From Chiloscyllium plagiosum (Eukaryota), in assembly GCF_004010195.1 (NCBI RefSeq), contig NC_057719.1:12723872-12787871 (forward strand): DNA of 64,000 nucleotides, in the 5' to 3' direction. This document shows, piece by piece, positions 1 to 64,000 of the stretch (its first letter is position 1; the number at the start of each line of letters is the position of its first letter). Position numbers and translations under genes: made by a program. A model generated the notes under the pieces. That model was not told where the DNA came from. It worked only from the letters and a program-made list of their open reading frames with translations, and made no database searches.

Positions 1-165
1 TTCCTAGCTACCTTCCCCCAACCCACCCTCATATTTATCTCTTAGCACCTGCCCCCGCCCCCCCACAATATTCCAGATGAAGGGCCTATGCCCAAAATGT
101 CAGCTCTCCTGTTCCTTAGCTGCTGCCTGCCCTTCTGTGCTTTTCCAGCACCACATTTTTCAATT
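1..165 (+). mobile_element. Penelope-like element terminal repeat (family A), degenerate
   Basis: AGATGAAGGGCCTATGCCCAAAATGTC...GCTGCCTGCCCTTCTGTGCTTTTCCAGCACCACA matches the repeat at 14844, 17140, 28974, 54459 and 58332. Confidence 0.65.
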
Positions 166-367
166 CAAGGAGAAAAGGCCTAATTAAAACACACTGCGCT
201 ACAACAGCAACTATCCTTTGATACATCTTGCAGCAACCTTAAGATAGCCAATGCATATGCTAATTAAACTTTATTGCATAGTAAACTTTAATAGGCAGCA
301 GAACAAAGGATAGGGGCAAAGTAGTACAACAGCATTCCATTTTTGTCAGAATAAATTCCTTTGCATA

Positions 368-733
368 GGGGTTTACAAAATTAGGAGGGGCATGGATAGG
401 ATAAATAGACAGTCTTTTCCCTGGGGTGGGGGAGTCCAGAACTAGAGGGCATAGGTTTAGGGTGAGAGGGGAAAGATATAAAAGAGACCTAAGGGGCAAC
501 GTTTTCACATAGAGGGTGATACATGTATGGAATGAGCTGCCAGAGGAATTGTTCAGGTTGGTACAATTGCAACATTTAAGAAGCATTTGGATGGGTATAT
601 GAATAGGAAGGGTTTGGACGATATGGGCCAGGTGCTGGCAAGTGGGACTAGATTGGGTTGGGATATCTGGTTGGCGTGGACGGTTTGGACCGTAGGGTCT
701 GATCCATGCTGTACATCTCTATGACTCTATGAC
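368..733 (+). mobile_element. CR1/HER1-type LINE 3' end
   Basis: Encodes ...ESRTRGHRFRVRGERYKRDLRGN-F-QRV--VWNELPEE; 3' UTR ends in an ATGACTCT tail. Confidence 0.85.
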
Positions 734-954
734 AATATTACTTTGCAATGCAGTGTTTGCTGACAGTGGAAAAGATGTTTTGGGAACGGATATGGGCCAG
801 GTGCTGGCAAGTGGGACTAGATTGAGTTGGGATATCTGGTTGGCGTGGACGGTTTGGACCGAAGGGTCTGATCCATGCTGTACATCTCTATGACTCTATG
901 ACAATATTACTTTGCAATGCAGTGTTTGCTGACAGTGGAAAAGATGTTTTGGGA
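621..954. repeat. Tandem duplication, period 169 bp
   Basis: 621-785 is repeated almost exactly at 790-954 (LINE tail plus unique flank). Confidence 0.9.
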
Positions 955-984
955 TCTGGTTTGAAGAGAACCTTAAATGAAAGC

Positions 985-1115
985 AAATGAAACAAACACC
1001 AAGAACACTGGAAAAACTCAACAGGTCTGCTAGCATCTGTGGAGAGAGAAACAGTGAATGTTTCTGAAGAAGAGTCATACTGGACTCAAAATGTTAACTC
1101 TGTTTCTCTCTCCAT
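985..1115. mobile_element. Penelope-like terminal repeat (family B), partly inverted
   Basis: AAACTCAACAGGTCTGCTAGCATCTGTGGAGAGAGAAACAG followed by CTGAAGAAGAGTC-ATACTG-GACTC-AAAATGTTAACTCTGTTTCTCTCTCCA. Further copies near 2640, 8010, 9900, 12650, 17310, 24480, 28570, 46560, 53240, 55415 and 56910. Confidence 0.6.
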
Positions 1116-3721
1116 GAAAGAGAAACTCAGTTTTCCAGACTATTAGTGAAAGGCCCATTTTAATTATATGTTTTGGACAACATATTGGCAATAGCCTGAA
1201 ACTCAGCTTTAGAGCAAACATGCACATGTTTCATCTGCAAATGAAAGCTCTACACTTGACGTTGGGGTGGTTTCGATTTCAGATTGAAGATGGAGTGGGT
1301 TGAACAGTTTTTCTCTGCACTCTAGATTACCCCACATCTTTGGGAAATTTGCTGGGGATTAGGTATTGCATTGCAGTGAGGATAACACAAAAGAGGTAGT
1401 GCAGTGACACAGCCTTGTTTGGACTTCGGTGATAAAAGTTTTGCGGTCCTTCCAATGATGAGGTCCATGGCTTTAATATTATTGTGGCCTAAGCGAAGAA
1501 TGATGACAAATTCAAGAGGAACACTCTATAAGTCTTCATGGTCACCAGAGTCAAAGTCAAAGGTGAGATCCTGGAAAAAAATTGGACCATATTCCACATC
1601 TTGTGAGACTCCTCTCAAGGAAGGAAGGTATTGATGACAAAATTCAACCCCTTCCAATGGGCCCTTCCATTCTTCGCTCAACTGAGGAAATGTACTTTAG
1701 AAACCAAGTTCTGAAACACAGACCATCAGATTAAATGTTAATTCAAACACCAAAACGGCCACATTGTTTCTCTTTATTACTACATCCAGAATGAAAAAGG
1801 GAGCTTCACCAGGTTTCTTTAATAAATTCAGACTCCTGAAGCTGAAAAACCCATTGTAACAGGAGACTCCCATTCTCCCAACCTCTCAAAATGCTTTTTC
1901 CCCAAGTTTCCTCCATGCTGTGGAATAGGTTCTTGAAACCTGTCAGCACCATCTCATACTACAAGCCATTTTCCTTAAAGGTGCGTGGTTTCCTTATTCC
2001 TTTCTTCCAACGGTCAACTGGATTTAAAGCCCAATTTTAGCATTATTTAACAAATATGATTCATCCCTTGTGCTGTCCTTTGGATAGTGACTAAAATAAT
2101 AGTGTCCCTCACTACTTCAACAGACTGTACTAATGTAGCATCTTTGGCATAGAAAAACATTCAGTAATGCTTTAATTTAAACATAATATAGCAATGATCC
2201 ACATAGGATACTGTTGGGAGACTGGAAAAAGCTTTGTCAGAAGTCTTAATTCTCGGTCTTGGAGTATCTTAAAGGAAGATAGTGCAGTGAAGAAGATCTA
2301 AGAGTTGTTTAGGGCCGGTACAATTCAAGGCCCTGCTCAGCTCCATTGGTGACCACACTTTGCAGAAAATCTTCACTGTGCCTAGGAAATGTTCCAATCG
2401 GTGAATCGAGGATCCACTGGTTTATTTGTTCGTTTAACCTAATTCTGAGTCCCCTTGACACACCACCAAGCAGAGACACTATTGATGTTGTGTAACAGGG
2501 ATTTGAGTTTTAAATGAATGAAGAAACTTCAAACAGAAAATCTTAACTTTCGAAGCACATCAGCAATTTAACCCAACACAGTACAAAGTGACAAACTCTT
2601 CCCTCACCCAGCCAAAGAGATAGACGCAAATTTCAAATGAAAACAGAAATAGCTGAAGAAACTCAGCAGGTTTGACAGGATCTGTGGAAAGAGAAAGCAC
2701 AGTTCATGATTCAAGTACAGTAACCCTTCTTCAGAATGCTGAATGTTCAGAGATGTTATTACACATCTCTGGGGCAGATGGGAACTGAACCCAGTCCACC
2801 TAGCCCAGAGATACAGACATGACCAGTACATCACAAAAGCCCTCAAATCATTACTTTTTTAATCAACCTGTTCTTAGTTGTTTTAACATACCTCTAAGGC
2901 AGGTAGGAATTGAACCCAGGATTTCTGGACTAGAGGCAGGAGCATTACCACTGCACCATGAGAAACAATCATCCAATTACTGACAAGGATGGAATTTGAG
3001 CAGTAGTCTGTATGAAAAGTGGTAATTAGCACAATAACAGCATGTCCACACCATCCAGGAGCCTCAATTTATTCCACGCACTTGTTTAAATCAGGAAAGT
3101 AAGTAAGTGTGACATGCCCCGAGTTTCCCTGCATGGACCATTTCTCACTTAATGAGATTTTAAAACTGGGCGCTTACACAAATGTTGCATAAAAATAATA
3201 TTCCGCATTGTCATCATTCTAACCAGACCTGACATAATTACTATGGCCGTTTCTCCTTTAATTAGCACACTCGTAACACGGATGCAACGAGCAGCCCGTT
3301 AAAAGCAATCAGACAGCCGTGCCCAAAGAGAACAAAAAGAAAGGCCATTCAGAATAATTGGACAAGACAATGGCTTGGTCTATTCTCAGCTGGGGCTTGC
3401 CATGAAGACCTGGGCCATTTTAGCGGATACCAGCAACGCGAGTTACACAGCACATCATGACCCCTAATAAGCCCCTAATTGCTGATCTAATTCACACGCT
3501 TTCTAAAAGGAGACAACATTCCTACAACTCTATTTTAATGTTTCACTACTGGCTCCCATCTTTGACATAAAATACTGAACAGTTCCAAATATTGTTTTGT
3601 TCTCAGCACTTTGGGTTTATCTTTATTGCAAGCTCTATTTTTATGTTGATTTCTACTTTGATTCGAAATCACACAATCTTTCGATATTTTCTTAAATCGA
3701 CCTGGTCAGAGACGTTATCAT

Positions 3722-4054
3722 AGAAGAATCATAGAATCCCTACAGTGTAGAAGCAGGCCATTCAGCCCATCAAGTTCACATCAAGCCTCTGAAGAACATC
3801 CCACCCAGATCCACCTCCTACCCTTGCATTTCCCATGGTTAAACTACCTGCAGTCTGTAGGCAATTTAGCATGGCCAATCCACCAAACCTGCACATCATT
3901 GGACAGTGGGAGGAAACCTGAGCACCTGGAGGAAATCCATGCAAACACGGGGCAAATGAGCAAAACTTCTCATAGCCAGCCACGAGGGACTGGAATCGAA
4001 GCTGGGTCCCAGAGTTATGAGGCAGCAGGGCTAACCACTGAGGCACTGTGCCAC
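3722..4054 (-). mobile_element. HE1-like tRNA-derived SINE (diverged)
   Basis: Reverse strand has a GTGGCACAGTG..CAGTGGTTAGC head, GGTTTCCTCCCAC body and ATTCTATG tail. Confidence 0.8.
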
Positions 4055-4424
4055 CTTATTATGAAATACCTTTGGGTCAGGTGAGACTGGGTCTCCTGGC
4101 CCAGACATAGGGGCACTATCATTGTACCACAAGAGCACCGCCACACCCCAAGTTTAAAGCTATGCCCCCAGTCAGAAACCAGAACACTCGCCCCTCAATG
4201 TTCTGCAGGAGCAGAGGCATTTTCTCCTAGAAAGTGTGTTGAAGGAATGGCACCAAGCCTGCTGTCCTCTGAGAAGAGCAACAGAAAAAAAAGTCACGAC
4301 TAAGGAACCATCTGGCTTCCTTCTGTAGATCTTCTGGTGATCAATCATGAGGGGAAGTGAAGTTAAAAAGAAACAGACTTCCCATACAGGAAGCAGGAGA
4401 GCTGAAAACGAAGATGGAAGGGGC

Positions 4425-6035
4425 ACAGATTTTGAGGTAAGGTGCAGAAGGTTTAGAGGGGATGAATCTTTCATTCATTAGGGTGGTGGGAATCTAGAAC
4501 TCACTACCTGTAAGGGTGGTAGAGACAGAAATTCTCATAACATTTTAAGAAACGGTTAAAGGTGGATAAATACCCAGGATCTGATCAGGTGTACCCGAGA
4601 ACTCTGTGGGTAGCTAGAGAAGTGATTGCTGGGCCTCTTACTGAGATATTTGTATCATCAATAGTCACAGGTGAGGTGCCGGAAGACTGGAGGTTGGCAA
4701 ACGTGGTGCCACTGTTTAAGAAGTGCGGTAAAGACAAGCCAGGGTCTATAGACTGGTGATCCTGACCTCAGTGGTAGGCAAGTTGTTGGAGGGAATCCTG
4801 AGGGACAGGATGTACATGTATTTGGAAAAGCGAGGACTGATTAGGGATAGTCAATATGGCTTTCTGCATGGGAAATCATGTCTCACAAACTTGATTGAGT
4901 TTTTTGANNNNNNNNNNNNNNNNNNNNNNNNNNNNNNNNNNNNNNNNNNNNNNNNNNNNNNNNNNNNNNNNNNNNNNNNNNNNNNNNNNNNNNNNNNNNN
5001 NNNNNNNNNNNNNNNNNNNNNNNNNNNNNNNNNNNNNNNNNNNNNNNNNNNNNNNNNNNNNNNNNNNNNNNNNNNNNNNNNNNNNNNNNNNNNNNNNNNN
5101 NNNNNNNNNNNNNNNNNNNNNNNNNNNNNNNNNNNNNNNNNNNNNNNNNNNNNNNNNNNNNNNNNNNNNNNNNNNNNNNNNNNNNNNNNNNNNNNNNNNN
5201 NNNNNNNNNNNNNNNNNNNNNNNNNNNNNNNNNNNNNNNNNNNNNNNNNNNNNNNNNNNNNNNNNNNNNNNNNNNNNNNNNNNNNNNNNNNNNNNNNNNN
5301 NNNNNNNNNNNNNNNNNNNNNNNNNNNNNNNNNNNNNNNNNNNNNNNNNNNNNNNNNNNNNNNNNNNNNNNNNNNNNNNNNNNNNNNNNNNNNNNNNNNN
5401 NNNNNNNNNNNNNNNNNNNNNNNNNNNNNNNNNNNNNNNNNNNNNNNNNNNNNNNNNNNNNNNNNNNNNNNNNNNNNNNNNNNNNNNNNNNNNNNNNNNN
5501 NNNNNNNNNNNNNNNNNNNNNNNNNNNNNNNNNNNNNNNNNNNNNNNNNNNNNNNNNNNNNNNNNNNNNNNNNNNNNNNNNNNNNNNNNNNNNNNNNNNN
5601 NNNNNNNNGGGCATAGGTTTAGGGTGAGAGGGGAAAGATATAAAAGGGACCTAAGGGGCAACCTTTTCACGCAGAGGCTGGTACGTGTATGGAATGAGCT
5701 GCCAGAGGATGTGGTGGAGGCTGGTACAATTGCAACATTTAAGAAGCATTTGGATGGGTATATGAATAGGAAGGGTTTGGAGGGATATGGGCCAGGTGCT
5801 GACAGGTGGGACTAGATTGGGTTGGATTATCTGGTCGGCATGGACAGGTTGGACCGAAGGGTCTGTTTTCATGCTGTACATCTCTATGACTCTAAATATT
5901 TAGATACATACTTGTGATTACAAGACAGCCAAGTGTTGGAAAACAGGATTTAAAAAGTCAGGTGGTTGTTTTTGTCTGGCGCAAACTTGATGGGCTGACA
6001 AGTCTTTTCCTGTGCTGTCAGTCTCTATGACTCTT
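4425..6035 (+). mobile_element. Young CR1 LINE (4558-5894, RT region spanning an N gap) nested in an older CR1 3' end
   Basis: DKYPGSDQVYPRTL...[16 protein letters not shown] and [14 protein letters not shown]-domain motifs; 3' end with ATGACTCT tail at 5894; older CR1 sequence on both sides. Confidence 0.85.
4908..5608. other. Assembly gap (N run)
   Basis: 701 N inside a CR1 copy. Confidence 1.
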
Positions 6036-6468
6036 TGGCTGTAGGACAAATGTCCAAATTACTCTGAAAAGTAACAGTTCATCACAAGGTCCTTTGTGTT
6101 GCAAAGGGTAGAATGGTTCCGTAGTGATTTGGTATTTATTTGGTAAAATGTTTCTCACAACTGGATAAATACCCAATCACTACAGTTTCGTTCTTGGTGA
6201 ATTTGTCCAGCTGGGTATCAAGCTTGCACAGAAACCCTCATTCAATCCTCTTTATGTCTGAGTTTCTTAATTGTAGAATTTCTGTTGGTGTATAATGCAG
6301 TGCCTCTCTCTCTTTACTGGGAGAAATTTCATAATTCCATACCAGCTCGGATGAAAATTGAAAGCCTGTGATAGACGTATTGAGCAAACAGTCATAAAAC
6401 AGCAACAGAATGCTTAGTCACCCATCAGGACTATTCAAATCCATGTCACTCAGTAATCTCCTTCTTCT

Positions 6469-6768
6469 AGAGTCACAGAGTCATACAGATGTACAGCACG
6501 GAAACAGACCCTTCGGTCCAACTCGTCTATGCCAACCAGATATCCCAACCCAATCTAGTCCTACCTGCCAGCCCCCGGCCCATATCCCTTCAAGTCCTTC
6601 CTATTTATATACCCATCCAGATGCTTTTTAAATATCGCAACTGTACCAGCCTCCACCAGTTCCTCTAGCAGCTCATTCCATACACGGACCACCGGCTGCA
6701 TGAAAATGTTGCCCCTTCGGTGTCTTTTATCTTTCCCCTTTCACCCTAAATCTATGCCCTCTAGTTCT
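6469..6768 (-). mobile_element. CR1/HER1 LINE 3' end
   Basis: Reverse complement of the 3' end seen at 368-733. Confidence 0.85.
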
Positions 6769-6941
6769 TAGATTAGATTAGATTACTTACAGTGTGGAAG
6801 TTTGGCTTTAGTGGCATCAGCCTCATAAACTAACACTTGTATTCTACCAAGTATCTTACCTTTCAAATGTAACAAAACAATATGAAATCAAAACATACCT
6901 GAGCATCGTGAATAAACAGGGCTCTTCTGGGATGTCAGTGA

Positions 6942-7225
6942 TTAGATTAGATTCCCTACAATGTGAAAACAGGCCCTTCAGCCCAACTAGTCCACACCAA
7001 CCCTCTGAAGAGTAACCCACCCAGACCCATTCCCCCTAACTAATGCACCTAACTCTATGGGCAATTTAGCATGGCCAATTTGCCTAACCTGCACATCTTT
7101 GGATTGTGGGAGGAAACCCACACAGACACAGGGAGAATGTGCAAACTCTCCACAGACAGTCACCCGAGGCTGAAATTAAACACAGGTCCCTGGCGCTGTG
7201 AGAGACTGAGCCACCGTGCCACCCC
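6942..7225 (-). mobile_element. HE1-like SINE
   Basis: (ATTAG)n tail and GGCAATTTAGCATGGCC...GGAGGAAACCCAC body in reverse. Confidence 0.8.
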
Positions 7226-9043
7226 ATTTCCAAAGAAAGAATTTCCAAAGAAAGGAAAGCTAAACTAAATTCAGAATATTTCCTCAGCTTTCTGTCACTC
7301 TTCTTTCTGATTCCCTTTGCTACAGCTCCCCACCCAGCTTTTCTTTTACCTGCAGACAATGAGCAGTGCCATTTGCTAGCTGGCCAACTGTGAATGTGGC
7401 TTTCCAAAGAGACAAGCAGCTCCTAAGTTTCCCTAATGCAACTCTCTGAGATTTCAGATTCTGAATCATTGTAGCTACTCTCTCACCACCACTGCTCATG
7501 GAAATATGGTGATGGAGTCACTAACTACCTCTATTAATATTCACCAAATAGTTTGCATGATAAAGGGGTAGGGTGTGCAGGAGATAGGACACCACCATTA
7601 CAAATAGCCGCTGATTTCCAACTGCACGTGTACACCCCTCATTACATCAGGCCATTTTGTGAAACACAGACTTGATGGATATTTAACGTGGTTCTTTCTT
7701 TGGTTAGGGAGTACAATAAAATGTATTAATTCAGAAGAGATGGTAGGGTCAAGATTAATAAAATATTTGAGAACAGGAACAAGAAATTGGTAAGAGTTAA
7801 GCAAAGGGGGAATTAGGTTTGGGAGGGTTAAGTATGAGGCATAGTAAAAAGCAGATAGTTGAAATAATGGATTTGATAAAATAGTTAAAGAAGAGGCTTA
7901 GTTGGATGGTTGTATTTGAGTTTACTGTGTTTTGGGGATCAAATGGGATGCTGGATGCTGAGAAAAGTAAGGATGGAAAGTTTGGAGTTCCAAAGAAGCG
8001 TTATATTGGACTCAAAACATTAACCCTGTTTTTTCTCTCTCAGCAGATGCTGTCAGACCTGCTGAGTTCCATCAGTGCTTTCTGTTTTAATATTGGAAAT
8101 TGTGGAGGAGCTGCCTATTATTTTTCAATCTTCATTAGAAATGGGAATGGCATGAGAGAACTGGAGAATTGCAAATGTTACAAATTTATTCAGAAAAAAA
8201 GGACACCAGGATAAATCCAACGACTCTGTTGAAAACATCCAAGCAAGTTCCCCTCCAAACCACACACCATCCTGACCTGGAACACTTTGCTATTCTTTCA
8301 GTATTATTGGAATTCCCTTCCCAAAGGCACGGTGTGTGTCCCTACACCGTATGTGCAAGAGCAGTTCGAGAAAACTTCTAAGGGTGATTATGGATTGACA
8401 ACAAATGTTGGTCTAGCCAGCAATGCCCAGATATGTAAATGAATGTAAATAAAGCAAGTTAACCTAGATCGGACTTCCTAAAATGAGGTTAAAAGTTTGA
8501 AGTCGTATGTTCCGAGACAGAAATGACTGCTCTGGAGCTCTGGCCAAGTTAATACAGCTCTAACAGATAGGCCCAGCTCAAATAGCTCCAGGCCACCCCC
8601 GACCCTCACTGTTTACACTGAGGGGCTGTGGAGCCTTAAGTTGGTGTTATAGTGGGAAAGGGTTTGAGAAGTCAGACTTTGGTCATGGGCTACATTTAGA
8701 GATGATAATGTGGTCCAAAATTAACTGTCATTTGGGCAAGTGTGGGCTAATTTGGAAAGGCAGCATGGATCTGTTAAGGAAAAATCATGTTTAACCAACT
8801 TGACTGGGTTGTTTTGATGAAACAATAGTGAGCATTGATGAGTGTAATGAGGTTAAAGTGGTGCATATGATCTTTCAAAGGTGTTTGTTAAAATGCCATA
8901 TTAATGCACTGCCAGCAAAGTTGAAGTCCATGTAACATAAAATGTTTGACATGAATAGGAAGTTGACTGCATGGTGGGAGTAATGGTGAACTTTTTGCTT
9001 TCAGTCTGGAGAAATGTCTACAACTGAATTCCCCAAAGATTAG

Positions 9044-9597
9044 TGAAATTACTCCAGTATCCCATCACCAAGACGTCATACTTTCCTGACACTAACTCAA
9101 CCAGCTCAGATCTGGCTCCTAAAGTGAGCAGAACCTCTGATACTCCTGTTTATATCTGTCAGCCAGGGATCCCTGATTGGACCAGATTAACAAGGCGGCA
9201 CGGTGGGCGGCACGGTGGCACAGTGGTTAGCACTGTTGCCTCACAGCACCAAAGACCCGGGTTTAATTCCCGCCTAAGGCGACTGACTGTGTGGAGTTTG
9301 CACGTTCTCCCTGTGTCTGCGTGGGTTTCCTCCGGGTGCTCCGGTTTCCTCCCACAGTCCAAAGATGTGCAGGTCAGGTGAATTGGCCATGCTAAATTGC
9401 CCGTAGTGTTAGGTATAGGGGTAAATGTAGGGGTATGGGTGGGTTGCGCTTCGGCGGGTCGGTGTGGACTTGTTGGGCCGAAGGGCCTGTTTCCACACTG
9501 TAATGTAATCTAGAATGTAATCTAGAAAAAAACAGCCCCAATCAGGGAACTCATATTCTATGAGGTCCACCTACCTGATCATGTTCTAATCACTACA
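9044..9597 (-). mobile_element. Solo LTR inserted in an old CR1, itself interrupted by an HE1 SINE
   Basis: TG...CA termini and a 5-bp TSD ATTAG (9039-9043) / ATTGG (9598-9602). The minus strand has CCAAT then ATATAAA. CR1 sequence (CCCCAAAG|ATTGGTACTCGG) rejoins across the insertion. Confidence 0.6.
9194..9525 (+). mobile_element. HE1 SINE, full length (V-SINE type)
   Basis: GGCGGCACGGTGGCACAGTGGTTAGCAC tRNA A-box head, GGTTTAATTCCC B-box, conserved body and TAATCTA tail. Confidence 0.9.
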
Positions 9598-10109
9598 ATT
9601 GGTACTCGGACTCCTGCTTTTATTTGTCATGTGTAAATGATCCTGCAAGGATGCATGAATGTAGCGCACAATTTCAGGATTTTTAGACATCAGTAAACTT
9701 TGAAGTATTCTAAACTGTGAGGAAGACAATGATAGTCTTCTGGAGGACTTTTGACAGGCTGATACAAGGAGCTGGCATGTGTCAGATTAAATTTCATGCA
9801 GAGGTATGTGAAGTGTTATATTCCTGTATAAGGAAAAAGAAGAAAATATATAAAATAATGGAATAAAGGCAAAATACTGTGGACAGCGGGAATCTGAAAC
9901 AAACACAGAGAATACTGGGAAAAAAACTCAGCAGGTCTAGCAGCATCTGTGGAGAACGAAACAAAGTTAATACTTCATTTCTGAATAAAAGACATATCCA
10001 TACTCGAAGTGATACATTAATGGATACAATTTTGGAGTGGGTACAGGAACAGAGAAACCTAGGACATACATGCACAAATTGTTGAAGGTAGCAGGGGCAG
10101 GACATTGTC

Positions 10110-10915
10110 TAGAATGTAGCACCTACATATTGTGTCTATATTTCTGTGTAGATAATGCTATTCATACAATGTTGTCTACAATTTCTGTCTATATAGAGTA
10201 TTGCCTACACTGCTGTGTCTCTCATGTGAGCATAAAATTCATACAATGTTTTATAATGCTGTGTCTATAATGCTGTGTAATGTATTGTCTATAATGTTGC
10301 GTTAATAATGCAGGTGTATAATTTTGTATATAAAATACTGTCTATAAAGTTCTGTCTATGATATTTTGTCAATTTATCTGTGAGTGTGATATTGTGTCTC
10401 TAGTCCCATGTTTCTAATTGTTTATTGTAACGCTATGTGAATAATCTCAAATACATAACATTGTGTTGATATTTTGGTGTATGCAATGGCAAGTGGATAA
10501 TACTGTCTATAACAATGTGACTAAATTGTTTATAGGATGTCATGTCTGTAATGTTGACCCATGATGCTGTATCTAGAATGCTGTGTGTAGTATGACAATA
10601 ATGTAATGCCGTATCCATAAGAAATGTCTAGACTGCTGTATACAGGTTTGTTTGTATTACTCTGTCCATATGTTTTACTTATAATACGTGACTATAATAC
10701 ATTGTGTAGAGGTGATAATGTGTAAATAATGCTGTGCATTGTTTGTGGAATGTCAAGCAAATAATAGTATGTCTATAATTTTGTGTATGGAATATTGAGT
10801 ATAATGTAGTTCATAGCATATTATGTTTATAATGCTGTGAGTATATGTTTGTGCATATTTTATTGCATCTATAATATAGTGCAGAGAGTGTGGTGTCTGT
10901 AATACTTTTGTCTAT
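10110..10915. repeat. Degenerate AT-rich minisatellite (CTATAATGYTGTGT-like unit)
   Basis: Recurrent TCTATAATGCTGTG / TATAATGTTG variants over about 800 bp. Confidence 0.6.
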
Positions 10916-12094
10916 AAGGCTGCACATTACATGTTGCATGTGCTGTCAGCTCACTTAGATAATTGGCCAGTGTGTCGTTCACAATAACACCAACAGCCAT
11001 GGCTTTGATTCCTTTCAAGACTGTGGTACATTTAGGACTGATCCCCTCATCTGTCCCTGAGAATCTGCTAAAAAGCTGCATAGGAAAGGAACCTGCCTTT
11101 GGGGAGAGCAGGACACATGGTTCATCTATAGTGCTATGTATAGAATGGTATGCATGCAGAATGCTTACATTTGTATTGTTGCCGCTTTCATCTTTGTAAA
11201 TGCTAAGTGAAGTCTCAGAGCAACGCCTCAACTTCAGGAAATCTCCCTCTAGAAGATATTTTTTCTTTTACTTGTTTGTTTTTCTGAAGTTGGGAAACAA
11301 AAACCTTCTGAACGATCAATTTCTGTGTAGATTGAAATCTTTCTTTTGCAGCTGAAGCTGAGAGCAAATACAAACCTATCCTCAGCCCCAAAGGTGCATT
11401 GTTCCCATCATAATTGCAAATGTACTGATTGCCCCAAAATATCTGTGTGTTTCATTGGAAGGCAACTTCACTAAATAATGTGGCTAGACTCTGATGGCTT
11501 GATGGCATTTTCCTCCTGTAATATTTACTTTTTGTGTTTTCAGGCTGGAAACTAATTTTAGCTTTTGCATAACTCCTAAGAATGATTATTTCAACCTCCT
11601 TGGATGGAAACTTTTTATGTATTTCTACATTTTTGGAGTGACATGTGTGTTATAAATATTAAAATGTTCTTGCTGATGTTTTTGCTTTACGGCAGCATCC
11701 ATTAACAGTTGCTTATTTGCGGAGATGGAAAGCAGTATTCAGTCCAAGGTTAAAAGCTGCAGTCATTTTTCCCCAACGACCCACTTGTCAGTTTCAGGTC
11801 AATTTCATACATTTTAAATGGACTATGTCATGAGGAATTTCTGATTGGATCTGGATTGAGACTGATCAAACCTATTTCACTTAGGATCCTCTATACTGGG
11901 CAGACATAGGATTTTTTTGGACCATCAGTCTGGATTCAAACCCAAACCCCAAAGGTAAAGAGAGAGATTTATTGCATACGGTGTCCAATTATAAACAAAA
12001 ATCGTTGTCCCATTTGAGTTGGATTTGAAGCTTTGACATTTATGTAATTTCTCAATTAATTGTATCAACTGAGTTAGAAGCAACAAAGGGTGAC

Positions 12095-12415
12095 ATGTTG
12101 GTCGAGTGGTATTATCGCTAGATTATTAATCCAGGGATCCAACTAATGCTTGGGTTTGAATCATGACATTACAGATGGTGGAATTTGATTTCAATGAAAG
12201 TCTAGAATTAGGGGTCTAATGGTGACTATACAAGTATTGACAATTGTCAGGAAATACCCATCAGATTCATGCATATCTTTTAGAGACGGTAACTGCTGTC
12301 CTTACCTGATCTGACTTACATATGATTCCAGACCCAGAGTTATGTGGTGGACTCTCAACTGCCCTCTGGGCAATTAGGAATGGACAGCTATGCCCAGATA
12401 CCATGAATGCATTTT
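12095..12415 (+). mobile_element. Second tRNA-headed SINE family
   Basis: Head GTGGTATTATCGCTAGATTATTAATCCAG; body ...CCTTACCTG..CTG..TACA..TGA.TCCAGACCC...CTCAACTGCCCTCTGGGCAATTAGG. Related copies at about 19325-19515 (-), 33965-34295 (+), 40620-40975 (-) and 60660-60955 (+). Confidence 0.6.
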
Positions 12416-13311
12416 AAAGAAAGGAGCCATTAGAGACTGTTCTACCATTCAATTTGTGTTAACATGTACCATGTGTCACTTTGATCCTGCACTGCTTAGT
12501 ATTTTTGTCTCATAAACATTTCTCAATTTGAGTTTAGAAATTTACAGTGCGCTCCTGAGTTCCAGATTAGCATCACACTTGGTATGAAGAAGTGTTTGCA
12601 TGTGTCATCCCTGAAAGACGTGGTTCTATCATTAACCTGGAATTTAACTCTGATTCTCTCTCCTCAGATGCTGCTAAGGTTGTTGAATATTTCCAGCAAT
12701 TGCTGGTTTTGTTCTTGACTCTAAAGTTATGCTCTTTGCCCTTGACTGCCCTCCAGACAAAACAGTTTTCTCCATCCACTCTTAAATCCTTTAACTGTCT
12801 TAAACACTTCAAACAAATCATCTATTAAGTTGCAGGGGAGCTGCATAACTGGAATGCTTGGCTTCTTGTTAATTAACTGATGAGCCAGATCACAGAGGGA
12901 ATATATTGATGCTAATTGTTTTCAACTATGAAGGTCAGTTCCTGAACACAGCTACAAGAGGCTGCCAATGTACTTTTAACAAAAAGCATAAATCAACGAT
13001 TAAGCAAGAAAAGTAGTTTGAACTAGACAAAAGATTGGAAAGATTTCACTACAGACATAATAAAAACATTCAACTTTATACTCGCCTGTTTGTCACAACA
13101 ATACCTTCACAAACACTCGAAACTCAGTGAAGAGTCAGTATCATCTAATCTTGATGAGACTCAGGCTGATACAGCTTCAACTGGTTTCCATTCAGTGAAT
13201 TTTGTTATGGGAAGTAAGGAGTCATTAGCTGACAGGAGAAAGGGAAGAGGACCAACACACTACCATCTCCTATAACTTACTGCTTAGAGAAAGACTGCTA
13301 AGGATGATACA

Positions 13312-13870
13312 ACATAAGAATGAAGAAACAGGAGCATGAGTTGACTATTTGACCCTTGAGTCTTTCTCTACTATTCAACAAGATCATGGCTGATCTTCTA
13401 CCTCAACTCCACAATCCTGCTCTATCTCTATATTCCTTAATTTCCTTAACATCTAAAAATCTATCCACTTCTATCTTGAATTTACTCAGCCACTGAGAAT
13501 CCTCAACACAATGAGGTAGAGAATTCCTACGTTCCACAACCAATTGAGCAACTAGATTTCCTGCCTTCTCTGGCTTAAACGGCCAACCCCTGAGTCTAAG
13601 ATTGTGACTCTGTGTTTCTGATTCTGCAACCATGTAAAGTGGGTTCTCAGCATTTATCATGTCAACATTGTAAATAATTTTATATGCTTCAATTAGAAGA
13701 ATAAGATGAGATTTAAACTCCAGGAAATAAAAGGCTTGGCTATTTAATAAGTGCTTATTAGACATTTCCCTTGTGCCATGAACTAGTCTAATGAAGCAAT
13801 GTTTTACTCTCTCTACTTCGATCTTTCCTTTGGCAAATTGACCAAAATTGTACATAGTACAGATGTGGCC
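13312..13870 (-). mobile_element. Old CR1 LINE 3' fragment
   Basis: ORF 13403..13855 (-) has LIEAYKII...HNLRLRG.PFK...RNSLP...FKIEVDRFLD, a CR1 ORF2 C-terminus. Confidence 0.75.
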
Positions 13871-15314
13871 TCTCCTATGATGAACTGAAGATAGGTCCGA
13901 TCAATTTTAAGCCCTTTTAGTTAGTTGCAACAATTGTTTAATGATTTTTTAAGCTCATCTCTATCACACTTCAATTAAACTTAGTTAACCAGATCAAAAA
14001 TGAAGGAGAGCTAATTCCAAGGTTTTCTTGAGAGAAAAAGAATGGGGTTTTATCTAGGAAAACGAATAAAATGCAACATCAAACACGTATACAAAGCAAA
14101 TGATCTTACAAAGAAGGTGGGGTGAAGAGTACCTAGAATGGACATGAAGCTAAAGGCAATTGTACTTTATAGTTTTATTTAGAAGCTGTGAAAGCAAAAC
14201 CTGAGTCCGGTTATTTTACTGGTGAATTGTTTCCTCAATAATGATGAAGTTGCAGATGGTTGGAGTTCTCAGGAAATGTTGTTCTATGTTGCTTTTAATT
14301 GGCTAGCTTCTGATCTTGAAGGAAGTAGCGAGAGAGTGAGAGAGAAGAGCTTCCAGCGTCCATTTTGGTCCATGTTGCTTTGTCTCTCTATTTAGTTTCC
14401 CAAAGCAAGCTACTGAAATATCGATAGTTCAGCCTCTCTGTAATTCTCGTGAAGTCACAGGTGTTTTACAGTACAGAAATAGGTCCTTCAACCTATTGTG
14501 TTCACACTGGTCATCAAACATGGTTCTTTCCTAAGCCTTTCCAGTACTTGGCCCATACTGTTGAATGCTGTGGCATTTCAACTGCTCATTTGAAGAGAGC
14601 TTAAATGTTTTGAAGGTTCCTGCCACTATCATTCTTTTAGGCAGTCATTCCAGATTCTGACAACCCTTTAGGTAAACAAGTTTTTTTTTTCTTAAATCCT
14701 CTGTTCTCCTCCTGCTCCTTACCTTGACTCTGTGCCCTGGTTGTTTATCTAGTAAGAGTGTTTCTCCCTATCAACAGTGTTTATGTCCGTCAGAGATTTG
14801 CACCACTCAATCACACCCTCCCCTTAGCGTTTTCTATTCGAAGAAGAAACTGAGGACTGCAGGTGCTGGAGAGTCAATGTTGAAAAGTGTGATGCTGAAA
14901 AAGCACAGCAGGTCAGGCAGCATCCGAGGAGCAGGAGAGTTAATGTTTCGGGCAGAAGCCCTTCATCAGGAATGTGGAGGGAATAATTGCGATAGGTCAG
15001 TGAGGAGGGTGGAGCAGATAGGTGGGAAGGAAGATGGACAGGTAGGATAGGCCAAGAGGGCGGTGCCGAGTTGCAGGGTTGGATCTGGGGTGAGGTGGTA
15101 GGAGGGGAGATTTGGAAACTGGTGAAGTCGATGTTGATGCCGTGTGGTTGAAGGGTCCCAAGGTTTTTCCTCCAGTTGCCAAGTGGCTTTGATTTGGTGA
15201 TGGAAGAGGCCCAGGAGTTGTACGTCCTTGGGAGAGTGGGAGGGGACTTAAGGGGCAGTAGGGTTGTTTGGTCCATGTGTCCCAGAGATGTTCCCTGAAG
15301 CATTCTGCAAGTTT

Positions 15315-15640
15315 TAGATTTTAGATTAGATTACATTACATTACAGTGTGGAAACAGGCTCTTCGGCCCAACAAGTCCACACCGACCCGCCGAAGCGCAA
15401 CCCACCCATACCCCTATATTTACCCATTACCTAACACTACGGGCAATTTAACATGGTCAATTCACCTGACCTGCACATCTTTGGATTGTGGGAGGAAACC
15501 GGAGCACCCGGAGGAAACCCACGCAGACACGGGAAGAATGTGCAAACTCCACACAGTCAGTTGCCTGAGGCGGGAATTGAACCCGGGTCTCAGGCGCTGT
15601 GAGGCAGCAGTGCTAACCACTGTGGCACCGTGCCGCCCAC
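15315..15640 (-). mobile_element. HE1 SINE, full length, nested in the Penelope-like element
   Basis: Near-identical to the reverse complement of 9194-9525. Confidence 0.9.
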
Positions 15641-15756
15641 CATTCTGTCTCCCCGATGTAGAGGAGACCACATCGAGAGCAACGACACAGTAGATGAGGT
15701 AGGTGGATGTGAAGGAAAATCTCTGCTGGATGTTAAAACATCCTTTGGGGCCTTGG

Positions 15757-16335
15757 AATCATGTAATCCCTATAGTGTGGCAACAGGCCATTTGCCCTGA
15801 CAAGTCCACACTGACCTTCCAAAGAGTATACCACCTGCACCCATTTCCCCACCCTACTATTCTACATTTTCCCCTGACTAATATACCTAACCTACACATC
15901 CCTGAACACTATGGATAATTTAGCATGGCCAATCCACCTAACCTGCACATCTTTGGACTGTGGGAGGCTACCGTAGCACCCAGAGGAAACTTGCACAGAC
16001 ACAGGGAGAATGTACAAACCCCACATAGACAGTTGCCTGAGGCTGGAACAAAGAACAAAGAAAGTGTACAGCCCAGGAACAGGCCTTCGGCCCTACAAGC
16101 CTGAGCCAGTCCAAATCTACTGTCTAAACCTGTCGCCCAATTCCTAAGCATCTGTATCCCTCTGCTCCCCACTGACTCATGCATCTATCCAGACGCAGTT
16201 TAAATGAATTTACCATGCCTGCCTCTACTGCCTCTGCTGGCAATACGTTCCAGACACCCACCACTCTCTGTGTGAAGTACTTGCCGTGTGTATCCCGTTT
16301 AAACTTTCCACCTCTCACCTTGAAAGTGTGACCTC
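15757..16335 (-). mobile_element. Partial HE1-like SINE (15757-16046) plus CR1 3' end (16047-16335)
   Basis: SINE body in reverse. ORF 16124..16318 (-) RGGKFKRD.HGKYFTQRVVGVWNVLP is a CR1 C-terminus. Confidence 0.75.
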
Positions 16336-17414
16336 ACATTCTTGAATCCTTCACCCTGGTTGAGTTCAAGGGCAGAGCTGCGGGAAATGGAAGACATATA
16401 CTGGAGGGCATTGTTGATCACATGAAAGGGGAAATTGTGATCCTTGAAATACGAGGACATCTGGAATATCCTGTAATGGAATTGCTCCTCCTGGGAGCAG
16501 ATATGGTGGAGGCATAGAAATTGGGAGTAAGGGATTGCATTTTTGGGGGTGGGAGGAGGTGAAGTCAAGGTCGACGTGGGAGTTGTTGGGTTTGAAATAC
16601 ATGTTTCTGTTGAGTCCTTTGTCGGAGGTGGAAACAGAGAGGTCCAGGAAGGGGGGGGGGGGGGGGGGAAGATGTCCAAGATGGTCCAGGTGAACTTGAG
16701 GTCAGGGTGGAAGGTGTTAGTGAAGTTTGTGAACTGTTCAACCTCCTTGTGGGAGCAGGAGGTGGTGCTGGTACAGTCATCAATGAAGTGGAGGAAAAGG
16801 AAGGGGATAGTGCCAGTGTCACTGAGGAAGGTGGGCTGTTCCATCTACCCTACAAAGAGGCAGGCATAGCTGGGGCCCATGCAGGTACTCATGGCTACCC
16901 CTTTGGTCTGAAGGAAGTTAGAGGATTCGAATGAGAAGCTGTTGAGGGTGAGGACCAGTTCCACCAATCGAATGAGTGTACCAGTGGAGGGGGACTGGCT
17001 AGGCCCCACCTACCAGCTCCACCCTCCCCACTGACCTATCATAATTATCCCCCTGCCTGCATCCACCTATCGATTCCCATCTACCTTTCCCTGCAGCCCC
17101 ACCCCCACCCCCACTTAGCTCTCATCCCCTTCTCCCTCCACATTCCTGATGGAGGACTTACGTCCAAAGCGTTGACTCTCCTGCTCCTCGGATGCTGCCT
17201 GCCCTGCTGTTCTTTTCCAGTGACACACTTTTCAACTCTTTTCTATTTAAAGGAAAATAGTCCCTCTTTATGACTGAATTGCTCCAACGCAGGCAACATC
17301 CATGGGAAACAAAAACAAAATTGCTAGAGAAACTCAGCAGGTCTGGCAGCATCTGTGGAGACAAAGCAGAGTCACCATTTTGGGTCATACTTCACACCCT
17401 CTTTAGTGTAAGCA

Positions 17415-17800
17415 CATCTTACCTGTAGTGTGGTGACCAGAACTACAGACAGTACTCCAGTTGTGGCCTAACTAATCTTATATACAGCTCACTCACAACC
17501 ACTATACTCTTGTATTTAAGGCGTTGACTAATAAAGGGAAGTATTCCATATACCTTCTTAAGCACCTTAACCACCTGTCCTGCTGCCTTCAAAGATCTAC
17601 AGAAATACAGAGCAAGGTCCCTCTGATTCTCTATACTTCCTAGTGTCTGACCATTCAACATGTACTCCCCTATCTTGTAACAGCCCATTCTCCAATTCTT
17701 TTGTAATAAAAGCCACATACCATATGTCTTCCAAACTGCTTGCTGTACCTTCATGTTACCTTTCTGTGAATCATGTACAAGTACTGTCAGGTTCTTTGGA
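17415..17800 (-). mobile_element. Old CR1 RT C-terminal fragments
   Basis: ORF 17443..17838 (-) contains KKVYGILPFI...LYIRLVRPQLEYC. Confidence 0.7.
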
Positions 17801-17919
17801 ATTTGTAAGTGGTTGCTTCTAGGGAAGTCAGATGTCATTCAAATTGCCTTACTGTAGTTTCTCATTTTATGAGAACAACAATTGATTAATTGCTGCACAA
17901 AATGTTAATATTCAAAGTA

Positions 17920-20270
17920 AGTTATTAGCCTGGATAAAGGATTAGCTAACAATAGAAAAAAAGAGAGTTGGGATAAATGGGTCCTCTTCTCGTTGGCGAG
18001 ACATAACTAGTGGAGTGCCCCAAATATTTACAACCTGTATAAATGATAGAAAATACAATAGCATATGACACCAAAATAGATCAGAAAGTAAGTTGTAATG
18101 AAGAAATAAGAAGTTTACAAGTGGATGTGGATAGGTTAGGCCGATGTAGGTAAATGTGAGGTTGGAGGAATAGAATGAAAACTTATTATCTAAATGGACA
18201 GAAACCTCAGAGTGCTTTGGTGCCGAGGGATGTAGATGTCCTCATGCATGAATCATAGAAAACTAGTGTGCAGGTACAGCAGATAACAAGGGAGGCAAAT
18301 GGAATTTTGGTACTTATTGGTGAACGAATAGAGTATAAAGTAGGGTAGTGTTGCTCCAACTATACAAGCCATTAGTGAGACCACACCTGGAGTATTCTGT
18401 CCGGTTTTGCTCCCTTGAGGAGGGATGTAGTTTTATCGGAGGCAGTTCAGAGCAGGGTTACCAGATTAATTTCAGAGATGACACATTTTTCTTATAAAGA
18501 AAGATTGAGCAGTTTAGGCTTATACTCTCTGGAGTTGGGAAGAATGAGAGGAGATCTAATTGAGGTATGTGAGACACTAAAGTGGATTGACAAATTAGAC
18601 GTAGATAGGATATTTCCTCATTTGGGGCAATCCAGAATGAAGTAATAGTTTTAGGTTAAGGCGTCGCAGAAAATAGATAAGTCCCCTGGGCCTGATGGCA
18701 TTTATCCTAGGATTCTCTGGGAAGCAAGGGAGGAGATTGCAGAGCCATTGGCCTTGATTTTTATGTCCTCTTTGTCTACAGGAGTAGTGCCAGAAGACTG
18801 GAGGATAGCAAATGTGGTTCCCTTGTTCAAAAAGGGGAGTAGGGATAACCCTAGTAACTATAGGCCGGTGAGTCTCACTTCTGTTGTGGGCAAAGTCTTA
18901 GAGAGAATTGCAAGGGATAGGATTTATGCACATCTGGATAGGAATAATGTGATCAAGGATAGTCAGCATGGTTTTGTGAAGGGCAGGTCGTGCCTCACAA
19001 ACCTAATTGAATTCTTTGAAAAGGTGACGAAGGAGGTTGATGAGGGGAAAGCGGTAGATGTGGTATATATGGATTTTAGTAAGGCGTTTGATAAGGTTCC
19101 CCATGGTAGGCGACTGCAGAAAATACGGAGATATGGCATTGAGGATGAGTTGGAGGTTTGGATTAGGAATTGGCTGGATGGAAGAAGACAGAGGGTAGTA
19201 GTTGATGGCAAAGTTTCTTCATGGAGTGCCGTCACTAGCGGTGTTCCGCAAGGATCTGTTTTGGGACCATTGCTGTTTGTCATTTTTATAAATGACCTGG
19301 AAGAGGGGTTAGAAGGTTGGGTAAGATGGCAATTTCCTTCCCTAATGGGCATTAGTGAACCAGATCGGTTTCCACCCCCCAACAATGGATCCATTCTAGA
19401 TATGAATTGATCTGAAACTCCATCATCCAGCTGTGGCTGGATTTGAACTCAGGTCCCCAGCATGTTAGCCAGATCCATAGATTAACAGTTCAGTGATAAT
19501 ACCATGAGGCCATCATCAGCATTATCATACTGCTTCCCCATAAAGTGCAAATCCTTGCCTCTGATATATGATGGAACATAGCCAATAGGCCCTTCAAGCC
19601 TTATCTACTATTTAATAAGACAACAACTGATCTATTTCAACCTCAATTCCACATTCCTGTACACCCTCAATAATCTTGCACTCCCTCAGTCATCACACAG
19701 AGCTGTACAACATGGAAACAGACCCTTTGTTCCAACTTGTCCATGCTGACCAGATATCCTAGATAAATTTAAATCCCATTTGTCAGCATTTGGCCCAAGG
19801 TTCTTCACTCAGCGAGTCGTAAGTTCATGGAATGCCCTGCCAGCAGCAGTGGTGGACTCTCCCTCTTTATGGGCATTTAAGCGGGCATTGGATAGGTATA
19901 TGGAGGATAGTGGGTTAGTATAGGTTAGGTGGGCTTGGATCGGCGCAACATCGAGGGCCAAAGGGCCTGTACTGCGCTGTATTCTTCTATGTTCTATGTT
20001 CTATTTAAAACAGAGATGAGGAGAAATAGGATCACTCAAAGGGTCGTGAATCTTGTAATTTACTAACCCAGAGTGTGGTGGATGCTGGGACATTGACTAA
20101 ATGTAAGGAGGAGAGAAAGATTTTTAATTAGTAATCAATTGAAGGATAATGGAAAGCGGGAAGGAAAATGGAGTTGAGGCTGAGATGAGATTAACCATGA
20201 TAGTATCAAATGGAGGAGCAGGTTCAAGAGGCTGAACTGCCCACTTCATCTCTTAGTTCTAATGTTCGTA
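17920..20270 (+). mobile_element. Old CR1 LINE interrupted by a younger CR1 (18671-20003)
   Basis: The younger copy has an open 220-aa RT stretch ([16 protein letters not shown]...YRPVSLTS...QHGF...[11 protein letters not shown]...[13 protein letters not shown]) and a (TTCTATG)n tail at 19984-20003. The older copy resumes at TTTAAAACAGAGATGAGG. Confidence 0.85.
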
Positions 20271-21002
20271 TGTACAGCAGAGAAAGAGGCTGTTGGCCTT
20301 CATATGTGTGTAATTCTACACTAATCCCATTTTCCAATTCTTTTTCCGTTTCCCTAGAGGCAATGGCAAAGCAAATGAATATCTAAATATTGCTTAAAAG
20401 TTACAAGAGTTTCTGACACCTTTTCAGGCAGTCAGTTCCAGACTCCCACCACTCTCCGAGTGAAATAAACTGTCTCCTCATTTCTCCACGTAGCCTTCTA
20501 CCTCCTATTATATATCTTGTTCCACCGTTATTCTTTAATTCATTCTTGCAATGTGGGTATCACTCCCATTTTTTACCCATATCTGGAAAAGCTGTCGAGC
20601 TTCTTTGTTGCATTGCTGTTGTGGTTTTGTTGGAGACACATCCACAAATGTTACCTCCAAATGATCAACCTGGACGTCAATATTGTCAAGTTTTTGCAGC
20701 ATGGACAAACGTATTACCTAAGGATTTCCATATAAAGTTCAAAATTGGATTCATCAGCAAAAAGCTCCACATCTAACCTTACAATAGAGGGAAACTCGTT
20801 GATGAAACATAAAGATGATTGAACTATCTAGATATTTCAGATCAATCTGTTCAGACATGTTGTACCTTACCTTGAAAGCAGGTGGGTCTTGAACTTGGTC
20901 TTCTGACCCAGATGTGGGATGTTACCAATGTATCTCCAGAGCCCCTATTTTGGGCTATCTACCCTGTGTCCTGAGACAGACACGATTAACTTTTAATGAT
21001 GG

Positions 21003-21357
21003 TGGGCATGGTGGCTTAGTGGTTAGCACTCCTATCTCACAGTGCCAGGACCTGAGTTTGATTCCACCCCTACGCAACCGTCTATGTCGACTTTACACAT
21101 TCTCCCTGTGCATGCGTGGGTTTCCACCAGGTGCTCTGGTTTCCTTCCACAGTCCAAAAATGTGCAGTTTAGGTGGATTGGCCATGTTAAATTGTCCCAT
21201 AGTGCCCAGGATGTGTAGGTTAGGTAGATTAGCCATTGGAAATGCAAGCTTACAAGGATAGGGTATGGGGGTGGGTCTGTGTGGTATGCTATTTGGAGGA
21301 TCAGTGTGGACTTTATGGGCTGAATGGCCTGTTCCCATGCCATAGGGATTCTATGAC
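21003..21357 (+). mobile_element. HE1-like SINE (diverged)
   Basis: TGGGCATGGTGGCTTAGTGGTTAGCAC head and ATTCTATG tail. Confidence 0.8.
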
Positions 21358-21596
21358 CACAACTAACAATTGTGGCTACAGACACTGCAAAGTTGACCTT
21401 TAGTTCCCATTGAATTTGATCTTTCCAGAGTTCTCAGTCAAATGCTGCCTATATGTTAAGGACAGTGACTGTCACCTCACCATTCTGTTTAGTTTTGGAG
21501 CAAACCTGTTATCAGGTCTGGAACTGATCCCAAATCAACATCAAATAATGTGATGTCCATCGCTTTGTGCTATTCTTGGCCATTGCCCTGCTGATG

Positions 21597-21845
21597 AGGA
21601 GGAATTTCTTCTGCCAGAAGATGATGAATCTGAGGAACTCATTGCTGTAGAAGGTTGTGGAAGTCAAATCATTAAATGCATTTATGGCAGCGATAGACAG
21701 GTTCTTGATTGGTTAAGGGATCACGGCTTACAGGGAGGAGGCAGGAAAATGGGGTTGAGAAAGATCACAGCCATGATCAAATGGTGGGGCTGACTCAATG
21801 GGCCAAATGGCTTAATTCTGCTCCTCTCTTTTATGGTTTTATGAT
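21597..21845 (+). mobile_element. CR1 3' end
   Basis: GAGGAATTTCTTC..CAGAAG..G.TGAATCT...ATAGACAGGTTCTTG...GGCCAAATGGCTTAATTCTGCTCC. Confidence 0.65.
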
Positions 21846-23422
21846 TGAGAATATTCCAACTGTGTGGTAATTTCATGGCCAAGTGTGAGCATATTATCAT
21901 GTAGAAGTCAATGTTGTACTGCAGTAGAATGGCCTGGCTAATGGTACAGCTAGTTCTGGAGTACGGGTCTTGAGGTGGATGGTTATCACCAGGTGGTATA
22001 GCCATTGCTATGCCCAATGCACTGAATGGTTTCTTCCCCCAGTCTAGAAAACATTTCTAGAATCACTCCTCCACCGTTAGTCCGACTGGTCCACAAAGGC
22101 TTCCGCCCACACTGCCTTCTATTTCTGTCAGCATAAACTTTTATTTGTTGCTTGTATTTAACTAGCATACTCTGAAATGCTTCTAACATTAAACACATCT
22201 ATGGTATCATCAGTGTTCCACATTCTAAGCATTCTTTATCTAACTATTTGCAAAACGTACTCTCCACGGTGCTGAGCTTCAGTTATGTTCAGTCTTGAGC
22301 AAATCCCAGAGCATTCAGCTTGGGAACTAAGCCAGGAGTTTGAACTGAGATGGAACTTTCCTGAAAACAGAGACCATTGAAGCTTGGAAGCAATTATAAA
22401 TCAAATTCCCAAGACTTCTGTCACTCCCCAAACACTCCATCTTCCTCTTGCCCCCTGGACCTTACTTAACCGTCAAGGCAAGGATTCTAGTGGCTCTTGT
22501 GAAGCGGCAGGACTTTGTTGCTTTAGAAACACAATATAAATATGTGGAGACTTCTTGGTGGTGGATCTGTCACTTCAGTAGAAAGTAACAGATGGAAAAG
22601 GCTGACTGTCTGGGATCGGCACTGCAGGAGTTCCGGAATCAGCCAGCACCAACACATTGGCTGACCCCTGGAGCAAAGGACTGGGGCGAATGTCCATTCA
22701 ATCATTCTCCAGACATTAATTAGCCGTCAATTACGGCAAATTAATCAACTCCTCGCCTAATTAAGCAATGTCAAGAGGCGGGCAAGAAACAGGCCTTTGT
22801 GTAAAATGCATGAGAAAGCACTTGTTGGCAAACTCGCTTTTCATCAGCGATGCATCTCTTGCTTCATTTAGCATGTGGAACTAGGACTTGGTCTAGGGGG
22901 AGGAAAGCAAGGAAATTAAAAATAAAGCCCAACTGTGTAACAGAGCACTGAAAACACACCACCATCTGTTTAGTCAAAGCTAAAACGATCATTTAAGCCC
23001 TGGCAGTATTTCTGGGTGCTTGTGCTATTTATTTTTTTAAAAAATCGCTTTTGCTCCATTAAGTTTAGCCATAAAGGCTTTGAGAGTCCCCAGCTTCAAT
23101 TTGCCTTGTTCAAGGTGAATTGACGATTCCTAGACTACATCCTCGAAAAGAAACATAAAGAATTGGTTTTGGTACACACCCATCCCCCTGGAGTGGAAAA
23201 TCAGCTGTGTTTCTGCTCATGATCATTGATGGGAAAACTTGCCGAGGGATGTTGGGTGAACTTGTGAGCTAGATTGGCTATGATGCCTTTCACACTGAAT
23301 AGCCCACCCGGCCTCACAAATGGCATTGTTGGGGGAAACTGTCTCCGCATCACCCTGCTTCTGAATAGAATGGAGGAGAGAAAGAATCTTACTAGATGCA
23401 ACCCAGAGCAATTTAAATCTTA

Positions 23423-23622
23423 AACAAAAGCAGAAATTGCTGGAAAAGCTCAGCAGGTCTGGCAGCATCTGTGGAGAGAAATCAGAGTGAACATTTCGGG
23501 TCCGGTGACCCTTCCTCAGAACTGATTTTTCTTCACAGTTGCTGCCAAGCCTGCTGAGGTTTTTCCAGCAACTTCTATTTTTGTTTCTGATTTGCAGCAT
23601 CAGTAGTTCTTTCTGTTTCAAC
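23423..23622. mobile_element. Palindromic Penelope-type terminal-repeat insertion (family B)
   Basis: Inverted arms around CCCTTCCTCAGAAC, with TSD TTAAATCTTA at 23413-23422 and 23623-23632. Confidence 0.75.
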
Positions 23623-25250
23623 TTAAATCTTAGCCTGGCTATTGCCCATTTCCGTTAGATTCCCCTTTAAAGACAATGGGCAAGAAACTGCACCATTGTA
23701 TTTTATCTTGACTATTGCAGCATGTAAATTTCTTGCTGCCTCTCCATTTAAGTAATAGGAACATGAAACCCAGCATGCTTCTTGCTATCAGCTGACAGAA
23801 AACTCAACCAGATCTTTAAGAGTGTGCAAGGGTAGTAGGTATTCCAGCTGGCTTCTGTAGCATGATGGGAAATGAATATACTTGTGGTGATTGTGGTGCC
23901 AATCTGATATCAGCAGAGCACAACAGGATGGAGAGAAAAACACATCATGGAGACAGTAGGAAAAGCCCTGTACTGGAGTGTTGCATACAGTATGATACCT
24001 ATTATGGTGTAAGTAAAGAATTTACAGGATTACAGGAAGCAAGCCACCTTTCTGTAAGCTAGGGTCAAGCAAGGGATCACATCATTTTAAAGAATCAAAC
24101 ATGTGCACTATTAGAAAAATGAATCACAGATTGTGAGACATTAAACAGCCTCAGCTGTACCAAAGCCATACACTAAAGATGTGATTCCCAAACTTTTTCT
24201 CACTGATATCCCATGTTAATGCATCAAACTTGGTGCAATCTCTGAGTAGAAATGTTGGGGAAGGGGAAAGGGATCCATTCAATTGAGCCAGTACCTCACT
24301 GTCGCCACCTGCTGCTGGAGGTCCTGCCATAATTGCTCAAGCCCCCCTGCAAAGTGTCTTCCCTCGTTGTTGTTGAGTGTGGCAGGAGGAGGCAGAGTGG
24401 AGTATTGGTGCAAGGAATGGAAAGAGTTCAAATAGAAGGTACAGGAAGACTGAAAACTATAAACACAATAACCTGTATCTAGTTCTGAAGAAGGATCACT
24501 AGACTCCAAATGTGAATGGCTGTTTTGTTTTTGTTCTTCATAGTTACGGCCAGACCCGCTGAGTTTCCCCAGTAATTTCTGATTTTGTTTGTTTCAGATC
24601 TCCAGCCATCTGCAGTTCTTTGTTTTAGTTAACCTGCATCTATTGGTGGCAGTGACCGGACTGCAGAGCCTTAGGCAACACCTTGCAGCAAAAAAAATCA
24701 GAGCCTCGCAACCGATCTAAGTACTGTCACTTCTAACTCTCTGCTCCACAGCCACTATGGCTGACACTTGGCTTATGACCCAGTTACTCACCCTGGATGC
24801 CCACTGGGACTTGTGACTCACAAATTGGGAATTTGTACACTAAAGCAATACACTTAAGCATCTGAGTCTGACTTTTCTCATGCTTTGCTTCACGAAACCT
24901 CTTAACTCAATTCAACAGGTTTTTGCATGGTGATACTACTGATCCCAGAGTATAATGTGTGGAAAATCTCCTAACGTGATACCTCATAGGTACAATGAGT
25001 GGGAGTTGGACTATTATTCCCAGGTATTGGTTTGGTATTGATATGTATCAGAGAATGGAACACTCAGATAGCCCAAAGATCATGAAGCAGAGATTCTTTA
25101 TTCCACTGGTATCAGGTCATAACAAATACAAGGAGTTAAAGGTAAATAGGTTTATACTGTATTTGTATGGACTGAGGCCTGTGGTTTACATTGGGTTGAT
25201 GAATCCTTTGTCTGACTGCCCCTTTTCTTAACTAGCCCTCCTTGCCAGAA

Positions 25251-25800
25251 GGGATCCATTCAACTGTTCCAGCTGCCTTCACCATTGCCACTACAGCCAG
25301 AGGTCCTGACAGATTTGCTCAAGCGCCCCTGTACAACATCTTCCCTCACTATCGCCACCTGCTGCTGGAGGTCCTGACACAATTGCTCAAATTCCCCTGC
25401 ACAGTGTGACTGGCATGATGCCTCAGTGGTTAGCACTGCTGCATCACAGCGCCAGAAACATGGGTTTGATTCCACCCTCGGGCAACTGTGTGGAGTTTGT
25501 ACATTGTCCCCGTGTCTGCGTGGGTTTCCTCCAGGTGCTCTGGTTTCCTCCTAATATCCATAGACATGTAGGCTAGGTAGATCAAGAAAAATGCATGGTT
25601 ACAAGGATAGGGTAGGGGGCTGTATTTGGGTGGGATGGTCTTCGGAGGGTGGGTGTGGACTTGATGGGCTGAATGGTCTGCTTCCACGCTGTAGAGATTC
25701 TATGATTCTTCTCTCACTGGTGCTACCTGTTGCTGGAGGTCCTGACACAATTGTTTGAATTCCCCTGCACAGTGTCTCCCCGCACTGTCACCATCTTCTA
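25251..25800. repeat. About 68-bp minisatellite (3+ units) split by an HE1-like SINE at 25409-25707; a related unit at 24270-24365
   Basis: AGGTCCTG anchors at 25301, 25369 and 25737 (68-bp period plus a 300-bp SINE). GGGATCCATTCAA precedes both loci. Confidence 0.75.
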
Positions 25801-27439
25801 CTGTTACAATTATGGCCCTTATTCTTGCTGTAAAAATTCCTTGGAACTGATAGATCTATGTGGCACACCATTTAAAACATATTGTACACTATATATTCAT
25901 ATGAGTTGACTTTATAATGCCTATTACTGAAAGACATTCAATGAATAAATTATCTTCAATTGCAGGAGACTCAGATGAGATCTTATTGGTTCCAGTTTCC
26001 AAGGGGCATTAAACATTAAACAGTAATAGCTTTGGTCACTATAGTCACAAGGTTTTATTTTGCAAATTCAGGACAGAAGAACATGAACGAATAGTTTAGT
26101 TTCACTGCAATGGTGGTGAATGACTATAACAGGTACTTGACCAAAGAAAAGCAATTCTTATTTTTTTAAAAATTCATTCGTTTGATGTAGGCATCAAGGT
26201 AGCATCAACATGTATTGTTCCCCCTCACTTGTCTGAATTTCCTCTGAAAAGCTGATGGTGAACAACTTCCTCAAACCATTGCAGCCTGTGTGTTGAAGAT
26301 GCTCCCACAGTGCTGTGAGATGGGCAGCTCCAGAATTTTCAGTCAGTGATGAAGAAGAAACAGTGATATATTTCTAACTAAGGACGGTGTCTGAATGGAT
26401 TCTTCCAGAACTTTGGAATCCACTACCTGAGCAAACATTCCAATTAACATGCAGTATAATTATATCAGCTCTTGGAAATGTCGGAAAATGTATCAATTCC
26501 AAGCCTGTATAATCCCGTCATTCTGCTGGAATTTATTTCTGTTATTGAATGAAACAGGAAATGAACTGAGATGAATGTGCTGTAAATAGGTCACTTATTC
26601 AATAATCTATAGAAATCCTAAACTGCTTCAAGCGTAATCCTCATCCAAGCACATAATTTCTTAACAAACAGGCCTTTGTCAACTGAATTAGTTTTTAGGT
26701 CTCTCCTCAAATTATTAATCTATTAATCTTGAAGTCATTTCTGACCTTACCCAATCTGTGAAAAAAACAGAAAGTTCCCTTTCACCATTGTTTGGATGTC
26801 GGATTTTCCCCTCCTCTGTCGATCAGTGTTCAGACCTCTTTTTAAAGTCTAATGTTTTAACACAAATTAGATGACATTTCTGGGTTGTTGAGTTAACTTA
26901 GGCCCATTAATGTGAAACATGTTATAATTGGGGATTTGAATGTTTCCCGTTGACCATGGAAGGACTAACTTTTGTATTCTACTGGGTGCTGTTTTTCATG
27001 GAAACACAATCTCGTTGTTCAGATGGACATGGAGGTCCCTCAGCACTAACTGCCGGAGCGCAAGGCATTTCCTTTGTCCATAACAACCATTCGTCCCCTG
27101 ACTAACTAAAAGTTTTTGCCATCTATTCATGTATCTGCAGTTATTCCCGACTTTCCAAAATTATTAATTTTAAGTCATCAGGATAGGGTAGATGCTGAGA
27201 GGTCGTTATCTTGGCTGGACAGGCCAGAACCAGGGGTCATAGTGTCACGATGAGGGGATCAGTATTTGTCAGAGGAAGAGAAAGTTCTTTGCTCAGAAGG
27301 TTGTGAATTGTTGGAAAGCCCCAGTCCAGAGAGCTGCAGATGCTCAAACATTGAGTGTAAACAAGACTGAGTTCAATAGGATCTTGGGGATGAAAGGAAT
27401 CAAGGGGTAAGGGGATAGAGTATGAAAAACAAAAGGTTA

Positions 27440-27672
27440 AAATTTAAGATAAAAGGTAAATTTACCTTAGTCCTACCAGACCAGAGGGCTCTTTTGAGAG
27501 AGAGAGAGAGAGAGACCACTGGTGTTACTTTAACCTAAGGGTCACCAAAGCCCAGGCAAAGGGAGAAGTTGAGAAGGAGAGTCTTTCATGGTAAACTCAG
27601 CCAGTGCAGAAATTGAACCCATGCTGCTGGCATCATTTACATCACAAACTAGCCAGCCAAACTGAGCTAAGC
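27440..27672 (-). mobile_element. Third tRNA-headed SINE family (GA-repeat internal)
   Basis: Reverse strand begins TTAGCTCAGTTGGCTGG...GGGTTCAATT (A/B-box like). Confidence 0.5.
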
Positions 27673-27714
27673 AACTAGGAAAATAAGATTGATGCTAAAA
27701 AAAAGTCATGAACA

Positions 27715-29810
27715 TAAGTAAGAGAAGCAAAGGGGGAGTAAGAAAAGAGACTGCAGCTAACATGAGAAGGAATGCAAAGTGTTCTGTAAGCATATAAATA
27801 GTAGAACTCTATCAACAGGACCTGGTTGTGTGCGAAATTACAGAGATACTCAGTTTCTCAACAATACAATAATGATTGTACTTCAGAATTTAAATGATTA
27901 ACTCAATGGCCTATTTAAATACTCCTTAAAGGAGTCCACAAGAAGGTGGTCTAGAAAGAGTGGTAAAAGGAGGAGTGGAACCAAAAAGGAGATTTACATT
28001 TGGAGGCAGAGAGTTTGGCTGAAGTGTTAAATGAATACTTTATTTGTCTTTCCCAAGGAAGGAGATGCTGCCATGTAATATTGAAAAAGTGAGGGGAGGA
28101 ATTAAATGGAAGGTTTAAAATATATCTGACGAGGTATTGGATGGGATGTCTGTACTTAAAGTTGACAAGGCACCAAGATTGGATGAGATGCTGAGGGATG
28201 AGAAATTGCAGAGGTACGAGCAATATTTTTTCTGTCCTCCTCAGACTCAGGATAGTGCCAGAGGACTGGAGTGTTACAAGCTTTTCAAATAAGGATGTAA
28301 GGATAAGCCAAGCTATTACAAACCGGTCAGTTTAACTTTGATGATTGGGAAACATCTACTAAATTAATAGTTACATGGATAGATGCAAGTTAATGTAAAA
28401 AAGAAATTTCTTAGGGGAAGGTCATGTTTAAGTAATTTACTGGAATTTTTGATGAGACAACAGAAAGTGTCAATCAGGAAAATGCTGGTGATGTGGGGAC
28501 AGAAATATCAAGAAGGCTTTCGATACATTGCTACAAAACACAAAGCAAATTAAGACCTAAAAATAAAACAAAGAAGTCCTGATGCTGGAGATCTGAAACA
28601 AAAAAAGAAATTGTTGGTGAAACTCAGCTGGTCTGGCATTATCTGTGGGCAGAAGGTAGAGATAACGTTTTGAGTCCAGTGACTCTTTATCAGTTAGAGC
28701 TGATAGAATAAAAGGGACATTAGTAATATCGTACAAAATTGATTGAGTGATATGAAATAGAGAATAATGGTAAATGCTTCACAGGGCTTAGTGAAAGTTG
28801 GTGGTGGAGTTCCCCAAGGGTTGGGATTGCATGCTTGCTTTTCCTGATATATATATATATTGCTGATCTAGGTCTTAGTGTACAGACCACAATTTCAAAC
28901 TTTGCCGATGATGCAAATATTGGGAGCATTGTATAACTGTGAGGAGAACAATGTAGAACTTTGAAAGTTCATAGGGAGAAAGTAGGGACTGCAGATGCTG
29001 GAGACCAGAGTCGGGAGTGTGGTGCTGGAAAAGCACAGCAGGTCAGGCAGCATCCGAGGAGCAGGAGAATTGACATTTCAGGCATAAGCCCTTCATCAGG
29101 AATTCCCTCAAAGTTCATAAACAAGTCAGTGCAGTAGTCAAATCGGTAGCAGATTTAAGTTGAAAACAGAGAATATGTTGTGAGACGATACATTTTGGTA
29201 GGACGAACATGGACAGAGAATACGAAATAATGAATATGAAATAATGGGTATGAGACAAAGGAGTTTACGTTGACTTTGAATAAAGCACTGGTTCACCTAT
29301 TGTTGGAGAACTGCATCCAGTTCTGGGACCCTCACTTTAGGAAGGATGTGAAAACATGAGAAGAGGTTAATGGGAATGGGTGAGGAATTTCAGTCTTGAA
29401 GATTGATTGGAGAAGTTAGGACTGTGTTTTCTGAAAACAGAGGCTGACAAGAGATCTCATTGAAATTCTCAAAATCATGAGAGATCAGGAAAGTATAAAT
29501 CCGAAGAAAATACTCCTGCTCGTGAAACAATCGAGACTGAGGGGGAACAGATTAAAAGTAATTAGCAAAAGAAACAGAAGTAATATGAGGAAAACTTTTA
29601 TTTTTGCACAACAAATGGCTAATGTCTGGAATGCACTGTCTGCGGTAGGTTCAATCGTGGCATTCAAAGGGGAGTTAGGTTGTTATTTGAAAAGGACCAA
29701 TGTGCAGAGTATGCAGAGAACGTGGCAGAATGGGTTTGAACATGAAGCTCATTTGGAGACTTTGCACAAATGGCCTCCTTCAGAGTTCTGTAGCCATTTT
29801 ATGATTCTGT
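27715..29810 (+). mobile_element. Highly decayed long CR1 ORF2, interrupted by Penelope-type repeats (about 28560-28695 and 28974-29109)
   Basis: Scattered motifs PEDW, YKPVSL, GRSCL, KAFD, SNFADDA and VWNAL. The family A insert has TSD AAAGTTCATA (28964-28973 / 29110-29119). Confidence 0.7.
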
Positions 29811-30924
29811 AAACCAGGTTGCTTACAGTTCTCAGAGGGTGTGGGCATCACTGAATGGTACACTAAACCTTTTCATTGTCCTGGCTCTGGGGTCACATGT
29901 AGGCCAGTGAGGGCAATAATTTTTCTTCAGTTTGACGGCATTAGGGCCCCTTTTGAGGGACAGGAAATAACCGCTAACCAGCCAGCGATGTCCACATCCC
30001 GCAAATGAATAATATTTTTAAAAACTAGCTAGCCCAGCAACATTACCGCAACACGCCGCCTGCCAAAAATGGGAGCCTACTCTTTAAGAAACACTACATA
30101 CGTGTCCTGAGCTCATGAAATGCACTGTATAAATGTCAGTGCAAAGGGCAAAGAAGTTTCACAAAGAGCACTCTGAATTTGGAGTGGTTGAATTGTCAAG
30201 ACCATGAAGTGAAGGAATGTTAAAGAACCGAACGGGGAGAAGATTAGGAGCTGTACCCTGCTGACTCAGTCCAGCTACTGCCCAAGCCAGGAACCCAAAC
30301 AGAGGACACTATCTCTTTAAGAGTAAATCAGGAGTTGGAGACAAGCTGCATCAGTAAATAATTTGTGCTGCAGAACTTTCCCTAATAACGATTAGAAAGC
30401 CGATTTAAACGTAGACGGATGCCACAGGATTGCAATGTTAATGAGACTCAATAAAAATAAAAAAAAAGCCCACGGAACAAAATCGAGCAGCAGCTGTTTG
30501 GTTTTTAATCTCTAATGGTTAGATCTGCCCTGGAATAGGATCGAGCAGCATGCAAACAGCGGACTAAAATCTTAGCTTAATCTACAACATTATTACTGCC
30601 TCTTCCTTATGCATGTAAATCAAGACCAAGTCGTTTTAACTTCTGGGTGGAGTGTTTAAAATCAACCATAAACTTTCAGACCCGATTAGGTTGGGGATAT
30701 AATCCTCAAATGTTGTCTTGTTAACTCTGTAAGTGCCACAAAGAATCCATCAGCACGAAGAGGGGGTTTTGACATTGTTGGTAATACACTAAATGCAACT
30801 TGGTATCACATCGTCAAACTCACCTCAATAGAGCTGCTTCAGTATTTCTGTTCTATTCGTTCTTCACTTCTTTGGTACCCATTGTTTAATATTTCCTCAT
30901 TCATTCTCTGTTACTGTTTTGTGC

Positions 30925-31730
30925 ATTTATTTTTTATTCCCATGCTTTCTTGAACCGCTGCAGTCCACATGCTGTGGGTTGACCCACAATGCCATAAGGG
31001 CAGCAATTCTCTGATTTTGACCCAACTACAGTGAAGGAATGGTGACAGTTCCAAATCAGGATGCTGGTGTTCCCATGTATCTGCTGCTCTTGTCCTTCTT
31101 GATGGAAACGGTTGTAGGTTTGGAAGGTGCTGTGTGAGGATCTTTGGTGAATGTCTGCAGTGCATCTTGTAGATGATAAGCACTGCTGCTACTGGGAGAG
31201 AGTGGATGCTTGTGGATATGGTGCTGATCAAGCAGGCTATAAATGGTGTCGAGTTTCTTGAGATTTCAAATTGCACTCATCCACGCAAGTGAGGAGCATT
31301 CCATCACACTCCTGACTTATGCCTTGGACAGGCTTTGGGGAGTCAGGTGGTGAGTTACTTGTTGGACAGGCTTTGGGGAGTCAGGTGGTGAGTTACTTGT
31401 TGCAGTATTCATCACCCGCTGATTGCTCTTGTAGCCACTGTATTTATATGGCAACTCCAGTGAGTTTCTGGTCAATGGTAAGCCCCAGGATGTTGATAGA
31501 GGGGGATTCAGTGATGGTAGCACCATTGAATATGCAGGGACGGTGGTTAGAATGCCTCTTTTAGAGATGGTCATTGCCTGGAAATTGTATGGAATGAATG
31601 TTATGTCACATTTTGACCCAAGTCTGGATATTGTCCAGATCTTGCTGCATTTTGACATGGACTGCTTCAGTATCTGAGGAGTCGCAAATGGTGCTGAAAA
31701 TTGTGCAATCATTGTTGAACATCCCCACTT
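30925..31730 (-). mobile_element. L2/CR1-group LINE 3' fragment
   Basis: Minus-strand ORF pieces ACLISTISTSIHSL..AAVLIIYKMHCRHSPKIL.QHLPN.QP.PSRRTRAAD; 31-bp local duplication at 31325-31400. Same family at 8245-8445 (+) and 26170-26395 (-). Confidence 0.65.
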
Positions 31731-32245
31731 AGAGTCATAGAGATGAACAGTATGGAAACAGACACTTCAGTCCAACTCGACCATGCGGATCAGATATCTT
31801 AGATAACTCTAGTCCCAGCAATTGGCCCTGTAAACCTTCCTATTCATATACCCATCCGGATGCCTTTTAAATGTTGTAATTATACCAGCCTTCACCACTT
31901 CCTCTAGCAGCTCATTCCATAGAAGCACCACTCTCTGTGTGAAAAGGTCCCTTTTAAATCTTTCCCCTCTCACCTTAAACCTATGCCCTTTAGTTCTGGA
32001 CTCCTCACACCTTAGGGAAAAAAAGCTTGTCTATTTACCCTATCCATGCCCCTCATCATTTTATAAACCTCCATAAAGTCACCCCTCAGCCTCCGATGCT
32101 CCAGAGAAAATAACCTTAGCCTATTCATCCTCTCCTTGTAGCTCAAACCCTCCAATCCTGGCAACATCCTTGTAAATTTTTTCTGAACCTTTTCAAGTTT
32201 CACAACATCCTTCCCACAGCAGTGAGACCAGAATTGCACACGGTA
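31731..32245 (-). mobile_element. CR1/HER1 LINE 3' end
   Basis: ORF 32012..32239 (-) QFWS..KDVVKLEKVQKKFTRMLPGLEGLSYKERM. Confidence 0.85.
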
Positions 32246-33177
32246 CTGATGGAAGGAAAGTAATTAATGAAGCTGTGGAAGATTGTTGGGCCAAAGGCAC
32301 TACCTTATAATCTGTGTGCTAGAGTTTGTACATATGTTTACATGTAAGTGTGTATGTATATAATATATGCATATTATGTATGTTTGTTTGAGAATGGACA
32401 TAAGGGCACAGATAAAGAGCTGGAGTAAGACAAGGCCCAACCCCTTAAGCTTGCTTCACAATTCAACGTGATCACCATTGACCTTAACTCCATTTCCTCA
32501 CCCAACCTTCATAACCCATTATTCCCTTTGAGCCCCAAGATCTAAATCAGCTTTGAATGGAAGCAATGGAGGAGCATCCACAACCGTCTGGTGTTGGAAA
32601 TTCCAAAAATTCAGATACCTTTGAGGTAAGAAATTCTTCCTCATCTTAGTCTTAAGTGATTCCTACTGTATCCTAAGACTGTGTACTCAAATTTTAGATT
32701 CTCTTATCAGGGAAACCAACCTCTCAGCATATACCACTACACCCCAAATTTTATTTATTTGAATGTGATCTTCACTTATTCTTCAAAACTCACAAAAGTA
32801 TAGACCTGAATTATTCAACCTCTCATCATCCCAAGAACTAATGTGAATCTTTGCAGTGTTGATATGAAATCAAGTATATCCATCCTTTGATAAAGAGACC
32901 AGAACTATGTACAGTACCCGATCTCTATAAAACGTTATACAACTCAGCAAGACTTCTTCATTCTTGTACTCAGTTCCTTGCCTTCTTAACTCTTTGTAGT
33001 AGATATAACTATCTAGAGTTTCAAAAGGCCTTTGGTAAGGTACCCCATGATAGACTGATGGATGAGGTCATGGAATGTGGATTCAGGAGGCAAGTGGCAT
33101 AGTGGATTGCTAGTTGATTTAAAGGCAGAAGCAGAGAGTGGGGATACGTGCTAGTTATTCAGAATTATTCAAAATGT

Positions 33178-33482
33178 GTGGGCGGCACGGTGACACAGTG
33201 GTTAGCACTGCTGCCTCACAGAGACCCGGGTTCAATTCCCGACTCAGGCGACTGACTGTGCGGAGTTTGCACATTCTCCCCGTGTCTGCGTGGGTTTCCT
33301 CCCACAGTCCAAAGACATGCATGTCAGGTGAATTGGCCATGCTGAATTGCCCGTGATGTTGGGTAAGGGGATAAATGTAGGGGAATGGGTGGGTTGCGCT
33401 TCAGCAGGTCGTTGTGGACTTATTGGGCTGAAGGGCCTGTTTCCACACTGTAAGTAATCTAATCTAATCTAATCTAATCTAA
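33178..33482 (+). mobile_element. HE1 SINE
   Basis: Full head with a (TAATC)n tail. Confidence 0.9.
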
Positions 33483-33602
33483 TTAGGGACTGCTGTTGTT
33501 TGAAGCCTGCATTAATAATTTAGATATTGCAATCTCAAACTCAGCTTCCAAATTTGCCGATGACAACAAATTGATTGATATGAGTGAGACTGCACCAAAT
33601 TA

Positions 33603-33913
33603 TAGATTAGATTAGATTAGATTACAGTGTGGAAACAGGCCCTTCGGCCCAACAAGTCCACACCGACCCGCCGAAGCGAAACCCACCCATACCCCTACAT
33701 TTACCCCTTACCTAACACTACAGGCAATTTAGTATGGCCAATTCACCTGACCCTGCACATCTTTGGATGGTGGGAGGAAACCGGAGCACCCGGAGGAAAC
33801 CCACGCAGACACGGGGAGAACGTGCAACTCCACACAGTCAGTCGCCTGAGGCGGGAATTGAACCTGGGTCTCTGACGCTGTGAGGCAGCAGTGCTAACCA
33901 CTGTGCCACTGTG
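33603..33913 (-). mobile_element. HE1 SINE
   Basis: Reverse complement of the HE1 consensus with a (GATTA)n tail. Confidence 0.9.
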
Positions 33914-34819
33914 CACAGTGTATAAGAGAGTGTATTAGCAGAATTTGGTAATTTATCTGAATTGGAAATTCAGAGGCCCAGACTAATGACTTCAAAACCA
34001 ATTCAGACTGAACTGTGGCAGCTGGTGGAATTTAAGTTCTTTAATAATCTCTGGGATTGAAGATAAACAGTCTTAGAAATGGAAGCAATTAGACCAACAT
34101 CAGTTGACGTAAAACCCCATCCGGCTCACTCATATCCTTTATGGAGGGAAATGTGCCATTCTTACTTGGTTTTGCATACACCTAATTCCAAAATAATGTA
34201 TTTGACTCTAAAGTGGCCTAGAAACAGTCTCTCATCAACTGCAGCTAGTGATGGACAACAAATGCTAGTAATGCACTGGCCACGTCCATGAAAGAATTTT
34301 AAAATGTCACAAAAATGGGAATGCAATACTGTCATGGACTCGTTGAGCCATGTGACCTCCTCCAGTGTGCTACACTCTATATCAGCACACTCACTTTATA
34401 ACTCTGGTTTTCACTCCTAATGCAGAGGTGTAACGTTTCCTAGCTCTGCCAACTCAGTTGCATTTTTACTCAAGGTGATGTGCTTCCTTAGGATGCAGTC
34501 TGGGCAACTTTGGAATGAGGGCTGCTGTCGTTAGATGCGGGCCAGCTGCAAGGCACGATACTGCTGTTTAATAAAGTAAAGAAACCAAAAATGTCCTTAC
34601 AGACCTCAACCTTCACATTACCTCCATGTCACACACATCCTATTTCTCATCCATATAATTTCATGCCATCTCATGCTCTTTATTCCGTCCTATGCCCCTC
34701 TATCACTCCTATTTTCTCTACGCCTATCTCCCAATCCCATGCACACTTGTATACCCTATGCTATCTTATGCCCCTCTGCCCAATCCTATGGTTACTCATT
34801 GACCTGTATCATATAGGTC

Positions 34820-37800
34820 AATGAAAGAATAGGCAGGATGAATATGTGGCTTGAGAGATGGTGCAGCAGGGTGGGTTCAGATTTTTGGGTCATTGGGACC
34901 GGTTCTGGGGAGGTGGGACTATTTCAAATTGGATGGTCTACACCTAGGCCGGACTGAAAACAATGTCCTTGGGGGTGCTTTTGCTAACACTGTTGGGTAG
35001 GATTTAAACTAATGTGGCACAGGGATGGGAACCACCTGAGGAGGTTAGTGGACAGTAAGGAGGTAGCAACTAAAGCCAGTAAGGAACTAGATAATGAAAT
35101 CAGCATGACTAAGGGGAAAAGTAGGCAGGCAGCAGATGATGAACGCAAAGGGACAGATGGCCTGAGGTGCGTTTGTTTTAATGTGAGAAGTGTAGTAGGT
35201 AAGGCAGATGAACGTGGGCTTGGATTAGTACCTGGGAGTATGATGTTATTTTTATTCCTGAGACTTGGTTGAGGGGAGGGAAGGGCATGATTGGCAACTT
35301 AATATCCCAGGATATTGATGCTACAGACAGGATAGAGAGAGAGGTAAAAGGGGTGGAGGAGTTGCATTACTGGTCAGAGACGATATCACAGCTGTGCTGA
35401 AGGAGGGCACTATGGAGGACTTGAGCAGTGATGCAATATGGGCAGAGCTCAGAAATAGGAAGGGTGTCATAACAATGTTGTGACTGTACTACAGGTCTCC
35501 CAACAGCGAGCATGAGATAAAGGTACAAATATGTAAACAGATTATGGAAAGATGTAGGAGCAACAGGGAGGTGGTGATAGGAGATTTTAATTTTCCCAAC
35601 ATTGACTGAGATGGTACACTTTCATTTATTGGTCAGAGTATTGAGTACAGGAGTTGGGAGGTCATGTTGTGGCTGTACAGGACATTGGTTAGGCCACTGT
35701 TGGAATATTGCATGCAATTCTGGTCTCCTTCCTATCGGAAAGATGTTGTGAAACTTGAAAGGGTTCAGAGAAGATTTACAAGGATGTTACCAGGGAGGAT
35801 TTGAGCTTGAGAGGTTGAATATACTAGGGCTGTTTTCCCTGGAGCGTCGTAGGCTGAGGGGTGACTTTATAGAGATTTATAAAATTATGAGGGGCATGAA
35901 TAGGATAAATAGACAAAGTCTTTTCCCTTGGGTTGGGGAGTCCAGAACTAGAGGGCATAGGTTTAGGGTGAGAAGGGAAAGATATAAAAGAGACCTAAGG
36001 GGTAAATTTTTCACGCAGAGGGTAGTATGTGTATAGAATGAGCTGCCAGAGGAAGTGGTGGAGGCTAGTACAATTGCAACATTTAAAAGACATCTGGATG
36101 GGTATATGAATAGGAAGGGATTGGAGGGATATAGGGCAGGTACAGGCAGGTAGGACTAGATTGGGTTGGGATATCTGGTCGGCATGGATGAGTTGGACCG
36201 AAGGGTCTGTTTCCATGCTGTACATCTGTATGACTCTAGTGTTAGAGATCTAGATGGATCAGAATTTATAAGGAGCATCCAGGAGCGTTTTATAGAGCAC
36301 TATGTAAATAGTCCAACTTGGGAAGGGGCCATATGGAACCTGGTGTTTGGGGAATGATCCCAGCCAGGTGGTTGATGTTTTAGTAGGGGATTACTTCAGT
36401 AATAGTGATCACAATTCTGTAAGTTTTAGAATACTCATAAACAAAGATGAGAGTGGTCCCAAAGGAAGAGTGCTAAATTGGGGGAAGGCCAACTATAGCA
36501 AAATTTGGCAGGAGCTGGTGAATGTGGATGGGGAGTAGCTGTTTGAAGGTAAATCAATGTTTGATATGTGGGAGGCTTTTAAAAAGAGGTTAATTAGAGT
36601 GCAGGACAGACATGTCCCTGTGAAAATGAGGGATAGAAATGGCAAGATTCGGGAACCATGGATGACAAGTGGAATTGTGAGACTAGCTAAGAGGAAAAAG
36701 GAAATATACATAAGGTCTATGCAACTGAAAATAGACAAGCTTTCAAAGAATATTGGGGAAGTAGGACCGATCTGAAATGAGAAATTAAGAGGATTAAAAG
36801 GGGTCATGAAATATCTTTAGCAAACAGGGTTAAGGAAACCCCAAAGCCTTTTATTCGTATATAAGGAGTAAGAGGGTAAGTAGAGAAAGGGTGACCCACT
36901 CAAGGACAAAGGAGGAAAGTTATGTGTGGAGTCAGAGAAAATAGGTGAGATCAGTAATGAGGACTTTACATCGGTATTCACTGAGGAGAGGGATGTTGAG
37001 GTTAGGGATAGAGGTTTGATCACTATAGGTCAAGTTGACATAAGGAGAGAGCAAGTGTTGAATATTCTAAAAGGCACTAAGGTGGACAAGTCCCCAGGTC
37101 TGGATGGGATCTATCCCAGGTTCCTGAGGGATGCAAGAGAGGAAATAGCTGGGGCCTTAATAGATATGTTTGCAGCATCCTTGAAGGCGGGTGAAGTCCA
37201 GGGTTTGGAGGGATATGTGCTGGGTGCTGGCAGGTGGGACTAGATTTGGCTGGGATATCTGGTCGGCATGGACGAGTTGGACCGAAGGGTCTGTTTCCAT
37301 GCTGTACATCTCTATGACTGGAGAATTGTTAATGTTGTCCCCTTGTTTAAAAAGGATAGCAGGGATAATCCAGGTAATTATAGACCAGTGAGCCTGATGT
37401 CAGTGGTAGGGAAGCTACTGGAGAAGAGGGATAGGATCAATTTACATTTGGAAGAAAATGGGCTTATTTATTTGAATTTGAATTTATTTATTGAATTTAT
37501 TGTCACGTGTACCAAGGCACAGTAAAAAGCTTTGTCTTGCAAGCAATACAGGCAGATCACAGAGTTAAATAGCATAGATAAGTAAATAAAAGGTAAACAG
37601 CGACAAAAACAAAGACACAGGTACAGGCGAATGCTAAGTGTTTGTGAGTCCATTCAGTAATCTAACAACAGTAGGGTAGAAATGTTTCAAAACCGGCTGG
37701 TGCATGTGTTCAGGCTTCTGTACCTTCTCCCCGATGGTAGAGGTTGTAGAAAAACATTGCCAGGATGGGATGGATCTTTGAGGATCTTTGGTGGCCTTTC

Positions 37801-40270
37801 CTTGACCGCGGGCCTGGTAATGGATTCAACCGGCTGGTGCATGTGTTCAGGCTTCTGTACCTTCTCCCCGATGGTAGAGGTTGTAGAAAAACATTGGGAT
37901 GGATCTTTGAGAATGCTGGTGGCCTTTCCTTGACCGCGGGCCTGGTAATGGATTCTTTAGATGGGAGGTTCGCCTTTGTGATTGTCCAGGCCGAGTTCAC
38001 CACTCTTTGTAACCATCTCTGATCTTGAATGGTACAATTGCCATACCAGGTAGTGATAGATCCATGCAGAATGCTCTCGATGGAGCACCTATAAAAGTTG
38101 GCAAGGGTATTAGCCGTCATGCCAAATTTTCTCAGCTGCCTGAGGAAGAAGAGATGTTGTTGGGCCTTTGTAACCAGTGTATTCACATGAAGAGTCCCAG
38201 AAAGCTTGTTGTGGATTACCACTCCCAAGAGCTTGACACTCTCCACTCATTCCACCTCTGTGCTGTTAATGTATAGGGGGGCATGAGTAACATCCTGCCA
38301 AAAGTCAATAATGATTTCCTTGGTTGCCAGCATTGAGAGCTAGGTTGTTCTCAGTGCACCATTTTTCCAGGTCTTCCACCTCCCGTCTGTAGTCTATTTC
38401 ATTGCATTCTGAGATTCAACCGACTATGGTGGTATCATCAGTGAACTTGTAAATGGCATTAGTCTGGTATTTGGCGACACAGTCATGGGTATACAGTGAG
38501 TACAGTAGGGGGCTGAGTAGGCATCCTCGGGGGCTCTAGTGTTGAGTGTTATTAGATGATGAAATATTGTCCCTAATCTTCACTGATCTTCCTGTGAGTC
38601 AGGAAAGTGAGGATCCAGTTGCAGAGAGTGGAGCTTAGTCTGAGATCACTAAGTTTAGTAATCAGTCTCGAGAGGATAATAGTGTTGAAGGCTGAACTGT
38701 AGTCAATGAGTAGGATTCTTACATAGTTGTTCTTGGTGTCAAGATGTTTTAGGGAGGAGTGAAGAGCAAGTAATATGGCATCTGACATGGATCTGTTGGT
38801 CTGATAGGCAAATTGGAGTGGGTCAAGAGTAGTGGGGAGGCTGGAGTTGATTAATGCCATGACCAGCCTTTCAAAGCACTTCATGACCACCGAAGTTAGA
38901 GCCACTGGGCGGTAGTCATTGAGACATGCTGCATTCAGCACAGGGATGATGTTGGCAGTCTTGGAACAGGCAGGTACAGTGGCCTGCTGCAGGAAGAGGT
39001 TGTGCATGCTCTGAGTGCACGGCCTGGTATCAGTAATAGGCAACATGGTTTTGTGCAGGGAAGGTCATGTCTTACCAAATTAGTAGAACTCTTTGAGGAA
39101 GTGACAAACTTTTGATGAGGAAAGGGGCTGTAGATGTCATATACAAGGACTTCAGTAAGGCATTTGATAAGGTTCACCATGGTAGGCTGATGGAGAAAGT
39201 GAAGTCGCATGGGGTCCAGGATGCACTAGCTATAATGATAGAGAACTGCTGGGCAACAAGATACAGAGAGTAGTAATGGAAGGGAGTTTCTCAAAATGGA
39301 GAACTGTGATCAGTGGTGTTCCACAGGGATCCGTGTTGGGACCACTGTTGTTTGTGATATACATAAATGATCTTGAGGAAGTGGTCTGATTAGCACGTTT
39401 TCAGATGACACTAAGATTGGTGGAGTAGCAGATAGTGAAGGGGACTGTCAGAGACTACGGAAGAATAGAGATAGATTGGAGAGTTGGGCAGAGAAATGGC
39501 AGATGGAGTTCAATCCGGGCAATTGCGAAGTGGTGCATTTTGGAAAGTCCAATTCAAGAGCAAACTATACAGTAAATGGAAAAGCCTGGGAAAATTTGAT
39601 GTACAAAGAGATCTGGGTGTTCAGCTCCATTGTACTAATGCAGGTCAATAGAGTGGTCAAGAAGGCATATGACATGCTTTCCTTCATCGGACAGGGTATT
39701 GAGTACAAGAGTTGGTAGATCATGTTACAGTTGTATAGGAATTTTGTTCGGCCATATTTGGAATGCTACGTACAGTTCTGGTCACCACATTACCAAAGGG
39801 ATGTGGATGCTTTGGAGAGAGTGCAGAGGAGGTTCACCAGGATGTTGCCTGGTATGGAGGGTGCTAGCTATGAAGAGAGGTTGAGTAGGTTAGGATTACT
39901 TTTATTAGAAAAATGGAGGTTGAGGGGGGACTTGATTGAGGTTTACAAAATCATGAGAAATATAGACAGGGTGGATAGCAAGAAGCTTTTTCCCAGAGTG
40001 GGGGATTCAATTATATGGGGTCACGAGTTCAAGATGAGAGAGGACAAGTTTAAGGGAGTTATGCATGGAACGTTCTTTACACAGCAGGTGGTGGGTGCCT
40101 GGAATGTGTTGCCAGTGGAGGTGGTAGATGCAGGCATGATAACACCATTTAAGATGTATCTAGACAGATACATGAATGGGCAGAGAGCAAGGGATGCAGA
40201 TCCTTAGAAAATAGGTGACAGGCTTGAAGGGCCGAAGGGCCTGTTCCTGTGCTGTAATTTTGTTTGTTCT
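34820..40270 (+). mobile_element. Near full-length decayed CR1 LINE (ORF1 esterase end, APE endonuclease, RT, 3' UTR) with three nested insertions
   Basis: DYFKLDGLHL (SGNH-type ORF1), LRCVCFNVRS...ETWL and GDFNFPNID (endonuclease), [48 protein letters not shown]. Inserts are a CR1 at 35611-36238, a CR1 tail at 37197-37319 and a Rex1-type element at 37468-39025. Confidence 0.85.
37468..39025 (-). mobile_element. Rex1/Babar-clade non-LTR retrotransposon, 5'-truncated
   Basis: CLNDYRPVALTSVVMKCFERLV...LDPLQFAY...YVRILLIDYSSAFNTI and KLLGV.I...KAQQHLFFLRQLRKFG...FYRCSIESIL...FLQPLPSGRRYRSL; (AATTCA)n-like tail at about 37470; internal tandem duplication at about 37690-37955. Confidence 0.85.
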
Positions 40271-42459
40271 TTATACCATGCTGTTCAATGGATTTTCATG
40301 ACCCCCTCAAACGTTATGCCAACCTATGGCCCTATACCCACCAAACATAGCTTTTATAAACCCATGCCAACTTCGTGCCAGGTCATGACAATACATGCCA
40401 CCTACCCATCACATTTTACCCTATTTCCTCTATGCCATCTCACCTAGCATCCAGACCTCAGGACACTTGCTAACATAAAATGAAGTTATGAATCTGTTGT
40501 TGACGTCATTATTTAAAAGAAAATATATCATTGATTAAAGTCAAAATTCCTTCAACTGATTTCTTATCGAAACAAACGTTTGCGTTCTTTGACAGATCCA
40601 GTTTTGTTTCCTACTTGCTCGTGGCCTTTGGGCACGGTTGTTGGGTTAATATGTATTGCCAATCCGTGATTGCCGCAGATCTGAGTGGCTTGCAATGGGC
40701 ATTTTATCAGCAGATCAGAGTCAACCACATTGCTGTGGGTCTGGAGTCACATAAGCCAGACCAGGTAAGGACAGCAGTCATCTTCTCTAAGGGGCATTAA
40801 TGAATTAGATGGGTTTTTATGACAATTGTCCATGTTGCATTTGGGACAAGCTTTTAATTCAGATTTTTTTGTAAGGAATCCCAATTTCACAGTCTACCGT
40901 GGTGCAGTTTAAACATGTCTCCAGAATATTGGTCTGGGATTCTGGATTACTAGTCCAACAATGTTGCCACTAGGCATTCCGCACTTACCATGAAAACTTC
41001 TTGTCTAATTTTCACAATCCTAAAGAGATTTGGGTCTGCACTGGGTTCCAAACAATGGGAATTATAAAATCCAATTTAAGTAGCCAGCTATCTCCAGAAA
41101 CCATGCATTTGTGAAGCCCAGCACTTCAGTAAATACACCCCTGCAACAATCAAAAATGATTCATGAGGGAGCTGGACTTTCAATGATCAGGGATTTTCGG
41201 AGAATTTTCTATCTTGTTAGGCATTGCATCATCAAAAAAACTTGTATATATTAAACTCAGCATGTTTTTCTAAGTCATGAACTTGTAAATATCCAACACT
41301 GATCTTAGTAGCACCTAAATGTTTACAGAAAGCCAACTTGTAAATGCCCCTTTTATCCTTTCCCTGATAATTTTCTGAGTGTCTTCTGAGCATCACCTTA
41401 GTAAGAAATTCCAGAGTTTTGCAATGATTAATGTTGCTGATTGATTTATGTTTTCTTGATTTCTCTCTCTCCTTTCTTTCTTGAATTGCAGTGTTGCATT
41501 TGCTCTAGTTCACCGTACATGTTCTACAGTCCACAGAGTTTTGGAAAATCTCAGTGAATGTGATCACTATCTCTGCAGTCACCTCGAGAACGTAAATCAC
41601 CAGCTCCAGGGAAAATGTTTTCAGTCTCATTAGTTCATCTCACACTGTTCCTCTACTGATATTAGTTAGTTAAAGTTCTTCACCCTCGTTCACCCTTGCT
41701 TTGTTTTGATTGGTGTGCACATTTTCCTGAGATGGGTGTTTTTTTTTAATGCCTCTGCCATTTCCTTCTTTCTCCTTACGAAATTTCCTTACACACTCTA
41801 AGGCACCGAGACTTACATTTGCTATTCGCTTTTGTAGAGACTCTGACAATTTGTTCTAATATTGCTGGGCTAGTTTCGTCTCAATCCTATCTTTCTCTTT
41901 TATATAATCCAGTTTGATTGTCCTTTATTGCTTTCCTAAATTCTAGCAAGCTTCAGGTTCAATCTGAGTATTTATTGTGTTACTTCATTAAAATTGTTGT
42001 TCGTATGACTATGTTAGTTGTATTAATCAATTTATTTACATTTTTTGTATATTCTCTCAGCACTGAGATCAAACCACTTCCTGCTGTCACTGTTATACCT
42101 GCCCCCTTTCTCACTGTTTAATCCCAGCGACCTCTCTTAATGCGTTATCCCAGCTTCCACTTTCACCATTTTATCTCAGCTCTGCTCCCTGCGAGCAAGC
42201 ATGTAGTTTCATGAATATATTTATGGCTGTGTCTGCTCATATGATTTGTGTATATTTGTTCGTTTGAGTGTGTGCATGCATGTGTGTGTGTGTGTGTGTG
42301 TGTGAGGGGGTAGGGAAGCGGGAGTGTTTTATGAGTAGGTGAGACCTTGTACATGTATCAGTGCATTCAGAACAATCAGTGAATGGGAATGGGTGGATCC
42401 AATGCTGGATGTGGGGTCTGGGGAAATCAAACTGTACCCCTTCCCCGGGGCAAAATGCA

Positions 42460-42514
42460 CTGGCAGGGGAGATACCGTGCTGCAAAAGATGGTTCTCCCT
42501 GGACGAGTCTGAGC
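42460..42514 (+). pseudogene. RNU1: U1 snRNA 5' fragment (about nt 9-63) forming the head of a Tx1-like element
   Basis: CTGGCAGGGGAGATACC-GTGCTGCAAAAGATGGTTCTCCCTGGACGAGTCTGAGC aligns without gaps to U1 CTGGCAGGGGAGATACC-ATGATCACGAAGGTGGTTTTCCCAGGGCGAGGCTTATC (42/55 by hand against recalled human U1; first 17 nt exact). It lacks the ATACTTAC 5' end, the Sm site and any evident PSE. Confidence 0.8.
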
Positions 42515-42543
42515 TAAGAACCTTCATCATCAGAAGATCTTTG

Positions 42544-42867
42544 TGGGCGGCACGGTGGCCCAGTGGTTAGCACTGCTGCCTCACAGTGCCTGTAGACCCG
42601 GGTTCAATTCCCGACTCAGGCGACTGACTGTGTGGAGTTTGCACATTCTCCCCGTGTCTGCGTGGGTTTCCTCCGGGTGCTCCGGTTTCCTCCCACAGTC
42701 CAAAAGATGTGCGGGTCAGGTGAATTGGCCATGCTAAATTGCCCGTAGTGTTAGGTTAAAGGGGTAAAGGTAGGGGTATGGGTGGGTTGCGCTTCGGTGG
42801 GTCGGTGTGGACTTGTTGGGCCGAAGGGCCTGTTTCCACACTGTAAGTAATCTAATCTAATCTAATC
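42544..42867 (+). mobile_element. HE1 SINE, full length, in the Tx1 5' UTR
   Basis: Consensus head, body and (TAATC)n tail. Confidence 0.9.
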
Positions 42868-42994
42868 TTGACATCATCACCAGATTGTGATTGCGAGTGG
42901 AAGCTGGTGGATCGTCAGTTGAGCTGAGCTGCAATTGGTGAACCGTTATGCTGGCTTCGGCCAAGGCCGATTCAGTGTCCAGCCAATCAGAGTG

Positions 42995-44290
42995 ATGGCC
43001 TCTGCTAGTGCCCACATCCCAGGCCAGGGGGGTCCGCAGTACAATCAGGGTGATGGTGAAGAAGCTGGAGGAAGGATCACTGATCAACCAAACCTCCTTG
43101 GTGAGGAGAGTCCTCCTAGATTGCTGCAGGTTCCCAGCAGCAGATATTTCCCAAAACTTCGATGTAACCTTCAGGAACGTGAAGCAATGTGAACATCTCC
43201 TGATGGTATTTGAGGAGAAAGGAGGTGAGGGTCTCCATCCTGTCTGTGGCACCATTATTTGTTCTCCCTGCACAGAGCAGCCGGGTTGTTACAAACCACA
43301 CAGACAACCCACACATCTCGGCAGCGAATGTCCTGATTTTCCAGGGAATAGGTTGAAGTAGGCAGCACTGATTAGTGGACCCTTTTGGAATCTGGACCAG
43401 CAAGCGCAGGTCATGGTGACCCTGAAGTTAGTGGGAGCATCTTCCACCCATGCTCCCGCTTCCCGATCAGAGAGAGCTAAGGCTGCCTGACTCTTGTGGG
43501 ATGGCCGAGAGTGTGTCAAACCTACGGGAGGGCCAGGCACAGGGCAGCGGGCTGTAACATGACCTTCTGCAGGTACTGCATATGGAAGGGCCACCTGATG
43601 AAGGGGTCCTAGAGCCGTATCCTGTGTGGGGAATAGGACCATCTGTATAAGGCCTGACCAAGGGGGGAGTGGGGAGCACATGCCAGAAGTGGCAACCTGA
43701 GCCATGGACACCATGTGGTGCCACCCTCCAGCAAGTAAACTGATACACAGAAAGAGGGACAGGCTGGAGAGGAGGAAAAAGTAGCACAACAATCGACTTC
43801 ACCTCCACCTGAATAAATGGAGTCGATGGAGGGGGTGGGGAGGAGCAAATGAAGGAGGCGGGGGAATGGATATCAGTGAGGAACAACCGGAAAAGGAAAT
43901 TGGAATGGATATCAGTGAGGAACAACCGGAAAAGGAAATTACATCTGCCCCATGGTCCCATGGAAAGAGGCAGCTGCACGAAGGACACACCAGCAGCTCC
44001 TTTGAGGATGAAGCCATGTGGAGGGATGGTCACCAACAGAAAATAAGACACAGCACCATAGGGAAGAAGGCGAGGAGCAACATCCCACAACCTGGAAATG
44101 TTGGGCATCCCAAGGGGCCCAGTGAAGCCGTCGAGAACAAGGTGGTCCCCGACACTGTTCCTGATCCATTCTCAGTCCCAGTCACTGTTCCAGCTCCTGA
44201 CCAGTGCCAGTCCCAGTCACTGTTCCTGATCCTGTTCCAGTGTCACTCCCAGCCATTGTTCCAGTTCCTGATCCAGTACCAGTTCCAGTC
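42995..44290 (+). pseudogene. Degenerate Tx1 ORF1 (ZCCHC3-like RRM + 3x CCHC zinc knuckle)
   Basis: MASASAHIPGQG/VRSTIRVMVKK...FDVTFRNVKQCEHLLMVFEEK, VDPFGIWTSK, then knuckles CQTYGRARHRAAGC, CRYCIWKGHLMKGS and RILCGE*DHLYKA* (43510-43660). These parallel ZCCHC3 FDVSFRS...VYEEK, DRFGIWTG and its three knuckles. Multiple frameshifts and stops. Confidence 0.75.
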
Positions 44291-44292
44291 AC

Positions 44293-44577
44293 TGGAGAAA
44301 CGTGCAGTGGTCTTTGTTGAGATTCACCCCAAGCAGCTCCATGACGCAGGATTCTGTGCTCTGGGGTCTATCCCCCGGGATGCACACTGAGACAAACATG
44401 AACTGTGACTGGAGGACAGTTTACTCAGTGAAAAATGCTCTTTGGTCTGCCTGAAACTTTTTGGTCTTCCAAAGCAAAGAATCGACCTAGAATAAGTGTT
44501 GCAGACTGGCACATGACTATGTGATGAGGGACACACTGAAGCTTGGGGCAGCAAAGTGCAGAAAGATCACTGTCTGA
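44293..44577 (+). pseudogene. Tx1 ORF2 extreme C-terminus remnant
   Basis: One frame reads WRNVQWSLLRFTPSSSMTQDSVLWGLSPGMHTETNMNCDWRTVYSVKNALWSA*NFLVFQSKEST*NKCCRLAHDYVMRDTLKLGAA; the W...LW..RN..VF pattern is that of the L1/Tx1 post-CCHC tail. Confidence 0.7.
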
Positions 44578-44705
44578 TGCCTTTCTCTTGAAGTTAAATG
44601 GGCGTCCGTACAGTTATCAGACCATCCTGGAGCTTCAGATATGTAAATATAATTTGGTACAAGTAAAAAATTCCTTTGGTTTGTTGGATGGACTCAAGCT
44701 CCAAT

Positions 44706-46165
44706 AGGTTCCCCATGGGAGACTGATTAGTAAGGTTAGATCTCATGGAATTCAGAGAGAACTAGCCATTTCGATACAGAACTGGCTCAAAGGTAGAAGA
44801 CAGAGGGTGGTAGTGGAGGCTTGTTTTTCGGACTGGAGGTCTGTGACCAGTGGAGTGCCACAAGGATCAGTGCTAGGTCCTCTACTTTTTGTCATTTACA
44901 TAAATGATTTGGGTGCGAGCATAAGAGATACAGTTTGTAAGTTTGCAGATGACACCAAAATTGGAGGTGTGGTGGACAGCGAAGAGGGTTACCTCAGATT
45001 ACAACAGAATCTTGACCAGACGGGCTGAGAAGTAGCAGATGGAGTTTGATTCAGATAAATGCGAGGTGCTGCATTTTGGGAAAGCAAATCTTAGCAGGAT
45101 TTATACACTTAATGGTAAGGTCCTAGGGAGTGTTGCTGAACAAAGAGACCTTGAAGTGTAGTTTCATAGCTCCTTTAAAGTGGAGTCACAGGTAGATAGG
45201 ATAGTGAAGAAGGCGTTTGGTATGCTTTCCTTTATTGGTCAGCGTATTGAGTACAGGAGTTGGGAGGTCATATTGCGGCTGTACAGGACATTGGTTAGGC
45301 CACTGTTGGAATATTGCATGCAATTCTGGTCTCCTTCCTATCGAAAAGATGTTGTGAAACTTGAACAGGTTCAGAAAAGATTTACAAGAATGTTGCCAGG
45401 GTTGGAGGATTTGAGCTACAGGGAGAGGCTGAACAGGCTGAAGATGTTTTCCCTGGAGCGTCGGAAGCTGAGGGGTGACCTTATAGAGGTTTATAAAATT
45501 ATGAGGGGCATGGATAGGGTAAATATGCAAAGTCCCTGGTGTGGGGGAGTCCAGAACTAGAGGGCATAGGTTTAGGGTGAGAGGGGAAAGACCTGAAGGG
45601 CAACTTTTTCACACAGAGGGTTTTTAGATTAGATTAGATTACTTACAGGGTGGAAACAGGCCCTTCGGCCCAACAAGTCCACACCACCCCACCGAAGCGC
45701 TACCCACCCATACCCCTACATTTACCCCTTACCTAACACTATGGGCAATTTAGCATGGCCAATTCACCTGACCTGTACATTTTTGGACTGTGGGGGGAAA
45801 CCGGAGCACCCGGAGGAAACCCACGCAGACACGGGGAGAACGTGCAAACTCCACACAGTCAGTCACCTGAGGCGGGAATTGAACCCGGGTCTCTGGCGCT
45901 GTGAGGCAGTAGTGCTAACCACTGTGCCACCATGCCGCCCACTAAGGGATGGTACGGGTATGGAATGAGCTGCCAGAGGAAGTGGTGGAGGCTGGTACAA
46001 TTGCAACATTTAAGAAGCATTTGGTTGGGTATATGAATAGGAAGGGATTGGAGGGATATGGGCCAGGTGCTGGCAGGTGGGACTAGATTGGGTTGGGATA
46101 TCTGGTTGGCATGGACAGGTTGGATCGAAGGGTTTGTTTCCATGCAGTACATCTCTATGACTCTA
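44706..46165 (+). mobile_element. CR1/HER1 LINE, 5'-truncated, inserted in the Tx1 3' UTR
   Basis: [20 protein letters not shown]...KFADDTKIGG and LYRTLVRPLLEYCMQFWSP; ATGACTCT tail. Confidence 0.9.
45624..45941 (-). mobile_element. HE1 SINE nested in CR1
   Basis: Reverse complement of the HE1 consensus; the CR1 resumes after it. Confidence 0.9.
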
Positions 46166-47619
46166 TTTGTTTGTTTCTTATGCTATTGTACAGAACCAAA
46201 CTGCTTCAGTGACTATATATACATATATGTATGGATATAAAGATATTTTTATGAATAAAGTATAATATTGAAATTAAAAAATTGCACTGCGTGGACTCCC
46301 ACCTCCCCAGAGGATTTCCGGTTTCTTTTCTATAAATGAAGATCAGGGATGCCGGGGTTACCACCCTCTCTAGTGTATTCCCTTTTCCATTCTCACTTAT
46401 TCACCCATACCCTGGCTTCCAGCTCCTCCCGTCCCAGGGCGAAGCGCTAGATGTGGATCGCTCAGCCCTAATCGACCCCCACCCTAGGGATGATTCTACG
46501 TGTACATGAATCGCCACGGGCGTTGATGTTGGAGGGCTTGTGGACGTATTTTTGTTAAATACACAGAGAACACTGGAGAAACACAACAGGTGTGACCGCA
46601 TTTGTGGAGAGCGAGCTAAAGACCAGGATGACTTCTTCTGCTGAAGAAACGTTAATTCTGTTTCTCTCTCCACAGATGCTGCTGGACTTCCAGCAATTTC
46701 TGTTTTTATTTCCCATTTCCAGTACCTGCAGTATTTTACCTTTACTTGTATGTATATGTGTGCGTGAGAAGGAGTGTATGCATTTGTGCAAGTGAGCGTA
46801 TCTATGTGGGCGTGTGTAAGTGTAAACACGTGCATGTATACGGTATTGGGAGACTGTTGTGGACACATTGGCACTCAGTAGTGTGGGACAGTTGCTGTGA
46901 CATGCCTGAAGGTTATCTAATGATATCCTGGGGGCACCTGGTGCCCACCTATTTGCAGCGACAGTACCATTTACGCCCTGCATGCTGCCTTCACATCACC
47001 TTCGAACTATAACAACCATCTTTCTCTCTCTAGCTCGTTTTGTTGTTTATTTCTCTCGTCCTCTCTTCCTCCCCCCTTGCATGTTGGCTTGCTTTCATTT
47101 CCCAAGTATTTTTGTTTCAGCCTGATCTCCCTGGTCGCCTCCAACTGTCCGTGTTGAAAGGCCAGTCTATTCTGACGTTCTTTTCCTCACTTTTAATCTT
47201 AAAAAGACATCTCTGTTTCTATCTCATTTTCGACCTGCCTTCCCTAAAATTTGCTGTGCTATTGCTTTTTAAAATCCGAGATAGCTGAACGAGCAATGCC
47301 CTTTCCTCAATGCCCCATTCCCCTTTTCCTTTCAACTTCGCCGGCGCCAGGAAAAATCGACATTAACAAAACATCAACGACACGGTGTTGTGCTACCAAT
47401 TTAGTCACCAACGATGTTAGTGGGGATGGAGGGGACGGAAGATTATATCAAAATGACTGATTAGCGGGGATTACTATTATATAACTTGCCGAACGGAGCG
47501 TTCCCTTTATTTGGTGTAATCTTTCCCATTCCGGTATCATGGTCTTGGAAGAAAATTACTCACCACATGACAGGAGTGTACTACCCGTCACTTCATCCCC
47601 ATCTCTTTTTTTCCCCCTT

Positions 47620-47715
47620 TTTAACGTTTCGTGTTTCTCTCTCTCTCTCTGTTCCTGTCATCTTTTAACGTTTCGTGTTTCTCTCTCTCTCTCTCTCTCT
47701 CTGTTCCTGTCATCT
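47620..47715. repeat. Tandem duplication with CT microsatellite
   Basis: TTTAACGTTTCGTGTTT(CT)nGTTCCTGTCATCT occurs twice. Confidence 0.85.
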
Positions 47716-50269
47716 GTTGAGTCCATTTTTTTGTTTTAATTCTCTGCAACTCGTTTAATTTCTCAACAGTTCCCACAGGCCACCCGCCCACACACCCTCG
47801 TCTGTGCCCCCCGCCACTAACACCCCACTGTGCCCATCTCCCCGCAGCCATCACATTCGTTCGAACTCCCCCCGTCCAATTCTTCAAAATAGGAGAGCAA
47901 CTCGGTAAATGCTGCAGTTGCTTCCGTTTTATTTTTAAATTCTGGGACTTGAATGGTAGAAAGAACGAAAGCAGTTAACAAAGCAATTGTAATATCAGGG
48001 AAATAATGAGATTGTCAAATTAACCAGAATGCACCCCTCCAAACGGTAACAAATTACTACATGTTAATCTGATTTACTTATAACATTTAGAACGAGCAGT
48101 TTATCCCATATATTTTTTTAAAAAATCGTCCCCGTGGAACTGATGTCAAGATTTCATTATCAGGAAACGAGGGAGACAGGGGAGAAAGCAAGAAAGGGAA
48201 TTTTCCATCGAAAAAGATTCAGTCTTTGAAACTATAACACGTATTGATTTTTCTTTCTTGTGTGGGCACGGGGAAGGAAGTCAAAAATTAAATGGCACTA
48301 AGGTTTAGCGATGACTGGGAATGAAATAAAACCATTTTCGATCCTTTCCCGTCCTGAATTGAAACATGTTTATTTGCAGAAATGCGTAATAAAATGGAAC
48401 ACCTCTTTAAAATGTATATATATAAACACAAGTGCAGCAATCGTGTGAAATTTAATTTAGCAAATACTGGAAAATTAACAGGTACGCTAAAATGTTTATT
48501 AACAATGATGGAGCTCGGATTACACTGATTAATGCGTACGATTAACTAAGTGTGTTAATATGGTCAAGTATGTTTATATATTTAAGTATTGGCTCTATTA
48601 ATATAATCAATTGATCAGATATTAATGTAATTGTTAAAGATTAACTGTGTTCGTATAATTAATAATTTGGTCGCTTTTCACCGATTTTTGCCTTTGGTAA
48701 TATGATAATTTGGCCGTTCAGATTTGATAACAAATGTCGTTAAGTCTCCGACTAGGGATTTAGTTCATAAACAGTACTTTCTCGATCCGAAAAAGCTAAA
48801 CAAATAATTCACCACCGCTCCTAGAAATAGATGTATTTTTTTTCAGAACAGACAGTGAATTATTCTTATTATTACGCTGTTTTATATGTATTTTACTTTT
48901 TTAAGAAAGGACAAATGCTATCACTCGCCTTTTGCACAAACCACTCCCTGAACTAGAGAGCGCCAGAAATTGCTGATGTCGTTATGACCGATTTAACCCG
49001 GTGCCGTTTCCCCGCGGAATGTGAATCAAGGCGGAGAAGGTCGAAGAAAATACCTCCTCAACCAAATAAAACGGATAGATTGGCTAATGAATTCAAATGG
49101 AGCGACTGGACGGCAGCCCAGAAAGACTCCAGCTCAATTTAAGAGAAAATTTTGCGCAGGGACAAATTGTTTACGCTAGGGCATAGTTTATCTGCTACAA
49201 TAGCCTCCCGAGTACAGGACTCAGGGTACAATAGAAATCGAATTTTGTAAAGGTGATGACGGGTCCCTGACACATTGCAATGAATGTGTGAGCATGTGTG
49301 TGTGCGTGTCTTTCATTGAATCTGGCGTGCGCTATGATAAAGTGAGTGTGCGAGAATCTTTGGAGAATCTCCTGAGTGCGGGAGAGAGAGAGGTGTTCCG
49401 GTGTAATTATGTTTACTCTCTGCTAAAGAGCTCTCTTCATCTCTGTGTTATACACATGTATGTGTGTGTGTGTGTGTGTGTAAATATTTACGGCTTTAAT
49501 TCCGCTTGCAACCAAGTTTTTCCATTTCATTTCCAGCTCTTCATCGAATCACTTCCAATCCATTTGAGAGATTGTTGAGGCGCCACGATATTTGTCCCCT
49601 TGCGTGCTGGTTTCGGATGCAATTTTGTTTTGGGGAGGGGGAAGCGGTGGCAGGTTAGAAATGATTATTAAAACGGTGGTTAAGACTGGATAGTTGACAG
49701 GACCCGTTCGGGTATAGACCCAGAAAGAGGAAAAGTGACCGGAGTTGAACTGGAGGAGCCAGGTGTTGTTGGAAAGAAAAATAATGTTGTTTACAATTTT
49801 TTTTAAAAAGCGTGAAGTTTTGTCGGGAAGCCAGGGAGTCGAAATAACGCGTTGAATTAGTATTAACAAAGATAAACACTGGTGAAAATATCAATATTTT
49901 GGCAACTGGTCAGATGTAAACATCAATAATTTCATTGGGGTGTAAAGGAACAACTTTGTGAACAGTCTCGTTTCCTTTCGTTCGAAAAAGGTTAAATGTT
50001 TGCTTTGCAGTTACCTGGACCGACATAAACAATCATCGCCCACTCTCCCTCTCCAACACACACTTGTCAGACTCTGAACAAAATAAACAGGCTTGAAGTA
50101 TCGATCAGGGCGGTACGACTTAAAAAAACCCCCACAAAATCTCAGCACCAGTTGAACTGGGAATTTGAGGAGAGGGGGGAGAAACGTTGTTTGGGGAGGA
50201 GGGAACTTGTTGCTTGGAGTTATGATGCTGTTGTCGAAATATGAACTGAGGCGAGAGCCCGCTCGGCTG

Positions 50270-50584
50270 AATCTATAGGGGAGATTAAACCGCAATCAGC
50301 GAGAGCGGGTTTAATTCCTGGAGGGAGGGAGGGAGAGAGGGAGGGAGAGAGGGAGTGTGAACCGAGGTTCCTAATTGATCCCGTGCTGCTGATTGGACGC
50401 CGATGTTGTTGCCCCGATGGGTTTGTCCCGTTAAATAAATAGGGAATTTCTAAAGGGATCGCAGCATTGCACATTGGACAGTGCACTAGGGACCAGTGGG
50501 GAGGGGGGATGGGGAAGGGGGGAAATTGAGAGTGTTAAACACCACACCCCCGCCCCCCCCCCAAAGGCTGAACAATCCGCCAGC
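50270..50584 (+). promoter_or_regulatory. VSX2: VSX2 proximal promoter / 5' UTR
   Basis: Repeat-free and CpG-rich. Contains GAGATTAA, TTTAATT and CTAATTG homeodomain-type motifs, a GGGA purine tract (50320-50355), reverse CCAAT (ATTGG 50392-50396) and an AT-rich TTAAATAAATA (50431-50441) about 150 nt before the ATG. Confidence 0.6.
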
Positions 50585-51002
50585 ATGACAGGTAAAGAGG
50601 AAATGGTCTCCGAGAATTTTAACAAGTCCAAAACGGTCTCGATTTCTCCAAACCTGACAAGCAACGAGCGGTCGAAAGGCCTGCCCGGCTCCGGGAATCC
50701 GTCGCGGTGCACGGGCTTTGGGATCCAGGAGATTCTCGGACTGAATAAAGAGCCGCCCGCCTCCACGCGGATCATCTCCGATTCCCTGCCGGCCGCGGCT
50801 CACCTGGTGGCGGCTCGGAGCGTGCTGACTCCCGCCGGGGTCGGGTTGGTCGGCGCGGCCGCTCTGCCGGCTTTCTACGGGCAGTCGGCCTTCCTGGATG
50901 TGCTGTCCGAACACCCGGGAATCCACGCAGCTCCTCCCGCTCACCTGCAGCCTCCACGCCGGGGCACAATCCACCTGGAGACCTGTCAGGAAGTCAGTTC
51001 AG
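50585..51002 (+). CDS. VSX2: Visual system homeobox 2 (CHX10), coding exon 1 (139 codons + 1 nt)
   Basis: Translation MTGKEEMVS...[19 protein letters not shown]...[15 protein letters not shown]...[16 protein letters not shown]...HLQP...LETCQEVSS closely matches the VSX2 N-terminus as I recall it ([22 protein letters not shown] eh1/octapeptide; HLLAARSVLSPAGVG; FYTQPTFLEVLSD; LDTSQTASS). ATG is in the context CAGCATGA. The exon ends at a canonical donor TCAG|GTGAGA in phase 1, like mammalian VSX2 exon 1. Confidence 0.93.
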
Positions 51003-52889
51003 GTGAGACAGAGCGAGAGAGAGAGACAGTTCAGTTTTACTGGACTAACCGTGCCCATTTACTAAAATAGATCCAACTTGAAGCAAAAGAAGAATCTCGA
51101 TGGAGCCAAATATTAATTTCAACAAGGTCTCATTTTGAAATATGTGGAATATGCAGGGATTGTCCAGCAATTTAAACAATTCAGAGTGATGTTAAGCAAC
51201 TCTTTTCGGTTTCACCACAACCATTAAGCTGGAAACCCCAGCGATCTTAATATTTAAATTCTATCTCAGGCGCTTTCCTTTCAAAAAGGAAACAACCGAT
51301 TTATATTCTCGTGTTTTCTTTTCAAAAAGGAAACATCTATTTTTACTCTAGTGCCTTTGTTCCAACAAGAAACAATATGATAATAGATACATTGCAGAGC
51401 AGTGAAATGACTACTATTTAAATTATTGTCTGGGATACTGACACCATAATAAGCCAGACTAACTATAAAATCAGAAATGTTAATAAATGTTCGTTTGCTT
51501 TTAGTCTGGTGACACCAACATACATTGTAGATTCGATTTTTTTTCAAATATTATGTCTCAGTCCCATACGGCTCCAATGCACGGTCTCAGTCCTTCTGTG
51601 TCGTGTATGATGCACTTGTGTCCAGCTCTACTATTGGTACATGCCCGGTACAAATGATAAAGATTATAGATTTAATATAATCAGGAAAGGTTTGCCTTTA
51701 AAAAAGATGTAAATTCGAATACTTTGTAAATTTGAACTCAGAATATCTCGTTTTAAATCGGTCAACTTTCATTCCAAACCGCGGGTAAGTATTTGAAAAT
51801 GTGTGTTTTTTTTGAGATTTTAGACCTGTATTTTAGACCCCAGTCTGAATCGGAAAGTATAAATGTATCTGGCCAAATGTGAGAGTTTTCTGCTCATTCG
51901 TTATGTTCTGGTCATAAATGCGGCTGAAACCTGAAAAGGAAACATCAGCGTGCAGCTTTGTGCGGGGTAATACCCAAGGTCTGGACTGAGAGGGATCCTG
52001 GCGCATTGCTGGGGTTGAGCGAACACTCAGTTTCCAATCAGTTGTTATCGAAGAGTAAAAATCTAATTAATACTTGATGATCTTGTCTAATATAAATACA
52101 TTTATGTTTCATATCTCTATGTAAAACGTTTCTATATAGATAAATAGAATCACGACACACTTGTACCAAATAATATTCATCTAATTCACAGGGTGATCAG
52201 TGAACATTCAAAAAAGGAAGTGTTTTTTCTCTTAATTTACTTGTCAGATATGCACTGTATCAAATACACGTTTCTTAAATCTCTGGACAGTTAAAAGAAA
52301 ATTGCACTAAGGGTATTGGATGGATGTTATAAATGATCTTATTGTCTCAATCCATAGTGGACTGGATGTGTCCTGAGTTTAATGTGGTTAGAGATGTTTA
52401 ATGTTGGCGTTTCCAGAGTGTGGATATACGTTGGCCCCGGGTCTAATTAATAGCGTGGAGCTCGGTGCTGCTGTAACTATTTGATTAAAAGTTGGACGAT
52501 ATTGGCTAATTCATTTGAAGTTAGAGTGTGTTGATGTCGTAGTTCCTGTTGTTACTGTCTGTATTCTGTGTGGTGGGTATCTAGACATGCCAGATTTGTG
52601 AACAATGCAATGATTGGTGGGGCAGAAATCTTTCCCGCTGTTTAATGTACTGTATACCATGGATTCCCCTCAGTAGGTGACAGGGAGAAACTGTCAGCAA
52701 ACAAATATTTACAAAGTAAGAATTGCGCTTTCAGGCTTCTCCCTCGCTCATATTTTCAATTGATTTCCGATTGTGTTTGCAGATGGGATTCCTCCTTGTC
52801 CAGGAATCGCTGAGCGATACAGCCCAGGTTGTATATAATGCTCTAGTAAAGGATATAGGATATAGCATCTGAGATATCATAGAAGAATA

Positions 52890-53175
52890 GACTAGGATCC
52901 TGTGGGAAAAGGCCATTCGGCCTAACAAGTCTACACCTACCCTCTGAAGGGCGTCCTAGCCAGAACCATCTCATGACTAATGCCCCTAATCTCGACATCC
53001 TTGAACACTATGGACAATTTAACATTGCCAGTGCACCAAGCTTGCACATATTTGGACTCTGGGAGGTAACGGGAGCATCCATGCAGACAAACTCCACACG
53101 CATACATCGCCCGAGGCTGGAATTGGATCGGGGTGCCTGGTGCTGTGAGGCAGTAGTGCTAGCCCACTGTGCCAT
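52890..53175 (-). mobile_element. HE1-like SINE (diverged), intronic
   Basis: Recognisable CAAACTCCACAC...GTGAGGCAGTAGTGCTAGCCCACTGTGCCA. Confidence 0.7.
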
Positions 53176-54458
53176 GTGGTTGAGTAGTTGTATGTATTTT
53201 CTTGTAGAGAATTTGTACATATCCAATGTACTATATAAGTAAAGCAAAACAGAGATTGCTGGAGAAACAGGTCTGTGGAGTGAGAAAAACAGAGTTAACC
53301 ACTCGAGTCTAATGGATCTTCCACTTTGTACAGGGTGCTGGCTTTGTGAACTTGTAGACAAATCTCAGGGATGGCGTACAATGATACTATAACTATACCA
53401 AAGGACTATCGGATTATATAGGAAGCTGACCGTACAATATTGCGTCGACGCGCTGTGTATAAACTGCATTAACAACAGAATGCACAAGGCGAAACATGAG
53501 CTGCTTAGCTTCAAGATGAACCACACACATTGAGTGATTTGCTGATAACAGTGTAGATAAAACTGGACGTAAGAGGGGATTAGATTTGGACTGTATATGA
53601 TATGGGGTTTGCGGTAACATATGTGATGTACGGCATTCGCGTTGTGCCTGATTCCGTAAAAACAGAAAATGCACAGAGTTGGTGGTCTGCATTATTTGTA
53701 GAATGATCAATAATATAGTGGATGATTGTAACACGTGCCACATAAACCGCATTAAATACAAAATGCTTCCATTGTCCAGTGTTCGATGCATTCGATTGTG
53801 TGGGGTGTCTGATATACCTGCTGTTAGATCGCGAGTACAGGATGAAAGTCTAGGACGGTGTATTTAGCAAAGTTATGTTGGGTGCTGAGTGTACATGGTT
53901 ATACTGGGACTGAGGCATAACTAGATATAGCCCAAGGACTGTAGGAATGTAAACTTTGGAATTGTATGTTATTTTTGGCTGACAGGTGACGCCGGATATA
54001 TGGGATCATATAAGAACAAGTGTAGATATTGGGTGTACAGGCTTAACGGTAGTATAGGAACTAGAATGTACTGTTAAGTGTACGCAGTCCTGAGGACTTC
54101 CAAAAATATACAGGATTGTATGGGAGGTACACAGTATCTCGCAGATTTAACGGCAGTTCCAGGGCGTAGAGACAAAAGAACCCAGGTTTGAGACGAAAAC
54201 AAGGATAACGATGTCCCCTTGCATGTAAATGTGATGTTTGCCAGTCAGATTTATAAAATTGCCGCCTGTACACCATGATGACAGCTCTAGGATTCTGTAT
54301 CAACACGATGCCCGTCGGCAGGCACATGGGCTGCATGTAGAGCATGTAATTGTCTAGGCGAGGTCTTCAAGGTAAGGACGAAGTTTGATAAGCTAGCATC
54401 GTGGAAAAGATGTTTCCAATTGCACGCGAGATCCGAATCAGGGTCCCTGGACTCTATG

Positions 54459-54683
54459 AGGAGAAAGTGAGGACTGCAGATGCTGGAGATCAGAGCTGAA
54501 AATGTGTTGCTGGAAAAGCGCAGCAGGTCAGGCAGCATCCAAGGAACAGGGGAATCGACGTTTCGGGCATAAGCCCTTCTTCAGGAAGGGCTTTCCTGAG
54601 GAAGGGCTTATGCCCGAAACGTCGATTCTCCTGTTCCTTGGATGCTGCCTGACCTGCTGCGCTTTTCCAGCAACACATTTTCA
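54459..54683. mobile_element. Palindromic Penelope-type terminal-repeat dimer with hammerhead-like cores
   Basis: Arms 54497-54587 and 54593-54683 (89/91 complementary); TSD TCCCTGGACTCTATG (54444-54458) / TCCCTGGATTCTATG (54684-54698). Confidence 0.85.
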
Positions 54684-55023
54684 TCCCTGGATTCTATGGC
54701 GCGGAGCTGATGTCTTGTGGATGATAGAGGGCTCGTGTGGTGTGAGGCGACAAGGAGGTGGTATAAGCAAACTTCTGTTTGCATTGTATGGGATGATGAA
54801 TGTGGAGGGTTCGGTCAGGTGTCCAGTCTACTTGTTTACATAGAATACTGGCTGTTTAGGGATGACCGAGTTGCTTGTTGGAATGCCAAGATTAAATAAC
54901 GCTCGTTAACATGGCGAAAGATCTCGAACTTGCGAGGATGGGAAACTGAACTCGGGATGAAGGGGAAGATGAGACTAGCTGATCAGAGATGCAATGCAAG
55001 AGGCGTGTTTTGCAGCTACACTG

Positions 55024-55705
55024 CATGTGTGTGNNNNNNNNNNNNNNNNNNNNNNNNNNNNNNNNNNNNNNNNNNNNNNNNNNNNNNNNNNNNNNNNNNN
55101 NNNNNNNNNNNNNNNNNNNNNNNNNNNNNNNNNNNNNNNNNNNNNNNNNNNNNNNNNNNNTCACACACACTTCCTCTCTCACACTAGCACTGTCTAACTC
55201 ACACTATTTCTCACTTTCTCACGCACACACTCTTACACAATCTCTCACTCACACATACACTATCTCTCATTGTCTCACACAGTCTTTCTCACACACTTTC
55301 TGACTCGCACACACTATTTTTCACTCTGTCGCAAACACTATCCCTCACTTTATCTGTCACACACTCTATCTCTCTCTCACGCACACACTTTCTCTTCCAC
55401 GCACACACTATCTCTCGACCCGAAACGTTAACACTGATTCCTCTCTACAGATGCTTTCAGAACTGCTGAGCTTTTCCAGCAATTTCTGTTTTTGTTTCTG
55501 AATTGCAGCATCCGCAGTTCTTTCGTTTTGTACACACTATCTCACATACTTTCTCTATCTCTCTCACACACACTATCATTGTCTCTCTCACACACACACG
55601 CTTTCTCACTGTCTCACACATTCATTCTCGCAGACTCTCACATACCAGCGCACTCATTTGACACACGCAAACTTACACACGCACTCACTCATTCTCACAC
55701 ACTTG
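55024..55705. repeat. CA/CT-rich low-complexity tract with N gap (55034-55160) and a family B repeat (55415-55530)
   Basis: Runs of CACAC and TCTC; 127 N. Confidence 0.85.
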
Positions 55706-58331
55706 GATAATGTTGACATGAAATGACAGCGAGTGTAAGTTGGAGTCGAGAGGCAGGAGGAGCAGACAGAGACAGAGAGAGAATGGGAGGGAAGTGTAAC
55801 AGAACAGGCCAATTTTGTAATGAGTGTCATCGAGGCACGAAGCAAGCAATATAAACTATAGACCGAGATAATAAATGAACGAGACTTCATATTGAAAAGG
55901 ACACAGATCAGAGAGACTTGACTTTTACTGATCTGCATAGTCCAACATCCTACATAGAAGTAAAAACATTTTGTGCGTTTTTTCCTACACAATAACAGGA
56001 GCAGTTTGGAATGTATAAGATGCTTAAGTGCACCTTATCTGAATTGGACTGAGTGTGGAGATATATGGAGGCCTACGGGTTGGTTAGGACTGTAAAACTG
56101 ATGTTTATATAAAAGTCTATTATGATGGTCTATAGGATTGTGAGTTCACTGGTTCTATGAGAATCTGAGGCTTTGAGCTTCCGGGGGGCACCCGTTGAGT
56201 AGGATAGCGGATGTTTAAGGACGGTGAAAAACGTTGAAATAATTATCCACCTCTGTATATCGATAACGCTGGTAGCTAACCATGAACATAACACTTGTTC
56301 AAATTAGCTTTTAATGTTTTAATTAGCACTTTAAAGTTTGAACAAACGAGGAGGTGAGCAGTCCAACTCTGTGTGAATCTGACAGGGAATATCAGTAAAT
56401 CAGCGGTATCCTGTCTGCTACCATTGCCCCGTGCTCCAGGCGGTCTGAGCTCCCTTATTCTCGGGCGCCGAGAGATTAAGCGAGCGGTTTGTATTGGGAA
56501 CAGGCGGAGGATTTATATTGGGAGCTGCTCACTGCTCTGACTCCGCTCGAATTGCTTGTTGCGAGTCGGTGCTGAAGTTGAGCATTTAAAAGTGGGGATG
56601 ACGTCCAGTACCCGGGGGATGAACACGGCTGTCTTCAACGTGTGTAATGTCACAATGAGAGCAGCTCTTCTTAATAAGTTCAAACCCAGACAGTGGCCCG
56701 GGAGAGTCACACTGGCATGCGTTACCTGTAAAAGTAACGGGAGTTGAGCGGGAGGTACACCCTGGAGCTGGAGTGTGCCTGGGCTGGTAACTTCAAGGTC
56801 TGTGGGTTCAAATCCAACCACAGCACCCGAATGAATTATAAACTCAATTAATAAATCTAGTGGCCGTGAAAACTAATCACTGACAGAAACAGCTATCGAG
56901 CTGGGTCTCGAAGTGTTAACTCTGTTTCTCTCTCCATAGATGCTGCCAGACCTGCTGAGTTTCTCCAGCAATTTCTGTCTTTCTTTCAGATTTCCAACAC
57001 CCGCAGTTCGTTTTAAAACCAATCAATTGTTAGCTCGCCATGTCATTTTGTAGAAAGGAGTGCGCTGTTGAAGGAACCAGGCTGCTCCGCTTCCTTGTGA
57101 CTCCAGGCCCACTGTTTTGCCTTCACTGTCCTTTCCATTCAGTCCAACGGACATCTCGTGATAGATTCAATTTTTTTTTAAAAAACTAAGAGAACGGGGT
57201 AACACGAATAACAGAATTAGATTGAAGTGATGGAGTTATGTTGGTAAATTGGGAAGCAATCATAGTTAGACAGGAAAGTAACTACTTTTTGGGAACAACA
57301 GAAATAAATTAGATGTAAATTTTGTGACAAGGTTGCTGGAGAGAGGCAAGGCTGTTTGGCAATGACTAGTACAGCTGTGCTATGCTCCAGCAACACACCG
57401 GAGTGGTGGGATTTTGCTAGTTATCTCGGAATTGCCTGGAGCCGGACTGTAAGCGATGTTACAGCCAGAATCCCTGGTAAGAGACATTGTACACAACAGC
57501 GGGCCCCAGTTTAGCGTATGTTTATGAAGCCGTGCACTCTCATGCTCAAAGCAGCCTTTAACGGACTTCCCAACCAACCAATCTGGGAATCCTCGTCTCC
57601 TCTCCCCGTAATATCCGTTCAATCTCCGCTGCCCAAATCTCAATAATAATGTTTTGGAGCTCCTACCTTAATGTGGTGGTGACGTTAGCTAGAAATTTGA
57701 ATAGGCCGCTATAAATTCTGACTAGGGCGAGAGAGGGGGCCGGAGGGCATATGTCTCGTTACATTACACAGCGGGGTGTGAGCGGGAGCCCGGTTAAAGA
57801 AGGTTGTGTTTTGGGTAACAATGGGTTAATAGTTCCGTTCTGGACATTGTTCGGACGGGAGTTCAGAAGCTAACTTTCTGTCCCCTTGTAGCTATTTGAC
57901 TCCTCCTGCCGCTGGAGAGAAAGACAGAGGGGAATCTGGAGCTAAGTAAGTTCCGCCATCCCAATTAATGTGAGGCTGGGGAGAATCACACTGACTTGGA
58001 ACATGATTTTCAATGGCCGGCCAGCGGTCGGTTTGTCTTATTAGCAATAGCACCAAGGATGTGGATAATTCAGCTCCTCCATCAGTGTCCATGTGAATAC
58101 TATTATTATGTTCATTAGGAGGTGGAAAGAGAGACATCTTCTGTCCCTTTCCAAGGAGCGTGTTTGCTCAGAAATAATTCTACATCGCCCTTGTTCTGCC
58201 TGCTGGATGTATAAACCTATCACTTATCCTATCCGGAGTTAACTGCACTGAAGGGTTCTTGTGTAGTGGTAGTGCAAGTTCCTCTGAGCCAGGAGGCCCG
58301 GTCTCCCGCTCCAGAGGTATATCATGTCATA

Positions 58332-58560
58332 GTCGAGAGTGTGGTGCTGGAAAAGCACAGCAGGTCAGGCAACATCCGAGGAGCAGGAGAATCGACGTTT
58401 CGAGTAAAAGCCCTTCATAGGAGGGCATCAACTGATAAAGGGCTTATGCCCAAAACGTCGACTCTCCTGCTCCTCGGATGCTGCCTGACCTGCTGTGCTT
58501 TTCCAGCACTACACTCTCTACTCTAATCTCCAGCATCTGCAGTCCTCACTTTCGCTTACT
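58332..58560. mobile_element. Second palindromic Penelope-type dimer
   Basis: Arms at about 58335-58420 and 58432-58518; TSD ATGTCATA (58324-58331 / 58561-58568). Confidence 0.8.
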
Positions 58561-60269
58561 ATGTCATATTATCGCTGAACAGGTTGATTAGAAAACAGCG
58601 TCGATCTGTCTAGATGAAGTAAACAGATGGTGCAGTTATTAATGGAAAATTTACTTTGGGGATGCATTATACTAGACAAGGTGTGTGGTCAGAGCAATGG
58701 AGGACCAGGTAACTTGGAGCTATACTTCATGAAGCTCTCTCTAGAACTGGAGACCCTGACCTCTTGTCTGTCTCTCCCAGAAACAGGAGGTTCACGAGTC
58801 AGCAACTCGACTGTTGTCTGAAACTGTGATAGGAGGTGACTAAGATGACTTTCCAAACATCCAGTAATTTCCATTAAATCGCTCGAATGAGTAAATAATA
58901 CATCATTTTGACTTTCAAAATAAATCGCGGCTCATTCCCATAGGCGATGCTGAGCTCATCCAGTTTTGAATTTTTTTGTGAAGTGAAAGTTTTCAAATTC
59001 AACAAACCCCCAGTCTCGCAAGAGTTGGTCTGAATTCCTAAACGCTGCCTCGCCGGCTCAGCCACAGAATCATTCTGCTAACGGGAACATTTTTGGACGG
59101 GATACACTTTAAGTCGTTAAATGCTTCTTTTGGGAAAAAAACCCGTAAATTGATATTAACTGAGGCGAGAATAGACGTGGTAGAGCCATCCTTCTGTCTG
59201 TTTTCACCTTCACAGTAAAGGCTGAGTAATATCTGACTCGTTATTATCTTAAACATTATACGCCAAAGGATAATAACTGACAAAATGGTACTCAATAATC
59301 TCATATTTACAATGTCAATATATTTCTCTCTGTGGGAAATCCAGTTCCTGATTACATCATCCTGAATACAGCCATCTGGGAATGTTCTTTGTAAACATGA
59401 CTTGTTTCAGTAGAAAGTTTGAGAATGGAATTTACGCCCATTTAAAAAGACCTTCAGTACAGAATCTACCAGCGGCTTTAGTGAGAATTTGTTTAAAGTT
59501 AAATCGTTTTCCAAATCATATTTTTTTAAAAAACTGGCAGATAAGACGTGTCAGAATATTACAGAATCAGGATCTTCAGGGCATTACATCTCTGCCCTTG
59601 GGAAGAGCAATTGAATTAGTTCCCCCCACCCTCCGCCTTTTTTCGTTTCCTTGTTAGGCAAGACCATTAAAGGTTATCGGAAATGGGTGGGAATGTGGAA
59701 TTCGAAACACAAACAGAGCCGTGATCATATTGAATAGTGGTGCAGACTAGAGAGAACGAATGGTTTGCTTCTGCTCCTGTTTTGCATGTTATGGGGTAAA
59801 TTTGAATTCTGACCCGCAGATACATTCACGCCATCTCAGCAGAACTGAACACTTCCCTGGTATTTGCACTGGATTAAATTGTGCAGAAGGAAGTGTCCAT
59901 GGTAAAATATTCCTCATTCTGCCCAGTTTCTGATGCTCATGTCTCATCTGGGATCCTCCCACTTTCCTCTTCACCAATTCAGAGTGAAACGAAAAGGCCA
60001 CGCAGCCTGATCCCCCTTTCTCCAGCTGATCTCCTCCCGAGAGGAATTTTCCAGGTTACTGCACATTCCTAAATTCTTCAGCCGCGAAGACAGTGGGGTG
60101 AATCAAACTGGGTTCATTCCCTCAACAAACATCGTTTGAAAATAAAACTCATCATCTTTTCAGCAGACTGGAATAAATTGAGTTGTTTTTTTTGCTGAAT
60201 TTGATTCCAACTTCCAATCAAAACCAATTTCCAGCAAATTGCAATAAATTCAAACCCAATGAGATGAAA

Positions 60270-60660
60270 AAAAAAACACACATGTAACAACGCAGACACA
60301 ACCACACAGACACCCAGACACATAACCACACACAGACAGACAAAAACATGCACGCACGCACACACATACATGCAAATAACTACACAGACACACAAAGGGA
60401 CATAACCACACTAGGCACACACGCATGCACACACAGGCACATAATCATGTACAGTCACATAACCACAACCGACACATAGAGACAGACACATACACATATA
60501 AGCATATATAAAACATAGGCACATGCACACACAGATACATAACCACACAGAAACAGATATACCTACAATCACATTAGGAGCCACACACAAACTCAACAGA
60601 CAGCTCATCAAATGCAGACAGAGACACATATGTACACATTGAGGTATAGACACAGACAGA
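60270..60660. repeat. CA-rich degenerate microsatellite
   Basis: ACACAC, AGACAC and ATAACCAC variants. Confidence 0.85.
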
Positions 60661-61049
60661 TGGCCTAGCCATAATGTTACTGGACTAGTAATCTAGAAGC
60701 CAGGCTAATGCCCCGGGGATGGCAGCTGATGGAATATAAATTCAATTAATAAATCTGGAATTGAAATTAGTAAGGGTGGCCGTGAAACTGAAGGAAATCT
60801 GCTTTCCCTACCTGCTCCTGACATGTGACTCCAGACCCACAACAGTGCACTTGACTCTCAATTGCCCTCTGAAAAGGCTTAGTAAGCCTTTCAGTTTAAC
60901 AGAAGAGCATCAAATGCTGGTTTTGATGATGATGCTCCCCTTCCTTGAAAGAGGATAAATAGACAAACACAGATATACAGCAATGTCAAATGCATAAACA
61001 AAACTTCAGGCTAAACTCACTTTTGGCAATCTGTTCTGAGAACTGAAAT

Positions 61050-61980
61050 TAAGAACATAGGAGCAGAAATAGACCAATCCGCTCATTGGTTCTGCTTTTG
61101 CCATTCAATATGATCATTGCTGATCTGATAGTCCTCAACTCCAGTTTCCTGCCTTTTCCACAGCACCCTTGATTCCTGTACTGGTTAAAAACCTGCCTCT
61201 CCCAGATGACTCAGCCTCGGCAACCCTCTTTGGTTAAAAAAAAATTAAGTCCCCCTTTGTGAGAAGAAATTCCTCCTTGCTGAATATTCTGTGATTTAAA
61301 AATGATTCATTTAATGATAAAGAAGAATGTGCATCCTAGCACAAAGTATAGCACCATCCAGTGAGGAATGCAGCCCTGATCCTGAGTATGACTCTTAGGT
61401 TTACCAACTGAAGCAACTATGCCTGACGCTGAATAAATCATCGTGTAAGGGAATTAAGCAGAAAGCACAAGGAGAGACATCAGGCCTTATAAGAACATAA
61501 GAAATAAGAGTAGGCCGTCTGGCCCCTCAAGCCTGCTTCACCATTCAATAAGGTCGTGACTGACCTTCTCGTGGACTCAGCTCCACTTAACCACTTCTTG
61601 CCATAACCCTCAATTCCTTTACTGTTCAAAAATATATCTGTCTTTGCCTTAAACACATTCAACAGGATAGTCTCAACTGCTTCACTGGGCAGGGAGTTCC
61701 CACAGATTCACAACTCTTTGATTGAAGAAGTTCCTCCTCAACTCAGTCTTAAATCTGCTCCTACTTACTTTGAGGCTGTGCCCTTTTATTCTAGTTTCAC
61801 CGCTTCTGTTTTGTCTATTCCCTTCAAAATTTTATATGTTTCTATAAAATCCCCCCATTCTTCAAAATTTCAGTGAATATAATCCCCGTCTACTCAATCT
61901 CTCCTCATAAGCCAACCCTCTCAACTGCGCAATCAACCTAGTGAATCTCCTCTGCACCTCCTCCCTGGTGCCAATGCATT
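61050..61980 (-). mobile_element. Two old CR1 3' fragments (61050-61280, 61488-61980)
   Basis: AAGAACATAAGAAAT tails; ORF NVFKAKTDIFLNSKGIEGYG. Confidence 0.7.
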
Positions 61981-62379
61981 CTTATGAATTGTGTTTATCT
62001 GTGGGGTAATTCATAATGGCAAAATATATATTAACATGGGCGTCTACCTTCTATCAAAGCATTCTCATTACATTTTAAAACTGGTTTAGTAGATCTAGAG
62101 ATAGGTTCAGATTATGAGATCAAGTTGAATCCTATGAGCTTTTGCAAAGAGACTGCAGGTCTGGTCTTGAGCTGTTGACACTGCCATCCATGTGGGTGCA
62201 CAATTTTTATTCTGTTGGATCCTCTGGAATTTTCTTCTTCTAATCGTGAGGATCCAAGGCACAAAGCTTCACAAACCTTGCTACAGTTAAGGGGAGCAGA
62301 GATGAGGTGTATTAATAATGTGTGTGATGGCTAAGTGGATTAGGGTCCAAGTTATAGAAACCTTAGAAAGGACTGAAAC

Positions 62380-63005
62380 TCTGGTTGCCCAGTTATAGGA
62401 AGGATACAGGAAGTCTCCAGGTTACAAATGAGTCCCGTTTTTAACGCTATTCATAAGCTGAATTTGTACGTAAGTCGGAACAGATACAGGCTAATTAGTC
62501 CACCCATTCGTTAGGACGAAACATTGTCAGATCAGTTCACAAGTACGGGACGTTTGTAAGTCGGGCACTTGCAACCCGGGGACTTCCTGTATTATTAAGT
62601 TGGAGAGGGTTCGGATGTTGCTGGGTATGGAAGGTTTGCGTTATAAAGAATAGCTGCATAGACTGGGGAGCATTGGAGGTTGAGAGGTGATCTTATAGAA
62701 GTTTATAAAATCAGAGCGGTGGAGATAGGGTTAATGGTAGGTATATCTTCCCTGGGATGGGGGGGCGGGTCAAAGACTGGGGGCAAAGTTTTAAGATGAC
62801 AGGAGAGAGATTTTGAAAAGATCATGAGTGGTACAAATTTTTACACAGGGTGGTTTGTAAATAGAATGAACTTCCTGAGGAAGTCATGGATATGGGTACA
62901 GTTACAACGTTTAACAAACATTTGGATAAGTACATGAATAGGAAAAGTTTGGAGGGATATGGGCACTGATTGGACCGAAGGTCTGTTTGCTTGCTGTATG
63001 ACCTA
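62380..63005 (+). mobile_element. CR1 3' fragment
   Basis: LRGDLIEVYKI-type coding remnant and 3' UTR. Confidence 0.7.
62407..62589. mobile_element. Tc1/mariner (Tigger/pogo-like) MITE, 183 bp
   Basis: TIRs CAGGAAGTCTCCAGGTTACAA / TTGCAACCCGGGGACTTCCTG; TA TSD at 62405-62406 and 62590-62591; host CR1 (AGGAAGGATA|TTATTAAGTTGGAG) rejoins. Confidence 0.85.
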
Positions 63006-63470
63006 TAATTCTGTGGCATGGATTCCAGTCAGAAGGAAGCCATTCTCCTCCATTACATCAGCAGGAGGTGATAAGTTCTGAGCATAGACATTGCTCTGTA
63101 AATACATTCAAAATTTAAGTATCTTAACATAGGGTTAAAAATAGGAGCAAGTCAACTATTCAGCTGCTCAAACCTGCTCCATCATTCAATACAATTACAG
63201 CTGATCAACAGCCTCAACTGCACTTTGTCACCCATTTCTCAAATTCCTCAATTTTCCAACTCTCTCAGCCTTAAGTGTATTTAAAGATAAAGCATTTGGG
63301 ATAGTGAATTTGCAAAGATTCACAAGGCTTTGAGTGAAGAAACTTCTCCTCATCTCAGCCATACATGATTGGTCCCTTATCCTGAGCCTTTGTCCGCAAT
63401 GAAAATAACCTCCCCACTGTGTGCATTCAGTATCTTGAATGTTCCAGTATAACCTCCTCTCAACTTTCTA

Positions 63471-63770
63471 TGGGCAGCACGGTGGCACAGTGGTTAGCAC
63501 TGCTGCCTCATAGCGCCAGGTTCAATTCCCGCCTCAGGCGACTCTCTGTGTGGAGTTTGCACATTCTCCCCGTGTCTGTGGGTTTGCTCCGGTTTCCTCC
63601 CACAATCCAAAAATGTGCAGGTTAGGTGGATTGGCCATGCTAAATTGCCTGTAGTGTTAGGTGGAGGGGTAAATGTCGGGGAATGGGTCTGGGTGGGTTG
63701 CGCTTCGGCTGGTCGGTATGGCCTTGTTGGGCCGAAGGGCCTGTTTCCACACTGTAAATAATCTAATCTA
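63471..63770 (+). mobile_element. HE1 SINE
   Basis: Consensus head and TAATC tail. Confidence 0.9.
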
Positions 63771-64000
63771 AATGCACGAGAATCTAAAGCACAATTTACT
63801 GAGACTCCCATCATAGGAAAAGCCTCTTCCTAGGTATCTAGTAAACCCTTTCTGCCCTGCCTCAAATCCAAGTATGATGTATCCTTCCTTAACCGTAGAG
63901 ACCAAAACTGCACTTGATATTTCAAGATAGCCTGACCATAGCCCAGTGGAATTGTAGCTAGACTTTCTTATTTCGGTCTTCCAGTCTCTTGTAATAAAAG

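Follow-up and report, generated by a model that had tools for sequence, protein, structure and literature searches.

In the Chiloscyllium plagiosum genome we find a putative Tx1-type LINE family, 'W', that is probably related to Keno and whose relatives very probably insert preferentially into U1 snRNA genes at nt 37–41. The family almost certainly owns a 5′ head made of U1 nt 1–56, which is not a peculiarity of one copy. The copy in the window (the whole 64,000-nt stretch analysed) is old, dead and internally deleted. Its parts are as follows; TSD denotes target-site duplication.

42452..42462, + strand: 5′ TSD, 11 bp, 10/11 identical to the 3′ copy, exact core 42456–42462
42460..42507, + strand: U1 snRNA-derived head, U1 nt 9–56, 40/48 identical, with a loop-I change at nt 32–33
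42508..42545, + strand: 5′UTR, part 1; the junction with the head is identical in other copies
42546..42868, + strand: later SINE-like insertion with TAATC repeats at its end; absent from other copies, which read across
42869..42995, + strand: 5′UTR, part 2; 75% identical over 52 nt to the 5′UTR of a young, U2-headed sister family (L088)
42996..44291, + strand: broken ORF1, C-terminal part of low complexity
44292..44560, + strand: stub of the ORF2 C-terminus; tblastn match to P0003 residues 1044–1086 at 44323–44451
44561..44705, + strand: 3′UTR, part 1
44706..46165, + strand: fragment of an unrelated LINE, inserted later (RVT_1, E=1.1e-10)
about 45626–45940: inverted SINE nested in the LINE fragment 44706..46165
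46166..46281, + strand: 3′UTR, part 2, with AATAAA at 46254–46259 and a short A-run at 46276–46281
46279..46289, + strand: 3′ TSD, containing ATTGCACT

The Tx1/L1-like element is thus interrupted by a SINE (42546..42868), which we take to be a tRNA-SINE, and by a LINE fragment (44706..46165) that is presumably CR1-type; without the nested insertions it measures about 2.1 kb and retains remains of ORF1 and ORF2. The endonuclease and reverse transcriptase (RT) are deleted along with nearly all the rest of ORF2, and the copy itself is an inert fossil. Its ORF1 gives a ZCCHC3-type RNA-binding domain at E=0.0026, under the Pfam cut-off, and is 69% identical in nucleotides to the ORF1 of copies in U1 arrays, where both ZCCHC3 domains and the zinc knuckles are matched. 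Across the family, ORFs match RBD_ZCCHC3_1st/2nd, zf-CCHC and RVT_1, with zf-RVT just below the Pfam cut-off. Homologues carry PF03372, and tblastn aligns the endonuclease part with three W copies (L002, L016, L022); on the one endonuclease-side piece examined, Pfam gave no match. With ORF1, the ORF2 domains, a poly(A) tail and a TSD, the family is a Tx1/L1-type non-LTR retrotransposon. It works like Keno, but is not filed as Keno since it lacks U2 specificity, and at ~2.1 kb with ORF remains the window element falls outside SINEU, whose members are short (<500 bp), non-coding and snRNA-headed.

We aligned the head with a real U1 gene of the same genome (L059), a near-identical sister of which (L019) scores 156.5 bits on RF00003. 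The ungapped match starts at 42460, and its local score of 59 compares with a shuffle mean of 13.8 and was reached by 0 of 1000 shuffles; the next-best match to U1 nt 9–56 elsewhere in the window is 28/48. Only 3 of 8 positions agree over nt 57–64, so the head stops at nt 56: an earlier note on this DNA had the start right, but its extension of the match to nt 63 does not hold. Taken by itself, the Rfam model gives a weak signal: the 141 bases round the head reach 14.5 bits (E=0.063) where the gathering score is 69.5, and a search of the 5.7-kb region returned no U1 match. Bases upstream of the head match U1 nt 1–8 at 3/8; the window copy lacks everything before U1 nt 9 and was inserted, with a duplication of 7–11 bp, at an ordinary site. 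The last three bases of the 5′ TSD overlap U1 nt 9–11, a microhomology at the 5′ join.

That this is a U1-headed family, as the earlier note proposed, is borne out by 17 of 20 other copies, which carry the head behind unrelated flanks; the other three start near nt 41. Junction matches numbered 28, against 0 in the control, and comparison of W and young-copy flanks by eye revealed no common sequence. A CA at nt 32–33 (loop I) is present in the window copy and in 12 of 18 heads, a count that omits L017 and L018 because their heads start later and in which L014 is out of register; it occurs in none of 27 U1 rows. The W head would, after its origin, have been inherited and mutated in the master lineage. 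In three of the 20 copies the head goes back to U1 nt 1 (7/8 matching), and none extends into U1 promoter-proximal DNA (best 12/30), 5′ limits such as would be expected for an RNA starting at U1 +1.

The 3′ end of the window copy had been thought to continue the U1 sequence, since ATTGCACT at 46281–46288 equals U1 nt 65–72 letter for letter. TGCACTG does lie at both ends (42456–42462 and 46283–46289), as had been noticed, and if one mismatch is allowed the duplicated stretch is 11 bp long (42452–42462/46279–46289). We therefore read ATTGCACT as part of the copy's own TSD and its match to U1 as chance; W-family duplications are known from this copy and L017 only. ATTGCAC follows none of 29 related tails, and a genome-wide search by exact pattern found no tail joined to U1 nt 65 and one joined to nt 72, against seven at nt 37–41 with a pattern of like stringency; continuation of U1 was rejected on these grounds. 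Past the 8-mer the flank scores 12 against U1 nt 73–164, a value reached in 906 of 1000 shuffles and also by 1694 of 2000 real stretches of the window; with the 8-mer included, the score was equalled in 83 of 1000 shuffles. Because the flank beyond the 8-mer scores no better than chance, the weak U1 similarity claimed at 46305–46320 is unsupported, and a decayed U1 pseudogene was rejected as the insertion site.

Tails of the element do join U1 genes at one site, so the suspected U1 targeting stands with its position moved from just before ATTGCAC to nt 37–41. Among the matches listed, 14 of 15 tail-to-U1 junctions fall there (U1-anchored searches favouring 5′ sites, covering 40 of 121 candidates; L006 was removed because its tail adjoins a W head and not a U1 gene), and an element tail precedes 11 of the 12 high-identity U1 pieces that start at nt 35–46 among the 40 listed. 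Four 3′UTR types use the site, W included: L090 has a W-type 3′UTR at U1 nt ~37, and L041 has one ahead of U1 nt 42–56. In L084, which can be read on both sides, U1 −31..46 is followed by the element, its tail, and U1 nt 37–164 with downstream flank, giving a 10-bp duplication. In L086 the U1 promoter and nt 1–30 lead into ORF2, where the RT frame is 521 aa long. Duplications measure 10–11 bp in L084 and L088 and at least 15–18 bp in L097 and L098. About one-third of near-intact U1 3′ parts in the assembly are preceded by an element tail; U1-like sequence follows 1 of 29 W-like tails. Because most copies are dispersed, U1 targeting is a preference only. The search for copies in U1 arrays, which the earlier note had suggested, thus yielded insertions, but every in-gene 5′ junction observed (U1 nt 21, 30, 46 and 68) belongs to a 5′-truncated element, and the searches turned up no U1 gene that has its promoter together with a junction at nt 56. 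Four near-identical junction matches (L115–L118), considered as a young U1-promoter master of W, proved to be one amplified composite piece, preceded by an ORF2 end (three) or an assembly gap (one) and never by a U1 promoter. Three joins that appear independent of one another all have U1 sequence stopping at nt 56: the W head, L088, and the U1 spacer between two tandem elements in L041.

In the young sister family, 14 of 20 copies start with the U2 5′ stem. The U2 target printed for Keno in PMC6136364 is joined by three element tails here (control 0), one of them assigned to the young family and none to the window's subfamily; like patterns give seven junctions at U1 nt 37–41 versus three at U2. 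The young family has roughly 560 tails by exact pattern, and the 59 distinct ones listed from contigs 1–4 include none at U1 and one at U2. A U1-headed subfamily within it was rejected, L088 being the sole case by pattern. A look-up of the L088 head listed no RNA data set containing it.

On these patterns, it is probable that Tx1 elements of a Keno-related lineage cleave U1 at nt 37, with duplication of nt 37–56, and that they owe their transcription to the U1 promoter. The AP-type endonuclease would prefer a core common to U1 and U2 genes (GTTCT, 2–3 nt, CAG) and nick 3–4 nt ahead of this core; the likeness of the two sites, judged by eye, is an 8-of-14 match. Insertion of a complete element into a U1 gene would duplicate nt 37–56, so that RNA from the upstream promoter would read U1 nt 1–56 and then the element, and reverse transcription of this RNA would spread U1-headed copies. 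The head would thus probably derive from insertion into a U1 gene and read-through, not from a template switch. We suggest more tentatively, as something short of an even chance, that one Keno-derived endonuclease lineage targets the Keno site in U2 and nt 37 in U1 as equivalent sites, swapping head and promoter according to the gene in which its master lands.

A rather unlikely alternative keeps the U1 preference but has the head arise by a template switch onto U1 snRNA in one ancestor, which would then have multiplied by means of a promoter of its own or one in its flank, as has been proposed for crocodilian SINEU and Tx1 heads. Template switching is favoured for U1 and U2 heads in PMC4494074, and heads are stacked here as in SINEU, with U2 nt ~1–53 before the U1 head in L004 and U1 nt 1–56 (56/56 identical to U1) before a U2-head remnant in L088. 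Mutated W heads also went on spreading, so U1 genes did not supply fresh ones, and the master with an nt-56 junction was not found. Against a switch, the three joins all end at nt 56, whereas SINEU-2 switch points spread over up to 22 nt. The head also reaches 20 nt beyond nt 37, where the insertion site was mapped, a distance within the range of duplications measured here, and the spacer in L041 has an element on either side, as would be expected of duplicated sequence.

It is very improbable, and largely refuted, that there is no U1 preference and that a family merely liking A|GT sites made a few chance array insertions which turnover multiplied. GT does follow 19 of the 59 listed dispersed young-family tails against a background of 8.4%, and U1 nt 37–39 fits; arrays homogenise, some junctions are close (3′UTR identity up to 0.98), and the majority of copies are dispersed. 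Yet the four 3′UTR types that share the site are only ~0.6–0.7 alike, and copies of one type have different U1 flanks (0.65–0.71 for L084/L076 and L074/L078) and different junction letters. Of ~560 tails found by exact pattern, at least 3 fall at U1 nt 35–42, against a calculated expectation of ~0.00008. Hardly credible at all are the models of the earlier note, a target just before ATTGCAC in loop II or insertion into a decayed U1 pseudogene. The U1-matching 8-mer is present, and the L094 insertion does fall in loop II (U1 nt 1–68, element, U1 from nt 72), but the 8-mer is contained in the duplication, neither flank of the window copy is U1-like, and the junction counts at nt 65 and after related tails are zero.

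The closest known elements are Keno, the snRNA-headed crocodilian Tx1-Mar families with SINEU, Utopia and Dada-U1A/B_DR. Keno, a Tx1-clade element with an AP-type endonuclease, is described as U2 snRNA gene-specific (Kojima and Fujiwara 2004, via PMC4494074, PMC4640811 and PMC6136364). Here the kind of element is the same, tails occur at Keno's U2 target and the young family is U2-headed, but there are more U1 nt 37–41 than U2 junctions, mostly dispersed copies, and a U1 head on the window family. Crocodilian Tx1-Mar elements cluster with Keno and have U1 (Tx1-2_Crp, Tx1-2B_Crp, Tx1-4_AMi) or U2 heads (Tx1-11_Crp); these heads, and the stacked heads, poly(A) tails and non-autonomous derivatives of Tx1-Mar and SINEU, recall the elements described here. 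Their targets, as reported in PMC4494074, are Mariner-N4_AMi and LTR elements and not U1 genes, and their heads are ascribed to template switching, whereas in the present genome the genes that donate heads also receive insertions. Utopia, which targets U2 with a restriction-like endonuclease (PMC4640811), is similar in that its 3′ junctions within an snRNA gene are exact while the 5′ ones vary, in its duplications of 20 bp in reptiles and in the weak specificity of some of its families; it differs from W in endonuclease class and target gene. Dada-U1A/B_DR have a fixed insertion site in U1 genes, but they are DNA transposons that carry a DDE transposase, use a different position in U1 and duplicate 6 bp (PMC3706591).

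U1-headed Tx1 elements are already published from crocodilians; what may be new is U1 genes as the target of a LINE. PMC4640811 (2015) names no snRNA-targeting transposons besides Keno and Utopia (U2), Dada-U1 and Dada-U6, and a U1-targeting LINE was not found in the literature searched. Given that list, a U1-preferring LINE that keeps Keno's U2 site would be a target shift, mappable on the endonuclease. PMC4494074 leaves open how snRNA-headed retroelements are transcribed, because snRNA promoters sit upstream of the gene; a head donor that is also the insertion target, with a head ending 20 nt past the site, suggests a testable answer, that the U1 promoter is borrowed from within the gene. 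If the more tentative reading of one endonuclease lineage with two target genes is true, it would amount to a U1-targeting non-LTR retrotransposon new to the literature searched and a concrete route of origin and transcription for snRNA-headed Tx1 and SINEU elements. The best matches of the family ORF2 are amphibian, fish, lancelet and coral proteins (36–54%) in records without family labels, among them the zebrafish 'pol-like protein' BAC82621.1 at 39%.

The elements analysed here form a Keno-like lineage that bears heads (snRNA-derived 5′ ends) from both U1 and U2 and that, compared with Keno, keeps the U2 site and prefers an equivalent one in U1. The assembly searched comprises 3.56 Gb, with the window in contig C10, and U1 numbering and identity refer to an own-genome U1 gene, L059 (the near-identical gene L019 scores 156.5 bits in Rfam). 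In the window copy, positions 42460-42507 are identical to U1 nt 9-56 at 40 of 48 sites, a match that none of 1000 shuffles equalled, and past both ends the likeness is gone (3/8 for nt 57-64 and 3/8 for nt 1-8). This U1 head is real and its last U1 base is nt 56, short of the nt 63 proposed in the earlier note. An Rfam scan of the 5.7-kb element region did not report U1; restricted to 141 bases, it gave a truncated match that is weak, at just 14.5 bits (E=0.063).

The head is followed by a 5′UTR, a broken ORF1 (ZCCHC3-type domain, E=0.0026, under the cut-off), a stub of the ORF2 C-terminus, a 3′UTR, AATAAA and a short A-run. The copy also holds two inserts:
42546-42868, SINE-like insert, presumably a SINE, read across by other copies
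44706-46165, LINE fragment with its own inverted SINE and an RVT_1 match, which we take to be CR1, read across by other copies
Because other copies read across both, these came later, and without them the copy measures about 2.1 kb. It is unable to mobilise itself; endonuclease-side ORF2 sequence is kept in other U1-headed copies (L002, L016, L022). Elsewhere in the window, 18664-19311 is a further RT fragment with weak likeness (26-30%) to Tx1-type ORF2s, and 4908-5608 and 55034-55160 are N runs (assembly gaps).

The head is a trait of the whole family. A genome-wide query with head plus UTR returned 23 matches: besides the window itself, a U1 gene and a U1 pseudogene, these are 20 further copies. 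Upstream DNA is unrelated in all 20, with the head present from about nt 9-15 in 17 and from about nt 41 in three. U1 nt 1 is reached, at 7/8, by 3/20, and the promoter-proximal 30 bases continue upstream of the head in none of the 20 (best 12/30). A 26-letter head/UTR junction pattern (up to 3 mismatches) occurs at 28 places, 16 of them new, and at none in controls. CA at nt 32-33 is found in the window and in 12 of 18 heads scored, and in 0/27 U1 rows (one row repeats a gene), which indicates that copies received the head by descent from a master lineage instead of acquiring it anew each time. Since copies are mutually 62-85% alike, the family is old. Tandem elements occur at L006, L011, L105 and L091, with the tail 14-90 bases ahead of the next head; the L105 spacer opens with a 10-mer resembling U1 nt 41-50 (8/10). 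An amplified composite on small contigs (L115-L118) contains an ORF2 end, a further diverged W-type U1 head, a 5′UTR and an inverted element tail.

At the 3′ end, ATTGCACT (46281-46288) had been read as a continuation of U1. Its letters do equal nt 65-72, but it lies inside a duplication of 11 bp with one mismatch (42452-42462 / 46279-46289), and the U1 likeness of the DNA beyond it is matched or beaten by 906/1000 shuffles and 1694/2000 real stretches. Among the 29 tails fetched as closest to the window's, from the best 40 of 802 candidates, none is followed by ATTGCAC and one (L041) by sequence resembling U1 nt 42-56. The exact tail-to-loop-II pattern, by which U1 nt 52-72 was covered separately, yielded a single junction genome-wide, which falls at nt 72; nt 65 had none. 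The 8-mer is a coincidence, and the proposed target just before ATTGCAC is abandoned.

The preferred U1 site lies at nt 37-41. Among the best 40 of 121 U1 candidates, 12 high-identity pieces start at nt 35-46, and 11 of these have an element tail immediately before them; promoter-bearing full U1 genes number 19 among those fetched. Over all loci examined, in U1-anchored searches that favour 5′ sites, 14 of 15 tail-to-U1 junctions fall at nt 37-41 and one at nt 72, so that, with the head a family trait, a U1-headed, U1-targeting family was largely the right description. An exact pattern for nt 37-41 junctions gave 7 matches and 0 in controls. Four 3′UTR types, about 0.6-0.7 alike, supply these junctions, and U1 flanks differ within a type. 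Both ends are present at L084, where U1 -31..46 precedes a 5′-truncated ORF2 and the tail is followed by U1 37-164 plus downstream flank; nt 37-46 are thus duplicated. L086 passes from a U1 promoter and nt 1-30 to an ORF2 with a 521-aa RT frame, and L094 is a variant U1 gene interrupted between nt 68 and 72. The window's own 3′UTR type takes part in U1 joins: the L090 3′UTR aligns along the window's (score 156 versus 106-109 for the young, U2-headed sister family) and its tail runs into a U1 pseudogene at about nt 37, while at L041 U1 42-56 stands between a W tail and a W 3′ fragment that is followed by another tail.

Other U1 loci showed further arrangements. At L091, tails join U1 twice, at places 560 bases apart, and L085 is a promoter-bearing U1 gene from which about nt 49-64 are missing through a deletion flanked by two CCC runs. 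A variant U1 class (L071, L072, L077, L093, L094), which shares about 91% identity with the main class and has a promoter and downstream flank of its own, is an insertion target too. An ORF1-only family in U1 arrays (L089:5775-6043 with L078:1-1500, L074, L083, L094), in which no ORF2 was seen, carries a distinct U1 head that is shorter and degenerate (about nt 8-41). On their 5′ side these elements are joined to DNA from the downstream flank of U1, which points to the deletion or duplication of a large stretch of the target.

Specificity for U1 is loose, and most copies are dispersed. The young-family tail pattern gave 947 rows, an estimated 560 or so loci once overlaps were removed. Of these, at least three (L066, L084, L089) are at U1 nt 35-42, where chance would give about 0.00008 (121 U1-like loci × 8 positions); array collapse would lower this ratio, not abolish it. 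Among 59 distinct young tails listed on contigs 1-4, none joins U1 and one joins U2; GT directly follows the tail at 19/59 (background 8.4%; counted by eye).

The U2 site is used as well: three tails join U2 exactly at Keno's 3′ target, as given in PMC6136364. Aligned by eye, the U1 and U2 sites appear alike, each with GTTCT, 2-3 bases and CAG, and with the junction 3-4 nt earlier. The young family, whose 5′UTR is related to that of W, has at least 39 other copies (94-96%, among matches listed), and 14 of 20 fetched start at the U2 5′ stem. By pattern search, L088 is the sole young copy with a U1 head: U1 1-56 (56/56) stands ahead of a U2-head remnant, and the duplication, of 10-11 bp, lies outside U1 nt 1. 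At L004, U2 nt ~1-53 stands ahead of a W head. In this autonomous-type family (L095-L114, L088) a degenerate U2-like stretch comes after the U2 5′ stem. Duplications reach tens of bases at L097 and L098. At L111:142-316 a young element lies in a U2 pseudogene (RF00004, 86.2 bits), close to its 3′ end and off Keno's site.

The U1 head probably arose by read-through: a full-length insertion at U1 nt 37 would duplicate nt 37-56, the upstream U1 promoter would make an RNA that runs from U1 1-56 into the element, and reverse transcription of that RNA would place copies at other sites. Vertebrate snRNA promoters are external (PMC4494074). Two points favour read-through: the W head, L088 and the L041 spacer all stop at nt 56, in three separate joins, and duplications in these elements span 10 to at least 18 bp. 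Two others count against it. The 5′ junctions seen inside U1 genes are at nt 21, 30, 46 and 68, and among the best 40 of 105 matches there is no promoter-bearing U1 gene joined at nt 56, an absence that weighs little because the assembly is gapped at such loci. Template switching onto U1 snRNA is a serious rival source of the head, albeit in our estimate an unlikely one.

In PMC4494074, Tx1-2_Crp, Tx1-2B_Crp and Tx1-4_AMi bear U1 heads and Tx1-11_Crp a U2 head; such elements cluster with Keno and have Mariner and LTR targets, U5 is named as a Tx1 target in a figure legend, and transcription of snRNA-headed elements is left open. No U1-targeting non-LTR element was found in the literature searched, which also included parts of PMC3706591, PMC8869645 and PMC6136364, with Repbase, Dfam and most subscription papers outside the search. 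Relatives of the ORF2 are proteins 36-54% identical in amphibians, fish, lancelet and coral, and one model in horn shark (53% over 64% of the query).
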